Part shown: piece after piece, positions 1-64,000 of the stretch
Layout: every line of letters starts with the position of its first letter
Numbering within the stretch: the first letter of the stretch is position 1
Virus record (IMG/VR): IMGVR_UViG_3300032236_001159
Span: 1-64,000 of that record
Length of the DNA: 64,000 bases
Origin: a virus
Reading direction: 5' to 3' (one strand)
The notes under the pieces: generated by a model
What the model was told of the DNA's origin: nothing
The model's database searches: none
The model's input: the letters and a program-made list of their open reading frames with translations, nothing else
Translations under genes and position numbers: made by a program

Positions 1-771
1 GATGTTTTGAGTAATGACAAGGTGCTGATTTTCGTCTCTTGCGATGAGAGAGATAATCTTAGCGGATCCTTCCATAAGTTTGAGTTCACCAAACGCAAAC
101 GAGCAAGCGAATGAGACATAAAACCTGATACCTTCGAGAATGTTGACATTTGCGACCGCACGATAAAGTTTTCTTTTGAGTTCTAATCTTTCCTCTCTTG
201 CAGCACCGGCACCTTCTTGTGCGTGAATCCATAGATTTGAGGATCCATATTGTTGTGCTGAATTAATAAAATCATCATATGTTCCTGTAACAGAAGATGC
301 TCTCTCTAAAATCTCATCATTATTCAAAATAGTATCAAAGACTTCTGATGGATCAGGATAGATATTTTTAATAATGTAAGTATAAGATCTGGAATGAATC
401 ATTTCCATAAATCCCCAAACAGTCATACAAGCTTCTAGTTCAGGAAGAGAACAGTATGGAATAAATGCCATACCTGGGGCACGACCTTGAACACTATCAA
501 GCATAATCTGATACTTCAAGTTTGAAGTATACATATGCTTTTGTTCAGGTCTTAATGTCAAATAGTCAGAACGGTCCTTTTGAAGAGAGATTTCTTCTGG
601 TCTCCAGAAGAAACCAAGTTGCTGCTGTGTGAGTTTATCAAAGACAGGATACTTATAAGAATCATATCTTTGAATTCCTTGTGGTGCTCCAAAAAACATT
701 GGTTGTTTTTTGAAGTCTACTTGTTGGGTATTTAATACAGTCATACCCTTTATTGCATTGGTTTCTTCCAT
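1..771 (-). CDS. nrdB: Ribonucleotide reductase class Ia beta subunit, partial (runs off the left edge)
   Basis: Not in the ORF track. Hand translation from ATG at 771 gives MEETNAIKGMTVLNTQQVDFKKQPMFFG...FFWRPEEISLQKDR...EMIHSRSY...LEGIRFYVSF...IARDENQH, which contains the di-iron motifs. Directly follows nrdA. Confidence 0.95.
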   Translation of the reverse strand, partial: MEETNAIKGMTVLNTQQVDFKKQPMFFGAPQGIQRYDSYKYPVFDKLTQQQLGFFWRPEEISLQKDRSDYLTLRPEQKHMYTSNLKYQIMLDSVQGRAPGMAFIPYCSLPELEACMTVWGFMEMIHSRSYTYIIKNIYPDPSEVFDTILNNDEILERASSVTGTYDDFINSAQQYGSSNLWIHAQEGAGAAREERLELKRKLYRAVANVNILEGIRFYVSFACSFAFGELKLMEGSAKIISLIARDENQHLVITQNI

Positions 772-773
772 AA

Positions 774-3071
774 TCAAATGCTGCAGCTATCGCAATTTTC
801 TTCATCAGAGTTTAGTATGTCCTGCACCAAACTGTCAAGGTTGAATTTTTCCTCCTTGACTTCATCGGATTTACCATCATAGGTATTCTGATAATATGCA
901 GTTTTGTGACCATACTTAAAGCAAGTAAGCATATCTTGTGCCATTACGCTAACAGGAACTTCATTATCGGGATAATTCTCTGGATTATATGACCAGTTTC
1001 CAGAAATTGCTTGATCGAAGAATTTTTGCATAACTGCAACAATATTAATATACCCACGATTGCTAGGCATATCCCAAAGAAGTGTATAATTGTTTTTAAG
1101 AGCTTGATACTGTGGAACAATTTGCTTAAGAGGACCTTTCTTAGACTGTTTGACCGACAAATAACCTCTAGGTGGTTCGATTCCATTAGTTGCGTTAGAG
1201 ACGACTGAACTGCTCTCGGAGGGCATCTGTGCCGATAATGTGGAGTGTCTAAGACCATACAGTTTTATATCTTCTCTAAGTGCTTCCCAATCGTGTTGAA
1301 GAGTTGGTTTTACTAGTTCATCAACATCCTTTTTGTATGTATCAATTGGAAGAATTCCTTGAGAATACTTTGTGTGATGGAAATATTCACAAGCACCTTT
1401 TTCTTTGGCAATCTGATTAGAAGATTTGAGTAAGAAATATTGGAAAGATTCCGAAAGTCCATGAACCGCATCCCATGCTTCTTGGGAATCATACTCGAAA
1501 CCAAGTTTAGCAAGATAATGTGCTAGACCAATAAATCCAATACCAAGAGACCTACGTGCCTTTGTTGATTTTTCGGCAGCAACGACTGGATATTGTTGAT
1601 AATCAATTAGTTCTTCCAATCCACGAACGGCCAAATCACAAAGTTCTTCAAATTCCGAATCATCTTTAACTTTACCAACATTAATTGCAGACAAAATGCA
1701 AAGAGCAATTTCACCATTTGGATCATCAATATGTTGAATTGGTTTAGTTGGAAGTGTTATTTCTTGACAAAGATTTGACATAGAAACCTTACCAAGAAAA
1801 GAACTATGAGAATTACAATGGTCAATATTCATAATATAAACACGACCAGTTTCTGCTCTTTCTTTTAGAAGGTCCAAAAAGAGTTCTTGAGCACCGATAG
1901 TTTTTCTTGGAATAGATGAATCTCGTTCATAACCCACATAAAGGTCGTCAAATCCATCAGTACCAAAAGCATCATAAAGACCAGGAACATCGTGGGGGGA
2001 GAAGAGTGTGATTTCTTCGTTGCGGATAAATCGTTCATAAAAGAGTTTGCTAATTTGAATGGAATAGTCTAACTTACGAACACGATTATCTTCAGTTCCC
2101 TTATTATTTTTCAGAACAATAATGTCTTCTATTTCTTGGTGCCAGATTGGAAAATGGACAGTTGCTGAACCACCTCTGATACCGTTTTGTGTGCAGCTTC
2201 GTACAGTTGCTTCAAACTTTTTGAGGAAGGGAATAACTCCGGTATGTTGTACTTCTCCACCTCTGATTTTAGAATTGATACCACGGATTCTGCCCGCATT
2301 GATACCGATGCCAGCCCTTTGAGCAACATACTTATAGATAGCCAAATCAGAGTGACCGATGCTATCGAGGGTATCATCAGGATCAACAAGAACACAACTT
2401 GCATATTGTCGTAAAGGAGTTCTAACTCCTCCCATAATTGGTGTTGGGATGTTGATTTTGTGTTTTGATATTGCGTCATAGTACCTCTTTACATATGAAA
2501 GACGAGTTTCTTTTGGGTATCGTGAGAACTTGGTTGCAGCAATCATCATATACATGAACTGTGGAGTTTCATATACTTTTCCAGTACTTCTGTCCTGAAC
2601 AAGATACTTATCAACAACTTGACGAAGACCCGCATAAGTGAAGAGATAATCACGATTATGTTTGATATAATCACCAAGACGATTTAATTCTTCTTCCGTA
2701 TAATAAGACAAGATTTCATTATCATATACTTTGGCATCTACACATTTATTAATGTGTTCAAAGAATGTAGGATGATCTTTAATTTTGCCGTAAAGTGATT
2801 TACGAATAGAGAATAAAAGAAGTCTTGCTGCTACAAATTGATAATTTGGATTTTCCAAGTTAATCAAATCCGCAGCAGATTTAATTAAAATTTCTTGAAC
2901 TTCTGCTGTTGAAATTCCATCATAGAATTGAATTCCAGAAGTCATCTCAACTTGAGATGCAGAAACACCTGAAAGGTCTTTACAAGACTCTTCAACCATC
3001 AAATGGAGTTTATTAAGATCCAAACTCTCAACAGACCCGTTTCTCTTAACTACGTTTGTGCCGTTACTCAT
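774..3071 (-). CDS. nrdA: Ribonucleotide reductase class Ia alpha subunit
   Basis: N-terminal ATP cone (VVKRNG), SCVL, SNLCQEI catalytic motif, KTAYY, C-terminal CDSC. Confidence 0.97.
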   Translation of the reverse strand: MSNGTNVVKRNGSVESLDLNKLHLMVEESCKDLSGVSASQVEMTSGIQFYDGISTAEVQEILIKSAADLINLENPNYQFVAARLLLFSIRKSLYGKIKDHPTFFEHINKCVDAKVYDNEILSYYTEEELNRLGDYIKHNRDYLFTYAGLRQVVDKYLVQDRSTGKVYETPQFMYMMIAATKFSRYPKETRLSYVKRYYDAISKHKINIPTPIMGGVRTPLRQYASCVLVDPDDTLDSIGHSDLAIYKYVAQRAGIGINAGRIRGINSKIRGGEVQHTGVIPFLKKFEATVRSCTQNGIRGGSATVHFPIWHQEIEDIIVLKNNKGTEDNRVRKLDYSIQISKLFYERFIRNEEITLFSPHDVPGLYDAFGTDGFDDLYVGYERDSSIPRKTIGAQELFLDLLKERAETGRVYIMNIDHCNSHSSFLGKVSMSNLCQEITLPTKPIQHIDDPNGEIALCILSAINVGKVKDDSEFEELCDLAVRGLEELIDYQQYPVVAAEKSTKARRSLGIGFIGLAHYLAKLGFEYDSQEAWDAVHGLSESFQYFLLKSSNQIAKEKGACEYFHHTKYSQGILPIDTYKKDVDELVKPTLQHDWEALREDIKLYGLRHSTLSAQMPSESSSVVSNATNGIEPPRGYLSVKQSKKGPLKQIVPQYQALKNNYTLLWDMPSNRGYINIVAVMQKFFDQAISGNWSYNPENYPDNEVPVSVMAQDMLTCFKYGHKTAYYQNTYDGKSDEVKEEKFNLDSLVQDILNSDEENCDSCSI

Positions 3072-4072
3072 GCTACTTTTTTCCAGTTGGTAAATTTAAG
3101 TTTTGCTTCTAATCCTTGATAGGTATTTAATTTTAGCATAGATTCCACGTCTTGTCCAGATAATACAATATCATTAATGTCTTTTTCCTTTAAATCTTTT
3201 GGCCAGATCACCACAGGAAATTTCATTTCAATACTTTTCTCCAATCGTGCAACCATCTCTTTATTTCTTTTTTCATTATCATAAACCATAACAAAATTGG
3301 TTTCAAAGTTTGTTATGAAAAACATTTTATCAATATCAGCACCAACCATCGCAATTGAATTTTCAATAAACATACTATCAAATGGACCTTCTACAATATA
3401 AACAGTTTTGTTCCAATCAATTCTGTCTAATCCATAAATTTTTGGTTGATTTTCATCAAGAATAATTGTGATGTATTTTACTTTTGGTTTCTTACTTAAA
3501 CTGCGACCTTGAAATCCAAATATTTCTCCATTGTTAATAAGTGGAATTATGATTCTAGGTTCATCGTATTTTGTAGATTCAAAAGTTTCTTTCTGCTCAT
3601 TCGTCCATTGTTTAAACTTTTCACAATAAAACAATTGACTCAAAAATTTTTGAGGAATTTTTCTGTTTTCTAAATAAATTCTTGCCGAATGTTCTTTATT
3701 TAGTTCTGCGATAGAAGGTAGATCAAATGCCTTTTTTGTGAATTTTGGTTTCTCAAAAGTGAATTTTGGTTCTGGTGTATTGGATCCCTTACCAGTAGAA
3801 CCATTCTTATATCTTTCCATAATATATTGATCATAAAGAGTAGAATCAATATCTTTTAGAAAATTAGTAAAAGATTTGGATACTCCACAATTATGGCATT
3901 TGTAATTATGATCGTTCTTATAACCGTAAATATATCCTCTCGTCTTATTCTTATTCTTTTGCGAATCCCCACAATATACACATCTAAAATTATACAGTCC
4001 AATTTTGACTTGTTTAAATTTTTCTAGTCTTGAAGAGACTAAACCAATGTATTTTTGATCAATAAAATTCAT
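3068..4072 (-). CDS. gp61: DNA primase (T4 gp61-like)
   Basis: Zn finger FRCVYCGDS...CHNCG, FQGR, TOPRIM motif VEGPFDS, YDNE, KDIND. Confidence 0.95.
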   Translation of the reverse strand: MNFIDQKYIGLVSSRLEKFKQVKIGLYNFRCVYCGDSQKNKNKTRGYIYGYKNDHNYKCHNCGVSKSFTNFLKDIDSTLYDQYIMERYKNGSTGKGSNTPEPKFTFEKPKFTKKAFDLPSIAELNKEHSARIYLENRKIPQKFLSQLFYCEKFKQWTNEQKETFESTKYDEPRIIIPLINNGEIFGFQGRSLSKKPKVKYITIILDENQPKIYGLDRIDWNKTVYIVEGPFDSMFIENSIAMVGADIDKMFFITNFETNFVMVYDNEKRNKEMVARLEKSIEMKFPVVIWPKDLKEKDINDIVLSGQDVESMLKLNTYQGLEAKLKFTNWKKVA

Positions 4073-4090
4073 TCACAAAAAGTTCAGGAC

Positions 4091-4549
4091 CTATATGCTA
4101 GCACGAATATTTGGTACGGTCAAACTTTGATTTGTTTTATTTTGTTGCATTCCGGAAGGAGTCCATAATCCAGAAGCAAGAGTTGAAAATGCTGTTGCAA
4201 GTACTACAAGAACTGCACCACATCCAATAGTCATCCATTTAATTTGTGATATATGCTCTACCTGCTCCTCTACTTTATCCAATCTTTCTCCAATATTTTT
4301 ACTAATTGCTTCGTGTTGTTCTTTTGATGATATTTTTACATCTTCTATCATTTTTACAATTATATCATCAGTTTTAATTGCTTGCTCAATTCTTTCATTA
4401 TGAATTGCAAGCATTTGACTAATTCCTTGATTAGTTTCACTAATCTTTTGAATTGCTACATCAATTCTACTCACCATCTGTTCATATACAGATAACCTTT
4501 CTTCTAATACTGCTATCTTTGTATCAGATGATGAGCTTGGGTTGAACAT
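4091..4549 (-). CDS. Hypothetical coiled-coil protein with C-terminal transmembrane helix
   Basis: Heptad-rich N-terminus and hydrophobic WMTIGCGAVLVVLATAFSTLA; tightly packed with neighbours. Confidence 0.75.
   Translation of the reverse strand: MFNPSSSSDTKIAVLEERLSVYEQMVSRIDVAIQKISETNQGISQMLAIHNERIEQAIKTDDIIVKMIEDVKISSKEQHEAISKNIGERLDKVEEQVEHISQIKWMTIGCGAVLVVLATAFSTLASGLWTPSGMQQNKTNQSLTVPNIRASI
4095..4123 (-). promoter_or_regulatory. Sigma70-like promoter upstream of primase
   Basis: Minus strand TTGACC-17 nt-TAGCAT with an extended -10 TG. Confidence 0.55.
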
Positions 4550-4553
4550 TTTT

Positions 4554-4784
4554 CTATTGCGGTGGATTTCGTCTTTCTATTTGGGGTAATTTTTCAAAAA
4601 ATGGATTGCGATTTTTTTCTCTTGAATCAGTTTTTTTATTTTTAAAGACGGGAGGATTATCTGGTGGCAATCCTGCAATTTTTCCACTTGATGCATTATT
4701 CGCAATTGATGAAGTAACCATTCCTCCATCTTCACGAAGATTACGAACAATATTAATTAGTTTTAAAAGAGTTTCTTCTTTCAT
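4554..4784 (-). CDS. Hypothetical protein
   Basis: Fills the gap between neighbours, with stop/start overlap. Confidence 0.65.
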   Translation of the reverse strand: MKEETLLKLINIVRNLREDGGMVTSSIANNASSGKIAGLPPDNPPVFKNKKTDSREKNRNPFFEKLPQIERRNPPQ

Positions 4785-5155
4785 TAGATTGATTTTAAAA
4801 TTTTAAGACATTCAATATCAACCGGTATATCGTGTATTGTTGTCTTTGGATATTCCGGAAGTCTTCCAAGATATAAAACAAAAGTCTTTAATATACTCCA
4901 CAATTCTTTATTTAATTTATAAAATAACAAAGGAGTTGCTGCTTCACCAAATACATTATAAAGAACCATAAAATGATTAATTATTAAATGAATATTCAAT
5001 TCACCTGTATTTTTGTATTTGTTTAGAAGTCGTTTAATCCATTTAAATCTTTTCATATCTTCAAAAAAATCCTCTTGCGTCATTGCTTGAGGATTTTCAT
5101 AATGTTTGATAGCAAAGATTATATAATTTTCTTCGTTCAATTCATCAAACTTCAT
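4784..5155 (-). CDS. Conserved T4-like phage hypothetical protein
   Basis: Pattern FAIKHYENP...EDMKRFKWIKRLL...LIINH...LYNVFG recognised from T4-like marine and freshwater phages. Confidence 0.8.
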   Translation of the reverse strand: MKFDELNEENYIIFAIKHYENPQAMTQEDFFEDMKRFKWIKRLLNKYKNTGELNIHLIINHFMVLYNVFGEAATPLLFYKLNKELWSILKTFVLYLGRLPEYPKTTIHDIPVDIECLKILKSI

Positions 5156-5156
5156 T

Positions 5157-5990
5157 TTATGCAGTTATAGTCAAAGTTGTTGTTCCAATTCCAACTGGTG
5201 TTCCTAAACCATCATTTTTAGTGGAGAGGTAAGAACCTGCTCCGCCGATATTGCGAATAGCATCAGAACTAAATGAACTGGTGACTCCTGCCCCAAAATA
5301 AATATCAGTAATCACACCAACAAATCCTTTACTCATATCAATTGTCAATACTGTTCCAATTCCAGTATTGGGAACAGTAAATGCAAATGCAATTCTATTG
5401 CTAATTTGACCGTTAAAGTTTGTAGTCAATATAGGTCCACCAGCATTAGTGACAGCTCCTACACCGCTAGTAGGATATTGATATGTCCAGTTCGCAACAG
5501 TAACACCAGGAGTTATAGAAGATGCAGTAGCAATAATTGGTGTTCCAGTAGAGCGATTAATAGAAATTGTTGCGCCAGCACCAGCAAATACGATTTCATT
5601 AAAACAAAGATGAACATATCCAGTTCTTCCTGTTCCAATTCCAGTAGTTCCCCCAGATCCAACAGAAATATTTGATGCTCTATTTGGATCTTCAAAGAAC
5701 ACAGCAACTGGCTGAGCAAGTCCTAAACCAGTCAAAGTGCTTCCAAGAGAAACACTATAACCACCAGTTCCGGCAAGTCCAGGCGCAGCAATAGGAACTA
5801 AAACTTCATCATAATAGTGGGTAGAAAGACCAGAATGTTCTTGTGTCTTATAATGTCTTTGAACCCACCCACGAGAATCTGCGAAGACATCGTGTCTGCT
5901 GTTTGCTCTTGCTACTTGAAAAACATACTTAGGTAAATTATACTGATTCGCCGCAGTTTCGGTTGTTGTTGAAATGCCCCAGAGTGCCAT
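5157..5990 (-). CDS. Putative virion structural protein (G/T/S-rich)
   Basis: Likely start is MALWG at 5990, because the longer track ORF runs through a terminator and late promoter. Beta-rich composition; TATAAATA just upstream. Confidence 0.75.
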   Translation of the reverse strand: MALWGISTTTETAANQYNLPKYVFQVARANSRHDVFADSRGWVQRHYKTQEHSGLSTHYYDEVLVPIAAPGLAGTGGYSVSLGSTLTGLGLAQPVAVFFEDPNRASNISVGSGGTTGIGTGRTGYVHLCFNEIVFAGAGATISINRSTGTPIIATASSITPGVTVANWTYQYPTSGVGAVTNAGGPILTTNFNGQISNRIAFAFTVPNTGIGTVLTIDMSKGFVGVITDIYFGAGVTSSFSSDAIRNIGGAGSYLSTKNDGLGTPVGIGTTTLTITA

Positions 5991-6016
5991 TCTTTTTTCC
6001 GTAAGTTTCCTATTTT

Positions 6017-6024
6017 TATTTATA
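6017..6024 (-). promoter_or_regulatory. T4-type late promoter TATAAATA
   Basis: Exact consensus, 26 nt upstream of the ATG at 5990. Confidence 0.75.
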
Positions 6025-6056
6025 AAAAAATGGAGACCCCCAAATCGGTTCTCCAT
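6024..6056 (-). terminator. Rho-independent terminator
   Basis: ATGGAGA...TCTCCAT stem followed by a U7 tract on the minus strand. Confidence 0.7.
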
Positions 6057-6082
6057 TAATACTTAGATATTGAGTTTTTAAA

Positions 6083-6259
6083 CTATTTGGTTTCTTTTGA
6101 CTTTAAGAAATTTTGTGCTTGAATCAAAACAAATGAAAGAATTCCATTTGCCTTAACTCTTGGATCTGCACCAAGAACTTCTGATATTGCCAAAAGAGCA
6201 CCAAAAGCAAGTTTTGTATTTGCAGAACTTAATGCTACTGCTGCGAATGTAGTTAACAT
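6083..6259 (-). CDS. Small 58-aa hydrophobic, membrane-type protein (absent from ORF track)
   Basis: Hand translation MLTTFAAVALSSANTKLAFGALLAISEVLGADPRVKANGILSFVLIQAQNFLKSKETK*; GAGG RBS; AATAAATA at 6289-6296 and 6320-6327; terminator downstream. Confidence 0.7.
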   Translation of the reverse strand: MLTTFAAVALSSANTKLAFGALLAISEVLGADPRVKANGILSFVLIQAQNFLKSKETK

Positions 6260-6329
6260 AATAACCTCTATTTTTTAGTTTCCTATCTTATTTATTACTT
6301 TATAAGTTCTTAAAAAAATTATTTATTCA

Positions 6330-7550
6330 TTATCTACTAATTTCTTCCCAGTCCATAGATGCAAGAATATCAGCATTCATACTTGCAGAAGATACTAAAG
6401 TGAGTTCATAGGGAATTCCAGTTAGTCCATCTCTTTCTAATTGGAATTTAAAAAGTGCTTCTTTGAGAATATCTACAGGAACAGAACTTTGTCGAGATGA
6501 ATTGAAATATCCACTTGCTAAAACTCTTCCACCAGTAACTGTTCCACCATCAATCTTGTATTCGACAGCACTATCAGAACCAGCACTTGCCCAAGTTCCT
6601 CCTGATGTGGTGGCACTTGCCCTGACTTGCCAATTATAGTTTGCGTTATTTGTAACACCAAGCATAGAAACTGCTGTTAAAATTACAATCGCATCTAAAC
6701 GATTTGGAGATGATTTAAGACGAAGTGAAATGACTGGATAATAAGTTCCAGCAGGTAATGGTAAACTAACTGGAGATGTGACTGCGGTTCCAACTGCTTG
6801 CTGTAAACCACGAAGTTCATAACCACCCTCAGATAATACGGTAGAACAAACTTGTTTTAATGTGCTTGCACTAGTGGTCACTCCTGTATTTGTAATCTCA
6901 TATCTCAAAGGCAATGATGCTGTTGTAATATAAGTTGATTGAATTATATTTGCGTGATGGAATGAATGACAATGAATAAATTGTCCATTAATTACAAAAC
7001 CAACTCTAACTGTTCCTAATCCCAACCACTCAATATCAGACCAAAAAATTTGACCTTTGGATGGATCAAGTGTATATCCAGAAGGTCCTGTTCCATCTAA
7101 CTTATCATATAACCAAGATGATTGTGGTGCATGAGTTTCAGATAAAATTCCACTTACAATACTTCTTTCTATAAAATTTAAAGTAGTTCCATCTGCCTCA
7201 AAATAAATTCCATTATCGGCACCAAAGTATCCTACTCTCTGACGAAGATTTGGTTTTGGTGCATTCATTACAAAAGTATTCATTATTTGTAATGATTTTC
7301 CTGGTTGATATGAGAATACTTTTGTTGTTTCTCTTATAACAGATTCACCACTTGTAGTTCCAATTCCAATATTAACTAATCCCTGGGTCGTTACAAATCC
7401 AACAGTTGCAGCAGTCCCTACAATTAAATTCGTCCAAAGATTATTGTCTCTAAATCTATGAGAAGAATCAAAAAGTGTTAATGGATTTGAAGTTCTTAAT
7501 CGTCCAAAGGCATCAAATTGCTCTTGACTTGGTTTATATAAATGAGACAT
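6330..7550 (-). CDS. Hypothetical, probably virion-associated beta-rich protein
   Basis: Start MSHLYK at 7550 via TAATG overlap with the upstream gene; DAFGRLR motif; long clean ORF. Confidence 0.75.
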   Translation of the reverse strand: MSHLYKPSQEQFDAFGRLRTSNPLTLFDSSHRFRDNNLWTNLIVGTAATVGFVTTQGLVNIGIGTTSGESVIRETTKVFSYQPGKSLQIMNTFVMNAPKPNLRQRVGYFGADNGIYFEADGTTLNFIERSIVSGILSETHAPQSSWLYDKLDGTGPSGYTLDPSKGQIFWSDIEWLGLGTVRVGFVINGQFIHCHSFHHANIIQSTYITTASLPLRYEITNTGVTTSASTLKQVCSTVLSEGGYELRGLQQAVGTAVTSPVSLPLPAGTYYPVISLRLKSSPNRLDAIVILTAVSMLGVTNNANYNWQVRASATTSGGTWASAGSDSAVEYKIDGGTVTGGRVLASGYFNSSRQSSVPVDILKEALFKFQLERDGLTGIPYELTLVSSASMNADILASMDWEEISR

Positions 7551-8425
7551 TAAACTACCCTCCAACCGTTTCTATAAACAAAAGTAAGTGAACCATAATC
7601 ATATGCAAGAATTGCTCTATCTCTTCCATCAATTGTATCTGAACCCGATGGAAGGATTGTGATATATCTATTTGTTCCCTTGGATGCTTCTCCAAGTTCA
7701 TCTTTTACTATGTAGGTAGTTCCTGTAATAACATTAGTGGGAAGAGTGATTGTAACTGCTCCGGCATAATTAACTCCAATATAATAATCATTTTCAGTAA
7801 TTGTATATGATGGTGAAGTTATATAAGTCGTTGATGATATAAAAGGTGCTTCACCAGCATATGCACCAATCCATTTTTGGGATGGTAAATCATATCTTAA
7901 AAACTTATGATCTACTTTAACCGAATTTCTATTTACATCGTCAAGAAACTCAAGACGAGTTTCACCACCACCACCTAATGTGGAAAGTTGTTGTTGAATA
8001 CGAGAAAGAAAAGTACTGTAATGGTTTTGTAAATCGTCAAGTGTTACGAACTTTTGATCCAATGGAGTTAATGGATCTTTTTGAACTTTGGTATTAGAAG
8101 GTTCAGCAAGAAGACCTAAGGATCTCTCCATTAATGTTGGTTGTTTTGGTTCTTCAAGTTCTTCTTGAAGTTCCTCTACCACTTCAACAATTTCACTGAT
8201 TACTTCTTCATTAATCGGTTCAATTTCTTTGGAAGATAAGAAATCCTCAAATACTTTGAGTGCTTTGTGTCCTTTTTTGTTTTTTATTTTGCTTTTAGTT
8301 TTAAGAACAGAAACTTCCTCAAAGATGGAATCTAACCCAAAATCACCAACTAAGGATTCAAATTCTTCCTTTTTTCTTTTCTTTTCTTCCGATACTAATT
8401 TAAAAAGTTCCGATAACTCATTCAT
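7550..8425 (-). CDS. Putative fibre or structural protein (N-terminal coiled coil, C-terminal fibre-tip-like domain)
   Basis: GGGGETRLEFLDDV motif, then a domain TITLP...IVKDE...ITILPSGSDTIDG...GWRVV typical of phage fibre proteins. Confidence 0.65.
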   Translation of the reverse strand: MNELSELFKLVSEEKKRKKEEFESLVGDFGLDSIFEEVSVLKTKSKIKNKKGHKALKVFEDFLSSKEIEPINEEVISEIVEVVEELQEELEEPKQPTLMERSLGLLAEPSNTKVQKDPLTPLDQKFVTLDDLQNHYSTFLSRIQQQLSTLGGGGETRLEFLDDVNRNSVKVDHKFLRYDLPSQKWIGAYAGEAPFISSTTYITSPSYTITENDYYIGVNYAGAVTITLPTNVITGTTYIVKDELGEASKGTNRYITILPSGSDTIDGRDRAILAYDYGSLTFVYRNGWRVV

Positions 8426-8426
8426 A

Positions 8427-10454
8427 CTAACACTTCCAACGTCTTCTCGCCGCTAATCCTCTTTCTCCGTGCCAACTTCTACTACGGGAGCAGAAATTTT
8501 TACGACGTTTTGCCGCCTTACTTCCTGGTTTTACCTTGCCGGTAACTGGTGCTTGAAGATGCGAACCAGTTGCACGATTATATTTTTCTCTTCCTTTTGC
8601 AGTCAATCCACCGCCCTTTTCTACCGAAAGTTTTTCTCCTCTTCCAACAGACAATGAGGGACCTTCTTCTGTTAGTTTATTTTTCTTCTTTTTTTTCTTT
8701 TTCTTTGGTTCAGCATCTTTATTAAGTTCTTTTATTTTTTGAAGAACTCTGGAAGTTCTTTGTGCTCTATCACTATCGGAAGAACCAGCAGTAAACCTCT
8801 CACGAGAATGCTGGCGGAAGGTTTCATTTTCGTCGTCATATGCTTCTTTAACTGTTTCAGACTCACCCATCATATAATCTGCAACAGTATCAATATGATC
8901 TGCTGCTTTTGTGATTTTGGATTGAACCCACGCAGGTAATTGTTGTTTATTTGATTTTATTTTTTTGCGAAGAGATTTGACTGCTCTTTCTATGGTAGAA
9001 AGTTCATTACGAGCCATTCCACCTTCTTCATCTTTATATGCCTCACCAATCATTGGGTTGTAAGATGCAGTAATATCAGTTGCTCCGGGAACTGATAATG
9101 ACTGTATTTTTTTCATTAAGATTTGTCTTTGTATTGCTTTTTGTTTTTTTTGTAAATTATCTTCTTGATTTGGATTTTGTTGAGTATCTGGGTTGTCTAC
9201 TGCTTCTTTAACTGATGTTTCATTTGGATTAATATCAATCTTATTCTTTCCTTTCATCACATCAATAATTTTTTTCTTTTCCTTTCCTTTTTCATTATCT
9301 TTTAATCCAAAATCATCAATTTCAATAATCAATCCCTGTTCGGTGAGCAATTCATCTCTCCAATTAGAATATTTTTCTCTAATATTTGATGTATTTCCTT
9401 TATATTGTCTTTTTACCGCATTGGCTTTATCAATTCTTTTGCTGAGTGGATTTTCTCCTCCTCGTCCAATAGTATGAAATTTTCCGGATAAAGTTTTACC
9501 AGCAATTGCAGTTGCTGTGGCTAAACGACCAACAGGAAATCCGAATGCGGTTGGTGCTTTATGTACAACACGTTTTGCTGGAACTGTTGGTGTTGTTGGT
9601 GCTGGCGCAGTTGGTTTTTGTCCGGTTGATATATTAGATCCCGGTCCCTTTGGTCTCATTGCCCCAGGTCCTTTTGGTCCAGAAGGTCCTTTTGGTCCAG
9701 AAGGTCCTTTTGGTCCAGAAGGTCCTTTTGGTCCAGAAGGTCCTTTTGGTCTCATTGCTGCTGGTCCCGATGGTCCAGCAGGTCCTTTGGGACCAGAAGG
9801 TCCTTTTGGTCTCATTGCTGCTGGTCCCGATGGTCCAGCAGGTCCTTTGGGTCCAGAAGGTCTAGTTGCTGGTGCAGTTGCTTTTGGTGTAGATGCTGAA
9901 CTTGAAGATCCAGTCCCAGGAGTTGCTGGTGCAGTTTTGTTTGCTTGTGGTGGTCTTCCAGGTGCCCCTAGTTCTTTTTTTTCTGGTTGTGCTTTTGCTG
10001 CTGCATTTGCTGCTGCATTTGCTTTTCTTTTCGCAGCCAACCATTTTGCGCCATGAACAGCCGCACCAGCAACACCAGCAGCAGCAGAACCTACATTCCC
10101 GATTGCTTTGGAATATGCAGTTCCTTCTTTATCTTGACTACTAATCTGTTGAGTTTTAATGCCAGAAAGAGATGCTTTTGCTGCTGCTGCGTGTTTCTCT
10201 ACTCCCTGTTTCTTTAATTTATCAATTTGTGCTTTCTTTTGTGCTTCATATTTTTCTTTTTTGAACTGGTGAATATCTCTTAACAGTTGAGTATGAGCCG
10301 ATTGATAGTCTCTTTTGTCTTTTGCTTTCTTTTCTTTACTTTGAAGAGATTTTGGCATTGATGGGTCTTTATCGGCAAGTTTCTCTGCTTCAATTCTAGC
10401 TTGTCTATCTCTTTTTGATTCTGCTTCTGTGATGATTTCTTTCCAAGTCTTCAT
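8427..10454 (-). CDS. Modular 675-aa protein with capsid-targeting-like N-terminus, collagen-like GPx repeats and basic C-terminal domain
   Basis: Starts [11 protein letters not shown]; (GPK/GPS/GPA)n; [16 protein letters not shown] module; C-terminal [23 protein letters not shown]...FCSR...RRRWKC. Confidence 0.8.
9667..9858. repeat. Coding tandem repeats: 4 x 18 bp plus 2 x 60 bp
   Basis: GGTCCTTTTGGTCCAGAA x4 (9667-9738), then a 60-bp unit at 9739-9798 and 9799-9858 with one mismatch. Confidence 0.9.
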
Positions 10455-10456
10455 TT

Positions 10457-11650
10457 TTACTTAGACCCACTATTTCTTTTAGTATTTATCTTTTTCTTTG
10501 GTACTGTTATTTTAATTTCAGTATCAGTATAAGGAACTACTGGTTGTCCGGGCGTCATTGATTGTGCATGTGCCCTGTAAGTACAAGTTCCAATCTCTTG
10601 AACTTCTCTTAAATCTCTTAACCAACTCTTAAACATTACTCCATCTTCTGTTACACAGATAAGATGATTTGAACCTTTGCGAAGTATTCTTCCAACTAAT
10701 CCAGTATTTAAATTTTCAACAAATGTTCCCACCTCAAATAATCCATTTTTTTTATAATTCCATCTCATTCCATTATAATCAAGTTCAGGTGCTATTTTCC
10801 ACAATTCAGTATTTTCATTTACCTTCATAGACCTTTTTATAGTATTAAACATTTCTTTTCTTTCGCTAACTTTCATAGTAGCGGGAAGACCACTTGAAAA
10901 CTTTTCATAGTCTCCCATAGCAGCAGCAGTTCTCATCATCGCAGAAGAACCAGCACCTCCAACATCACTATCTGGATCTTTCACACCAGCAGAAATTACC
11001 TGAATACTATTGAATTGGTATGATTCTCCTTCTCCTTTGTGTGCTAAACTTTGAAACTCTCCAAGTCTATCTTGACCAACAACAATAACTACATCAGTAT
11101 ATCCATCACCATATAAAGATTCAAGAACATCAAATATCGTTTTCATCTTATCGCTATCCACAATATATTCTGCATATTGTGGATACATTGATTGCATATA
11201 AGAAACTTTAAGTCTTACATTCAATGGATTTGTGGCATCATCCTGAATACGACTTGGATAGATACGATATTCAAATTTTCTTCTATTTGCTTGTGAATAT
11301 CCTGCCCTCAAGAGTGCTTCGTGATTCTTAGATGGCGGATTGAATCTTCCCAATACAATTACTGCACCATTTGGTTCTTGTTGCTGTTCTTGTGATGCAG
11401 TTTGAGTCTGTTGTGGCGCAGTTTGTTGTGATGCTGTTTGTGAAGTCTTTTGTTGTGTTTTCTGTTGTTGCTGTGCTCCCGCACCACCTTGACCAAAATA
11501 CTGCAACTTTCCCCCCACAGTTTTTGCTACAAGATTTCCTTGATTATCATAATAATCTCCGTGGGCATCACTTTTAAGACCACGATTTCTTGCTTCCGTG
11601 GATGCGGCAGTAGTTCGTGCTTCTATTATGAACTGGGCAAAAGTCTTCAT
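10457..11650 (-). CDS. Cytidylyltransferase-like (HUP/HIGH-fold) nucleotidyltransferase
   Basis: GRFNPPSKNH (HxGH-like), NPL, VVGQDR, SAGVKDPD, SSAMMR motifs; typical cyanomyophage gene. Confidence 0.8.
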   Translation of the reverse strand: MKTFAQFIIEARTTAASTEARNRGLKSDAHGDYYDNQGNLVAKTVGGKLQYFGQGGAGAQQQQKTQQKTSQTASQQTAPQQTQTASQEQQQEPNGAVIVLGRFNPPSKNHEALLRAGYSQANRRKFEYRIYPSRIQDDATNPLNVRLKVSYMQSMYPQYAEYIVDSDKMKTIFDVLESLYGDGYTDVVIVVGQDRLGEFQSLAHKGEGESYQFNSIQVISAGVKDPDSDVGGAGSSAMMRTAAAMGDYEKFSSGLPATMKVSERKEMFNTIKRSMKVNENTELWKIAPELDYNGMRWNYKKNGLFEVGTFVENLNTGLVGRILRKGSNHLICVTEDGVMFKSWLRDLREVQEIGTCTYRAHAQSMTPGQPVVPYTDTEIKITVPKKKINTKRNSGSK

Positions 11651-11681
11651 TTATATTGGTTTTTAGTTATTTATTATAAAT

Positions 11682-12770
11682 TTATCTAACACCTTTGATG
11701 TATTCTTTATCCTTAATTTTTTCTCCATTTACAAACTTAATATCAAATCCTTTCAGTATTTTAGACCCATTTTTTCCAGGATCAGCTTCTTCAATCAAAA
11801 GATAAACATCTTTCATTAACTCAGTCAGATCAGATGGAGAAGTTTTTCTATAAATCCTTTCGCAAATCACATTCATTACAATATTTTCATCTATTCCTTG
11901 ATATTTAGAGTTAATTACAATATAATCAACTTCATTCTTTCCTTCACCAAAACAAAACTTTTTGGTTTCTTCTTTTGTTGCAGGGATATATATTCCCCTA
12001 ACACCAAGCTGAAAGTTTCTTACCCCAGACATTGAAGTGTTAATATTGACTATTCCATGAGAAATATTTCTATCTAATATTTCCGAAGCATCTTGGTATG
12101 TATTTGCACTACTCCAAAAACCAAAATTTCCTTGCTTTAAAGAAATTTTAATCGTTGGTCTAGGGCTTCCATTATCTAATCTTCGTATAAGTTCAATATC
12201 CGGTTTATCATTGGCTTGCCCCACTCTTTTGACATCAACTATATTAGATATGTTTATAGAATTTTTATTTTTATTATTAAATAAATTTAAAGTTAAATTG
12301 AAAAAAGATAACGGTATAAGGGGGCGTCCATATTCTTTCTGCAAATCTTTTAATTTTGATAGTTCATCTTTAATTATAGATTCGAAATATAATTCAAATG
12401 CCATTCCTGGCCTTAATACTTCTGGGGTTTTTGTTTTATGTAATCCAGTAAATATTTTTATTGATATATCTTTATTGGCATTTACCAATATAGTTTTATA
12501 TTTTCGAGTTAAATTTTCATCCTTTCCAATATAAAAATTCGATTGAGGATAATAATTCGACAATGCTTTATACAAATTAATATAAAGTCTTGATATCATA
12601 TCAAAAGTCATCAATCTATTTGGAATTATAATAAGTGTATTTGGTGACTTACTAGTATTTGGATATGTAATTTGGACCTTATTATTTTTTAATATTTTTT
12701 CCACCAAAATAAATACCTTTTTTGGTAAGAGATACACACTATCGGATTTAGAATTTTGTAAGGAGGGCAC
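11682..12770 (-). CDS. Hypothetical protein, possible PD-(D/E)XK nuclease fold
   Basis: GMAFE...KPDIEL...IKISLKQ pattern; start codon uncertain. Confidence 0.55.
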   Translation of the reverse strand: MPSLQNSKSDSVYLLPKKVFILVEKILKNNKVQITYPNTSKSPNTLIIIPNRLMTFDMISRLYINLYKALSNYYPQSNFYIGKDENLTRKYKTILVNANKDISIKIFTGLHKTKTPEVLRPGMAFELYFESIIKDELSKLKDLQKEYGRPLIPLSFFNLTLNLFNNKNKNSINISNIVDVKRVGQANDKPDIELIRRLDNGSPRPTIKISLKQGNFGFWSSANTYQDASEILDRNISHGIVNINTSMSGVRNFQLGVRGIYIPATKEETKKFCFGEGKNEVDYIVINSKYQGIDENIVMNVICERIYRKTSPSDLTELMKDVYLLIEEADPGKNGSKILKGFDIKFVNGEKIKDKEYIKGVR

Positions 12771-12814
12771 AATAATTTTTTACTTATTCTATTGTATATT
12801 TATTTTACGCACAT

Positions 12815-12848
12815 AAAAAATCCCCCCTTCGTTTAGAAAGGGGGGATT
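12815..12848 (-). terminator. Rho-independent terminator
   Basis: AATCCCCCCTT...AAGGGGGGATT stem with a U tract on the minus strand, right after the replication operon. Confidence 0.85.
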
Positions 12849-12851
12849 AAA

Positions 12852-13034
12852 TTATTCTTTTACTTGTTCTTCAATTTTTTTATCAATATCTGTAATTACA
12901 TTACGAATATCAGTAATCCTAGGAGGAATAGTATCCACATCATAAGTATATGATTTTTGATGTTCAAAAAGAATTTGACGAACTGCTGCGGCAGAACGAA
13001 CATCCATTTTAATAGTTATATTTTTTGCCATCAA
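12852..13034 (-). CDS. Small hypothetical protein
   Basis: Overlaps the mazG stop and precedes the terminator. Confidence 0.7.
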   Translation of the reverse strand: MMAKNITIKMDVRSAAAVRQILFEHQKSYTYDVDTIPPRITDIRNVITDIDKKIEEQVKE

Positions 13035-13441
13035 ATATCTCCCTCTTCACGATGTTCTGAGTAATAAGCATCAAAATACCCTTCCGGATAACGCTTCATT
13101 AGTTTATCAATATTCGTTTGAATCACTTCATCAAAAGAAATATCAAGTGCGATACAAGCTTGTGCCACATACCACATCGTATCTCCAAGTTCTTTAATTA
13201 GATGAGTGCGCGTTTCCTCATTCCAAGGTTTTCCTTGGAAAATAAGTTTCTTCACAATTTCAAGAAATTCGCCACCTTCGGCATTGATACCAACACCAGA
13301 GGTTAGAAGTCTTTCAATATTAGCACCTTTCTCATCAAGTTGTACCATACGGTCAGAAAGAGCAAGAAAGTCTTTGGATGCATCAGAAGTTACTGCATCT
13401 ACAAAGTTTTGATATTTAGAAAAGTCAATTTTTTTAGTCAT
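13031..13441 (-). CDS. mazG: MazG-like nucleotide pyrophosphohydrolase
   Basis: AEGGEFLEIVKK...ELGDTMWYVAQAC...KLMKRYP. Confidence 0.92.
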   Translation of the reverse strand: MTKKIDFSKYQNFVDAVTSDASKDFLALSDRMVQLDEKGANIERLLTSGVGINAEGGEFLEIVKKLIFQGKPWNEETRTHLIKELGDTMWYVAQACIALDISFDEVIQTNIDKLMKRYPEGYFDAYYSEHREEGDI

Positions 13442-14817
13442 TAAAATTTAAATCCAGAGAATTGTTTTTTAGGTTTATCTTCTTCATAATTATACTCTTC
13501 TTCTTGTCCAGAGTCAAGTATATCTTTTTGAGCAGATTGCTCTACATCAAATAATCTCATTTTTGCCCTATCAATACCAACAACAAATCTTTTATTCACA
13601 GAAACATCATTATCACGATTTTTAATTTGTTTAAACATTACTTGACCTAATTGATCAAGTTCTTCTGTTCTTATCATACCCAACATAATGTCTGCAGTGG
13701 CAGGAAGCCCAAAACTTTCTGAAGTATCAGACATATCCGGATCTGAACTATTATAACCACTACGAGTAAGCTGTGTGGCTGTCCATAATGGAAAATTATT
13801 TTCTACCGCAAGTCCACGAAGTTCCTCAGTGATTGATTTAACAATTGTATAAGAATTTGCTGAATAATTTTTGCTGTATCTACTAGATGTGCAGATATTT
13901 AAATAATCCACAAATAAAACATCAGGAACAAATGATTGTTTTAATACAAGTTCATTCAAAAGAGAACGAAAATGGCCAGAATGAGCAGAAGAAGTTGGAT
14001 ATTCTTTAATAATCAATCGCCCCATTGTTTTTTTAGATAATTCTGCGATTTTTCTATTAAATGTATCTTTTTGTAAATACTGAATATCTCCGATATTTAC
14101 ATTCAATAAATTAGCATCAATTCTTTGGGCAATCTTTTCTTCTGACATTTCAAGAGTAATATAAAGAACATTTTTCCCTTGAAGCAAAAATGATGACGCC
14201 AAATGAGTTAATGTTAATGATTTTCCTACATTTGGTCCAGCAAGTATTACATTTAAAGTTTTTTTGGATGTTCCGCCTCCTGTGATTTTATTGAAATACT
14301 CCAAATCAAATTCTATTTTTTCTTCTTTTCGATTATAATATTCAAATCTTTCTTCCGAATTATTTAAATAATCGTGACCGATGTTATTATCAAATCCAAC
14401 CGAAAGTGCTTCTTGAAGAATATTTGGAATTGCATCCCTACCTTTCTTTTCGTCTTGTCCGTCAGCAATTTTAATACTTTCCATAAGTGCGAGATAGATT
14501 GCTCTATCACGACACCATTTCTCAGTCGTATCAGTAATCCAATTCGTATCGGCAGGAGTATTATCTAAATTAGAAACATATTCACAAATTGTTTTATAAG
14601 TATCTTCTGTAATATCAATTCTTTTTTCAGTCTCAATCAAAAGAACTTCTTTTGTTGCAAGACCATCATAAGCAACAATAAACTTACATATTTCTTCAAA
14701 AACTACTTTTTCATGAAGATTTTCAAAATACTCATTTTTAATAAAAGGTAAAACTTTTCTACAATAATCATTGTTGAAAAGTAAATTACGAAGAATTGTT
14801 GTCTCTACTTTTTCCAT
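13441..14817 (-). CDS. gp41: Replicative DNA helicase (T4 gp41-like)
   Basis: Walker A AGPNVGKS, YITLEMSEE, IIKEYPT, VDYLNI, ATQLTRSG, SESFGLPATAD. Confidence 0.95.
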   Translation of the reverse strand: MEKVETTILRNLLFNNDYCRKVLPFIKNEYFENLHEKVVFEEICKFIVAYDGLATKEVLLIETEKRIDITEDTYKTICEYVSNLDNTPADTNWITDTTEKWCRDRAIYLALMESIKIADGQDEKKGRDAIPNILQEALSVGFDNNIGHDYLNNSEERFEYYNRKEEKIEFDLEYFNKITGGGTSKKTLNVILAGPNVGKSLTLTHLASSFLLQGKNVLYITLEMSEEKIAQRIDANLLNVNIGDIQYLQKDTFNRKIAELSKKTMGRLIIKEYPTSSAHSGHFRSLLNELVLKQSFVPDVLFVDYLNICTSSRYSKNYSANSYTIVKSITEELRGLAVENNFPLWTATQLTRSGYNSSDPDMSDTSESFGLPATADIMLGMIRTEELDQLGQVMFKQIKNRDNDVSVNKRFVVGIDRAKMRLFDVEQSAQKDILDSGQEEEYNYEEDKPKKQFSGFKF

Positions 14818-15377
14818 TACTTATAATGCAAATATGTGTGTAAAATATATTTTGGATTACTTATTGGTTGCAATCCAGCGTGAGGAAACATCCAAAGAGG
14901 AGGAAATACAAGAAGACTTCCTTTCTTCGGTTGTATAATCATATCAGCAAATTTAGTTTCTCCTCCTTGCTCTACGTCATTCAAATACCAAAAGAAAGCT
15001 AAATATCTTCTTGATGTTGAATGATCTATAACATCTACGTGAGTATCAAATTCATCATTTCCATCATTATTATACTTCTTAATGCGAAATTGCTCAAATG
15101 CGTGTTCTTCAGGAAAAACTCTCTTATCAATCATATCATAATATTGATTACGATAATCAAATGTTTTTTTAATTAGGTGATTGTGAACAGTATTTACTTC
15201 GTCTGTGATCTTGCAGTTTTCCGTAAGATTAAATTGAGTAAAATTTGGTTTTCTTTCATTTTCAATTCTTTCGTGTTTATCTGGAACTTGATCAAATAAT
15301 GAAATTAAAAAATCACAAACATTTTCTTCCAGTGCATTTTCATAAACTTGAACAAAATAATTTAAATCAATTACCAT
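14817..15377 (-). CDS. 2OG-Fe(II) oxygenase (prolyl-4-hydroxylase-like)
   Basis: HVD, YLNDVEQGGET, FPPLWMFPH, KY facial-triad pattern. Confidence 0.9.
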   Translation of the reverse strand: MVIDLNYFVQVYENALEENVCDFLISLFDQVPDKHERIENERKPNFTQFNLTENCKITDEVNTVHNHLIKKTFDYRNQYYDMIDKRVFPEEHAFEQFRIKKYNNDGNDEFDTHVDVIDHSTSRRYLAFFWYLNDVEQGGETKFADMIIQPKKGSLLVFPPLWMFPHAGLQPISNPKYILHTYLHYK

Positions 15378-16371
15378 AACTAAATTCTTTTCTTGCTGTT
15401 TCGTCTAGTGCTTGCATTACTTCTGGAGTAAAATATTTTTCTGGTTCTGCAAGAATTTGTTTGGCATAGATTTTCTTGCCACCTATTTCATAACGTCCCG
15501 CAACATTTTTCCATAATCCACCAAGTTCACCAAGTTCAAGCAGACCGTAATACCTATCAAGACCTCGTTCATCATAATAAAGACGAACTTCAACATCTTG
15601 ATTTTCTTTACTCAAACGTGATTTTGCAGTCTTACATTTGATGATATTGCCAATGATTTCTGTTCCGTCTTTTTCCTTTTTCTTGGATAGATGAATAATA
15701 GTAGAAGCAGCATATTTGAGACCACTACCACCACCCATTTCCTTAGTTGGAACATAAGCACCAATAACATCATAAGTGTGATTTGTCACGATCATTGGAA
15801 TATTTGCCTGACCTAGTTTCAAAGTAAGCATACGGAATGCACCTTTGATCAGTTGGGATTTGGTCATATCCCTAACCTCCTTGTCGTTCAGAGCATCATT
15901 GATCTCCTTACTGGTGGAAAGCATTCCCAAAGAGTCTAGCACAAACATACAAGGATTGCGATCCCCCTCTGCCTTCTTCATATACAGATCAACTGCTTTT
16001 AGTGCCTTCCCACGAAACTCTTCTACGGTGACAACATTGATAACCACCAATCGAGTTGTGTCGATCTTTCTGCTCTCTAATAAGGATTTAGTGATTGCAG
16101 CTTCAGTATCAAAATACAAACAATATCCAGTAGGATTATTATCAAGAAAATTCTTGACGACTGCCAAACTGAAAAAAGTTTTTCCAGTACTTGATTCCCC
16201 CGCAATTGCAGTAATTTTATTACCAGATACCCCGCCAAAGATGCTCCCACTAACAAGAGCATTGAATATGTAACTACCAGTGTCCACATAAGTTTCAGTT
16301 TCGTCAATATCTGATGCAAGTTGCGTATACTCTCCGCCAATTTCTTTTACAATATCTTTTAAAAAGTCCAT
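15367..16371 (-). CDS. uvsX: RecA-like recombinase UvsX
   Basis: AGESSTGKT, YFDTE, LDSLGML, VTNHTY, MGGGSG. Confidence 0.95.
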   Translation of the reverse strand: MDFLKDIVKEIGGEYTQLASDIDETETYVDTGSYIFNALVSGSIFGGVSGNKITAIAGESSTGKTFFSLAVVKNFLDNNPTGYCLYFDTEAAITKSLLESRKIDTTRLVVINVVTVEEFRGKALKAVDLYMKKAEGDRNPCMFVLDSLGMLSTSKEINDALNDKEVRDMTKSQLIKGAFRMLTLKLGQANIPMIVTNHTYDVIGAYVPTKEMGGGSGLKYAASTIIHLSKKKEKDGTEIIGNIIKCKTAKSRLSKENQDVEVRLYYDERGLDRYYGLLELGELGGLWKNVAGRYEIGGKKIYAKQILAEPEKYFTPEVMQALDETARKEFSYGN

Positions 16372-16379
16372 TTTATCTC

Positions 16380-18875
16380 CTATATGAAAAATGAGTCAAG
16401 TGTTACCGTTTTTTCTGTTCTCCAACCAATTGAATCCAAAATTACTTTCATTGGCTCCAAAAATGCTTTCTCAAATTGTAAGTCATAATCGATGTATTTG
16501 TCCAGTCCAAATTCTTTTGGAAATTGTTGAATATAAGAAATAACATTTTCTTGAATTGGATTTGGAAGTTTCAAATAGCAAAATTTAATTTTCTCACCAT
16601 TTTGAATTTTTGCATACTTCTTATCTAATTTCCTTTCTTTGATTAGATGATTGTAAAGAATTGCCCCCCTTGCGTGAATTGGAGTTCCTTTACTGTAAAG
16701 AGTTGATGAAGATTTGTATTTATTTACATCAGAAACTGTTCTTGGAAATGATACATCTTCGACTGGAAGTGCGTTAAATGTTTTCCGCGAATTTGATATA
16801 AAAGAAATCAAATCATCTTCTGTTTTTGTCATCACTATTTTAAGTGCGTCTTTAATCATTTGACGACAAGGGGCAGGAGTTGAAGATTTAACAGCTTCAA
16901 TGCCTGTTATTTTAAGTTTAGGTTCTTCATAACGAACACCTTCACTGTCCCAAACATTTAAGATATATCGTTTTTTGGCAGTCCAGATTCCACGTTCCGC
17001 GATATTCTCACGTTTCATTTGCATCTTCTGGTCATATGCATTTACATATTCCGCCAGTTCTTGATAACAACTATCAATATATTTTTCAAGTTCAACTTTA
17101 CAAAGTTTATCTAGAAATGAAACAATATTTTTAGTATCTTTTTCCTTTCCTTTATACACTTTATCAACCAATGGACCTAAGTTAAGATAGATAGAATCTG
17201 TATCAGAAGCAATCACATAATCAATATTATTAGTTTTAAGAATTCTATTCAAGTATAAGTTCATTTTACTTTCAATCCAACGAATGGAAACTTGTCCAGA
17301 CATTGTAATTGCTTCGGCATTTGCTAGTTTATAATACCTGAAATACTGATTTCCAATAGCACCGTAAGCACTATTAAGAGAAATCTTTTTCGCCATTTGG
17401 ATGTTGTTGCATCTTGCAATTTCCTTTTCCAATTCTTTTGTCTTGGTTTTTTCATATTGCTGTTTTGCGACCAACATCTTTTTCTTGAAGATTACACGGT
17501 CATTATACATTTTTTCCATTAATTCAGGAAGAAACCCACGAACATCTTTGCGATACATCGCACCATTCGCACAGACGGCATAATCACTATACTTATCAAA
17601 AGTAATATCTTGATTTAAAATTTTATCAATAGTTACGGAAGGATGTCTTTGTTCAATCAAAGTTTCTGGCGAAATGTTATATTGCATAATCAAATGTGGA
17701 TAAAGCGAATTCAAATCAAAATTAACAACATAATCATACTTTCCTGGAATTGGATCTTTTACATATGCACCAGCAAATTTATCACTCTTTTCAGAATGGT
17801 CTTTGGGAGGAATGACAATATTCCTCTTTTTCAAATAATTATAAATGATAGCATCCCAAGTTCTCACTTGATAGAAAACATCGTTGAAATTTACTTTTGC
17901 GTCATACGCCATCGTAAAACAAAGTTCAATCAACTTCATTTTATCTTCTAGTTGATCTACAAGCTCTACGTCTCGGATATTATAATCAATAAACTTCTGC
18001 CAATCTTTTGTGTAAAAATCCTTAAAGGTCTCAAACTCAGAGTGGTCCAATTTCTGTTGTCCCAATTCCACACTTGCAATATGATCTAGACGATAAGATT
18101 CCTGCGCCTTATAAGTAAATTTCTTATAAAGGTCAAGATAATCAATCACAGAAATCCCAGCAATTTCATAAGAGATTTGCTCTCTTCCTTTAATCACAAG
18201 TTCTTTTCTGCGAATGTTTCCCCAAGGTGAAAGACGATATGCCTCTTTCTCACCTAAGATTCTTTCAATTCTTCCAGCAATATAAGGAATGTCATACAAT
18301 TCACAGTTCCATCCTGTAATCACATCGGGAGTTTCCCTTTCCCAAAATCCAAGAAAGTGTTGGATCAAATCAATTTCATCCTTACACTCAATATATTCAA
18401 CATCCTTACGAGTATTAATATAAGGACGAGAAGCAAAGCACACCAGTTTCTTTGTTGCATAGTTTTGTAGTGTGATTGCTAGAAGTTCTTCCGCACAATC
18501 AAATACATTTGGAAATCCATTCTCGGAGGCAACCTCAATATCAATTGTTACGAGGCGAATTTTCTTAATATCAAACTCAATTTCATCTTCTGGATATGTT
18601 TGTGAAATATATTGTGCTTTATAATTATCATTTCCATATACAGAAAATCCATCAACATTTGAATATTTTTGAAGAAAATCTTTACACTCTGATATTTTTC
18701 CTGGTTGAATCGGTTCTACTGATTCTCCACTCAAAGTTTTATACTTACTTTCTTTTTTTGAGGAGACATAAAAGGTAGGATAAAAATCTTCTATTGATTC
18801 AAAATACTTTCCGTCTTCATACCCTCTCACATAAATTTTATTAAATTTCTCATAAACTGATGTATAAAAACGCAT
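16380..18875 (-). CDS. gp43: Family B DNA polymerase (T4 gp43-like), uninterrupted
   Basis: DIEV exonuclease motif, FDLNSLYPH, KISLNSAYG, SDTDS, KKRY. Confidence 0.97.
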   Translation of the reverse strand: MRFYTSVYEKFNKIYVRGYEDGKYFESIEDFYPTFYVSSKKESKYKTLSGESVEPIQPGKISECKDFLQKYSNVDGFSVYGNDNYKAQYISQTYPEDEIEFDIKKIRLVTIDIEVASENGFPNVFDCAEELLAITLQNYATKKLVCFASRPYINTRKDVEYIECKDEIDLIQHFLGFWERETPDVITGWNCELYDIPYIAGRIERILGEKEAYRLSPWGNIRRKELVIKGREQISYEIAGISVIDYLDLYKKFTYKAQESYRLDHIASVELGQQKLDHSEFETFKDFYTKDWQKFIDYNIRDVELVDQLEDKMKLIELCFTMAYDAKVNFNDVFYQVRTWDAIIYNYLKKRNIVIPPKDHSEKSDKFAGAYVKDPIPGKYDYVVNFDLNSLYPHLIMQYNISPETLIEQRHPSVTIDKILNQDITFDKYSDYAVCANGAMYRKDVRGFLPELMEKMYNDRVIFKKKMLVAKQQYEKTKTKELEKEIARCNNIQMAKKISLNSAYGAIGNQYFRYYKLANAEAITMSGQVSIRWIESKMNLYLNRILKTNNIDYVIASDTDSIYLNLGPLVDKVYKGKEKDTKNIVSFLDKLCKVELEKYIDSCYQELAEYVNAYDQKMQMKRENIAERGIWTAKKRYILNVWDSEGVRYEEPKLKITGIEAVKSSTPAPCRQMIKDALKIVMTKTEDDLISFISNSRKTFNALPVEDVSFPRTVSDVNKYKSSSTLYSKGTPIHARGAILYNHLIKERKLDKKYAKIQNGEKIKFCYLKLPNPIQENVISYIQQFPKEFGLDKYIDYDLQFEKAFLEPMKVILDSIGWRTEKTVTLDSFFI

Positions 18876-18881
18876 TTATCC

Positions 18882-19211
18882 TCATTTGGAAAGTTTTAAA
18901 TATTCTTCGAGTAAATCTTTTTTTGGATCTACTAATGTTAAAATTTTATCAGAACTTAAAGCAATTTCTTTTTCATTTGTATAATCACCAAACAACCAAG
19001 GCACTAGATAATTACCTTCACCGATTCCTTTTTTAATTTGAAAAGGTTTAATTAATAAACAATCAGGTTGCCCAATATCAGCTAAAACTTCCCTTACTTT
19101 ACTGATTAAAACTAATTGATTCGTTAAGATCAATACTTGAATTGTCGTTTCTTCTACTTGCTCGTCCATCGGCAGGTCCATCATTTCCTCTTCCATTAAA
19201 TTTTTCCTCAT
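18882..19211 (-). CDS. Hypothetical protein, Sm-like fold candidate
   Basis: LLIKPF...LVPW...EKEIALSSDKILTLVDP pattern; true start probably MEEEMM, downstream of a GAGGA RBS. Confidence 0.65.
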   Translation of the reverse strand: MRKNLMEEEMMDLPMDEQVEETTIQVLILTNQLVLISKVREVLADIGQPDCLLIKPFQIKKGIGEGNYLVPWLFGDYTNEKEIALSSDKILTLVDPKKDLLEEYLKLSK

Positions 19212-19512
19212 AAGATTTTTTTACCATTTCTACTGGTTCTACAATTGAAACCACCCAATCAGTTCTCACCACAATATCCTTTTCCAAAGATAACGGCAAC
19301 CAAGAAGAAAAGGAAACTTTATATTCCATCTCTGGGGATTCGGCCACATCTTCAACTAAAATTTGTGGAGTGATAAGCTTAACAACATATGGATTTGAAA
19401 ATAAAAGAGAAACTATCTTTTCTTCTTCATTCACAATCTCTTTAATATCGGCAATCACTTCTTCTCCCGATTTAAGAAGTGCTAATTTAATTGACATAAA
19501 ATCTCCATACAT
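19099..19512 (-). CDS. Hypothetical protein, Sm-like fold candidate
   Basis: IKLALLKSGEEVIADI...NPY...SWLPLSLEKDIVVRTDWVVSIVEP; probable start MSIKL. Confidence 0.7.
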   Translation of the reverse strand: MYGDFMSIKLALLKSGEEVIADIKEIVNEEEKIVSLLFSNPYVVKLITPQILVEDVAESPEMEYKVSFSSWLPLSLEKDIVVRTDWVVSIVEPVEMVKKSYEEKFNGRGNDGPADGRASRRNDNSSIDLNESISFNQ

Positions 19513-19518
19513 TCATAT

Positions 19519-19547
19519 AGTATAACAAGAAAAAAGAGGGGTGTCAA
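19519..19547 (-). promoter_or_regulatory. Near-consensus sigma70 promoter for the Sm-like/gp43/uvsX/gp41 operon
   Basis: TTGACA-17 nt-TATACT with TG before the -10. Confidence 0.8.
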
Positions 19548-19573
19548 GACTGATTCTGCCAGTCTTCCCCTCT
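19530..19573 (-). terminator. Long bulged hairpin terminator overlapping the promoter -35
   Basis: AGAGGGG-AAGACTG-loop-CAGTCTT-(GACA bulge)-CCCCTCT followed by a U tract. Confidence 0.75.
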
Positions 19574-19610
19574 GCGGCGACAATAGTTAATTGGGGTAGC
19601 CCACAATTAT

Positions 19611-19772
19611 TTATCTTTTTCTTTTAAATGCACATACTTTTTTATTTGGTGCCATTTTATATTTCACGGTTTTACCATAACAATTAACTGGTTGATCACT
19701 CATCTTTTCATCAGCACCAAAATCACCCTTCATTTCCCGAATTGTCTTCACGAACTCCTGAAATGATTTCAT
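19611..19772 (-). CDS. 53-aa basic peptide with capsid-targeting-like N-terminus (absent from ORF track)
   Basis: Hand translation MKSFQEFVKTIREMKGDFGADEKMSDQPVNCYGKTVKYKMAPNKKVCAFKRKR*; overlaps the hsp20 3' end by 50 nt. Confidence 0.7.
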   Translation of the reverse strand: MKSFQEFVKTIREMKGDFGADEKMSDQPVNCYGKTVKYKMAPNKKVCAFKRKR

Positions 19773-20208
19773 AAACTTTTCTCTTTGGATTCTCTGGAAT
19801 AACTCTATTTAGTTTAATAGTAAGCAATCCATCAATATAAGAAACATCTCCAAGAACTACATCATTAGATAAAGTCCAAGTTCTTTTCAATCTTCTTTTT
19901 GCTATTCCTCTATGAATATATTCTATATCATTTTTGGATTTTTTATCTTCTGCTACATCAAGGGTAAGTATATTTTCTTCTGTAAATACCACAATATCTT
20001 CTTTTTTGTATCCAGCAAGTGCAATTTCTAATCTAAATTTATCACTACTTTCTTTGACTAGATTGTATGGTGGATAATTTGTGTGCGTATCAAAAGCACT
20101 ATCAAATTTTTTAAACCACTCATCCATTCCAATGCTATTTTTCTGTATATCTAACAAATACTTTGCAGTTTCTGGTACTGTCATAGTAAATGAATTTGTT
20201 CCGAACAT
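19723..20208 (-). CDS. hsp20: Small heat-shock protein (Hsp20/IbpA family)
   Basis: NYPPYNL, LEIALAGY, YIHRGIA, DGLLTIKL alpha-crystallin motifs; AGGAGG RBS. Confidence 0.93.
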   Translation of the reverse strand: MFGTNSFTMTVPETAKYLLDIQKNSIGMDEWFKKFDSAFDTHTNYPPYNLVKESSDKFRLEIALAGYKKEDIVVFTEENILTLDVAEDKKSKNDIEYIHRGIAKRRLKRTWTLSNDVVLGDVSYIDGLLTIKLNRVIPENPKRKVYEIISGVREDNSGNEG

Positions 20209-20283
20209 AATAGACCTCCTTAAAGCGTCTGTAAGTGAATAATGTCCCCGAAGGCAACATCACTATTATATATCAGAAATCAT

Positions 20284-20308
20284 AAAAAAAGGGAGTGTTG
20301 AACTCCCT
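20284..20308 (-). terminator. Rho-independent terminator after regA
   Basis: AGGGAGT...ACTCCCT stem plus U tract. Confidence 0.8.
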
Positions 20309-20314
20309 ACAAAA

Positions 20315-20752
20315 TCATTCGGTTTCCTGTGGTTTGGTCTTTTTACCGATATTGTATTTAGTTTCAAGTTCCCATTCACCCTTATCTTTAAATGCAAGAA
20401 CTTTAATTTGATTCAAAGGTGCAATATCAATAATTTTTTCAGGAGAAATTATAGTAATAAGTCCCCAATCAGCAAGAAGTTGAACAATACGATTACGACG
20501 TTGAATATCATTTACCGTAAGATTTGCGTGTTTGCCATCAAGTGCAAATAATTCTTTAAAATGAACAAGATAGTATCTGCCTTGCTTATGAAGAATATGG
20601 CAAGATTGATAGATTTTCTTTTCCTTTCGTGAGGCAACTCCGATACGTGTCAAAGTTTCACGAACTTTCAGGAAGTCATCAGGTTCATTTAGGATCACTT
20701 CTACCATTTGGTCAGGTGTCCAATTTACAACAGGTTCTTGAACTACACTCAT
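20315..20752 (-). CDS. regA: Translational repressor RegA
   Basis: DDFLKVRETLTRIGVAS...QSCHILHKQGRYYLVHFKELFALDG. Confidence 0.96.
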   Translation of the reverse strand: MSVVQEPVVNWTPDQMVEVILNEPDDFLKVRETLTRIGVASRKEKKIYQSCHILHKQGRYYLVHFKELFALDGKHANLTVNDIQRRNRIVQLLADWGLITIISPEKIIDIAPLNQIKVLAFKDKGEWELETKYNIGKKTKPQETE

Positions 20753-21135
20753 TTTGTTCCTCCAGTTTCAAATTTCGCTTTAATAAATGTTAATTGTTCT
20801 TTTGATAGAATAGACAAAGCTTGTAGTGCCTTTTCATTATTATATCCATAATAACGTTTGACATAATCAATATCTTTGATTTTTTCTTTTTTCAACCAAG
20901 GAGAGAATCTCTTCTTTTTCCTAATTATATTTATAAAAAAATCATATTGAAGTCTGTTTGGCAAAAAGTTATACTTATTCATCTCATTTGCATACATTAC
21001 GCAATCAATATGCCCTGAAAGGCAATGGTTAATAATATATGGAGAATAATCTTTTTCTGATGATGGGTCATCACTCATAATATTTTTTTTGTTCTGATTG
21101 ATTGAATTCAACCAATCTTTAAGTTCAATCATCAA
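20749..21135 (-). CDS. gp62: Clamp loader small subunit (gp62)
   Basis: LQYDFFINIIRKKKRFSPW, YYGYN; located upstream of regA. Confidence 0.92.
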   Translation of the reverse strand: MMIELKDWLNSINQNKKNIMSDDPSSEKDYSPYIINHCLSGHIDCVMYANEMNKYNFLPNRLQYDFFINIIRKKKRFSPWLKKEKIKDIDYVKRYYGYNNEKALQALSILSKEQLTFIKAKFETGGTK

Positions 21136-22036
21136 CTAACCCCTCTTTCTTTAATCTATCGTAATTATAACACCCATCAAAACTAAATTGTATTTTAGGA
21201 TTTTTAGTATAATTAAACAATAAAAGTTCCTTTCGTTCTTTTTGTTCCCGCATATATTCACCAACAGAACGCATCGTGTAAGTTAGATCAAATTCCGCAG
21301 CATTCCAGTTTTTGAATCTATCCATTACAAGTTGGTCAGAATTATAACTCACCAATTGATCCATACCATTAGCATCACAATCAGCAGCAAACTTATCGTG
21401 ATCAAATCCTTTATGCATTGACCCCTTACGCCCATAGAGATTATCCTTAATGTCATAAGGAGGATCAAGATACATAAATGCATTCCTATTTCCATCCATT
21501 AGATAATCGTAAGAATAATTAGTTATACGCCATTTCTCAATGATTTTAGAATATTCTGGGAGTTTTTCAATTCCCCTCAAAGAGAAATTTGAATTACTTG
21601 CCTGCACCGAGAATGAAGAACTCTCCGTCAAACCACTAAATGAGCACTTATTAACAATATAAAAAGATACAGCACGACCAAGATTTGAATACATTTCATT
21701 ATTGATATGTCTCTTAGATGATGTAAATAAATCTCTTGCTAGTTCTGGAGTATTATGTTCGGTTTTTAATTCCGCCAATATGTTTTTCATTTCTTCACCA
21801 AATATCTGGAGTTGTTGCCAGAAATTTACAAGAGGTTCATATAAATCATTTACCCAAATATTCAAATTTGGATACCTCTTTGTAATGTGAATGGCAACAC
21901 TTCCACCACCAAGAAATGGTTCCCGAAACTCATCATAATCTCGTAAGTCTGGAAAGTATGGATCCATCTTAACGCAAGCGCGTGACTTACCGCCAGCGTA
22001 GCGCAGCGGCGTTTTGAATTGTTTCAAACTAACCAT
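21125..22036 (-). CDS. dam: DNA adenine methyltransferase (Dam/D12 class)
   Basis: LRYAGGKS, EPFLGGGSV, YLDPPY. Confidence 0.92.
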   Translation of the reverse strand: MVSLKQFKTPLRYAGGKSRACVKMDPYFPDLRDYDEFREPFLGGGSVAIHITKRYPNLNIWVNDLYEPLVNFWQQLQIFGEEMKNILAELKTEHNTPELARDLFTSSKRHINNEMYSNLGRAVSFYIVNKCSFSGLTESSSFSVQASNSNFSLRGIEKLPEYSKIIEKWRITNYSYDYLMDGNRNAFMYLDPPYDIKDNLYGRKGSMHKGFDHDKFAADCDANGMDQLVSYNSDQLVMDRFKNWNAAEFDLTYTMRSVGEYMREQKERKELLLFNYTKNPKIQFSFDGCYNYDRLKKEGLVDD

Positions 22037-22458
22037 ATCAGTTCAGTATTAATGTTTTCATAAATCGTTTCAATTTTTTCCATTCTCCTTTTACCGAGAT
22101 ATGGTTTCATAAGATTAGTCCACAATACAGCAGCCTTACCTCCGATAGTAAAAGTATAAAGTGGTTTCCACCCTTTTTCTTTTTTGCTGGGGACGTGGGT
22201 ATAAGTTACATTTCTATTATCCATAATTTTTGCGACCCTATACACAATATCTTCATCTGCCATTTGAATAGACATTCGCAATTCTGGACTTTGAGTATAT
22301 GTTTTTCCATTAGAATAATTTCTTACTCTTGGTTTTTTATATTCCCAACATCCCTCCCCCTCCCATATTCCAGATATCCAAGCAAGTTCCATTTCAGTTG
22401 GAGGAGTATGTTGGTATTGAGATCTTTTTAATTTCATTTTAAGTATTTCTATTACCAC
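22024..22458 (-). mobile_element. Free-standing single-motif LAGLIDADG-type homing endonuclease gene
   Basis: ELAWISGIWEGEGC motif, then ISIQMAD-like strand and MKPYLGKRR tail; probable ATG at 22437; has its own late promoter. Confidence 0.75.
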
Positions 22459-22633
22459 CTTTATTTATAGGAGGTAACTCTTTATTTTCATAAGTTTTAG
22501 GATGAAAATTACAATACTCGTTAAACACAATCTTACATTCTTTTTGTGTAAGATTGCAGTGCTCTGCTGCTTTTGGAAGATTCCATTTAGCAGAAAAAAG
22601 CATTTCCATTGCTTCTCTTGTTTCAGGTCTCAT
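22439..22633 (-). CDS. Small conserved hypothetical protein
   Basis: MRPETREAMEMLFSAKWNLPKAA...; ATGA overlap with the gp44 stop. Confidence 0.7.
   Translation of the reverse strand: MRPETREAMEMLFSAKWNLPKAAEHCNLTQKECKIVFNEYCNFHPKTYENKELPPINKGGNRNT
22462..22469 (-). promoter_or_regulatory. T4-type late promoter TATAAATA inside a hairpin, upstream of the endonuclease gene
   Basis: Exact consensus flanked by the inverted repeat TTACCTCCT / AGGTGGTAA. Confidence 0.7.
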
Positions 22634-23583
22634 AAGAACTCACACTCCACCATAATTTCAGTCAAACAAGCAAGAAGATTTATCTCCTGATCTGCCACAA
22701 ATCCCCCCTGATACAAATACTTCGCAATAACAAGAACAGCAGCAGGAATACTGGCAGGAACCAAAGATTCATAAAGTGAATCATACACCCTGCGGAGAAT
22801 AACAGAAGAGTCATTATCAAGATTGGATACAACCCATTTACGAACTTCCGTAAAGTTCTTTTCCTTGAGACATTTAATGAGATCATTTACTTTTACGTCA
22901 GAGAACGATGCAAGAATACCAGAATCAATTTCACCACTCACAGAATATCTTTGACATTCATTAAGGACTCTACGCCAATCTGGAAAGTGCTTATTGATCA
23001 GTTCTGCAAGGACTTTCGGATCATATCGGATCCTCTCTTCATCCAAGATGTTTTGAAGACGCTTGAAAAAGGATCCTGCCAACTGGGATTTTTCTTTCCC
23101 TTTGATCGAGAATTCGACAACTGCACATCGGGAGTGAAGTGGTTCGATGATTTTGTTTTTGTAATTACAGGTGAAGATGAATCGACAATTCTTACTAAAT
23201 TCCTCAGTAAACGCCCGTAAGAGGAGTTGAACATCTTTACTTGAATTGTCTGCTTCATCAATGATGATGACTTTGTGTTTAGCATCCGAAGAAAGTGAGA
23301 CGGTCGAAGCGAAGTTCTTCGCATTGTTTCGGACAGTATCGAGGAATCTACCTTCGTCGGATCCGTTAATGACATAAAAATCTACTCCTAACTCATTACA
23401 TAATGCTTTTGCTACAGTTGTCTTGCCGCAACCAGCAGGACCTGCAAGTAGCATATTTGGAATTTCGCCCCTAGTTACAAAGTCACTAAAAGTTTTCTTA
23501 ATACCTTCTGGGAGAATACAGTCCTCAATTTTACGAGGTCTGTATCGTTCCACCCACAAGAAGTCAGTTCTGTCTATGTTCAT
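22630..23583 (-). CDS. gp44: Clamp loader large subunit (gp44)
   Basis: LWVERYRP, GPAGCGKTT, IIDEAD, PLHSRC. Confidence 0.96.
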   Translation of the reverse strand: MNIDRTDFLWVERYRPRKIEDCILPEGIKKTFSDFVTRGEIPNMLLAGPAGCGKTTVAKALCNELGVDFYVINGSDEGRFLDTVRNNAKNFASTVSLSSDAKHKVIIIDEADNSSKDVQLLLRAFTEEFSKNCRFIFTCNYKNKIIEPLHSRCAVVEFSIKGKEKSQLAGSFFKRLQNILDEERIRYDPKVLAELINKHFPDWRRVLNECQRYSVSGEIDSGILASFSDVKVNDLIKCLKEKNFTEVRKWVVSNLDNDSSVILRRVYDSLYESLVPASIPAAVLVIAKYLYQGGFVADQEINLLACLTEIMVECEFL

Positions 23584-23626
23584 AATTTAAATAAAGTTCA
23601 AAGGTAATAATAATTTGTGAATAATC

Positions 23627-23866
23627 TCAACCTCTGGTTGCTCTTACTTTTTCGATAGAAAATGACTCATTTGGTACAAGAATTTTCATATAAAAAACAA
23701 TAAGTTCTTCTTTTCCTTCTTCATTTATTTTAATCCGACTTTCGTCTGGTGTTTGAAGTTGTTTGTTTATTCCTTCCCAACAATCATAGTCATACTTTCC
23801 AGGTCGTTGATTATCAAATACTTCTTGAATAGTATCGATTTGTTCTTGTGTTAATTTAAAAGTCAT
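23627..23866 (-). CDS. Hypothetical protein
   Basis: ORF fills the gap and is co-oriented; no motif recognised. Confidence 0.55.
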   Translation of the reverse strand: MTFKLTQEQIDTIQEVFDNQRPGKYDYDCWEGINKQLQTPDESRIKINEEGKEELIVFYMKILVPNESFSIEKVRATRG

Positions 23867-23882
23867 AGTTAGTTAAATAAGT

Positions 23883-24314
23883 TTAATGGTCAAATCTATC
23901 ATAACCTTCATCAGGAAAGGTTGCAAATCGTACTTTATACTGTTGTGTTTCATCAATAATCTGTAAAGAGTATAAAAATAATTTTTCATAATATTCTTTA
24001 TAACGATTTATTCCTAGGAATAAATCTTCAATAGTGTCAAAATTGCGACTTTTTGACACTATTGGATATTCTCGTTGTCTTTTTTCACAAAAATATAAAT
24101 TATTTGGAGAACAAATGAAATGGTCAAATAATGAACAAATTTTAATTATTTCATCTTTTGGTGGATCAATAGTTTTGACTCCAGATCCACCAAATCGATC
24201 AAATTCCCATCCATTTATAATTTCCCTTTTACGATTTTCAAAAAATAACCGATACCAAGTTTCAAAAGAAGTTAAATGCTTATCGTTGCTGTTTATTTTC
24301 ATGGTTAAATCCAT
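23883..24314 (-). CDS. Hypothetical protein
   Basis: ORF fills the gap and overlaps the upstream stop; no motif recognised. Confidence 0.55.
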   Translation of the reverse strand: MDLTMKINSNDKHLTSFETWYRLFFENRKREIINGWEFDRFGGSGVKTIDPPKDEIIKICSLFDHFICSPNNLYFCEKRQREYPIVSKSRNFDTIEDLFLGINRYKEYYEKLFLYSLQIIDETQQYKVRFATFPDEGYDRFDH

Positions 24315-24832
24315 TCGGGTTTTCTTTCGGGAATACGAAGATAATTATCCTTCACCCAAGGTTTGGAGGCAATATACATTTTGTAGGCAGTGAATGTATC
24401 AATGCTTTCATCAAGTTTGTATTCGTCAGGCATTGCCCTTGTGAATTCTACCACATTATTGTAGATGTGAAGACTTTTGCCAGAGTTATCAAGAAAGATA
24501 ACTTCTGCTGCTTGAAGACCATCGAAGCAAGCATGAATTTTGCCATAACGATGCCGATACTCATTACACAGGGCATACCCGTGCCGAATCAACCAGGCAA
24601 GGTTCTCATGGGATTTTGCTGCCCATTGAGTACAGGGATGATTACGGAAGGCACCTTTCTCCGTATTATAAGGGGTGCCATCCTTCTTGGGAATGGTTCC
24701 CCAATTATAATACCACTTGGAGTAGATGATAGAAATTAGTTGACATGTCTCCAAGGGCATTTTCACTATATGTTTGTCAGGAAGTGCCACAGCAGAAAGA
24801 ACTGGGCACTGATCATTCACAAAGATGTTCAT
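24305..24832 (-). CDS. Pyrimidine-dimer DNA glycosylase / endonuclease V-like protein
   Basis: MNIF...DKHIVKMPLETCQL, NHPCTQW, EYRHRYGKIH motifs. Confidence 0.75.
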   Translation of the reverse strand: MNIFVNDQCPVLSAVALPDKHIVKMPLETCQLISIIYSKWYYNWGTIPKKDGTPYNTEKGAFRNHPCTQWAAKSHENLAWLIRHGYALCNEYRHRYGKIHACFDGLQAAEVIFLDNSGKSLHIYNNVVEFTRAMPDEYKLDESIDTFTAYKMYIASKPWVKDNYLRIPERKPEWI

Positions 24833-24848
24833 AATATAAAAAATAAAA

Positions 24849-25514
24849 TTATTTGAATTGAGAATCAGGTTCCATTGGAATCCAATAATTCAAATTATAC
24901 TTCTCATTTGTGAATTGGGAAATAAGTTTAGATGAAATCACAACATCATAATTTGTTGGAATAATTTTAAGATTTTCAACTTTAAAATTAAAAACAAATT
25001 CTTTATCAGTTTCTCCCACGGTAATTGAATACTCATTGGAAGTATCAGTTCTCTTATCTCTTACAACCAAACGAATTACACCAGCATCACCAATTACAGA
25101 TAGATCATTTAATTGATATACCGCAGATGCTTTTTTCAATTTATCTAAATGGGAATGATCAAGTTGAAAACAAACATCTTTGGAAGGAAGTTCAATTTCT
25201 TTTTCTGGCGCAGATACAATTACTTCTGGGTCAGCAAAGAAATATTTTACCTTACGTTTTCCTTCCCGAATCACAAGATAATTATCATTTGAGAAATCAA
25301 GTTCTGGATCTTGGTGAAGACTAAGACCATTTAGAAATTGATTCAAATCATAAATTGCAAAGTCTTTTGGGAATTCTTCTTCGACTTCTGCCTGAGCTAA
25401 AATAGTTTTTATTACAGACATAGTGCGAATTTTTGATCCACTTTTCACAAGAATAGATTGATTAATTGACGCAAAGTTTTTAAGAATTGAAATCGTATTT
25501 TCGGATAGTTTCAT
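24849..25514 (-). CDS. gp45: Sliding clamp (gp45)
   Basis: MKLSENTISILKNFASINQSI, FAIYDLNQFL, FKVENLKI. Confidence 0.95.
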   Translation of the reverse strand: MKLSENTISILKNFASINQSILVKSGSKIRTMSVIKTILAQAEVEEEFPKDFAIYDLNQFLNGLSLHQDPELDFSNDNYLVIREGKRKVKYFFADPEVIVSAPEKEIELPSKDVCFQLDHSHLDKLKKASAVYQLNDLSVIGDAGVIRLVVRDKRTDTSNEYSITVGETDKEFVFNFKVENLKIIPTNYDVVISSKLISQFTNEKYNLNYWIPMEPDSQFK

Positions 25515-25819
25515 TTAAATTCACCCAATCCATTATCAACACGGCTATAATGCTTATCGAAGTGAAGAAGTAGCATAGCATAGTGAATGACCTTAAGTAA
25601 ATCACGCTTGTTACGCCCGTTTTTCTGTCCATACCTAGACCCATATTTCAAGATGTTCACTTGACAGAAGTCTTGTGCAAGTCCTTTGGAAGCAGCCAAA
25701 TCGATGGTTTGAATATCTTCATATCCTTCTTCACTACCAACATAATGGCTGCCATATGTACTCAGAACATATTCGGTTATATCTTTTAGAATTTGTTCTT
25801 CATTGTACTTCCATTTCAT
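25511..25819 (-). CDS. DUF3310-like protein
   Basis: SHY...FCQVNILKYGSRYGQKNG...DLLKVIHY pattern. Confidence 0.7.
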   Translation of the reverse strand: MKWKYNEEQILKDITEYVLSTYGSHYVGSEEGYEDIQTIDLAASKGLAQDFCQVNILKYGSRYGQKNGRNKRDLLKVIHYAMLLLHFDKHYSRVDNGLGEFK

Positions 25820-25843
25820 AATCTATAATCAAACTACTTTAAA

Positions 25844-25872
25844 ATAGTAGCACAAAAAACAAGAAAAGTCAA
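25844..25872 (-). promoter_or_regulatory. Sigma70-like promoter upstream of the gp45 operon
   Basis: TTGACT-17 nt-TACTAT with extended TG. Confidence 0.6.
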
Positions 25873-27836
25873 GTTAGTATCTTAGAGAATCCTTTCACTT
25901 TTTCAAATGTGATGATTTTATCGAACTTATCAATCAATTCATCTGTCTTATGTGAAATCACAAACACATTAGTATCTTTAATAACATACTTAATAATTTT
26001 TGTGAAATAATCAGTTCCAGTATTATCCAAAGAACTATCAAAAACTTCATCTAAAATTAAAAGATTTGTAGAAACACTATTTTTCATTCTAGCAATTTCT
26101 CTCCAAGTAAAAAGAATTGCTAAGTTAATTCTCATCTTTTCACCTTCACTAAAACTTTCATAACTAAAATCTTCGTGAATAGGAGATTTAATATGCTCCT
26201 TGAATTCATCATCAAGAGTAAAGTTGATATAAAAATCCATCAATTGAAGGTACTTATTGATTTGTTGATTCATCAATGGAATATACTTTTGAATAATCTT
26301 AGATTTAACTCCACCATCCTTCATTAAAAGTTGAGCAAAGTCGAAATAATTTACACTTTCTTTATATTTTGATTTCTTTTTAAAATTATCAATTTGTTCT
26401 TTTTTTAATTTTTCTAATTTTTCGTGTTCGGTACTTCGATTTTTAAGTTGTTCTGTAATGGTTCGAATTTCATTTTCCAAATCCTTGATCTGTCTTCTAG
26501 TAGCATTAATTTTAATATTATTTTGGGAAATATTATTTGTAAGTTTTGAAATTTCTTTCGTGAGGATATTAAATTTACTTTCTCTTTCCTCTTCTTCTTT
26601 AATTGCTTTCTCTAATTCTTCATATCCAGTTTGCATCTCCTTCACTTTATCTTGAGAATCTTTGAGTTTTTTTATTCTAAATTCTTCATCAATGGACTGG
26701 GTACAAGTAGGACATATCGTATTTTCATTAAAGAATTTATGTTCTTCGGCAATTGATGATATTTTTTGACTAATTTTTCCTTTTAAATTTCCAAGTTTAC
26801 GAAGTTTTTCTGCATATCCTGTTATTTCATCTTGCTCTTGAATATATTTACTAAGTGGGTCTTCAAGGGAAGAGTTATATTCCATAAGATCATTGATTTC
26901 GACATCTAAATCGGAAATTTTCCGATTATTAATATCAATCTTTTCATTTCCACGATTTTCCAATTCTTCAATAAATTCAGTCTGCATTAAAATCTTTTCA
27001 TCAATTGATTTTTCGAGCAAAGTGAATTCTTTTATTTTTTCATTTGAATTTCTTATTTTTTCTTTTAAAATGGAATTCATTGTTGAAAATATTTTAATGT
27101 CCAATAAGTCTTCCACAACTTCACGACGATGTGCTGCCGAAAGTTGCATAAAAGGTACAAAGGACGCACTTCCAAGAATTACAATTTGAGTAAATGATTT
27201 ATAATTTAATTTGAGTATTGTATCTTCTAAGTATTTTTGCTGGTCGTTTGATGCTGCTACCTGATTTTGCAAAACACCATCGATCCAAATTTCAAAAATG
27301 TTTGGCTTAATTCCCCTTATGACTTTATATTCTTTATCGGAAATATTAAATTCAACTTCAACTAAACATTCTTTTTCATTGGTCGAATTGATCATTTGAT
27401 TTTTTACAATCTTTCTAAATGCTTTATTGAATAGAACAAAACATAAAGCATCTAACATTGTTGAGTTATGAGACAATATTCCATTAGTATAAAATCTATG
27501 ATTATTTGAATTTACTGTAAAATCATACATATTTTCATAGACATCATACAATTTCACACATTTGACCATTTCTGGCCCATCTTTGGTCATAATATAAGAT
27601 TCATCAGGTATGAGATTTTTTACAAAAATCTCATTATAATTCTCTGTGAATAATATATGATCATCAGCGCATTCCAACACCAAACCATTATAAGTTTCTA
27701 TTCTCCATTTTTGATATGGAATTGTTTTATGGATGTGCGTAACTTCTTCCCATCCGGTATCTGTTTCAATTTCCCAGTCGGTTAGATTTATACTATTGAT
27801 AAATTTTCTATTTACTGTTTCAGAAAGTTCAAACAT
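25869..27836 (-). CDS. gp46: gp46 (Rad50/SbcC-like) C-terminal precursor: 124-aa split-intein C fragment plus 531-aa C-extein
   Basis: ...YDFTV...FYTNGILSHN|STMLDALCF; CPTC zinc hook, FSEGEKMR signature, LLILDEVFD Walker B, ISH. Confidence 0.93.
   Translation of the reverse strand: MFELSETVNRKFINSINLTDWEIETDTGWEEVTHIHKTIPYQKWRIETYNGLVLECADDHILFTENYNEIFVKNLIPDESYIMTKDGPEMVKCVKLYDVYENMYDFTVNSNNHRFYTNGILSHNSTMLDALCFVLFNKAFRKIVKNQMINSTNEKECLVEVEFNISDKEYKVIRGIKPNIFEIWIDGVLQNQVAASNDQQKYLEDTILKLNYKSFTQIVILGSASFVPFMQLSAAHRREVVEDLLDIKIFSTMNSILKEKIRNSNEKIKEFTLLEKSIDEKILMQTEFIEELENRGNEKIDINNRKISDLDVEINDLMEYNSSLEDPLSKYIQEQDEITGYAEKLRKLGNLKGKISQKISSIAEEHKFFNENTICPTCTQSIDEEFRIKKLKDSQDKVKEMQTGYEELEKAIKEEEERESKFNILTKEISKLTNNISQNNIKINATRRQIKDLENEIRTITEQLKNRSTEHEKLEKLKKEQIDNFKKKSKYKESVNYFDFAQLLMKDGGVKSKIIQKYIPLMNQQINKYLQLMDFYINFTLDDEFKEHIKSPIHEDFSYESFSEGEKMRINLAILFTWREIARMKNSVSTNLLILDEVFDSSLDNTGTDYFTKIIKYVIKDTNVFVISHKTDELIDKFDKIITFEKVKGFSKILT
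27465..27836 (-). mobile_element. Split intein C fragment (IntC, 124 aa)
   Basis: Block B LECADDH, block F MYDFTV, block G FYTNGILSHN followed by Ser+1. Confidence 0.92.
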
Positions 27837-28876
27837 TCTTCAATTACCTTTTCTTTTTTAAATTTGTAATCATTTTCATTTACTCTATGAATTAAATATC
27901 CATACTTTTTATAAATTTCATCTCTCTCTTCATCTCTATTTTTATTGCCCCTACCAACCAATCCGTGCCAATAAGTACCATCAAATTCAATTATTTTTTT
28001 GCTATTTGTATCTATAAAATCTGGAAGTAACAATTTATCTAATTTTAATCTCAACTCATTATTTTTTCCAGATTTATCTGGTTTTTTATTTTCGTCAAGT
28101 TCTGCAAAAAATATGCTATCCAAAGAGTTCAAATGTGAAGAAATTTCCCAAAATAACAATTGAGATATTTTTGAAAAATTTGATTTTCTATAAGATTTGT
28201 GCCACTTTTCTTGTCTATCTAGCCATTTCTTTTTTCCATCTTTTTCACCATATTTTTCAATACATTTTTTAAGAGTGAAAGTAGATTGTTCTTGTGATAT
28301 TTTTTCTCTTGCTTCCACTTCATTAAATCCTCTAACAATCCAATATTCAATACATCTTTTTGATGATACTCTTTGGATTTTATTGTTATCTTTTGCTTTT
28401 TTAGATCCTTTGTTGTTGTTTTTTTCTTTCTGTTTTTTTGCCAATTCTATGGATTCTTCTTCATTATAACCTGCTTTTAACCAATATTCTTTTCTAATTG
28501 GTCTTCTTGAATCTCTTTCATAATTTGCCTCACTTTCTGTATAATTTTTACCAGTATTTGGATTTATTTTAGAAGTCCAAAATTCTTTTGAATATGGACT
28601 TACATTTCCTTTCATAGAATTTTTCTTTGATTTAAAATGTGCCTCACCCTCTCCCCATCCACGAGAAATCCAATATTGTTTTGTGTGCTTTCCCATCTCT
28701 GGAAGTGAAAGAAGTTTAGACACATAAGATTTGCATTTTACGACATTTGATGCTTCTGGAACACTTTGAAGTTCTATAAAAAGTTTTTGTCTTAAATCAG
28801 GATGAAGATTTTGTATCTTTTCATCAAGACATTCTTCAATTTTTTCTTGAATGGTTCTACTTCTTTTGTGCGTCAT
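27812..28876 (-). mobile_element. Free-standing Vsr/EDxHD-like homing endonuclease between the intein halves
   Basis: C-terminal PDF...IIEFDGTYWHG...RDEERD...GYLIHRVNE; N-terminal YWxxxGxxExE repeats; AGGGGA RBS. Confidence 0.82.
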
Positions 28877-29075
28877 AAAAGTCCCCTACTGTGGTTTCTA
28901 AAATTTCTCCGGTAATTTTATTTCTTACCTTTATTTTAGTATTTATACAAAAACACTTACCAGAACCATTAGTTCCAACAATCAATGTCGTAGGAACTTC
29001 GGTAAAATTAATTTCTGTTGGTGTATTTCCAGAAGACAAAAAATTTTTAAATTTTATTCGCTTGAATAGTATCAT
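28857..29075 (-). CDS. gp46: gp46 N-terminal precursor: 40-aa N-extein plus 32-aa split-intein N fragment
   Basis: MILFKRIKFKNFLSSGN...LIVGTNGSGK|CFCINTKI...; the Walker A motif is broken just before its Ser. Confidence 0.92.
   Translation of the reverse strand: MILFKRIKFKNFLSSGNTPTEINFTEVPTTLIVGTNGSGKCFCINTKIKVRNKITGEILETTVGDFYDAQKK
28860..28955 (-). mobile_element. Split intein N fragment (IntN, 32 aa)
   Basis: Block A CFCINTKIKV starts with Cys1 directly after GK. Confidence 0.88.
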
Positions 29076-29331
29076 ATTCTCTTGGTGGTATTACAAAATC
29101 ATTTGAATTAATTATAACATAATTGTACCCATACATCTCACATGTTTTTATTACTAGATGATCATCAACTTCAACTACATCCATTTCTGGATAATCTTCC
29201 GCTTCTAATAGTCCAGAATAACGTTCAGCATCATCAATATCTTCGAAAAGATACAAAGCTCTTTCACCATCTTCGTCAATTACGGAATATGCTCCCTCAT
29301 CTTCTTTTCCTTTAATCGTAAGTATATACAT
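29047..29331 (-). CDS. Conserved hypothetical protein between gp47 and gp46
   Basis: EGAYSV...LFEDIDDAERY...DFVIPP; syntenic position. Confidence 0.8.
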   Translation of the reverse strand: MYILTIKGKEDEGAYSVIDEDGERALYLFEDIDDAERYSGLLEAEDYPEMDVVEVDDHLVIKTCEMYGYNYVIINSNDFVIPPREYDTIQANKI

Positions 29332-30374
29332 CAGGTTGCTTCCAATGCTTCTTTATATACATCTCGAAGTAGTTTTTTGATTATAGTTTTATCCAAACCA
29401 AATTCTGCCTCTTCTACATATTTATCTAAAATGGATAAAGTATCTTCGGCAGATATTTCTTCACAATCCACACTTTCATCATCAATATCAACAATTTCTA
29501 CAACTTTCAAATCCAAAGGTGAAGATTTTACAATTTCATCTAAAAATTTATCAAAATTTAATTGATTAGTTTTTTTTCTGACTATAATTTTTACAATTTT
29601 ATCTTTTAAAATTGAACAATCTATTTTTTTCGCATCACTATCTTCATAGTAGATTCTTTCAAATATATTGTATGGATTTTTAAAGTATTCTAATTCATAA
29701 GTATTGGTATCAAAAATATGAAATCCTCTAGTATCATCCACATCACTCCAAAACATTTGATAAGGATTTCCGAGGTAAAATACTTTTCCATTATCAGATT
29801 TAGTATGATAATGTCCGGTAAATACTCTATCAAATTTTTCAAATTTTTCAGTAGACAATCCATCAGTCATAATATGACCGGGATATGCAGAAAATCCATT
29901 CAACTCCAAATGACCAAAAACAACTTTTGCTTTGGTTTCTTGAATTAAATTAAAAGTTTCTTCTTCATTATCAGAACAAATCCAAGGAAGAACCAAAGAA
30001 TTCATTCCTCCAATACAAATTTCTGTTGGTCTTGAAATTGGTATTACATTATCATATTGTCTCAATAATCCATCAACTGCATTTACTTCATTAGAATTTT
30101 TATAATAAGAATCGTGATTTCCTACTATATTATAAACCGTAATTCCTAATTTTTCAAATCGGTCATAAACATTCTTCTTTGCCCATTCTAATGCCCAATA
30201 ATCAACACCTTTGCGATTATCAAAAGCATCTCCCAAATGAACTACTGTTTTGATTTTTCTTTTTTCTAATGTAGGAAAAAATACTTCATCATAAAATTTA
30301 GCAAAGTAGTCATGAAAAGATTTATTTGCTTTCTTGAATCCATAGTGAGTGTCTGTTACAAGTCCGAGTTTCAT
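29331..30374 (-). CDS. gp47: Recombination endonuclease subunit (gp47, Mre11/SbcD-like)
   Basis: TDTHYG, HLGDAFD, VGNHD, GHLE, GHYH metallophosphoesterase motifs. Confidence 0.95.
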   Translation of the reverse strand: MKLGLVTDTHYGFKKANKSFHDYFAKFYDEVFFPTLEKRKIKTVVHLGDAFDNRKGVDYWALEWAKKNVYDRFEKLGITVYNIVGNHDSYYKNSNEVNAVDGLLRQYDNVIPISRPTEICIGGMNSLVLPWICSDNEEETFNLIQETKAKVVFGHLELNGFSAYPGHIMTDGLSTEKFEKFDRVFTGHYHTKSDNGKVFYLGNPYQMFWSDVDDTRGFHIFDTNTYELEYFKNPYNIFERIYYEDSDAKKIDCSILKDKIVKIIVRKKTNQLNFDKFLDEIVKSSPLDLKVVEIVDIDDESVDCEEISAEDTLSILDKYVEEAEFGLDKTIIKKLLRDVYKEALEAT

Positions 30375-30877
30375 TGATTCATCTTAATATGCACATTATC
30401 TTTAATTGTATTGTAGTCAGAATTAAATCCGGTTTCATCTGATGTGAACACTTCTTCAAATCCACTACGTTCAATTAATTTATCTTTAATTTCCATTTGC
30501 CTCTTTTCTCTTTGAATTCTGCGAAGAAAGGCATAATAAACAATTTGAGTAAAATAAGCAAATGGATTGGTTCTTTCTACATCAAAATTATGAATATATT
30601 GAACTGCATTTTCTACTCCATCACTTATCATATCTTCACGAAACATATAATTTACAAAATTTGGTCTATATGATAAGTGAGTAGCAATTTTTAAAAAACA
30701 ATCTCCAATATAATTTGGTATTTTTGGTTTTCCTTCCCAAGGTCCATTATTTGGAGGATACTTATCATATTTTTCAAAATATTTTTCCTTTGCGATATCA
30801 ATTTTCATTTTATATGCAATTAAAGCATCGTGAAAATCTTTATTATTTACATAATGTGGATTTTTTCTTTCTTTCAT
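30371..30877 (-). CDS. gp55: Late-transcription sigma factor (gp55)
   Basis: HYVNN, NFVNYMFREDMISDG, NPFAYFTQIVYYAFLRRIQREK. Confidence 0.95.
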   Translation of the reverse strand: MKERKNPHYVNNKDFHDALIAYKMKIDIAKEKYFEKYDKYPPNNGPWEGKPKIPNYIGDCFLKIATHLSYRPNFVNYMFREDMISDGVENAVQYIHNFDVERTNPFAYFTQIVYYAFLRRIQREKRQMEIKDKLIERSGFEEVFTSDETGFNSDYNTIKDNVHIKMNQ

Positions 30878-30903
30878 TATTTTATGAATTTTAATTTATC
30901 TCC

Positions 30904-30932
30904 ATTATATCACAATAATTGTTTATCCGCAA
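30904..30932 (-). promoter_or_regulatory. Sigma70 promoter for gp55
   Basis: TTGCGG-17 nt-TATAAT with an extended TGn -10. Confidence 0.65.
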
Positions 30933-30936
30933 AGAC

Positions 30937-30965
30937 TTGACATTGGTTTGGATAACAGTTAGAAT
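30937..30965 (+). promoter_or_regulatory. Plus-strand (antisense) sigma70-like promoter
   Basis: TTGACA-17 nt-TAGAAT on the plus strand. Confidence 0.55.
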
Positions 30966-30998
30966 CACTCTGTTAGGGTTGATAGATAAGTTATATCT

Positions 30999-31394
30999 TT
31001 AAGTATTAGAAGATTTATAGATTTTTTCGAGGGATATTCTGGCTTCAGAAATTGAAGAAATATATCCCATATTCGGGCTTATTTTTGACTTATTGGTTTT
31101 TTTATTTAAATCTTTGAGATATTTTTCATACATTTTAATAATAGATGATTCATTGATTTCTGTCATAGTAATAATTTTATCAATATCAACAATAAACATT
31201 GTATCATCTGTAAGTTTTATCCAAGGAACTATTTTAAGTGCTGTCATCCCAAGTTGTTTCATAGTAATGGTTTCCATTATAACTGGATTGTCCAAAATTA
31301 AAATAATTCTGTCTTCTTCTTCACAGGGACAAACTTTGGAGAAAACTTCTTCTCCGGATATCATTTTTATGGTTGCGTAAAATTCTTCGTACAT
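30999..31394 (-). CDS. Conserved hypothetical protein, Sm-like fold candidate
   Basis: IKMISGEEVFSKV...LDNPV...VPWIKLTDD...DKIITMTE; MGYISS C-terminal motif. Confidence 0.75.
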   Translation of the reverse strand: MYEEFYATIKMISGEEVFSKVCPCEEEDRIILILDNPVIMETITMKQLGMTALKIVPWIKLTDDTMFIVDIDKIITMTEINESSIIKMYEKYLKDLNKKTNKSKISPNMGYISSISEARISLEKIYKSSNT

Positions 31395-32858
31395 TTATTT
31401 TTTAAAATCTATTTGTATAATTTCATAATTAAATTTTTCTTCATTATAAATTTGAATTCTTTCTACAAGATGATTCAATGTATAATTTTTCTTTGATTTA
31501 TAAGTAGTATCATCTGCTATATCGTATAATATTGCTTTTGTTTTACTTTCACTTGTTCTTAGAACTCTACCAATTGATTGTAGATTTCTAACTCTGGATT
31601 TTGAAGGAGAAGCAAAGATAACATTGTGTAGGTTTTTAATGTTAATTCCAGTAGAGAATGTACCATAAGATGCAACAATGATTGCATTATCTTCTTTTTC
31701 AGTAATTGCTCTTACTTGCTCTCTTTCCTCAGCATCCACTCCACCATGAACAAAAAATATTTTTCTTTCATCTGATGCTGAACTATTTATGAGTTCATAG
31801 AGAGGTTGTCCGTGAGTTTCCACACGATTAAAAAGAACTAAACTATTTCCTTTTAAATCTAAAGTCAGATTTTTGATAAATTTATTTCTTTTTTCGTGAG
31901 TAATTAAATATTGAATTTCATCCTCATATTCATCAAATCTTTGTGGATTATGCTTCAATAAAAGAACTTTAATATCTAATTTTGATAGATGTCCCTTTTC
32001 TATGAGTTCTTTTGTTTGTGTGACTTTGTAAGAAGGACCAAACAATCCTTCAAGAACCCATTTATGCGTCTGAGACCCATCCAGAGTGCCCGTGAACCCG
32101 TATCTGTATTTGGTGCCATCCATCTTTGTCATAATGCCCGTAATGGACTTGCTACGGGCAAGATGGCACTCATCTATGATGACAGTATCAAAAGTATTAA
32201 AGAACTTTCTATCCATCTTATACAGACTTTGCCAAGTTGAAATAGTTACATTTTTATCTGTTTGCTTTTCTTTTCCCGAATAAATCTGATGACAATGTTC
32301 ATCTACATTCCATCCATAATCTTCAAAATCTTTATAGATTTGACTTACAAGAGAAGTAGTTGGAACAATAATCAAAGTGTTCAAATCTTTGTCAGTATAA
32401 TAACGAACCAAAGAATAAATCATCAAACTTTTTCCACTTCCAGTTGGAGAGATTAAAAGTTTACGATTATATTTTAAAGCATCATAAACTCCATCAATTT
32501 GGTACTCTCTTGGTGAATATTTACAAATTGAATTAATGTAATCTTTTACACCCTCTCTGGATATATTTTCATTTTCTTCAAATGGATCACCGTAAAATTT
32601 ATTATGTTTGAACTCTACTTTGTAATCTGATTTTTTTGCCCAAGATACAACTTTATCAAGCAATCCCGCATAAATTTCCCCAGTGTGATTGCTGTATAAA
32701 TGAATTTTTCCATCCCAGTATTTGTTTCTATACTGTGGCATAAACTTTGCACCAGGAACTTCAAAAGTAAAATAATCAAATAACTCTTGATGTATATGTG
32801 GTTCTGCTTCTATTTTGATATAAATTTCATTCTTTTTTTGTATAATTAAATCAACCAT
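31395..32858 (-). CDS. uvsW: UvsW SF2 RNA-DNA/DNA helicase
   Basis: SPTGSGKS, DECH, FTGT, STGINI, QSIGR. Confidence 0.95.
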   Translation of the reverse strand: MVDLIIQKKNEIYIKIEAEPHIHQELFDYFTFEVPGAKFMPQYRNKYWDGKIHLYSNHTGEIYAGLLDKVVSWAKKSDYKVEFKHNKFYGDPFEENENISREGVKDYINSICKYSPREYQIDGVYDALKYNRKLLISPTGSGKSLMIYSLVRYYTDKDLNTLIIVPTTSLVSQIYKDFEDYGWNVDEHCHQIYSGKEKQTDKNVTISTWQSLYKMDRKFFNTFDTVIIDECHLARSKSITGIMTKMDGTKYRYGFTGTLDGSQTHKWVLEGLFGPSYKVTQTKELIEKGHLSKLDIKVLLLKHNPQRFDEYEDEIQYLITHEKRNKFIKNLTLDLKGNSLVLFNRVETHGQPLYELINSSASDERKIFFVHGGVDAEEREQVRAITEKEDNAIIVASYGTFSTGINIKNLHNVIFASPSKSRVRNLQSIGRVLRTSESKTKAILYDIADDTTYKSKKNYTLNHLVERIQIYNEEKFNYEIIQIDFKK

Positions 32859-33279
32859 AACCTGCGGTAAACCTCATATATTCAATACTATTTTTTATTT
32901 GATAAGTTCTATTCATTATTGCTTTCAGAATACTATCCAAATAATTCAACATTGTTTGGTAATATTCTATTTTTGATATGGATTTTAAAATGTCCTCATC
33001 GGCATCCATATACTTATCTATATCCTGTCGTAATACCTTATAATCAAATGGATTTTTTACATAAACTTCAGGATTTGATTTTCCAGAAAAATACATCCAT
33101 TTTTCTTTTTTTAATATTTTAAATTTGTTTTCTTCTAATTTTTTAAGAAGAAGAATATTATTATAAATTTTATAATATTTTGCGTGAAGTGAAGGTATTT
33201 TGATTGATTCTTCGTGTAAATTATCTGGATCTATTTTTGCGTCTTCTTCCCATAACGATTGAATTTCATCAAGATTCAT
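32851..33279 (-). CDS. uvsY: Recombination mediator UvsY
   Basis: IPSLHAKY, YFSGK, YMDAD, RTYQIKNSIEYMRF. Confidence 0.9.
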   Translation of the reverse strand: MNLDEIQSLWEEDAKIDPDNLHEESIKIPSLHAKYYKIYNNILLLKKLEENKFKILKKEKWMYFSGKSNPEVYVKNPFDYKVLRQDIDKYMDADEDILKSISKIEYYQTMLNYLDSILKAIMNRTYQIKNSIEYMRFTAGYG

Positions 33280-33282
33280 AAA

Positions 33283-33831
33283 TCATAAAACAACTATATC
33301 ATATATAGAATACTTAAATTGGACCCTTGCTGTCACGTAATTAATATCAGATTCCTTTGAATCAAATTGAACTGTGGATAAACTTATTGGAAATAAGTCT
33401 TTAAAATGAACTTGCGATATAATATTAAAATTGCTGTTGTATATGAACAAAGTAGCATCTGAATATTCATTATATGAATTTTTTCCCGCATTATCCGGCA
33501 AATATTCATTATTATTTTTTAAATCTATAAATTCTTGAATGCTATATGGATAACCAAGTCCCCTTAACCACTTATGAACTTCAAGATAATTTTCTAAGTT
33601 TTCATCTATAAAAAATTCTAAAGAAAAGTCATCATAAGTTATTTTATCACCTGGAACTGGAATATCTTTGAGATATGTTGGTTGCATTGCAACACCAAGA
33701 TTAATTCCTGGAATTTCTGCTGAATTTGAAAAGAAATCTACTTTTGGTAATTTTGTAACAGAAAATTTGAATCCAACTGGAGACAAAAAGTTTCTATTTG
33801 ATAATTGCTTAGACCAAGGAGTTTGAGACAT
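33283..33831 (-). CDS. gp3: Tail tube terminator / tail completion protein (gp3-like)
   Basis: NRNFLSPVGFKF, IPGINLG, FKDLFPISLS; located after gp23. Confidence 0.85.
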   Translation of the reverse strand: MSQTPWSKQLSNRNFLSPVGFKFSVTKLPKVDFFSNSAEIPGINLGVAMQPTYLKDIPVPGDKITYDDFSLEFFIDENLENYLEVHKWLRGLGYPYSIQEFIDLKNNNEYLPDNAGKNSYNEYSDATLFIYNSNFNIISQVHFKDLFPISLSTVQFDSKESDINYVTARVQFKYSIYDIVVL

Positions 33832-33853
33832 TTTTATTTCTATTTATTTTCAT

Positions 33854-33881
33854 AAAAAAAGGACCCCATATTGGGGTCCCT
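33854..33881 (-). terminator. Rho-independent terminator after gp23
   Basis: GGACCCC-loop-GGGGTCC stem plus U7. Confidence 0.85.
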
Positions 33882-33903
33882 TGTAAAAGAAACGTGAGAA
33901 GAC

Positions 33904-35301
33904 TCACATTAAATTGTCAACACGTACACGACGGTAGTAACGGTTAGCATTAGCAAGAAGACGACCAGATCCTTGGTTGGTGCCTTCAGCAAATGGGTTA
34001 GCAACGATTCCGTAACGAGTCTTGAATCCAATTTTTGGTTGGAAGCTGTTCTCACCAACGGCACGAACCATTTGGAGAGGAACATAAGGACAATAGAATA
34101 GACCAGCGTCATAAGGGGAAGAACCCTTATAACCTACAACGTAATACTGGTTAGCAGATACGTTTGCAGAATATGGATCAATATATACACGATACTTACC
34201 CTGAAGAATACCAGCGAAGGTATTGCCAGTATCATCAACGTTAAGGTTAGCGTTAAGAGCAGGGGTGTAATCAAGAACACCTGCCATGGTGAGTGCAGAA
34301 GCAACGTCAGCAGAGCAGAGAATCATATTACCCTTTCCTCTACGAGTTCTTTGTGCGATTGCGTTAGCATCACGCTCGATTTGGAAAAGAAGACCTTTGA
34401 ACTTCTCAACAGACCAACGACCGTTAGAATCAACATCAAGGTCAAAGATACCAGCGGTTGCAGTATTAACAGCAGCGCCTTGCTCAGCAATCTTGTAGAT
34501 TGTACGAATAACTTCTCTGTTGATTTCTGCAAGGATTTCAGTTGAGAGAATGTTAGCAAGTTCTGCTTCTGCGTTTAGACCGTGGATAGCCTTGAGGTCT
34601 TGTGCGAGTTCTAGTGAATACTCAGCTTTCAGAGCGCGTGACTTTGCAGTAACAGTGACTTTCTCGATTGAGAATGCCATCTGGTTAAACGCAGCAGCAC
34701 CACTACCATCAAGGTTTTCTGCGTCTCCAGTATTCATACCTTGACCAGTAGCATAGGTGTTGGTTGCCGCAACTCCTACTGGGTTAAGAAGACCTGGATT
34801 TGTACCTGCTGGGTTTGAAGTAGTACCAAAACCAGCAACACCATCAGTAAAGGAACCTGTAAGATTCTGACCTGCATTTTCACCAGAGAATGAAGTATCT
34901 ACTTCGTTGAAGAAGGCTTCAGTTCCAGTTTGGTTGGTGTAACGTGAACGCATCGCAAAGATAAGTCCAGTAGGACCATTCATTGGCTGTACGCCAGCAA
35001 GGTCATAAGCGACCAAGTTGGGCATAGAACGACGAATCAAGCTGATTAGAACAGGGTCGAAACCTGCAACAGGACCAGTAGCAACAGCTCCAGTACCAGT
35101 ATTTGAGAAACCACCAGTACCAGCTGAGTTGGTTGGGGATTCATAAAGGAACTCACGCTCCTCTCTTTGGAATTTTTCTTGGTTTTCGAGCAGGACTGCG
35201 GTTACCATTCTACGATGTGAGTCCTTGATTTTATCAAGACCCTCATAATTAAGGAGTGGTGCCCACTTCTCCTGCAATTGTTCTGCATTGAACATTTGCA
35301 T
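33904..35301 (-). CDS. gp23: Major capsid protein (gp23)
   Basis: FDPVLISLIRR, GVQPMNGPTGLIFAMR, KSRALKAEYS, FQPKIGFKTRYG. Confidence 0.98.
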   Translation of the reverse strand: MQMFNAEQLQEKWAPLLNYEGLDKIKDSHRRMVTAVLLENQEKFQREEREFLYESPTNSAGTGGFSNTGTGAVATGPVAGFDPVLISLIRRSMPNLVAYDLAGVQPMNGPTGLIFAMRSRYTNQTGTEAFFNEVDTSFSGENAGQNLTGSFTDGVAGFGTTSNPAGTNPGLLNPVGVAATNTYATGQGMNTGDAENLDGSGAAAFNQMAFSIEKVTVTAKSRALKAEYSLELAQDLKAIHGLNAEAELANILSTEILAEINREVIRTIYKIAEQGAAVNTATAGIFDLDVDSNGRWSVEKFKGLLFQIERDANAIAQRTRRGKGNMILCSADVASALTMAGVLDYTPALNANLNVDDTGNTFAGILQGKYRVYIDPYSANVSANQYYVVGYKGSSPYDAGLFYCPYVPLQMVRAVGENSFQPKIGFKTRYGIVANPFAEGTNQGSGRLLANANRYYRRVRVDNLM

Positions 35302-35349
35302 TTGTTTTACCTCTTTTGGAAATTGTTAGTTTGATTTATAATCTAAAAA

Positions 35350-36573
35350 TCACTTTTTAGAAACTCTGGAAAGTGTCTGAAGATAAGATTCCATCGCACC
35401 AGAAACTGGTTGACTGTAATTTGCTTCTTCAGAAATTACTTCCGAATACCCTTTTTGAGTGCCAGCATTTCTTGGGAAATATGCTTCCCTCAATGTTACT
35501 AGCTTCTCACGATAGTCTGCCTCACTTTCAAACTCAACACTTTCAGATAGGGAAGCGAGTTTATCTTTCTGAGAGGTCGCAAGACCTTCGGAAACGTCAC
35601 TTAAAATTACATCGGCAACCGATTCTGCTAGTCTTTGGTTTAGAGCAATATTTCTTTCGATTTGCTCATTGAGTTTGGTCTCCATTTCATCAAGTTTATC
35701 TACCATACTCTCGATTACATCATATTTATCTTCAGGGATTGATACATAATGATCTTCAAAAAGACCCTTCATTCCTTGAAGGAATGATTCGGTCATTTCA
35801 GTCTTAAGTCCTTGCTCTACGACAAGAGCATTTTCCTGTAACCACTCATCGGCTACATACTCAAGATAAGAATCAACTCTTTCGGTCAATTCTGATTTAA
35901 TTTCTTCAACTTGCTCGACAAGTTGAGTTTCATAACGAGCTTCTAGAGATTCATAAATTTCAGAAATCTTTGAATTAATTGCTGCTTCAAAGATTAACTT
36001 TGCTTTATCTCTAAATTCTTCAGATAGTTCTTCACCGGCAAGAAGAGCATCGACATCCTCTTCAATACTAATGGATTCTTCCATTTTCTTCTTGCCATCT
36101 TCTTCCTCTTCGTCGTCATCTTCTTCATCATCATCGTCATCATCTTCTTTTGAAGATTTTGATTTTTTGGAAGATTTTTTCTTATTCATTTTTCCGTCTT
36201 CTTCTTCATCATCTTCTTCTTCATCATCTTCTTCTTTGGCAGCTTCTAAGAGTTCTTCATCTTCATCATCATATTCAGAATCTTCTTTTACAGCACCAGT
36301 TTTCATTGCATCTGCTGCTTTTGCTCCCTTATTTACGACATCCTTAACTTGCTTAAGGGTTGCGCCAGGAGTCTTAAGTTTAGCAGAATCGTCGTCTGGT
36401 CTATAATTTGAAGGATCTGGTCCTCCAAGATCTTCCCAACTACCAGTTTGACCATCAGGAATTCCTGTGCTCAACTTTTGCATTGGTTCTGCCGCCTTTG
36501 CATTAGCATTTACAGCAGTACGAGATTGTGTAGTGCCTATTTCCATTTCTTGTAAGTTTTTACCACGGGACAT
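35350..36573 (-). CDS. gp22: Prohead core scaffold protein (gp22)
   Basis: Acidic coiled coil, ELSEEFRDKAKLIFEAA, YLEYVADEW; lies between gp21 and gp23. Confidence 0.92.
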   Translation of the reverse strand: MSRGKNLQEMEIGTTQSRTAVNANAKAAEPMQKLSTGIPDGQTGSWEDLGGPDPSNYRPDDDSAKLKTPGATLKQVKDVVNKGAKAADAMKTGAVKEDSEYDDEDEELLEAAKEEDDEEEDDEEEDGKMNKKKSSKKSKSSKEDDDDDDEEDDDEEEEDGKKKMEESISIEEDVDALLAGEELSEEFRDKAKLIFEAAINSKISEIYESLEARYETQLVEQVEEIKSELTERVDSYLEYVADEWLQENALVVEQGLKTEMTESFLQGMKGLFEDHYVSIPEDKYDVIESMVDKLDEMETKLNEQIERNIALNQRLAESVADVILSDVSEGLATSQKDKLASLSESVEFESEADYREKLVTLREAYFPRNAGTQKGYSEVISEEANYSQPVSGAMESYLQTLSRVSKK

Positions 36574-36609
36574 TTGAACTCTCCGATTTACCTTTGTTAA
36601 ATCTATATT

Positions 36610-36617
36610 TATTTATA
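36610..36617 (-). promoter_or_regulatory. Late promoter TATAAATA upstream of gp22
   Basis: Exact consensus. Confidence 0.75.
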
Positions 36618-36619
36618 AT

Positions 36620-37270
36620 TTAAAGATTTGAAAGAAAATTATTAAATAATTTTACTTTGTGCTCATTAAGTATTTTTTTATCAACTAATGTATTTATTGT
36701 TTTATATGTTTTTTCTACAAATTGTTCTCTTAAAATTCCACCATCCCACACCCATTCTTTGCCTTCCATAATTCCCTGAACAAAAGCATCAGGAGCAGAT
36801 GGATCTGCAACAATATCAGCAGCGGTTGCTAACATGAAATCTTCACCAACAACTTTATGTCCTTCATTCGTTTGAATTAATGAACCAACACCACGAGAAG
36901 AAACACCAAGAGTTACACCTTCACCAATAAGTGATTGTGCAATTTTGCCCATAGGAGTAGAAAGTAATTGAGATCTTCCCTTAAAATTGTTTCCTTCACG
37001 AACGAGTGAAGTAATTTTATGAGAAACACGATCCAAATTAATTGTTGGTCCATCTGGATGACCAAGTTCACCAAGAGCACGACCTTTTTGGATAAAAGAT
37101 TCATTATATCTTTTTACTTCACGATCAAGAATATCAACTGGATATTCTCTCCCATTACGATTTTTCATATTTCCTTGAAGGTATATACCTTCAATAAACA
37201 TTTTTTTGGAAGATCCTGTTCCCTCAACAATAAATTCTACTTTTTGGACTTCTTCTGTGATTAGTTTCAT
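36620..37270 (-). CDS. gp21: Prohead protease (gp21)
   Basis: NRNGREYP, ALGELGHP, GVSSRGVGS, DIVADPSAPDA. Confidence 0.96.
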   Translation of the reverse strand: MKLITEEVQKVEFIVEGTGSSKKMFIEGIYLQGNMKNRNGREYPVDILDREVKRYNESFIQKGRALGELGHPDGPTINLDRVSHKITSLVREGNNFKGRSQLLSTPMGKIAQSLIGEGVTLGVSSRGVGSLIQTNEGHKVVGEDFMLATAADIVADPSAPDAFVQGIMEGKEWVWDGGILREQFVEKTYKTINTLVDKKILNEHKVKLFNNFLSNL

Positions 37271-37271
37271 T

Positions 37272-37793
37272 TTAGGTTACTGATGCGGTTTGAATTTCTG
37301 CAATACTTACAGTTGTTGCTGCTGGGGCAAATACAGAAACTTTCACACTTCTAGAAACGGAAGCATTTGTTAATGCAACCCCAACAACTGAAGTACTATT
37401 ATAATTCAAAGTAATATTTGATGTATTTGATGCAATCACTTGGCTATGGACTGTATTAATCCCTGCGGGATATGCATTTTGAATTGTTACATAATCACCA
37501 ACAATAAATGGATTACCATTATTTTCCCCAAAATCAAGAATTGTTGTTGTTCCTGTAGTAATTCCAGAAATTCTTTGTTTAGCAACTCTTTGCTTTAAAA
37601 CTTCTGAACTATTTGGAACAATCATAAAATCATTTGCGGTTGCCACTGGATTTTCAGAAATCTGAATGTAGGCAGCAGTTGATCCACAAGAAATACGAAT
37701 ATATCCAGATTGAAGAGCAATAGGATTAGATGTCGCAGTAGTTCCAGCGGCAGCATTTACTGCACTAACTGTTTGTACAATTCTAAAACTCAT
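37272..37793 (-). CDS. Hypothetical virion protein
   Basis: Beta-rich ORF within the head operon. Confidence 0.7.
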   Translation of the reverse strand: MSFRIVQTVSAVNAAAGTTATSNPIALQSGYIRISCGSTAAYIQISENPVATANDFMIVPNSSEVLKQRVAKQRISGITTGTTTILDFGENNGNPFIVGDYVTIQNAYPAGINTVHSQVIASNTSNITLNYNSTSVVGVALTNASVSRSVKVSVFAPAATTVSIAEIQTASVT

Positions 37794-38005
37794 TAGTCTT
37801 CCTCATCTTCGTATTCATCTTCATCCTCATCAGACTCGTCATCTTCATATGTTTCTGAATCTTCTTCACCAAAAAGACTAGCAGCAGCATACGGTCTTAC
37901 TGCATCTATTCTTTCTGCACTTTTGGCAAAAAGAATATCTTTAATCCGATCAGAAACTTGTGATTGTGAATCACCAGAAGCAATCATATCTATTAAATCG
38001 TCCAT
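37793..38005 (-). CDS. Small acidic prohead core protein (gp67-like position)
   Basis: Acidic tail; immediately downstream of the portal gene. Confidence 0.65.
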   Translation of the reverse strand: MDDLIDMIASGDSQSQVSDRIKDILFAKSAERIDAVRPYAAASLFGEEDSETYEDDESDEDEDEYEDEED

Positions 38006-38034
38006 ACTGTTATAATATATTAATAACTAAAAAC

Positions 38035-38042
38035 TATTTATA
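38035..38042 (-). promoter_or_regulatory. Late promoter TATAAATA at the gp20 stop
   Basis: Exact consensus overlapping the stop codon. Confidence 0.65.
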
Positions 38043-39720
38043 TTTCTCCGCCTTTGGGCATCTTGATTTCCGTGGATTTTCCTTGCTTTTCTAAGTCTGG
38101 TTCCATCATTGGCTGCCCCAAATCCATTCCACCGGTATTATCTTGGAAAGGCATACCAGTGGATGGATCAATAGTTGCTGGATCTGGTATAATACCATCT
38201 TTAATTTCTTTTTTGATCTGCTCATCAATTTCTTTCATAATAGTGTCTGACTGTCTGAGAACTTTTTGTCTTACATATTGTGCTGAAAAATAAGTTCCGA
38301 CATATGGTTGCATCGCAGCAACCACACCCAATTGATCATTTAGAAGCTCATTATTTTTTAAATCCGAAAAATGATTATCATAAACAAAATCATATTGAAT
38401 ATGTTCAGATAGTGATTCCCAATCTTCTGGGGTAATAATATTTTTTAAAATCAGTTGTGTTTTTAAGAAATCATTAAACATCTGAGAAAATCTCTTTCTC
38501 AGTCTTCCTACAAACTTTGTAAATTTGAGTTCGTCTCTTAAAATTTCAGAAGATCTTCCAAGATTGAATCCACCACCACCAACGTCAATTCTACTTGATG
38601 GGACATTTAGAGATTTATAAAGTTTCTTTTGAAAGTATTCAATATCAGCAAGTTCTCCAAGATTTTGCCCACCTGGAAGTGTAGTGATTTCTGTTCCACG
38701 ACCACCTTCTCTACGTGGTAACCAAAAATCTTCAAGCATCGCCATATACTTACGGTCATCACGAATTTCTCCGGTATCGGCATTATAGACAAGTTTATTT
38801 CTATAACGATTCATCACATCACGAAGATATTGCTCAGCTTTGATTTTTGGTAGATTGCCCACATCAATGTAGAAAATTCTACGTTCTGGGGCACGAGATA
38901 ATCTATAAATTACAAGACTATCCTCAATCATTCTTAATTGATTAAGTGCTTTAATTGCTTTATGAAGATAAGAAAGAACCGTTTGTTTATTGCGGTCTAC
39001 AAGTCCAGATGTGATAAATGTAATCGCATCCTTTGCAATTTTTACACTTTTTGATTCATTTCTAAATGAAATTGATCCGCCGCTACCCATAGCGGCATTT
39101 GGATCATATAGATAATACTCTTCTATTTTTGGTGCTTGATAGATATCAATGGGATCTTTACTTGCACTTAGAGGAGTGGGAAAGTTTGCATTTGGTCCAG
39201 ATTGCTCTGCTCTACGAATGAATCTAATTTTAAGTGGATCGATATATCTTATTTCTTTGATTCCTTCTTCTGGTTTTTTTAGATCGATAACTTTATGATA
39301 AAAAATTCTCCCATCAATATACCAATTTCTAAAAATTTCGTGTGATTTCCTATCAAAATCTAAAATATCTTTAATTGTTTTAAATTCATCTCTAATGATT
39401 TGTTTTAGTTTATCTGAAGCTGGAAGATTTGAAAGTTCAATCTCTACTGGAGAATCATTCAAATCTGATACAATTGCTTCATTTACCACATCTTCAATGG
39501 CACTATCACATTCTGGATGAAGTGCCATCTCACGATATCTTCTTACTAAATCTTGCTCACTTTTATAAACACCTTCAATGTCTACATATTGACCATAAAA
39601 TCCACTTTGAAGATAAAAATCTGACTTATCTTCTTCATTGGGTGGTACTGGAGAGATAATACTTTTTGATTTATCTACTCCAGTATCTTGTATTTTAAAT
39701 CCAAATAGTTTAGCCATCAA
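38038..39720 (-). CDS. gp20: Portal vertex protein (gp20)
   Basis: YRLSRAPERRIFYIDVGNLPK, EDFWLPRREGGRGTEI. Confidence 0.98.
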   Translation of the reverse strand: MMAKLFGFKIQDTGVDKSKSIISPVPPNEEDKSDFYLQSGFYGQYVDIEGVYKSEQDLVRRYREMALHPECDSAIEDVVNEAIVSDLNDSPVEIELSNLPASDKLKQIIRDEFKTIKDILDFDRKSHEIFRNWYIDGRIFYHKVIDLKKPEEGIKEIRYIDPLKIRFIRRAEQSGPNANFPTPLSASKDPIDIYQAPKIEEYYLYDPNAAMGSGGSISFRNESKSVKIAKDAITFITSGLVDRNKQTVLSYLHKAIKALNQLRMIEDSLVIYRLSRAPERRIFYIDVGNLPKIKAEQYLRDVMNRYRNKLVYNADTGEIRDDRKYMAMLEDFWLPRREGGRGTEITTLPGGQNLGELADIEYFQKKLYKSLNVPSSRIDVGGGGFNLGRSSEILRDELKFTKFVGRLRKRFSQMFNDFLKTQLILKNIITPEDWESLSEHIQYDFVYDNHFSDLKNNELLNDQLGVVAAMQPYVGTYFSAQYVRQKVLRQSDTIMKEIDEQIKKEIKDGIIPDPATIDPSTGMPFQDNTGGMDLGQPMMEPDLEKQGKSTEIKMPKGGEI

Positions 39721-39742
39721 TAATTAAATCAGTTTTTATTAT

Positions 39743-40378
39743 TTATGCTCCAGTTCCAAGCTGAGTTGCGCCAACAGGATCAAGAGCATCCCACCATTGA
39801 ACTTGGAGATCAACAGTAAATTCTTCAATTGTATCTGAAGAATCATATGAAAGTGCAATATCACTTACTGAAGTTGGGAAAACTCCATAAAATTTATATT
39901 GCTTCAATACTGGAATTTGAGTTGCACTTGTTGGAGTTGATCCATTAGTTAAAGCTCTTCCAAATTGCTTTACAAAAACCTCTTTCTGATAATCCACTGG
40001 ATTATTTTTTCCAGCATTATCTTCGTGTTTGTTGATAAGGTTCATCCATCTTTCGAAGGCAGTTCTGATTGTAAAATCAGAATCATTAATTACAGTAATA
40101 GTCCAAGGATCAAATGTTCTATCTCCAGCAATTTTGAGATTTCTTCCTCTAAATGGAACATCAATAACTCCAAGAGTGGAAGCAGGAAGACTTGCGGCTT
40201 TGACAAGAAATCTAGTCTTATCTGAAAGTGCGTCTTCGGTGGTTCCTACTGGAATTGAATCGGAAGGAAAAAACAATTCACATTCAAATAAATTAGGTCT
40301 CGCTCCACCCCCAATCATTCTTCCCTTGAATTGATCAAGGGTTCTATCTTTTGTATTTGGAATGTTTAAATTAGCCAT
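39743..40378 (-). CDS. gp19: Tail tube protein (gp19)
   Basis: GGARPNLF, FRGRNLKIAGDRTFDPWTITVIND. Confidence 0.95.
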   Translation of the reverse strand: MANLNIPNTKDRTLDQFKGRMIGGGARPNLFECELFFPSDSIPVGTTEDALSDKTRFLVKAASLPASTLGVIDVPFRGRNLKIAGDRTFDPWTITVINDSDFTIRTAFERWMNLINKHEDNAGKNNPVDYQKEVFVKQFGRALTNGSTPTSATQIPVLKQYKFYGVFPTSVSDIALSYDSSDTIEEFTVDLQVQWWDALDPVGATQLGTGA

Positions 40379-40398
40379 TGTGGGTTTCCTCTATTGAA

Positions 40399-42801
40399 TT
40401 AAACGTTTCCAACAACTTCTTCAAAACTTACACCTGTGCGTGTAGCAACAAAGGTAAGTCCGATGAAGTTAATTGATCTTGCAGGCTTAACAAAGATATC
40501 AGCTCTAAACTGATTTCCATCAATTACGTCGGGAGTGTTATTTGTTTCGTCACAAACAACCAAGAAGTCAATAATACCTCTCTTTGATTTTACATCACGA
40601 AGATATGGTTCAACAATATTTACAAAGTTTGATCTTGTGATTATATCATTAAATTCAAACAACTGCGCTCTTGCTGCTCTTTCGATTGTGGATTCAATTG
40701 TAAGGAATAAACGACGAACGTTAATTCTATCAAAAGCGGACGTGTATGAAAGTGCAGTTTTATCGCCATAAAGAATAATACCAGCACCAGGAGAGAAAAT
40801 AATGGGATTAATTCTCTTTGGATACAATAGATCCCTTTGTGCCTTTGAAGGATTGTAAGCAAGCTTTACAGCACCATTAATTGCACCCCTAGAGGCGCCG
40901 GCAGGAGAGAACCAAGAATATTGGTTGATTGATGTTCTAGCCATTAGACCGGCAACATCGGCATTGCAGGGAATGTATCTGAAAGTATTGTTGAATCTAT
41001 CAAACATATACTTATAACCACTATCAAATACAGCATAAGAACTGGATGTGATGGGATCAAAGAAATTAATAATATTAGTAGTTTGAGTATCGGAATTTGT
41101 AATATTTACAATTCCAGATTTGTGGGGAGAAATTACAGCAACGCAATCCTTTCTTGCTTCGGCAATTGCAATTAAAGCATTTGCTTTTGCTTGAGATTCA
41201 TAGATTGTTGCACCACCAGAAGGACCATTAATTAGGAAATTAACTTGGTATTCTGCTGGATTCAATAAAACATTATAAGAAGAAATGATATTAGCAAGAG
41301 TGGCACTCATCCCACCAGAAGAAGAATAATCAACACCACCAGTTAAATTATAAGAAACATTTCCTACTCCAGAAAAAGTCGTACCTTGAGCATTTTGTGC
41401 CCAGTTACCAACATTAGTATTTGTATATCCGGTAGTACTTGTAAAACCAGTAGCAGAACCAGTAGGAGCAGCACCTGCGAAAATATAATTAGAATTTGCA
41501 GAAATAAAATCCTTATAATATACAGATTGAGTTGGTGAAATTTTACCATCAAATGCCTTTGATAGATATGTAAATTTCTCTACAATGTTGCCAGCAATTC
41601 CAGTAACAGAACCACTATCATCTACAACTACTATGTGAATCTCATCATTTTTTCCACTTCTATCATTTACATATTGCGAAGTTGCAGGCTTTTCTGCAAT
41701 TGTCTTCCAATAAACTGTTGAATTTGTAAGACCAAGAGTTTGGAGATTATACCAATCAGATACAACAGTTGGAGTTGATGGGTCGGTTGTAAAATTGATT
41801 CCAGATGCTGATGGAGTTTTTATTACAAATTGGACATTTGTGCCAACACCTACAGCAGTATTGGAAGTTACAATAGTTGTCTGTAAAGAACCATTCACAA
41901 GAGTTGTACTTAGACCTACAATAGTAGATTCATTTAAAATTCCATTACTTACTGTTTGAACTAAATTGCCAATAGAAACGGTAGGGAGCGATACTGAAAT
42001 TGATGGTGGTAAAATGATTGAAGAACCAGTACTTACAGACCCATAAAATCTATTTACTTCAACTGAGGTTGAAACTCCAGAAGATGTTTTGATATAGGCT
42101 ACACCAACACCAGATTGGAAAGAATTAATACTATTTTGCGAATATGAAACTAAACTTGATGTTCCAGTAGCATTATCGTATCTATCAGTTATTTTTACAT
42201 CAACATATTGATTTCCGATATTGGTAATAATCCCCCTCAAATAACCAATAGATGAACCAACAGTACCATCTGTATTGGCATATGAAGTATTCAATCCAAC
42301 GGTCATTCCATATCCAACCGATAATCCAAAAGTTCCAATTGCAACTCTTTGGTCAGAGGCAGCATCAATTACACAAACTTTTAAATTATTTGCCCAACTT
42401 CCTGGATTTCTTGATGCATAAGACCAAGAAGATGCTGTTGAATAATTATTAATATAATCTTCATATGAAGAAATTTTCAAAGTGGTTGATCCATTACCAA
42501 CCGCTGAAGCATTTGAATTATTTAATGTATTTCCATCTGTTCTGAGAACTCTGAGAATACCACCATATGATAAGTATGAAGAAGCACTCAACCAATACTC
42601 ATATTGAGAATCAGTAGAAAGTGGTCTTCCGAATGTATTAAGAAGATCCTGCTCGTTCTGAATTAAAATAGGTACATTGACTGGTCCTTTTGAAAATGGA
42701 CCTGCTATTGCGCCAACCTGCTCACTTGATGCAGTAATTCCCCCAATAGTTAAGTCAACTTCTCTTATATTGACCCCTGGAGATACTAAGTTTAGCGACA
42801 T
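40399..42801 (-). CDS. gp18: Tail sheath protein (gp18)
   Basis: LVSPGVNIREVDLT, WFSPAGASRG, FDRINVRRLF, KPARSINFI. Confidence 0.97.
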   Translation of the reverse strand: MSLNLVSPGVNIREVDLTIGGITASSEQVGAIAGPFSKGPVNVPILIQNEQDLLNTFGRPLSTDSQYEYWLSASSYLSYGGILRVLRTDGNTLNNSNASAVGNGSTTLKISSYEDYINNYSTASSWSYASRNPGSWANNLKVCVIDAASDQRVAIGTFGLSVGYGMTVGLNTSYANTDGTVGSSIGYLRGIITNIGNQYVDVKITDRYDNATGTSSLVSYSQNSINSFQSGVGVAYIKTSSGVSTSVEVNRFYGSVSTGSSIILPPSISVSLPTVSIGNLVQTVSNGILNESTIVGLSTTLVNGSLQTTIVTSNTAVGVGTNVQFVIKTPSASGINFTTDPSTPTVVSDWYNLQTLGLTNSTVYWKTIAEKPATSQYVNDRSGKNDEIHIVVVDDSGSVTGIAGNIVEKFTYLSKAFDGKISPTQSVYYKDFISANSNYIFAGAAPTGSATGFTSTTGYTNTNVGNWAQNAQGTTFSGVGNVSYNLTGGVDYSSSGGMSATLANIISSYNVLLNPAEYQVNFLINGPSGGATIYESQAKANALIAIAEARKDCVAVISPHKSGIVNITNSDTQTTNIINFFDPITSSSYAVFDSGYKYMFDRFNNTFRYIPCNADVAGLMARTSINQYSWFSPAGASRGAINGAVKLAYNPSKAQRDLLYPKRINPIIFSPGAGIILYGDKTALSYTSAFDRINVRRLFLTIESTIERAARAQLFEFNDIITRSNFVNIVEPYLRDVKSKRGIIDFLVVCDETNNTPDVIDGNQFRADIFVKPARSINFIGLTFVATRTGVSFEEVVGNV

Positions 42802-42838
42802 GTCTTTCCCTCTAAAGAAGTTTCATTTTGTCTAGAAG

Positions 42839-42846
42839 TATTTATA
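42839..42846 (-). promoter_or_regulatory. Late promoter TATAAATA upstream of gp18
   Basis: Exact consensus. Confidence 0.75.
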
Positions 42847-42857
42847 AATTGCTAAAC

Positions 42858-44555
42858 TTACCTATACTCCCACATATATGATCTATCCCCATATTCATCA
42901 AGATGCCATCCATTTTCATCACCTTGAAGTTGATTTCCACCAATAACTTTCCAAGTATCTCCTTCGGTGTCAACAAAGGTGTTTTCATTATTTAGACCGT
43001 CAGTAATAAACCCAAAAGGAGACATATCCTGCTCTATTTGTTCCTTTTGATCCTCATATATTCTTTTGCGGACATCATTTTCTGTCATCTCCTTGAAGTA
43101 GTCTTGAACTACCAACCAAGCAAAGATAACTAAACACATTACCAAGTCATCATTTGATCCTTCTTCTGCTTCAAATGATTGATTTTTTTGAATGAAAGTT
43201 GTTAATTCGCTAATAATATCATAATCATTGAATATTAATTTGTCATCTTCTATAATTGTCTTCAAGTTGGAGCAACCCACTCTCTTTACTGTCTTGGACA
43301 TTTTCACACCCAATTGAGTTTTCTTTCCAGAAAATCCTTGTCCAACTAATTGCCCTGCTCTACCTCTCATCGCACACATTAGAATATTATCGTATTCCAA
43401 ATCAAAATGCAAAATACTTGTTACTTGTTCGCCAATATCATTAACTTCAGCTAAAACAAAAGCTTTATTGTATGCTCTTGCTACATCCAAAATAATATTT
43501 GGAAAAAGCATAGGTTTGATTTCATTGTTTTTGTATTTTGCAACTATTCTATACGGAAATGTAGTTATATCAAAAACTACAAATGCTGAATAATCATTAT
43601 CTACTCCTCTAGAAACATCCACCGTCATTATATAAGTGTGGTCTTCTTTTGGCTCTTCATATACATCCAATCCTCCACTTTTTTCTATTGGATCGTCATA
43701 TACTAAATTTCTTAGTTTTGTTGCATTAATTAAAGTTCCAACAGAACCAAGAAATTCACACTCAAATTCAACTGCAAATTGTTGATCGCTTGTGTTGGCT
43801 ATTGTTTGGCGTTTCCATTCTTCATCCCTACCCGGAACATCACTCCAATGAACTTCTGTTGAGATATATTCATTCTTTTTCCTTTCGGCATCATGCCAAA
43901 TTTTATAAAAATGATTCATCCCGTGAGGTGTAGAAACAATAATCATCTTGGTAGATTTACCAGATGATATTACGGGATAAACCGAACTAAAAAATTCATC
44001 TGCAACATTATTTGGAACAAACGCAAATTCGTCCAAAAATACAATATTATAAGATCCACCACGAACCGCAGATGCGCTAGTAGAGGCGGCAACAATCTTA
44101 GAACCATTCTCAAGCTCTAAGGATCCTTTGTTCCATATCAGGACGCCTTGCTGCATCCATTTGGGGAGATTTTCGTATGCTAGTTGAAGTCTTCCGAGAA
44201 GGTCTCTAGCAGTAGACGCTTTATTAGCAAGAATCGCAATATTGACGTTATCATTAAATATTGCGTAATGAAGTAAATAAGAAACGACAGTGGTAGATTT
44301 TCCAGACTGCCTTGGCATTTTGCAGATATTGAATCTATGATCATGGAAATTCTTAATAAGTTTTTCTTGAAACTTGTACATATTAAAAGGCACAAGACCA
44401 TGATCAAGAGAAACAATTTTTATATAATTTTTTGCAAAATATACTGGATCCTTTTTGCATTTTATATACTGTTCAATATCATTCTTAGTGAATTCTATTG
44501 GTGTATTTGCTTTTTTTAGTAAAGGATTGCCTAGATACTGATCACCACTACTCAT
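42858..44555 (-). CDS. gp17: Terminase large subunit (gp17), uninterrupted
   Basis: PRQSGKST, FLDEFAF, VSTPHG, VDVSRG, DDLVM. Confidence 0.97.
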   Translation of the reverse strand: MSSGDQYLGNPLLKKANTPIEFTKNDIEQYIKCKKDPVYFAKNYIKIVSLDHGLVPFNMYKFQEKLIKNFHDHRFNICKMPRQSGKSTTVVSYLLHYAIFNDNVNIAILANKASTARDLLGRLQLAYENLPKWMQQGVLIWNKGSLELENGSKIVAASTSASAVRGGSYNIVFLDEFAFVPNNVADEFFSSVYPVISSGKSTKMIIVSTPHGMNHFYKIWHDAERKKNEYISTEVHWSDVPGRDEEWKRQTIANTSDQQFAVEFECEFLGSVGTLINATKLRNLVYDDPIEKSGGLDVYEEPKEDHTYIMTVDVSRGVDNDYSAFVVFDITTFPYRIVAKYKNNEIKPMLFPNIILDVARAYNKAFVLAEVNDIGEQVTSILHFDLEYDNILMCAMRGRAGQLVGQGFSGKKTQLGVKMSKTVKRVGCSNLKTIIEDDKLIFNDYDIISELTTFIQKNQSFEAEEGSNDDLVMCLVIFAWLVVQDYFKEMTENDVRKRIYEDQKEQIEQDMSPFGFITDGLNNENTFVDTEGDTWKVIGGNQLQGDENGWHLDEYGDRSYMWEYR

Positions 44556-44557
44556 AT

Positions 44558-44746
44558 TTATTTTACCTCAAATTCTTTTATGTCTAGTAATGTTAGTGTT
44601 TCCTGTTGCTTGAAATAAAGCTTCACATAACATCTACAAATATTTTTCAATAAATCAATGTTAGTGCAAGATTCCAGTTCTCTTGATATTTTTTCATATT
44701 CAAAAATTTTACTCAAATTATCAAGTTCAATATTATCTGGGTTCAT
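44558..44746 (-). CDS. Small helical protein, possibly NblA-like
   Basis: 62 aa with two predicted helices: IELDNLSKIFEYEK...VKLYFKQQET. Confidence 0.65.
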   Translation of the reverse strand: MNPDNIELDNLSKIFEYEKISRELESCTNIDLLKNICRCYVKLYFKQQETLTLLDIKEFEVK

Positions 44747-45920
44747 TAGTTTGACCTGTAAATAGTAATGGTTTTGTTGGATCCTTTAATGATGGATTGA
44801 ATGCTAAAACAATAGCATTTGGGTAAACTTTATTGACTTCTCTTGTTACTTCTGCTTTTGTTGGTCTAGTAAATTGTTGGAAGAACATTTGAGTTGTAAT
44901 ATACTTACCTCTCCAATTAAGAATTATACTATAAGTTGTTCCGCGAGTCTGTATCCTTAGATAGTTTTCGGATACATTGCTTTTTTCTTTTTTATTTCCC
45001 CAATTTGCTGCACCAACTTTACGGCACTTTACTAACGCACCAGATGCATAAGCAGAAGGCCATATTTTATATCTAGATTTCACTTTTTCTTTACAAGCAT
45101 CTTCATTTACAAATTCTTCGGTTGCAACATTTTTTGCCTTTCCACTTCTTTCTGGATTTGGGTCTTCTTTTCTTTTTCTTCTTGCTGCTGCTTCTTCTTC
45201 CTTATCGGACATATTTGCAGCCATTTTTGATGAACCACATTTTGGTTTTGTGGTTTGTCCTGGTTGTTTAGCACAAGGTTTGCCTGCGTATCTTCCTCCT
45301 AACTGAACCCATCCTGGTTTTCCATCACTTGATTTGCTTTTTGAAAACCAATCGTGGAGAGATGAATCACCGGATTTTGTTTCTTCACTAACACCCTTCA
45401 TTTTTTCTGGTTTAATCAAATCAATAATTTCCAAAAAGGTATTGCCATTCGCATCTTCAATAGTCACTGATTCATTTTTATATTGCTTTTCTTCTGGAAA
45501 ATTTCCAGGATGAGTAGTTGCTATTGAATAATTTTTTTGCACTTTCACATCTTTAAATTTATTATGATCTTTTTTTGCGGAAGATTCCATTTTTTTCAAA
45601 CGTGTATAATAATCTGGTATTTCATTCAAATGTTGCAAAGCAATATCAATTGCTAAATCTTTATCTTTTGTGTGTTCGTGCTCAATTTTAATTCCCATTT
45701 CAAGTTGATTTTTTATAAAAGAAACATCAAGCCTATGTTTTTTTGCAATTTCTTTTACTGTACTGTGTGATTTTATTTTTAAATTTTCTTCTACGTGGTT
45801 TTCATTATTATTAGAATGACCTGAACAATCGTTCATTCCATGAACTGGGCATTTTATTTTTGCTTTCGTTTTATTGCAAATAGGATTTGCTTCTTTTATA
45901 AATTCCTTAAAACTTTTCAT
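44733..45920 (-). CDS. Modular basic protein with capsid-targeting-like N-terminus
   Basis: Starts MKSFKEFIKEA; modules include QLEMGIKIEHEH...IPDYYTRL, PGWVQLGG...CAKQPGQTTKPKC, and DACKEKVKSRYKIWPSAYASGALVKCR. Confidence 0.8.
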   Translation of the reverse strand: MKSFKEFIKEANPICNKTKAKIKCPVHGMNDCSGHSNNNENHVEENLKIKSHSTVKEIAKKHRLDVSFIKNQLEMGIKIEHEHTKDKDLAIDIALQHLNEIPDYYTRLKKMESSAKKDHNKFKDVKVQKNYSIATTHPGNFPEEKQYKNESVTIEDANGNTFLEIIDLIKPEKMKGVSEETKSGDSSLHDWFSKSKSSDGKPGWVQLGGRYAGKPCAKQPGQTTKPKCGSSKMAANMSDKEEEAAARRKRKEDPNPERSGKAKNVATEEFVNEDACKEKVKSRYKIWPSAYASGALVKCRKVGAANWGNKKEKSNVSENYLRIQTRGTTYSIILNWRGKYITTQMFFQQFTRPTKAEVTREVNKVYPNAIVLAFNPSLKDPTKPLLFTGQTNEPR

Positions 45921-45935
45921 GTGAAAATTTTTTAA

Positions 45936-46358
45936 CTATTTAGAATCTATAACACCCTGTTTAAGTAATTTTTGTAATTCTGCGGTAGATCCAACAAAAA
46001 GAGCATTTGTAACATTTTTTGGATTGGATTTATCTTCCTTTTTAAGATCCTTCATTTTTTGGTGAATGTCCATAAGTTTATCCGTAGAATCAGCAACATT
46101 TTTAATTAATTGCCCAAAAACTTCATATGCTCTTGGTTGTTGTCCATCTTGTGCTATTTCCAAAAGACTAGTCGCCGCTTCTTGTCCTTTTTCAATTAAA
46201 CTATAAAGTGTTCCTCTAATGTATTCAAAATCTAATTCCGATTCATCTTTATTCTGTATATTTTTTAAATCTTTTTTTGATTGTTTTATAATTTCCTTTG
46301 CAGTAACTGTTGCTTCAATATCCAAAGACTCGTTGATTTTATCAAAATTATTTTTCAT
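45936..46358 (-). CDS. gp16: Terminase small subunit (gp16)
   Basis: DFEYIRGTL, PRAYEVFGQLIK, NALFVGSTAELQKLLK. Confidence 0.9.
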   Translation of the reverse strand: MKNNFDKINESLDIEATVTAKEIIKQSKKDLKNIQNKDESELDFEYIRGTLYSLIEKGQEAATSLLEIAQDGQQPRAYEVFGQLIKNVADSTDKLMDIHQKMKDLKKEDKSNPKNVTNALFVGSTAELQKLLKQGVIDSK

Positions 46359-47407
46359 ATATCAATACCTTTAGATGGACTATAAATTTTACCATCACCA
46401 TAGTCAAAACGATATTCATCGAATCCAAAATCATCTGTTTGTTCAATCAAATTATTATCCTCAATATTAATAAGATTTATATATGATCCATTTAAATGTG
46501 AAACTACGGAAGAGTTATCTTCACCTCTCAAAACAGTAATAGTATTTCCAGATATTGATTTAATATACATCTCTTCATCATCAATTTCTATGTAGGTATT
46601 TTCTGAAAGAGAAGTTGCATCATTTACTATAAATTTGGTAATTTTATCATCTATATCTTGTGCAAGAGAAGTTGTATTATCTGTATTATAATCTTTAATT
46701 GCTCTTGGTTCTGCAACATAACGAAGCTGTCTAGATGAATTTTTAGTGTCCGTATCGGAATAATAATCCACCTGAACTTTTTTGATAAATCCTTCCGTAT
46801 TGTCTGGAATAGGTCCAAACAAATAAGTTTTAGCAGTAAAATTCAAATCATAAATTATAATTCTTTTTTCTTCATAACCACTATCATAATTATCTTTAAA
46901 ATTTATATTTTCGAGTATCATCGGAACATCTCTTTTTTCTCCTATAGAAGAAACCAAATCTAAAGTTAAATTAAAAGATGGCTGAAAATACGGAAGGATT
47001 TGCTCAACAATTTGCAAAGCATCGTCATTATATTGCGTCATAATAGAAAGTTGAATTCCAATATTATATGGGGCAGGCATAAAAACTTTCTTAACTGTCT
47101 GATTATCTGTGGAACTCAATGCTTTGAAAGTTTGCATAGTAGAAACTTTTCTAGTATTATCATATTGAATACTAGTCATTTCAAATGCCAATCTTGGCAA
47201 AACAATAGAAACTCTCTTTCTTAAATCTGGTTTCTGTTCTAATCTTGCTATAAATTTCTCTACTGGACCATATGCAATAGGAACTTTTATTATACTATGA
47301 TCACTACCATCTTGGTTTTTATGTTTAATGTTGATGTTATTAAACAAAGTTCCAAATGCAATTATGGTTTTTTTAATTATTTCGTGATAATAATATTCTC
47401 CTAGCAT
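46355..47407 (-). CDS. gp15: Tail sheath stabiliser / terminator (gp15)
   Basis: AFGTLFNNI, VPIAYGP, LPRLAFE, EQILPYFQP. Confidence 0.93.
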   Translation of the reverse strand: MLGEYYYHEIIKKTIIAFGTLFNNINIKHKNQDGSDHSIIKVPIAYGPVEKFIARLEQKPDLRKRVSIVLPRLAFEMTSIQYDNTRKVSTMQTFKALSSTDNQTVKKVFMPAPYNIGIQLSIMTQYNDDALQIVEQILPYFQPSFNLTLDLVSSIGEKRDVPMILENINFKDNYDSGYEEKRIIIYDLNFTAKTYLFGPIPDNTEGFIKKVQVDYYSDTDTKNSSRQLRYVAEPRAIKDYNTDNTTSLAQDIDDKITKFIVNDATSLSENTYIEIDDEEMYIKSISGNTITVLRGEDNSSVVSHLNGSYINLINIEDNNLIEQTDDFGFDEYRFDYGDGKIYSPSKGIDI

Positions 47408-47436
47408 AATAATAACCTTTTATTAATTATTTAGAT

Positions 47437-48852
47437 TTAAAAATCCCCAAAAGGATTATGCTCACTAAAATCCAAAAATACATCTGCTTCGGATTCGATA
47501 GGAATATTTTCCGCATATGGATCATATTCATCTTGAACGTCAATCGAAAAAAGTCTATAATTGGCCTCAGATCCACCATAATTTGTGCCCATACCAATTA
47601 TAGATTCGCCCAAAGAAAAAGATCCATTTGATATTTTGACTTTAAGTATTCTTGTATCATAATCCCAATCCGAAACGTGTGCAGTTGTTCCTGTAGAAAC
47701 TCCCTTAACCACCTCATTAAATACATAATTTCCCGTAGATATTCCAATAGGAGATGAGAAAGAAACTGAAGGTGCTATTGTATAACCAGATCCGGCATTG
47801 CTATATCTAATAGCAGTTACTATCCCGAGAGAATTGATTACGCATTCTGCTTTTGCATCTATTCCCCCATAAGGTGCTGCCGATATTGTTACTGTAGGAC
47901 TAGTGGAATATCCTACACCACGATTAATAATTTCAAATGTACCCAAAGAACCAGAAGATAAAATCGCCGTTGCTATTGCGCCAGATCCACTTGAACTTAA
48001 AATCGTAACCGATGGCGTAACCGTATATCCAATTCCTGGATTTGTAATTAATATTCTATCAATTGAACTTCCGGTTTGGTTGGAACGATGAGTCATAATT
48101 GCAACTGCAGTTGCATTTACTCCTCCTGAAATCGCACGAGAAATAGAAATAGTTGGAGTTGTTAAATAACCAGTTCCATCATTAATTAAATCAATTTTAG
48201 AAACTGAACCACCAACTACTGACGCAAGATTGGAAGCAAGATTGACAATTGCAGATGTTGGAGTTGCTTCAGATTTAACCATATTTAAAGTTGTAATATA
48301 TCCAAAATCTTTTACAGATTCATCAACTTCACTGATGCTTGTATTAATATTTTCATCTGCTTCATAATCAAACACTTCACATCTCAATTCGTAGACATAA
48401 AGATTATTTAATTGATAAAATGGAGATTTAGCCTCTACGTATTTAATTTCAAATATTGTATTGTCTAAAGGCAAATAAATTATATCACCTTCTTCTGGTC
48501 TTGTAGATACTTCTATTTCTGCACTATTTGCAAGAAAATTAGAAACAAAATCTTCATATCTTTCTCTTGATATAATTAAAGTTAATTCATCAGTAGTCTG
48601 AACTCCAAATTTTGATAATATATCTCCTCTTCCCCCAAATCCTTGGTAATTCATTATATAAGCTTCTAATCTATATGCATCATCAAATTTTGATACAAGT
48701 ATTTCTTTTAATATATTACTTTTATTGACTATTTTTCTTGGCATATAAACAACATCTTGCCCAAACATCTTTAATTGTTCATTGATTAGATCCTGTACCA
48801 ATCTTTGCTCACTAACAGAACCATTTAAAAAATAAGGATTAAGTGGAGACAT
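47437..48852 (-). CDS. gp14: Neck protein (gp14) with inserted repeat domains
   Basis: LNPYF, EQRLVQDLINEQ, RPEEGDIIY, PFYQL, DFSEHNPFG. Confidence 0.92.
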   Translation of the reverse strand: MSPLNPYFLNGSVSEQRLVQDLINEQLKMFGQDVVYMPRKIVNKSNILKEILVSKFDDAYRLEAYIMNYQGFGGRGDILSKFGVQTTDELTLIISRERYEDFVSNFLANSAEIEVSTRPEEGDIIYLPLDNTIFEIKYVEAKSPFYQLNNLYVYELRCEVFDYEADENINTSISEVDESVKDFGYITTLNMVKSEATPTSAIVNLASNLASVVGGSVSKIDLINDGTGYLTTPTISISRAISGGVNATAVAIMTHRSNQTGSSIDRILITNPGIGYTVTPSVTILSSSGSGAIATAILSSGSLGTFEIINRGVGYSTSPTVTISAAPYGGIDAKAECVINSLGIVTAIRYSNAGSGYTIAPSVSFSSPIGISTGNYVFNEVVKGVSTGTTAHVSDWDYDTRILKVKISNGSFSLGESIIGMGTNYGGSEANYRLFSIDVQDEYDPYAENIPIESEADVFLDFSEHNPFGDF

Positions 48853-48856
48853 ATTA

Positions 48857-49672
48857 TTATCCTATCATATCCATTGGGGGAGTTTCATATTCATCTTTAA
48901 GTTGTTTTTCGGCTTCTTCAACTTCTCTTATTCCGTCATTTAAAATTCTTTCTCCATTAAATTGAATACCACCAGGAAGAGATACATTATTGAATTTAGT
49001 TAAATTAATTCCCCATTGTCTCTTCATTAAAGCGGTTAAGTATTTTTTTAACCACCAATCATTATAAATGTTTGGTGCATCTGAAGGATCTACCAGTCTA
49101 TAGCAATCAAAAATTAAATAATTATTTGGGCTCATTTGGCTCCAATCAATATCTAAGTACAATCTATGATTTTTTTTATTAAATCTAATTTGAATATCTG
49201 GAGTAATAATTCTACTTAAATCTTCAAGATATGTTTTTACCATTGCATAATTTAATAGATCAAGTGCTCCATAATAATACAAATCATTTAAAAATAGTTG
49301 ATATTTAATATTGAAAAGACCACTTGATATTGTACTAGAATCCACTTTAAATACATTATTAACACCAATTACGTGATCTGGTAACTGTAAAAAGTTGTTT
49401 GTTTCTGTGTAATTTACAGTCGTTATTCCAACAGAAGATGATGCAGTTGAAGTTGTAACTCCTGTCTTTATCGCATCTAATTGGGATTGGCTTAATTGAT
49501 GTTTTAAAAATACTTTTTCAATACCATCATAATGTCTTTCATTAAAATATTGAATGGCATCATCTACCAAATCATCAATTTGGTCATCTTCAATATTAAT
49601 TTCCAAAACGGGATAACCGAGTCTTCTCAGACAATAATCAATTAGTCCTTGGCGAGATGATGGTTGTGCCAT
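48857..49672 (-). CDS. gp13: Neck protein (gp13)
   Basis: YCLRRLGYPVLEIN, KRQWGINL, LPGG. Confidence 0.93.
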   Translation of the reverse strand: MAQPSSRQGLIDYCLRRLGYPVLEINIEDDQIDDLVDDAIQYFNERHYDGIEKVFLKHQLSQSQLDAIKTGVTTSTASSSVGITTVNYTETNNFLQLPDHVIGVNNVFKVDSSTISSGLFNIKYQLFLNDLYYYGALDLLNYAMVKTYLEDLSRIITPDIQIRFNKKNHRLYLDIDWSQMSPNNYLIFDCYRLVDPSDAPNIYNDWWLKKYLTALMKRQWGINLTKFNNVSLPGGIQFNGERILNDGIREVEEAEKQLKDEYETPPMDMIG

Positions 49673-49690
49673 TACTTAAATACCTCTCTT

Positions 49691-49900
49691 TTAATATTTA
49701 TTAATAGAATCTGTTTGTAATTCTTTTATTTGTTCCAATAAATCATATTTTTCTTTTTCGAAATCTTTAATTAAAGATTGAATTTTTGATTCTAATACAA
49801 TATTTTCAATTGAAAGTGAAGATATTTTTTGAGAATATGTATTAATTAAAATCGTTACGTCGATATCATTTTCATTATTCATTTTAATATTGACCTCCAT
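49691..49900 (-). CDS. Small coiled-coil hypothetical protein
   Basis: Co-oriented and tightly packed; probable start MNNEND. Confidence 0.6.
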   Translation of the reverse strand: MEVNIKMNNENDIDVTILINTYSQKISSLSIENIVLESKIQSLIKDFEKEKYDLLEQIKELQTDSINKY

Positions 49901-51002
49901 CTATGGCATTTGTCCACACAGGAACATTTGAATTGTCCGTCGTTAAAATATAATTTGAAGTGGATGCATATCCAACTTCTGGGGAATTAGTACTAATCAA
50001 TTTACCAGAAGAATCAAAATATGCAGATCCTCTGGTACTAATTCCGGAAGTAGTGAAATTAAGTAAAATTGAACCTATATCAAGAGTTCCTTTTGTTCCA
50101 GATACTACATTTCCTGTAATTGTGGCATCTGGTATATATGTGAGATAACGAGTACTGTCTTTATAACCAAAAAATCCTTTTCTATAATTTTGAACACCAG
50201 AACCTACATTATATTCAAATGAAATACCTTTATCTGTATTAGTGTCATAATAATGTCTAATTGTTAATTGTGATGTGGTTGAAATTGATCCACTAGTATT
50301 CCCTTGAATGAAAACAACATTAGTGTATGGATTATATGAATTTATTGTTGTGATTCCACTTGATGGGAGATTTGCATTTCCGCTAATTAAATCACCAGTA
50401 TTAATTCCAACAACAGAATCTAAAGTAATAGTTGAACTTCCAGTCAATACCGGAGACATCACTGTTCTAATACTTGTTATATCACCAAGATTTAATATAT
50501 CTGCATCTGCATTTACACTTGTTGAATTAATTGAAGTAGTAGTACCATCAACTTGTAGATTACCTTTAACAACAACTGTGCCTTGATTGCTTAATCCATC
50601 GGGATATGGATCAATATATAAAGTATCTCCAGTTCCAGGTAAAGATGAAATTATATTTGAATTAATTCTAACGTTATCAAATGTTGCACCGCCAGTATTT
50701 GTAATATTTCCACTTATATTTACCTTTCCCGAAAATGACGAGATACCAATAAAAGTATTTAAATTTGTACTTACTTGCCCAAGTGTAGTATTTCCATTTA
50801 CAGTTAATGATCCAACTAAAACTGGATTGCTAGTTGCTTCCCATTTTAATGTGGTGGAATTAAATACCAAAATCATTCCACCAACTTGGCCATTACTTAC
50901 ATCAACATCGGAAAGTTGATATAATTTCCCCCCTGCCACAATAGATGTGGCAGGAACTCTAATTGCATTTTCTGTTCCTAGTCTTACTCTTATATCTGCC
51001 AT
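49884..51002 (-). CDS. Putative fibre or virion structural protein
   Basis: LSDVD motif, GNLQVDGTTT, DKGISFEY, C-terminal IDGGQY. Confidence 0.75.
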   Translation of the reverse strand: MADIRVRLGTENAIRVPATSIVAGGKLYQLSDVDVSNGQVGGMILVFNSTTLKWEATSNPVLVGSLTVNGNTTLGQVSTNLNTFIGISSFSGKVNISGNITNTGGATFDNVRINSNIISSLPGTGDTLYIDPYPDGLSNQGTVVVKGNLQVDGTTTSINSTSVNADADILNLGDITSIRTVMSPVLTGSSTITLDSVVGINTGDLISGNANLPSSGITTINSYNPYTNVVFIQGNTSGSISTTSQLTIRHYYDTNTDKGISFEYNVGSGVQNYRKGFFGYKDSTRYLTYIPDATITGNVVSGTKGTLDIGSILLNFTTSGISTRGSAYFDSSGKLISTNSPEVGYASTSNYILTTDNSNVPVWTNAIDGGQY

Positions 51003-51007
51003 TTTTT

Positions 51008-51352
51008 TTATGCAGTGGTAACGCCGGCAGTTACAATCGCACTTCCTTCCACAACTCTGGTTTTAATGGAAGCCGCATCTATTAATAAAATATCATAAGA
51101 ATATCTTCCTGGTTTTATTCCAGAAGTAATTGAAGATCCTAAAGAGATTGTCAATTTACCAAAAGATCTATTATTAAATGAAACATCAAAGCTTGCAGTG
51201 ATTTTTGATGATGCTGGACTTTTTTTAATAGAAGAATATGCAGTATATCCAGTCAAATCCAATGGAGTATTTGCAGTAGTTTCAAAATCAAATGTTTGGG
51301 TGAAATCAGTTCCCGAATTGATTATGATGTTACTAACATAGGAAGCTGCCAT
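51008..51352 (-). CDS. Putative virion structural protein
   Basis: GTDF...DLTGYT...GRYSYDILL...RVVEG pattern. Confidence 0.75.
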   Translation of the reverse strand: MAASYVSNIIINSGTDFTQTFDFETTANTPLDLTGYTAYSSIKKSPASSKITASFDVSFNNRSFGKLTISLGSSITSGIKPGRYSYDILLIDAASIKTRVVEGSAIVTAGVTTA

Positions 51353-51381
51353 TATTTAAAATTTAATACATTCTAATATAT

Positions 51382-51603
51382 TTAGGATTTACTAGAAACC
51401 AATTGAATTAATAAATCTTTTATCACATCAATATCTTTTTTAATATTTTCAACATCAATTTCCAATTGCTTTGATTTTTCTATCTCCTTTAATTTATTTT
51501 CCTTTGCTTTTATATAATTTTGATAGTCACTGTCGGAGCAATTTATAATTGCTCCGCTTTTTTCGTCACGAAATAGCGATTTATTATTTTCAACAGGAAT
51601 CAT
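51382..51603 (-). CDS. Small conserved hypothetical protein
   Basis: LFRDEKSGAIIN plus coiled coil; ATGA overlap with the upstream gene. Confidence 0.75.
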   Translation of the reverse strand: MIPVENNKSLFRDEKSGAIINCSDSDYQNYIKAKENKLKEIEKSKQLEIDVENIKKDIDVIKDLLIQLVSSKS

Positions 51604-54600
51604 GATTTTGTTGCGATTGCTCTCAGGTCTTTAATTTTTGGATAAAGTGCCTGATTTGTTCCAGACATTAAGATTTTGATTTGGAATCCATTAAATGGTG
51701 CCAAATTATGAGCAGTAAATTCATAACTACCTAAATCATTAAAATTAACAGAAGGTATAACTAATTTATCTGGAAGTCCATTATTGTCTTTTGGATCAAT
51801 TACATCTCCATTATTGTTTAGATTTGAATACCCAGGGAATAGTTCGAAACCTTGTTGTTGAGACGATGTATCATCTCTCAATAATCTATACATTACTCTA
51901 ATATCACTAGAAGCATCTCTATATGCATCAAATAATACCATCAAACTATCTGCAGACTGTTTCAATTTGATGATTTTTGAAACATAAATTGCCGCATGTG
52001 GATCATCAGTCAAACTGTTTACGCTGGAATTCGTAGCATAGTTTGATACTGGAGAATTTAATCTGGACATAATGGTGATAATATTCACTCTATCCAGATC
52101 AATCATTGGAGATACTTTGGGGTCTCCTGTAGAAAGTACCATCTCTAATGTAAATGATTTTGCTCCTGGATAATTTCCGAGATTATTAGATTCATTTATT
52201 TTAGAAGCAATAATTCTAGTGGAATTTAAAATATTATTTGAATTTAATGAAATATCTTCAAATCCTTGATCTACAAATGAGGTTTCCGTTCCATCAGCAC
52301 TTGTTCCGGAGAAAGTTCTAATTCTTGCACTAATATTGGTAGTCTGTGGCAATAATGTTTGGATATTTGGTCTTATAATACTAAATGGAATATTTTGTGT
52401 TGCTTTTGGACCTTTTTCGAATCCAACTATCGGATTTGTCGATTCATACGTTCCTCCGGATTTTCTTTGTGAGAAGAATAATTCTGGATATCCATTTACA
52501 TTCGAAGTAGTTCTGTCTGCACCATCAATAGATGTATCTAATATTAAATTATATTCATCCAAATCTATAGGATAAGAATCTGTGATTGTATGAGTTTTAT
52601 TAATTCTCTTCAAAGATACACCATTAAGTTCATATTTAAATACTAAATCATTTGCAGAATATGATCCTGCAATTGGACCTCTCGCAATTCCAGTTAAACT
52701 ATTAGTGGAAGTATTTACTCCAGTATAACCTATGATTTCATTTTTAATAATAACATAACCAGTATTTGCTGAACCAACTGGAATATTTTCAAAACTTGTG
52801 AATATTCCAACAGAGGATGATAATGGGATATCCGAGGTTGAAGAGGAACTATACGATGCAGATAATTTTAATGGAGATAAATCTGGCTCAATTCCACTTA
52901 AAGTAACTTTGTTCTGTGAAGAATACATTCCATGATTATTATGATTTACTTTAATTCTCAGACCAGTAGTAATGTCAATAAGTGAGGTTACGCTCGCATT
53001 CGCCATTGTGACAATACCAGTTTGTCCATTATAGGTGATATATTTTGTCGAATCTGTGGAATCAATTTTTCCTTGAATATTATCAACAATTAAAGAATTT
53101 ATTGAAGTAATAATACCAGCAGTATTTGGAATTGTAATGAGAAGATTTTTTCCAAGATTTCCAGTATCCGTAGAAGCAATACTTAAAACATCGCCAATTG
53201 CATATCCAGTGCCACCAACAGAAACTGTTGCAGCTACTGCGACACCACCAATTACAGTGAGATTTGCCTTAGCACCTTGACCGTATCCACTGACGGCAAC
53301 TAAATTTTTATTTTGGAATGTGACGGATCCACTAGTATATCCACTTCCGGGATTTGTTATAGTTAGTGTTCCTGTTGCCCCAGTACTAATACCACCTAAG
53401 ACTGATCTCAATTTTCCAGAAAAATTAGAATTATTTTTCTGGAAAATTTGAACTCCATTAATTAGATTTGCTTGATCAGCAGCAGAAATGCTAGTTCCAA
53501 TTCCAACCAAACTCGATTTTGAATACATTTGAATTGGATTTGGTCTCAGTGCTGCAATTTGATTATTTCCAATATCTAAATTTGGATTATAAAATCTTAC
53601 GGACGCAGAACTTGTTACAAAATTTGCACGATAAAGTGTCATCTTCAAATCTTCAAGTTGACTTGCATCCCAAGTAGAACCATTTTGTGATTTGAATAAA
53701 GAACCTAGAAGTGGTTGTTGTGCCACAACAATTCTTTCTGCTTCTGGTCTGGTCAAAGTTGAAACATCAGTTTCGGTCATTCTTGAAATCCAAACATTAT
53801 ACTCATCTGAAGCCGACAAAAGAACAACAGCATATGAATTTGCGGTTTCTAGATAAACAGGAGATGGGAATGTAAAAGTAGTTGGAACGGAAGCATCATC
53901 TGAAATGCGAACTTTATCTGGATCTAAAATAACTTCCGCAAATGGTAGAATGGTTTGTGTTGGCAAACCAGTACTCATTGTTCTTATTTGTAAAGTAATT
54001 GGAAGATTATTTGTAGATTTTGATTTGAAGAAAATATCACATTTTGTTACATATACCCCATTTGGATCCGATACTTCAAATGATTCTGCAAGTGGATCTA
54101 CCCATCTAGTTTGGGTTACAGTTCTGTTTATAAATGATGTACTTGCCACAAGTCTTGTATCTGTTTCCGATGTTTTTCTATCATCGGTTTTTACATCTCT
54201 AGATATGTTTGCATTACGAATACGAAGAGTAGTTGATTCTACATTATCCAATGTTCCACTTGATGAGAAATTAGTTTCTGCAGAACTTTGAGCAAATCCA
54301 GAAATTGTGGAATTTGTTGAACTTGTAGTAAGTGTGAATGTTTTATTTCCTGTGGTAAATACTGGAGTTGATGGTGAAGTTGGGTCCGGAATAAATAGTG
54401 ATCCAATAAAAGTTCCAGAATTATCACTAATCAATCTAAGATTTTTTATATCTGCAATTGCTCCACTAGTTTGTCCAATTAAACGCATTCCATTAGAAAC
54501 ACATCCATAAAAACTAGAATTTGATTGCAATTCTAAACTTGCAGTATCAACATTCAATAAACCAGTAGTTGAAGAATAACTTGATGAAATTGTGCTCGAT

Positions 54601-57600
54601 GAATCATATGGATTAATTGAATAGTATTCAGATGGTGAATTGTATGGTCCATATTTGTGATTTTGAGATGCTAATCTGAATTTGATTGATTTTGATCCCA
54701 AAATACCTATGACAGTTTCTCCAGTAGAAAATGTACCACTTATCATTGAAACTTCTAAAAGTTTAGGGATAATATAATTTGACATATCAATATTATCAAA
54801 GAATGCATAAAATTGACTATTTGGTTTAAGTCTTTTTGCGATAACTTCAATATTTCTTGATCTCATATGAGTTATAATGTCTCTAGAAATTACTCTATCA
54901 CCAAGATTTGTTGTATCAAATCTTGATGTGACACCATATTGAATTCCTTGTCTAGTTTGATTTCTTGATGTGATTGTAGTTTGATTTGAAAAATTAATAA
55001 AACTATCTTTGTAAGTATTAGTTCTATCCTGACTTTGCATCATCGCACCATTTGCAGGATTGCGAGATTGATGTAAACCTGAGGTAGCAATCCAATCAGT
55101 TGAAGATGTTAAAGTTGATCCAGTTTGTTGTGTGAATAGTGCTGGCCCATTTGTTGTTTGTGAACCAGTCCAAGTTGTTTCCCAAGATCCCCAATCTATG
55201 GGCGAAAGACCAGTGTTGGTATCAACTCCCAACTGTTGAATAGCAGAATTATAAGATCCTTCAATATCAGATATTTTTTCAGTTTTTCTCGTTTCTATCC
55301 AAGTATCTGAAGAAGGACTTAGATGTATTGTCCCTATCCAATTTACAACATTGAATGGATTTACATTTTCTGTTCTTGTCGCATATGGATTTTTTACATA
55401 TTCAACATCGGAATATTTTAAACACACTACATCACCAACTCTTGTCAGATTTGGTGATCCCAAATCATTCACGAATCTTAAATCTGCGTTAACATTTGAT
55501 GTTGTTCCTATTCCAAGTACTGATTCTGAACCAATAAGAAGATCAATACTTGTCGAATATGGTTGTGGATTTAATGTTCCGGCATTTTTATCGACACTAG
55601 ATTTATATAAGCGATTTGAAATATCTCCACCATCGGAAGATTTGAAATTATCCACAAAGAAACCACATTTAAATCTATCAAGTTGAGTAGTGGAATCTCT
55701 TATTGTTAGATTTTGAGTGTCAGTTTCAAGTAAAGATAGCGAAGTGTAATACTCTATATTACTAATTCTTTTATCTAAACTAGAAATATCCTGCATTCTA
55801 TATCTTTTATGTGTTGTTAAAGATATTTTGACACTAGACGTATCAAACAAATATGCAGGCAAATAGACAGTTCCGATTTCTAAGGATGAATCCAAACTAT
55901 TAGGAACTTTTGGGGAAAGGGAAGGAACTCCTTTATTGATGATAAATGCGCCATCTTTATCCAAGAAGATTCTATCTATTCTTGGTAAATAATAATCATA
56001 AGAAAGATTAATATTTTTATTTTTAGCAAAAATATCAGTTGCAGAACCATTTGTATTTTGAAAAATTCTCGATTTAAATTCAAATGGTGATGTTGTTGTG
56101 CTATTAAATTGGGAAACTCTTGGTCTGCAATCTAAAAGATCTGTAACTCTCAATCCATCAACTGATGGGATATAATCATCATAACGATCTTTATCATATG
56201 AATTTACTCCAACGAAATCTCCATTATCGGAAGAACTAATTGTGTAATTATTAAAAATTATTCTAATTTTTCTAGTAGGAGAAGAATTATTTGGTTTTCT
56301 TATGATTCTTGAATAATCTAGATATTCCGATCTTTGTCCATCATCAAAGATAAAATTATTCTTAATATTTTTATCTCCAGGAAATACTGTTGCTATTGTT
56401 GCTTGTATTTTTGATTCTTGGAATGTGACGAGTTCTCCAATTGTAAATACGTTCTCATTCAAATAAACAATATCAATTTGATTTGTTCCAGTGGATGAAA
56501 CTAATGTTGCTACAGCTTTACTATTTTCCCCAACTACCAATTCTCCTTTTGTGGAGTTTAAAATATTAGAAGATAAATTAATAAGTTGCAAATAAGAAAG
56601 AGATGGATCTCCAGATGTGGAAGATTCGATAATTGCAACAATGTTTGATACATCGGGAATATTTAAAGAAATTTCTTTATCTTGTACTCTAGTCCCATAT
56701 ATTTGACTATATGTCAATCCATCATTGAAAGTAGTAGACCCAATACCGGATCCTTGTGATGATGATTTATCTATAATTAATGATGTGCATCTATTAAAAA
56801 TTTTCTTTTTGGTGGATGTATTAATTTTATTGAAACTCACAGTTAAAACTGCGGATCCATTTTGACTAATATTTTGTAAACTGACGGTTCTTCCAGAAAC
56901 AATTAGTTTTTGATCACTTAATGATTCTATAACTCCATTCACAAATGATAGATTATAATCTTGTTCATTGAATGGCAACAGCGTTAAACTGGTATCAGTT
57001 TCAAGCACTTGAGTTGCAGCACCATTAGAAATAGTTACATTATAACTTCTCTTAATTGTAATATTAGAATCAGTTAGAGATAAATTTGAAATATTTGATT
57101 TATTTAATTTGGAATACAATGAAACATCTGCTGTATTTAAAACATCAAGGGTTGCTTTTTTAATATCGGTATTTGTGGATGCGGATGTTGGTAATGTTCC
57201 AACACAAACACCAGAAATAGAAGGCAATGGAATAATTTGAATACTTTTTGATGATGTACTAACTTGATATACTTGATTGTATGTTGGAAGTGTGTCCCCT
57301 TGCTTAGTATATGAAATAATATCTCCAGTGTTTATGCCAACATAAAAATTCTGATCGGTGGTGGTGATTGTACTGATTCCAGCAGAAGCAGTTGAAATTG
57401 TAAATACTGTTCCTGGTTGTGAAATATATAATTGATTTGAAAGTACTGGATCAGCAGTAAAGCTTACGCCATTTCCAACTATTTGGTGAATATCGGAGAA
57501 ATTATAATCTCTAACTCCAATTATTGCCCTTACATTAGTGTTTCCGTTTATATTAATAGTTTCATTATTTACAAATGAACCAGAAACTTGATATAAAGTT

Positions 57601-59117
57601 AAAGCATTAGATGACGAAATGCTATTTACAAGATATCCACTTGCTCCACTACTATTACCCTGAATAAATGCAGGAATAGATTGCGTCAATGATGTATTCA
57701 AAGTAAGATTTGTGTAAGTCTGGATATCATATAAAGATACTTCAAATTGTGTCGTATTATCAACATAAACACTATTTTTTAATTTTAAATCATATACCCT
57801 AGCAATACCAATTTGTGTCCCAGAAGAAATCCCAGCAATTCCAGTTCTTCCATTATATAAGTTAACGTATGAAGAAGATCCAAAACCAACTGGAATTATT
57901 CCAGATACATTATTTAAATTAACTTGTCTTCCAAGATTGAATGGAATTGCTTGATTGTAATCATTATCAGTAGTTCTTGGCTTATTTAAATCAATAATAG
58001 TATTATTGATAGTTTCAACTTCATATCCTCTAACATATGCTTTTCCTGGACTTACTGATAAACAAAGCAAATCTTTTGATGTCGGATTTCCTTGCTTTGT
58101 TACTTGATTTTCAAAATATATACCATTATTTCCTATTCTATCATTTAAACATTCTTTTGCTGTAATATCGAATGGGGTTACATAATAATCCCCTGCCTCA
58201 TCATAAGTTCTTCTTGCAAGTTCATCACGAATTAAATTATAATTTGTTTCTTTTACGAATTTTTGTAACGAACCATCTTCTAATCTTAATAATTCAATAA
58301 AATTTTCATCATTGAAATCGTTAATACTTTTTTTAATCAAGGATGTGGATATTTTTAATCTATCTGCTCCCGGAGCAGCATAATTAGAAAAACCTTGAGC
58401 GTTATCAAATAAATCGGTATATTCATTTGATGCAACAACAATTTCTTCATTGACTAATAAACCAACTCTATAACTTGGTGAATTAGTATATTGATCCAAT
58501 ATAACTGTTTCTGAATTTACAGTTATAAAAAAACCACGAATAAAATATACTCCAGATACAATTTTAGCGGCAGATCCAATAGAAGTTGAATTCGAAAGAA
58601 TAGATGTTGCAAATGTAGATCCTGATCTTATTGTAGATAAAGAGTATGAAATATCTTCTAACGCAATTAAATTCTCACCATCAACAAATGTTTTTGTTGA
58701 AAAATCACTATTACCAGAACTCTGATATTTAATATAAAGAGTATAAGTATTTCTTTCTGATTCTGAACTAGTAATATAATTTTCTACTTTTGCCTTAACG
58801 CCACTTGTTTCACCTTGAATTAATTTACCCAAAAGACTCTCAATATAAAGAGAAATTGGAATACCTAAATGGACCTCATCAATTTGAACACAGGTATATT
58901 CTGGATCATATGCAATTTGGCCAGGAATAACCATTGAACCTTCTTTAAAAAGGTTTTTTCCAAATTTTTCAATTTGATTTTGTAAAATAGATTGCAGAGT
59001 TGTTAATTCTCTGGCCTGTATTGGAGTTCCAGGTTTAAATAAAACTCTTTGATAATTTTTCGAATCAGAAAAATCATCAAAATATGGAGATACATTTAAA
59101 TTAGTGTTTTGTGGCAT
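51600..59117 (-). CDS. Very large virion structural protein (2505 aa; VrlC/DUF4815-like)
   Basis: NVSPYFDDF...QARELTTLQSILQNQIE, APGADR, LARRTYDE, DPLAESF; follows gp8. Confidence 0.85.
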   Translation of the reverse strand: MPQNTNLNVSPYFDDFSDSKNYQRVLFKPGTPIQARELTTLQSILQNQIEKFGKNLFKEGSMVIPGQIAYDPEYTCVQIDEVHLGIPISLYIESLLGKLIQGETSGVKAKVENYITSSESERNTYTLYIKYQSSGNSDFSTKTFVDGENLIALEDISYSLSTIRSGSTFATSILSNSTSIGSAAKIVSGVYFIRGFFITVNSETVILDQYTNSPSYRVGLLVNEEIVVASNEYTDLFDNAQGFSNYAAPGADRLKISTSLIKKSINDFNDENFIELLRLEDGSLQKFVKETNYNLIRDELARRTYDEAGDYYVTPFDITAKECLNDRIGNNGIYFENQVTKQGNPTSKDLLCLSVSPGKAYVRGYEVETINNTIIDLNKPRTTDNDYNQAIPFNLGRQVNLNNVSGIIPVGFGSSSYVNLYNGRTGIAGISSGTQIGIARVYDLKLKNSVYVDNTTQFEVSLYDIQTYTNLTLNTSLTQSIPAFIQGNSSGASGYLVNSISSSNALTLYQVSGSFVNNETININGNTNVRAIIGVRDYNFSDIHQIVGNGVSFTADPVLSNQLYISQPGTVFTISTASAGISTITTTDQNFYVGINTGDIISYTKQGDTLPTYNQVYQVSTSSKSIQIIPLPSISGVCVGTLPTSASTNTDIKKATLDVLNTADVSLYSKLNKSNISNLSLTDSNITIKRSYNVTISNGAATQVLETDTSLTLLPFNEQDYNLSFVNGVIESLSDQKLIVSGRTVSLQNISQNGSAVLTVSFNKINTSTKKKIFNRCTSLIIDKSSSQGSGIGSTTFNDGLTYSQIYGTRVQDKEISLNIPDVSNIVAIIESSTSGDPSLSYLQLINLSSNILNSTKGELVVGENSKAVATLVSSTGTNQIDIVYLNENVFTIGELVTFQESKIQATIATVFPGDKNIKNNFIFDDGQRSEYLDYSRIIRKPNNSSPTRKIRIIFNNYTISSSDNGDFVGVNSYDKDRYDDYIPSVDGLRVTDLLDCRPRVSQFNSTTTSPFEFKSRIFQNTNGSATDIFAKNKNINLSYDYYLPRIDRIFLDKDGAFIINKGVPSLSPKVPNSLDSSLEIGTVYLPAYLFDTSSVKISLTTHKRYRMQDISSLDKRISNIEYYTSLSLLETDTQNLTIRDSTTQLDRFKCGFFVDNFKSSDGGDISNRLYKSSVDKNAGTLNPQPYSTSIDLLIGSESVLGIGTTSNVNADLRFVNDLGSPNLTRVGDVVCLKYSDVEYVKNPYATRTENVNPFNVVNWIGTIHLSPSSDTWIETRKTEKISDIEGSYNSAIQQLGVDTNTGLSPIDWGSWETTWTGSQTTNGPALFTQQTGSTLTSSTDWIATSGLHQSRNPANGAMMQSQDRTNTYKDSFINFSNQTTITSRNQTRQGIQYGVTSRFDTTNLGDRVISRDIITHMRSRNIEVIAKRLKPNSQFYAFFDNIDMSNYIIPKLLEVSMISGTFSTGETVIGILGSKSIKFRLASQNHKYGPYNSPSEYYSINPYDSSSTISSSYSSTTGLLNVDTASLELQSNSSFYGCVSNGMRLIGQTSGAIADIKNLRLISDNSGTFIGSLFIPDPTSPSTPVFTTGNKTFTLTTSSTNSTISGFAQSSAETNFSSSGTLDNVESTTLRIRNANISRDVKTDDRKTSETDTRLVASTSFINRTVTQTRWVDPLAESFEVSDPNGVYVTKCDIFFKSKSTNNLPITLQIRTMSTGLPTQTILPFAEVILDPDKVRISDDASVPTTFTFPSPVYLETANSYAVVLLSASDEYNVWISRMTETDVSTLTRPEAERIVVAQQPLLGSLFKSQNGSTWDASQLEDLKMTLYRANFVTSSASVRFYNPNLDIGNNQIAALRPNPIQMYSKSSLVGIGTSISAADQANLINGVQIFQKNNSNFSGKLRSVLGGISTGATGTLTITNPGSGYTSGSVTFQNKNLVAVSGYGQGAKANLTVIGGVAVAATVSVGGTGYAIGDVLSIASTDTGNLGKNLLITIPNTAGIITSINSLIVDNIQGKIDSTDSTKYITYNGQTGIVTMANASVTSLIDITTGLRIKVNHNNHGMYSSQNKVTLSGIEPDLSPLKLSASYSSSSTSDIPLSSSVGIFTSFENIPVGSANTGYVIIKNEIIGYTGVNTSTNSLTGIARGPIAGSYSANDLVFKYELNGVSLKRINKTHTITDSYPIDLDEYNLILDTSIDGADRTTSNVNGYPELFFSQRKSGGTYESTNPIVGFEKGPKATQNIPFSIIRPNIQTLLPQTTNISARIRTFSGTSADGTETSFVDQGFEDISLNSNNILNSTRIIASKINESNNLGNYPGAKSFTLEMVLSTGDPKVSPMIDLDRVNIITIMSRLNSPVSNYATNSSVNSLTDDPHAAIYVSKIIKLKQSADSLMVLFDAYRDASSDIRVMYRLLRDDTSSQQQGFELFPGYSNLNNNGDVIDPKDNNGLPDKLVIPSVNFNDLGSYEFTAHNLAPFNGFQIKILMSGTNQALYPKIKDLRAIATKS

Positions 59118-59123
59118 TTTCTT

Positions 59124-60707
59124 TTAGAATTCCAATACAATTTTAATATCTTCTTTTTGGCTAGAAGATCTGGGGATTGCTGATCTATTATCTATGTATA
59201 TGATCTCACCAGACCTTTTATTGTATTCTGCAGATGCAATACCTGCATTAAAGGTCATTCCTAATTGGTATGTTCTATTGTATATTGTTGTAGATACACC
59301 ACTAAATCCACTATCAATTGATAGTGGTGTTGTACCGTTCATTGAAGAACCATTTATTAGCAAACTTCCGCCAGAAGAAGGAGATGAAGTGAATTGATTT
59401 ATTTTATATCCAACACCAATTGTAGATAATCCTACTGGTTGGTAATATTTTAAAACTCCAGTAACATTATCCCAAGATGCAACAAAACCAATTGCCGTAG
59501 AACCAACACCAACAGTTTGAGTAATGACTGAATCTACAGCATAAGTAGTAGCAGTAGTTGCAGAACCAGTAAATTTGATTGCACTAAGACCACTTATTAA
59601 AGATGTATTTAAAAGTTGTGTATTGCTCCCAAGTGTCAAAGGATTTTTTATAATTCCAACTCTTGAAAAATCATTTCCCGTAATTATATCTGGATTTGAT
59701 TCTAAAGTTTCATATCTAGAATACACAAGAACACGATATGCACCAAGTTCTCTGTAAATATCATATCCATGACCACCTTTTGGCGGAATGATCACATCAA
59801 ATGTGGCAAATGAAGTCACTCCAACCCCAACATTAGTCAATGATGATGTTATTCCTGGTGCTCCTGGGTAAAATTGGATAGTTCCATATGTATATCCTTG
59901 ACCGCCATTAGTAACATAAACTTCAGAAACTTTTCCGAAAGAATCTGTTGTTACTGTAACTTTACCGCCACTACCGTCACCTAAAATGGGAATATCCGTA
60001 AATGTAGATGCAGTTGGATTATATCCAACTCCTCTTTGTGTAATTATTACTGAATTGATTTTTCCATCTATAGCATTTGATTGAGTTGATATACTTTCTC
60101 CAGAAGTTCCCCAATTCTCAGGAACTGGAATAAATTCAATAGAATCAAATTTTACAATTTCCGATGGTTTAATTGTATAAAGATATTTCCAAATATAACC
60201 ATCACCACTAGTTCCTGCAGCTCTTGGTTCTAAATCAATAAATGTCGGTTGGTCATATGATGGTCTTCCTGCTGGATTTTCTGGATTTGATCCATTTTGA
60301 ATACAAATATAAACTCTCAGATCTTCATTTATTACATAATAATTTGATTCATATAAACTTGATTGTTTAGTTACCGGAGTTAAATTGTAAATACTATAAT
60401 TATTCTTATACATTTCATAAGTAGTCCCTGCAGTCCAAGTGACTTTCCTAATCATTCTACGAACATCGTCCGTAGTAATTTGCTTCATTGCAATTATAGT
60501 ATCTTTAATATCATTTTCTTCTTTAAATCCATCTAATGGAGATGGTCCTGTCCCCCAAGAAGAAGAACCACCAGCTAATGGATTTGTTGAATTTGGTTGA
60601 CCTATAAAAGTATAATATCTATTTAAAGTTTGACCTATACCAATAAAACTTTTAACAAAAGTTTCAGCATTTAATATTCTAAATTGGTCAGATATAATAG
60701 CAGGCAT
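59124..60707 (-). CDS. gp8: Baseplate wedge subunit (gp8)
   Basis: IISDQFRILNA, DGYIWKYLY, PKGGHG, SGEIIYIDNR, QKEDIKIVLEF. Confidence 0.9.
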   Translation of the reverse strand: MPAIISDQFRILNAETFVKSFIGIGQTLNRYYTFIGQPNSTNPLAGGSSSWGTGPSPLDGFKEENDIKDTIIAMKQITTDDVRRMIRKVTWTAGTTYEMYKNNYSIYNLTPVTKQSSLYESNYYVINEDLRVYICIQNGSNPENPAGRPSYDQPTFIDLEPRAAGTSGDGYIWKYLYTIKPSEIVKFDSIEFIPVPENWGTSGESISTQSNAIDGKINSVIITQRGVGYNPTASTFTDIPILGDGSGGKVTVTTDSFGKVSEVYVTNGGQGYTYGTIQFYPGAPGITSSLTNVGVGVTSFATFDVIIPPKGGHGYDIYRELGAYRVLVYSRYETLESNPDIITGNDFSRVGIIKNPLTLGSNTQLLNTSLISGLSAIKFTGSATTATTYAVDSVITQTVGVGSTAIGFVASWDNVTGVLKYYQPVGLSTIGVGYKINQFTSSPSSGGSLLINGSSMNGTTPLSIDSGFSGVSTTIYNRTYQLGMTFNAGIASAEYNKRSGEIIYIDNRSAIPRSSSQKEDIKIVLEF

Positions 60708-60730
60708 TTTTACTGAATGTTTATGTTTAT

Positions 60731-63700
60731 TTATTTACTTTTAAATAATCCTCTAGTTCTTGTGACTTCAGGTGCAGTAGAAAGACCAATTAAACCATTA
60801 TTTACATTCAATGTAAATTGTTTTGGTGAACCGATTGCTCTATTTTGGTAATCGTATATTTTACCCCAACTATAATTTCCATAGAATCCATTTGTTATTG
60901 ATTGTGTATTTGTCACAAAATTAATTGAATTAGTCAGTCCGGGTCCAGGACTAAAACTGCAAGTTACTGTAACAATCCCAACACCAGATGATTCTACATT
61001 TTCTGCACGATAAACACCATCAATAAATGTATTAGCAGTTCCTACAACTACCCAAGGGGTAGAACTTGTAGTAATTCCAGTCAAAGCATGTCCACATTGA
61101 ACATTACTATTATAAATTACAAAATAATCTCCAACTGAAATTCCACTGGATATTACCCCATATGTATTAAGAGAAGAATACCCAATACCTAGAGTGCTAT
61201 TATCGTAATTTTCAGATTTTAATTTAAATTTAATTTTGGGAATAGTAGATCCTGTTCCAACACTGGTATCAATTCCTACAATAATTCCAAAATCACCCTT
61301 TGCTTTGATTGAAATTATTTCTTCAATTTTTGTTTTTTCTGGTTCAATTAATACTTTTGGTGCATTATTTAAATCGTAACCAAAACCGGGATTTGTTATT
61401 GTAATTGAAGTTATTATTCCAGATGTTGTATTTGAAGTTGCTGTGGCAAAATTATAAACCGAATCACAATAAATCATTGTAGCGCCAATTCCGACAGAAA
61501 TGTACCTATCTAAATCCGAAGAATAATTAATAAATTTCAATATATTTAATTGATTTGATGATCTTTGAGTCCAATTTTGAAGATCTTTGGAATAATATAA
61601 AATTCCACTGGAATCTAATAATGCATATAAATTATATAAACTATTATAATGAATATCTACGAAAGTTCTTAGAATATTTGGTGTTATAGTAGTCCAAATA
61701 TTGCCATCATAAGAAACAAATATTGTGCCATTGTTTCCAACCACTACAAATTTTGTTCCAGTCCAAATTATTTTATTTAAATTTTGCGATGTAACATTAT
61801 TGGAACTCCAGAAAGTTCCAATTCCAGAAGTAACAATTGTTCCATTATTTCCAACAGCAACAATAATATTACCAAATGCAATTGAATTTAAATTTTCTGA
61901 AGTATTTGAAGAAATTTTGACAAATGAAGTACTACCTACACCAATGGCAGAGAAAATTGCGCCAGAATAACCAACAGAAAACCATTTATCCAAAGTTTGA
62001 GAATATTTAATATCAGATAAAGATGATATATATGTACTCGCAGATCTAGTTATAATTCCAAATACAGAAGTTTCTTCGTACTTATCAATTTCACTCCAAG
62101 AAGATATTGTAGTCCCAAATCCAACTGCAGATACAATTTTTCCATATTGTCCAACAGCGATATACTTATTTGTGGAACCAATACCAATAGAATTAAATGT
62201 TATTGTTTTTGCATATCCAATATTAGTTAATGATTGTAATGATTTAGCATCAGTCGTAATAGCAACAACTCCAAAACTTCCAACTGCCACAATTGGATTT
62301 GAAACAACTACTGATAACAATGATGCAGTAGTAGATAATCCACTAGATATAGTCCAATTTAAAATTGGATCTTTATTTTGAACTGAAACCGTAGATATTG
62401 AAACTTTAGGTGAAACAGTATAAGCATATCCTATACCACCATCTGATATAATAATAGAAGAAATTGTACTGGATACTGAAACAACTGCTTTTGATATTGA
62501 TGTTGTTGTGTCTTTATTTTCAATTATCAATATATTTCTATCTGATTCCGAAAGATTATCCACATCAGTAAATAAAGGATAAGCATTATTTACATATATT
62601 GAAGTATCAGTGGAATTTACTTGATTAATAATTCTAGTTGTTGGTCTAATTGTTGATATTAAACTTGGTCTTGCCTTTGATACTAAAGAACCTTTGATAA
62701 TTCTATCTTGAGTTTGCTTTGACCACTTTAAAGGTCTAAACTTACTGGGATCTGTATTGATACCGATACTATCATAATTGTAAGTATCAAGTTGATCAGA
62801 AGATACTATTTGCTTAACTACTCTTTCAAATTGCTCTCTATCCAAATTATCGTAAATATTCTCTCCAATTGTAATCGTATCTCCCTCTTTGATAGTTTTT
62901 GGTGGAGTAATTGTTTGTACATCAAGTGAAGAACCCCTATAGAATATGACAGAACATTTTGAATTTGCTTTTGGTGCTTCATTAAATACAATTCTAGTTC
63001 CTGTAAATGTATATGAATAATTTGGAGATTGAAGTATATCGTTCAAATAAACAAATAAATTATTTTTAAGATCCAAATCGGAACCGGGCAGTTTCTTTAA
63101 ATCCACTATCTCTATAGTTCCGTCAAGTTTGGTTTGAGTTAAAGTAAATTTCTTACGAGAATTATTAAAATATTGAGAAAAATCATCAAAGAAAATAAAT
63201 TGACCTGGATAAAATCCACTAAATTTATCATTTAAAACTTCTGTTACTGTAATTTTAAACTCATTAAATGATGATCCAGCATTTGGATTTGTTGTTAAAC
63301 CTACTACTTTAAGTATGTCTCCAACTTTATATCCAGTTCCAGGACTATCTAAATTGAATTGGATGACACTAGAACCAGATCCAACTTGAACAGAAACCTT
63401 TGCATTAATTCCAGATCCAGTTGAACCATTAGTATAAGCAATTCCAAGATTACTATAACCAAGAGGAAGATCAATATTTACATAAATTGGGGATGATGAC
63501 GTGTATCCAATGCCACCATTAACAATAGTAAAATTGGATATAGTTCCACCAACACCAATAGTTGGAATTATAGAAGCACCAAAACCTACAGTAGATGCAA
63601 TACTGACACTTGGGGGGGTTCTATAACCGCTTCCAGCACCTTTTATGGCAATTGCGTTTATAGTTCCCCCAACAGAAACAGATGCTGTTGCAGATGCACC

Positions 63701-64000
63701 TAGAAGTGGCTGATACCCATATCCAGTAGTGATTGCAACATTAACGATTTTTCCAGCATTTGGAACTCCAGATAAAAATTTAATTGTATTAGTTCCGGGA
63801 GTGTCGATTGAATAGTCTACTCCTGGGACTTGAAATACATTGTTTATAAGAATAATTGGATTGTTATTAATATCAGTACTGTCATTCGTATTTGTGTAAA
63901 GACCAACAACAGAATTTCCATTAGATTTTAATGCAAATTGAGTTGCAGCAATTCCAGTGAAATCTGTTGAGATATCATCTAAAATTAAATTAACATCATT
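60731..64000 (-). CDS. Large baseplate protein (gp7-like wedge initiator), partial; extends off the right edge
   Basis: Hand translation shows the frame stays open upstream of 63106 to at least about 63840 and apparently to the edge; GxGY repeats, YSWG C-terminal motif; upstream of gp8. Confidence 0.75.
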   Translation of the reverse strand, partial: NDVNLILDDISTDFTGIAATQFALKSNGNSVVGLYTNTNDSTDINNNPIILINNVFQVPGVDYSIDTPGTNTIKFLSGVPNAGKIVNVAITTGYGYQPLLGASATASVSVGGTINAIAIKGAGSGYRTPPSVSIASTVGFGASIIPTIGVGGTISNFTIVNGGIGYTSSSPIYVNIDLPLGYSNLGIAYTNGSTGSGINAKVSVQVGSGSSVIQFNLDSPGTGYKVGDILKVVGLTTNPNAGSSFNEFKITVTEVLNDKFSGFYPGQFIFFDDFSQYFNNSRKKFTLTQTKLDGTIEIVDLKKLPGSDLDLKNNLFVYLNDILQSPNYSYTFTGTRIVFNEAPKANSKCSVIFYRGSSLDVQTITPPKTIKEGDTITIGENIYDNLDREQFERVVKQIVSSDQLDTYNYDSIGINTDPSKFRPLKWSKQTQDRIIKGSLVSKARPSLISTIRPTTRIINQVNSTDTSIYVNNAYPLFTDVDNLSESDRNILIIENKDTTTSISKAVVSVSSTISSIIISDGGIGYAYTVSPKVSISTVSVQNKDPILNWTISSGLSTTASLLSVVVSNPIVAVGSFGVVAITTDAKSLQSLTNIGYAKTITFNSIGIGSTNKYIAVGQYGKIVSAVGFGTTISSWSEIDKYEETSVFGIITRSASTYISSLSDIKYSQTLDKWFSVGYSGAIFSAIGVGSTSFVKISSNTSENLNSIAFGNIIVAVGNNGTIVTSGIGTFWSSNNVTSQNLNKIIWTGTKFVVVGNNGTIFVSYDGNIWTTITPNILRTFVDIHYNSLYNLYALLDSSGILYYSKDLQNWTQRSSNQLNILKFINYSSDLDRYISVGIGATMIYCDSVYNFATATSNTTSGIITSITITNPGFGYDLNNAPKVLIEPEKTKIEEIISIKAKGDFGIIVGIDTSVGTGSTIPKIKFKLKSENYDNSTLGIGYSSLNTYGVISSGISVGDYFVIYNSNVQCGHALTGITTSSTPWVVVGTANTFIDGVYRAENVESSGVGIVTVTCSFSPGPGLTNSINFVTNTQSITNGFYGNYSWGKIYDYQNRAIGSPKQFTLNVNNGLIGLSTAPEVTRTRGLFKSK

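Follow-up and report, generated by a model that had tools for sequence, protein, structure and literature searches.

The window analysed here, a stretch of viral DNA 64,000 nt long, carries three overlapping ORFs on the minus strand: 28857-29075 (72 aa), 27812-28876 (354 aa) and 25869-27836 (655 aa). The overlaps of the middle ORF with its neighbors measure 20 nt (28857-28876) and 25 nt (27812-27836), in agreement with the values given in a preliminary description of this DNA for an endonuclease gene placed between two halves of gp46. The features of the locus are the following.

29331-30374, minus strand: gp47 (Mre11/SbcD-like nuclease), partner subunit of gp46, upstream and in the same orientation (Metallophos, E 7.9e-13; phrog_100, SbcD-like, E 3.9e-108)
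29047-29331, minus strand: DUF3110 gene between gp47 and gp46 (PF11360, E 1.6e-15)
28956-29075, minus strand: N-extein of gp46 (Rad50/SbcC-like), residues 1-40, ending in Walker A GTNGSGK (phrog_77; Rad50, SMC_N and AAA_23 matches)
28860-28955, minus strand: IntN, 32 aa, Cys1 first, with its stop codon at 28857-28859 (ORF and conservation in 17 N-fragments)
28940-28947, minus strand: TATAAATA, T4-type late-promoter consensus, inside the IntN codons C-I-N-T (motif search)
27812-28876, minus strand: free-standing homing endonuclease gene, 354 aa (PF04480 DUF559; modelled fold)
[quoted passage not shown]
27465-27836, minus strand: IntC, 124 aa, with block B CADDH, block F MYDFTV and NNHRFY, and block G GILSHN (intein profiles, conservation in 58 sequences)
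25869-27464, minus strand: C-extein of gp46, residues 41-571 and stop codon, its first residue being the Walker A Ser (+1, TCA) (phrog_77, Rad50/SbcC profiles)

The DUF3110 gene overlaps the start of gp46 by 29 nt and is found in the same place in all seven of seven related split loci.

The product of the first ORF reads MILFK...GTNGSGK followed by CFCINTKIKVRNKITGEILETTVGDFYDAQKK, and that of the third ORF starts with 124 residues ending in GILSHN, after which STMLDALCF... follows. The preliminary description had read the former as gp46 residues 1-40 plus a 32-aa fragment starting with Cys, which the ORF listing bears out; the sequences LECADDH, MYDFTV and FYTNGILSHN that it placed in the latter are all present.

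The proteins encoded by gp46 and gp47 form the Rad50/Mre11 nuclease of T4-type phages, which is needed for recombination-dependent replication. In the C-extein, a profile matches Rad50 (3aux, E 1.8e-27) and SbcC (6s6v, E 1.1e-25). The set of ATPase motifs expected of gp46 is present (Q-loop, zinc hook CxxC, signature motif, Walker B, H-loop and, after joining, Walker A, which is complete only once GSGK is joined to ST), and 58 sequences show no variation at residues Q200, C375/C378 (the zinc hook), S563/G565, D596/E597 and H629.

The point at which the two parts join can be located exactly. On the SbcC-like profile phrog_77, the first ORF (residues 1-40) covers positions 295-333 and the third ORF (residues 125-653) positions 334-952; since one match ends at 333 and the other resumes at 334, the two gp46 exteins abut exactly. 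The splice junction is fixed by the intein-free alleles of related phages, which read GSGK-STMLDAL; such an empty allele, reading NGSGKSTMLDAL, is carried by 73 of 80 related loci. The first 40 residues of the intein-free alleles L010-L013 are nearly as in the window, with STMLDAL directly after them. Joined window exteins (40 + 531 = 571 aa) match the length of intein-free alleles, 570-572 aa in eight of the eight loci measured, and agree with the 571-aa Rad50-like protein that had been predicted.

Contigs of the source run cover positions 25500-28277 and 28248-29500 at a word depth of 332-344 and reproduce both junctions with 0 differences and no indels, though these contigs (run X1) come from a sample that is possibly the source of the record, so that this confirmation is only partly independent. 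The same three-ORF layout is shared by seven of seven related IntC-bearing loci, with relative ORF frames that vary between loci. The window itself has IntN and IntC in the same frame and the endonuclease in another, which would also be seen if a single ORF, encoding a large intein that contains an endonuclease domain, had been broken by two compensating frameshifts in sequencing or assembly. Such an explanation has a negligible chance of being right, because the three ORFs of L005, L007, L008 and L014 lie in three different frames, because the starts of IntC and of the endonuclease are kept as protein N-termini across alleles, and because the contigs leave the compensating-indel alternative raised in the preliminary description without support. 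The split layout is no assembly error.

Used as a single sequence against solved inteins, IntC matches gp41-1 (6qaz) with E 5e-6, residues 10-124 aligning to chain residues 17-128. A profile of 58 IntC sequences matches VidaL (6vgv, E 3.4e-9, positions 21-125), gp41-1 (8.4e-7), CatC (0.0025) and NrdJ-1 (0.0066). In searches with intein HMMs, the NCBIfam model intein_Cterm TIGR01443 scores 19.3 bits on IntC against a cut-off of 15.6, while the Pfam intein models do not match IntC. The lengths of the halves, 32 aa for IntN and 124 aa for IntC, fit the range given for atypically split inteins in the accessible text of PMC13014065 (IntN ~15-37 aa, IntC >100 aa). [quoted passage not shown] Among the best 120 database relatives, IntC starts within the first 6 residues in 118, and Ser or Thr occupies +1 in all 120.

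Residues C41, I44, N45, T46, R51, N52, G56, E57 and I58 are invariant in 17 N-fragments (72-81 aa), the Cys1 nucleophile (Cys41 of the N-fragment) being kept in 17 of 17; C56, A57, D58, H60, D105, S122, H123 and N124 are invariant in the 58 IntC sequences. The N-terminus of IntC, M-x-x-L-S-x-x-[VIL]-[ND]-[RK]-K-[FY], is kept in six of six loci. In block B, where most inteins have Thr, the Thr position of TxxH is occupied by an invariant Ala (CADDH), with His60 present in 58 of 58 sequences. We infer that this Ala-bearing variant is active, because contiguous inteins in the essential TerL protein of cultured phages share A-D-D/E-H.

For IntC the dN/dS ratio is 0.06-0.16 (11 of 15 pairs computable) and for IntN 0.06-0.23 (13 of 15 pairs computable), with synonymous sites saturated in most pairs; L005/L007, the only pair free of saturation, has ratios of 0.11 and 0.15. 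Judged by these ratios, both intein halves are under purifying selection, and dN/dS of the gp46 extein is also far below 1. The ratios bear on the idea that the locus is a disabled remnant, with gp46 inactivated by the insertion and the phage relying on host or other nucleases. None of the runs listed for the stretch is recorded as RNA, which leaves some room for this idea, but all three ORFs are intact in eight of eight alleles, the intein halves and the extein evolve at dN/dS far below 1 and the Rad50 motifs show no change across the 58 sequences. Protein clusters, of which 16 are of the gp46N-IntN type and 72 of the IntC-gp46C type, speak against it as well, with the IntC-gp46 clusters persisting in two deeply diverged host clades. 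We therefore regard a dead gp46 as quite improbable. Still less credit, practically none, is due to the view that the segment is a group I intron, housing the endonuclease gene, that is spliced out of the RNA: no intron family was found in 25600-29500 even at E up to 1 (two unrelated sub-threshold matches only), and the segment is flanked by complete intein halves under purifying selection, of which an intron has no need.

The complex of IntN and IntC, predicted with alignments of our own making, reached an ipSAE of 0.72 (0.65, 0.72 and 0.74 in three runs) versus 0.15 for the best control; 58 of 80 solved complexes attain the ipSAE mark used, as do 2 of 110 mismatched pairs. The runs share at least 75% of contacts, the partner pLDDT is at least 71, and the predicted interface involves IntN residues 37-54 and 63-71. 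Since split inteins have solved structures, the binding score may reflect likeness to, or memory of, these structures. With this reservation, the two halves are predicted to bind each other; modelling of the complex had been proposed as a check in the preliminary description.

Binding could in principle suffice. If the intein halves merely held the gp46 pieces together non-covalently, the protein might function with no splicing at all; the predicted interface speaks for association and not for chemistry, and phage Aeh1 is described in the accessible part of PMC3045599 as assembling a fragmented ribonucleotide reductase without an intein. For gp46, however, this would leave a 156-residue domain between the Walker A Lys and Ser, which must adjoin for ATP-Mg binding. 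Moreover, the 17 and 58 sequences show no variation at Cys1, the block B His, the block F Asp, the His-Asn pair or the Ser/Thr at +1, none of which dimerisation alone would need. We consider an unspliced but working gp46 unlikely, giving it only slightly more weight than an inactivated one.

The middle ORF had been described as a homing endonuclease gene between the gp46 halves, an assignment supported by a DUF559 match (PF04480) of 24.8 bits, above the cut-off of 20.6, and by a modelled Vsr-like fold. For the C-terminal domain of the model, the match to I-Bth0305I (3r3p) has a probability of 1.00 and a TM, scaled by target length, of 0.69-0.71, at weak E-values of 0.16-0.23; I-Bth0305I and Vsr are the nearest folds. 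A phmmer search of the endonuclease against the PDB produced no solved relative, and a Pfam scan gave no NUMOD domain. Among the EDxHD residues, E297 and H304 are kept in six of six sequences, and D299 is replaced by Asn in L112, a pattern to be read together with the weak fold E-values. The N-terminal ~225-235 aa make up a conserved helical region with YW-x-x-RG-type repeats, which is also present in alleles whose nuclease module is T5orf172-like (below the cut-off of that model). Alleles of runs X3/X4 lose likeness to the window exactly between 27814 and 28202.

Signals for separate expression of the endonuclease are visible in part. The preliminary description had assigned SD-like elements to both the endonuclease and IntC; AGGGGA does lie 5 nt before the endonuclease ATG, while IntC has no better element than a weak AAGG 10 nt ahead of its ATG. 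TATAAATA is located 64 nt upstream of the endonuclease ATG and occupies the same position in the window/L004, L005, L006, L008 and L009, with CATAAATA in its place in L007 and L014. With 7 occurrences in the window versus 9.97 expected, the motif shows no enrichment, and constraint on the I-N-T codons could by itself explain why it is conserved. A late promoter inside IntN probably drives the endonuclease. At the endonuclease start there is the 20-nt overlap in place of a non-coding spacer (fold z -0.06), and no RBS-occluding hairpin is predicted at the locus (fold z -0.06 and +0.98).

Comparison of alleles makes the cassette look mobile. The window and L004 have 0 mismatches over 1463 nt (28970 to 27508), versus flanks that are 87.5-93.3% identical. 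In a tree of C-exteins with 75 rows, occupancy changes five times, at least four of the changes being forced by well-supported branches, and the window nests among the empty alleles L010-L013. At +1, the window and six of six other occupied loci encode Ser by TCN, and 73 of 73 empty alleles use AGY. An identical cassette in diverged backgrounds, together with the TCN/AGY split at +1, would make this locus a clean natural record of homing with co-conversion.

We consider it very probable that gp46 of this phage is fractured by a mobile IntN-endonuclease-IntC cassette in Walker A, that trans-splicing restores the 571-aa ATPase and that the endonuclease homes. A naturally split short-IntN intein in the Walker A loop, with a free-standing homing endonuclease gene between its halves, the core of the preliminary description, is supported by the exact junction, the conserved catalytic residues, purifying selection, predicted binding, the negative search for an RNA intron and the shared layout. 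In the proposed sequence of events, the cassette (IntN, the gene for the Vsr-like homing endonuclease, IntC) sits between the Lys and Ser codons of GSGK-ST, and the phage would make a 72-aa gp46(1-40)-IntN and a 655-aa IntC-gp46(41-571). The 32-aa IntN and the 124-aa IntC would join into one HINT domain and carry out class-1 trans-splicing, in which a thioester forms at Cys1, the +1 Ser attacks it and Asn124 cyclises. Once the intein is removed, the 571-aa ATPase would have an unbroken P-loop and could act together with gp47. The endonuclease would be translated from its own start within the IntN frame, probably from the late promoter in IntN, and would most likely cut intein-free gp46 alleles of co-infecting relatives; repair would then copy the whole cassette with the adjoining +1 codon into the cut alleles. 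The further suggestions of a regulatory switch by trans-splicing and of an orthogonal ligation tool go beyond the evidence and are to be seen as ideas.

Inteins of the same family, divided at the same point, also interrupt the P-loops of other proteins: TerL, gp46 of a second clade, a Clp-like AAA+ protein and a DnaB-like helicase. The short-IntN type had been called rare in the preliminary description, a statement at odds with 72 of the best 120 database proteins being IntC-gp46 halves. As a tentative proposal, to which we would give somewhat less than an even chance, these sequences could represent a large uncharacterised short-IntN family dedicated to the Walker A position GK-S/T, which has moved among phage P-loop ATPases that are not related to one another (TerL, gp46/Rad50 in two deeply diverged clades, the Clp-like AAA+ protein and the DnaB-like helicase). 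In its members a free-standing endonuclease gene with an interchangeable nuclease module (Vsr-like or GIY-YIG-like) would always interrupt the intein at one and the same point; they would be homing today with their own +1 codon (TCN/ACN), and would, in gp46, both interrupt and depend on the recombination nuclease that processes their breaks. In the accessible text of a review (PMC2988022), gp46/gp47 is listed as a possible exonuclease in homing; the locus raises the odd case of a homing element inside a gene of the repair machinery that it may use. Natural short-IntN split inteins are described as few and sought after for protein engineering in available texts, including that of PMC13014065. 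For such work the family would offer many diverged natural pairs (16 IntN clusters, >100 distinct IntC sequences) with Cys1, Ser/Thr at +1 and a 32-aa IntN.

A search of the accessible literature found no printed gp46/SbcC/Rad50 intein, in agreement with the preliminary description, which likewise mentions none. The locus belongs to the fractured genes described in 2009 (Dassa 2009, PMC2677866), a kind that, in the accessible text, includes an atypically split terminase intein. Assembly of gp46 only by trans-splicing would extend this arrangement to a new essential host; gp46/Rad50 is absent from the eight host enzyme types given there. The order on one strand is the same as in the fractured loci of that text, especially the 'Terminase' locus (host N-part with IntN, GIY-YIG or Vsr-like endonuclease, IntC with host C-part), and these are also of phage origin. 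The endonuclease 3' end overlaps the IntC start by 6-69 bp in the loci described there and by 25 nt in the window, TATAAATA likewise lies upstream of the endonuclease, and one locus has an unusually long IntC of 122 aa, close to the 124 aa seen here. Differences are that a spacer of 27-51 nt precedes the endonuclease in that account, whereas IntN of the window overlaps the endonuclease start by 20 nt, and that an RBS-occluding hairpin, said there to be typical but not universal, is not predicted in the window.

Among individual inteins, AceL-TerL, GOS-TerL and the consensus 'Cat' (accessible part of PMC13014065) are like the window intein in having an IntN of 15-37 aa and an IntC of >100 aa, in phage or metagenomic origin and in dependence on Cys; the split of AceL-TerL and GOS-TerL is said there to follow the first helix (S2 site). 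The CatC chain has a weak likeness to IntC of the window (E 0.94 as a single sequence, 0.0025 by profile), and its host gene differs. VidaL, the closest solved intein by profile, is also atypically split and Cys-dependent, but the same source places its split earlier, at the S1 site, with an IntN of 16 aa as opposed to 32 aa. The best single-sequence match, gp41-1, likewise derives from a fractured gene in a T4-like cyanophage relative, yet it is canonically split in a DNA helicase, such inteins having an IntN of 88-105 aa and an IntC of 33-54 aa in the available text of PMC2677866. I-Bth0305I, described in the accessible part of PMC3239194 as the prototype of EDxHD (Vsr-like) enzymes, is nearest in its C-terminal nuclease fold, at weak fold E-values, and shares the placing of a DNA-binding region N-terminal to the nuclease; it is encoded in an intron, whereas the enzyme of the window lies between intein halves. 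The TerL mini-inteins of Ackermannviridae (Vibrio phage VAP7, Salmonella phage 38) share 42-48% identity with IntC of the window, the same insertion point in Walker A (SGK-C...SHN-TT) and a block B reading ADDH or ADEH; unlike the window intein, they are contiguous, with a linker at the window's split point and no endonuclease gene, and are hosted by a terminase.

The gp46 gene in the window is divided over three overlapping ORFs on one strand:

28857-29075, minus strand: gp46 N-extein (residues 1-40) and the 32-aa N-terminal intein half (IntN); 72 aa, reading MILFK...LIVGTNGSGK, then CFCINTKIKVRNKITGEILETTVGDFYDAQKK and a stop
27812-28876, minus strand: endonuclease ORF, in the middle; 354 aa
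25869-27836, minus strand: the 124-aa C-terminal intein half (IntC) and gp46 C-extein; 655 aa, starting MFELSETVNRKF...

In the third ORF the motif ...FYTNGILSHN ends at residue 124 and is followed by STMLDALCFVLFNK... up to the ORF end. The middle ORF shares 20 nt with one neighbour and 25 nt with the other. In phrog_77 (an SbcC-like phage family), positions 295-333 are matched by residues 1-40 of the first ORF and positions 334-952 by residues 125-653 of the third, so the gp46 host parts abut to the residue. The ORFs, motifs and overlaps listed in the preliminary description were all borne out by the ORF list and the profile matches. A DUF3110 gene and gp47 (an SbcD/Mre11-like nuclease) lie upstream of the split gene. 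The IMG/VR virus record containing the window is 85,710 bp long, with completeness estimated at 45%. The closest gp46 DNA comes from uncultured marine viruses and T4-like cyanophages (66-68% identity), and in a blastn search against phage records the C-extein was the only part matched (in 1099 records).

When residues 1-200 of the third ORF were used to scan IMG/VR, 80 loci were obtained; 73 have an uninterrupted gp46, reading ...NGSGKSTMLDAL..., and seven (L004-L009 and L014) carry IntC. All seven keep the gene order gp47, DUF3110, gp46N-IntN (72-81 aa), an ORF of ~350 aa and IntC-gp46C. The relative frames of the three ORFs vary among loci (2/0/2 in the window; 2/0/1, 1/2/0 and 0/1/2 elsewhere), which excludes a single long ORF interrupted by a pair of compensating indels. 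Logan contigs of a run with the whole stretch (25500-28277 and 28248-29500, word depth 332-344) show both junctions with no differing letters and no indels. The contigs thereby confirm the assembly, though not independently of the sample, since this run may itself derive from the source sample. Full-length gp46N-IntN pieces form 16 clusters in the protein collection, and IntC-gp46 halves make up 72 of the best 120 of 934 IntC relatives. Sequencing runs X3-X6 hold small shares of the stretch (0.09-0.10); X3 and X4 were rejected as carrying this phage, their contigs being related alleles. Among the runs listed for the stretch, none is recorded as RNA. Removal of the intervening segment from the RNA was rejected on an Rfam scan of 25600-29500 (E up to 1), which gave two sub-threshold unrelated matches only.

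Upstream of gp47 the loci differ. That place is taken by gp55 in the window, L005, L006 and L008, and the ORF before gp47 is a different one in L004 (1-543, ending ...WYYYEDLM) and L007 (1-285, ending ...WYYLE). In the 5' part of gp47 the window and L004 share only 70-79% identity. On such comparisons the region around gp47 is a mosaic.

As a single sequence, IntC matches the solved gp41-1 intein (E 5e-6, residues 10-124 to chain residues 17-128), and a profile of 58 IntC-gp46 proteins finds VidaL (3.4e-9), gp41-1 (8.4e-7), CatC (0.0025) and NrdJ-1 (0.0066). The NCBIfam intein C-terminal model scores 19.3 bits on IntC (cut-off 15.6); Pfam intein models gave no match on it, and a profile search with the N-fragments returned Rad50/SMC P-loops only and no IntN chain. 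Cys1 is invariant in 17 of 17 IntN sequences, as are C56, A57, D58, H60, D105, S122, H123 and N124 in all 58 IntC sequences, and block B of the window intein and its relatives reads A-D-D-H in place of T-x-x-H. In pairwise comparisons dN/dS lies at 0.06-0.16 for IntC and at 0.06-0.23 for IntN, with synonymous sites saturated in most pairs; the sole unsaturated pair, L005/L007, gives 0.11 and 0.15.

A tblastn search of 50,697 phage records with IntC gave matches in 344, the best being stretches 42-48% identical within the large terminase (TerL) of cultured Ackermannviridae. Two of these terminases, when translated, each proved to have a contiguous mini-intein inserted at the same Walker A position, ...QSGK/CVDHDT...GILSHN/TTVVAAF... 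(slashes at the junctions). The N-terminal part of these mini-inteins can be aligned with the window IntN, and their linker lies exactly at the break point of the window intein. TerL is an essential phage protein, so these contiguous relatives must splice, which by analogy lends indirect support to activity of the intein family, its unusual block B included.

The pairing of the halves was examined by predicting the structure of IntC 1-132 and N-fragment 31-72 as two chains. The predicted complex has an ipSAE of 0.72 (runs 0.65, 0.72 and 0.74; best control 0.15), with at least 75% of contacts agreeing between runs and partner pLDDT of at least 71. Of 80 solved complexes 58 attain the ipSAE mark, and of 110 mismatched pairs 2 do. 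The pair passes the modelling check suggested earlier, which, given that structures of split inteins have been solved, shows resemblance to those inteins but not binding of the two halves.

The break falls between the Lys and Ser of GSGKS, so that the unspliced pair cannot form the P-loop and gp46 function would require removal of the intein. Trans-splicing of both halves would yield a gp46 of 571 aa (40 + 531), the length of intein-free alleles (570-572 aa in all 8 loci that were measured), the closest of which (L010-L013) have an N-extein nearly identical to that of the window. In the C-extein the Rad50 hallmarks Q200, zinc hook C375/C378, S563/G565, D596/E597 and H629 are invariant, and the IntC-gp46 profile matches Rad50 (1.8e-27) and SbcC (1.1e-25). 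The finding holds, and the original reading of the locus as a gp46 gene with a split short-IntN intein was essentially right.

The intein belongs to a wider family. Among the best 120 IntC relatives, 118 start IntC within the first six residues and are thus split; the two remaining proteins (P0068 and P0094) have N-terminal extensions. Hosts, assigned by the best BLAST match of the extein, are window-like gp46 (45), a second gp46 clade (27), TerL (35), a 398-aa AAA+ protein (12) and a DnaB-like protein (1). The junction in all 120 reads ...SHN, then S or T and the residues that follow a Walker A Lys. A TerL member retrieved 36 loci, and inspection of 14 of them found IntN of the same type after GK in TerL (L084, 423-3446, and L109, 2190-4571), the second gp46 clade (L112 and L113), a DnaB-like helicase (L115, 1405-4586) and a Clp-like AAA+ protein (L118, 714-4610). 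In L084, L109, L115 and L118 the intein is split at the same point as in the window. The ORFs between the halves differ: that of L115 is a C2H2 zinc-finger ORF, and those of L084 and L109 are Vsr-like. The second-clade gp46 of L113 (3168-5489) has no endonuclease gene between its halves (IntN stop at 3497, IntC start at 3501) and is similar to the gp41-7 locus in Dassa et al. 2009 (PMC2677866). For TerL, contiguous inteins (L096, L107 and L114) and empty alleles (L086 and L094) were seen as well. In cultured phages, a search with the IntC-extein junction gave 96 records with at least 80% cover, and in none of the 25 matches listed was IntC joined to gp46.

IntC sequences are 52-81% identical to that of the window while the gp46 extein falls to 21-24%; mean identity over 1653 pairs is 57.9% for IntC and 35.2% for the extein, a gap for which the fast-evolving coiled coil accounts in part. 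The IntC tree mixes hosts (14 changes versus a minimum of 4). Its well-supported branches, however, force no more than one origin per host, and an AU test is compatible with all gp46 inteins forming one clade (p 0.208), so that repeated jumps into gp46 are not shown.

The C-terminus of the middle ORF matches Pfam DUF559 (24.8 bits, cut-off 20.6). The nearest domain-level match of its AlphaFold model (mean pLDDT 71) is the catalytic domain of I-Bth0305I (3r3p; probability 1.00, TM 0.69-0.71 by target length), followed by a DUF559-like protein and E. coli Vsr; the fold E-values are weak (0.16-0.54). A phmmer search of the PDB found nothing relevant, and none of the 50,697 cultured-phage records covers at least 80% of the endonuclease. 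Some 235 N-terminal residues are common to every one of the eight aligned alleles. After them comes a C-terminal module of one of two kinds, Vsr/DUF559-like in the window (27814-28202, minus strand), L004, L006, L009 and L112, and T5orf172-like (GIY-YIG type; E 0.0016-0.016, below cut-off) in L005 (2214-3269), L007, L008 (2950-4026) and L014. Contigs of X3 and X4, from another study, are like the window up to 27814 and from 28202 on and lose the likeness exactly between, which marks the swapped module. The nuclease module is thus interchangeable. The conserved residues 1-236 (28169-28876) include helices with a repeated Y-W-x-x-[RK]-G-[WYF]-x-x-x-E-[AS] (residues 68-80, 131-143 and 176-190) and have no covering match in Pfam, PHROG or NCBIfam. 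The conserved start, M-x-x-K-R-S-R-x-I-E-E-K-I, is preceded by AGGGGA.

Three sequence comparisons argue that the cassette of IntN, endonuclease gene and IntC is mobile. The window and L004, a different contig, have no mismatches over 1463 nt (28970 to 27508), a stretch that takes in IntN, the endonuclease gene and the greater part of IntC; their flanks differ at 8 of 120 nt in the N-extein, 32 of 255 in DUF3110 and 42 of the first 450 in the C-extein. In a C-extein tree (597 nt; 75 rows, 7 occupied and 68 empty; +1 codon left out) five occupancy changes are needed, at least four of them forced by branches with SH-aLRT of at least 95, and the window and L004 group with the empty alleles L010-L013 (support 100). 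The +1 Ser is encoded by AGT or AGC in all 73 empty alleles, but by TCA or TCT in the window and in six of six occupied loci; in occupied alleles of other hosts the +1 codon is TCN or ACN in 15 of 15, never AGY. No single synonymous step interconverts AGY and TCN, so the +1 codon travels with the cassette, which is what homing with co-conversion predicts. GC is 0.26-0.32 in cassette and flanks alike, giving no compositional sign of foreign origin.

Two 43-aa gp46 N-pieces (P0156 and P0160), one of them on a 220,832-bp contig, end ...GTNGSGKSTY and are broken 2-3 residues past the intein site. This same hot spot may have been entered by a different invader, either an intron or an endonuclease insertion that lacks an intein.

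The T4-type late-promoter consensus TATAAATA lies 64 nt upstream of the endonuclease ATG, within the IntN codons for C-I-N-T, and is present in five of seven distinct alleles, with CATAAATA in the other two. The window has seven copies (6017, 20928, 22462, 28940, 36610, 38035 and 42839), all on the minus (coding) strand, a count not above chance (9.97 expected over both strands). Synonymous divergence is lower in IntN (28884-28955) than in IntC (27465-27809) or the extein in most pairs (in L005/L008, 0.61 versus 1.42 and 1.92), a difference that, over 24 codons only, would fit constraint from the embedded promoter, a ribosome-binding site and the overlapping endonuclease start. A hairpin occluding the ribosome-binding site is not supported, the folds of 28850-28960 (z -0.06) and 27800-27900 (z +0.98) being no better than shuffles. 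Scans gave 39 sigma-70 promoter-like sites versus 33.2 expected, and one terminator-like site (plus strand) versus 0.9 expected. The regulatory role earlier proposed for the split of gp46 found no support.

The preliminary description had also stressed rarity. No report of an intein in gp46, SbcC or Rad50 was found in the literature searched, which did not extend to the primary publications on atypical split inteins or to supplements; supplementary tables of Dassa 2009 and Novikova 2016 could name further hosts, which limits this negative, and two papers on inteins and gp46 describe no gp46 intein in the portions available. The gp46 host thus stands as unreported in the literature searched, but the locus is less singular than was first thought, since aquatic phage metagenomes often contain this arrangement and genes of the kind were already known in 2009. 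What is added here is evidence for ongoing homing, a +1 codon that moves with the cassette, an interchangeable nuclease module and one split-intein family across several P-loop ATPases.

Short-IntN split inteins in print include AceL-TerL, GOS-TerL, the consensus Cat and VidaL, as listed in PMC13014065, with PolB16 a further one. The fractured genes of Dassa et al. 2009 (PMC2677866) comprise 26-27 metagenomic loci and eight enzyme types (gp41, IMPDH, DnaE, NrdA, NrdJ, DNA ligase, terminase and one unknown), with GIY-YIG or Vsr-like endonucleases, endonuclease/IntC overlaps of 6-69 bp, TATAAATA elements already reported before the endonucleases and, in one terminase intein, an IntC of 122 aa. 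Vsr-like endonucleases, present in half of these genes (PMC2677866) and later named EDxHD (PMC3239194), are the family that the window endonuclease resembles. The window locus has this fractured-gene arrangement; its host gene, gp46, is absent from those host types (PMC2677866) and is new, and its intein group is, judged by sequence, not close to the characterised ones.
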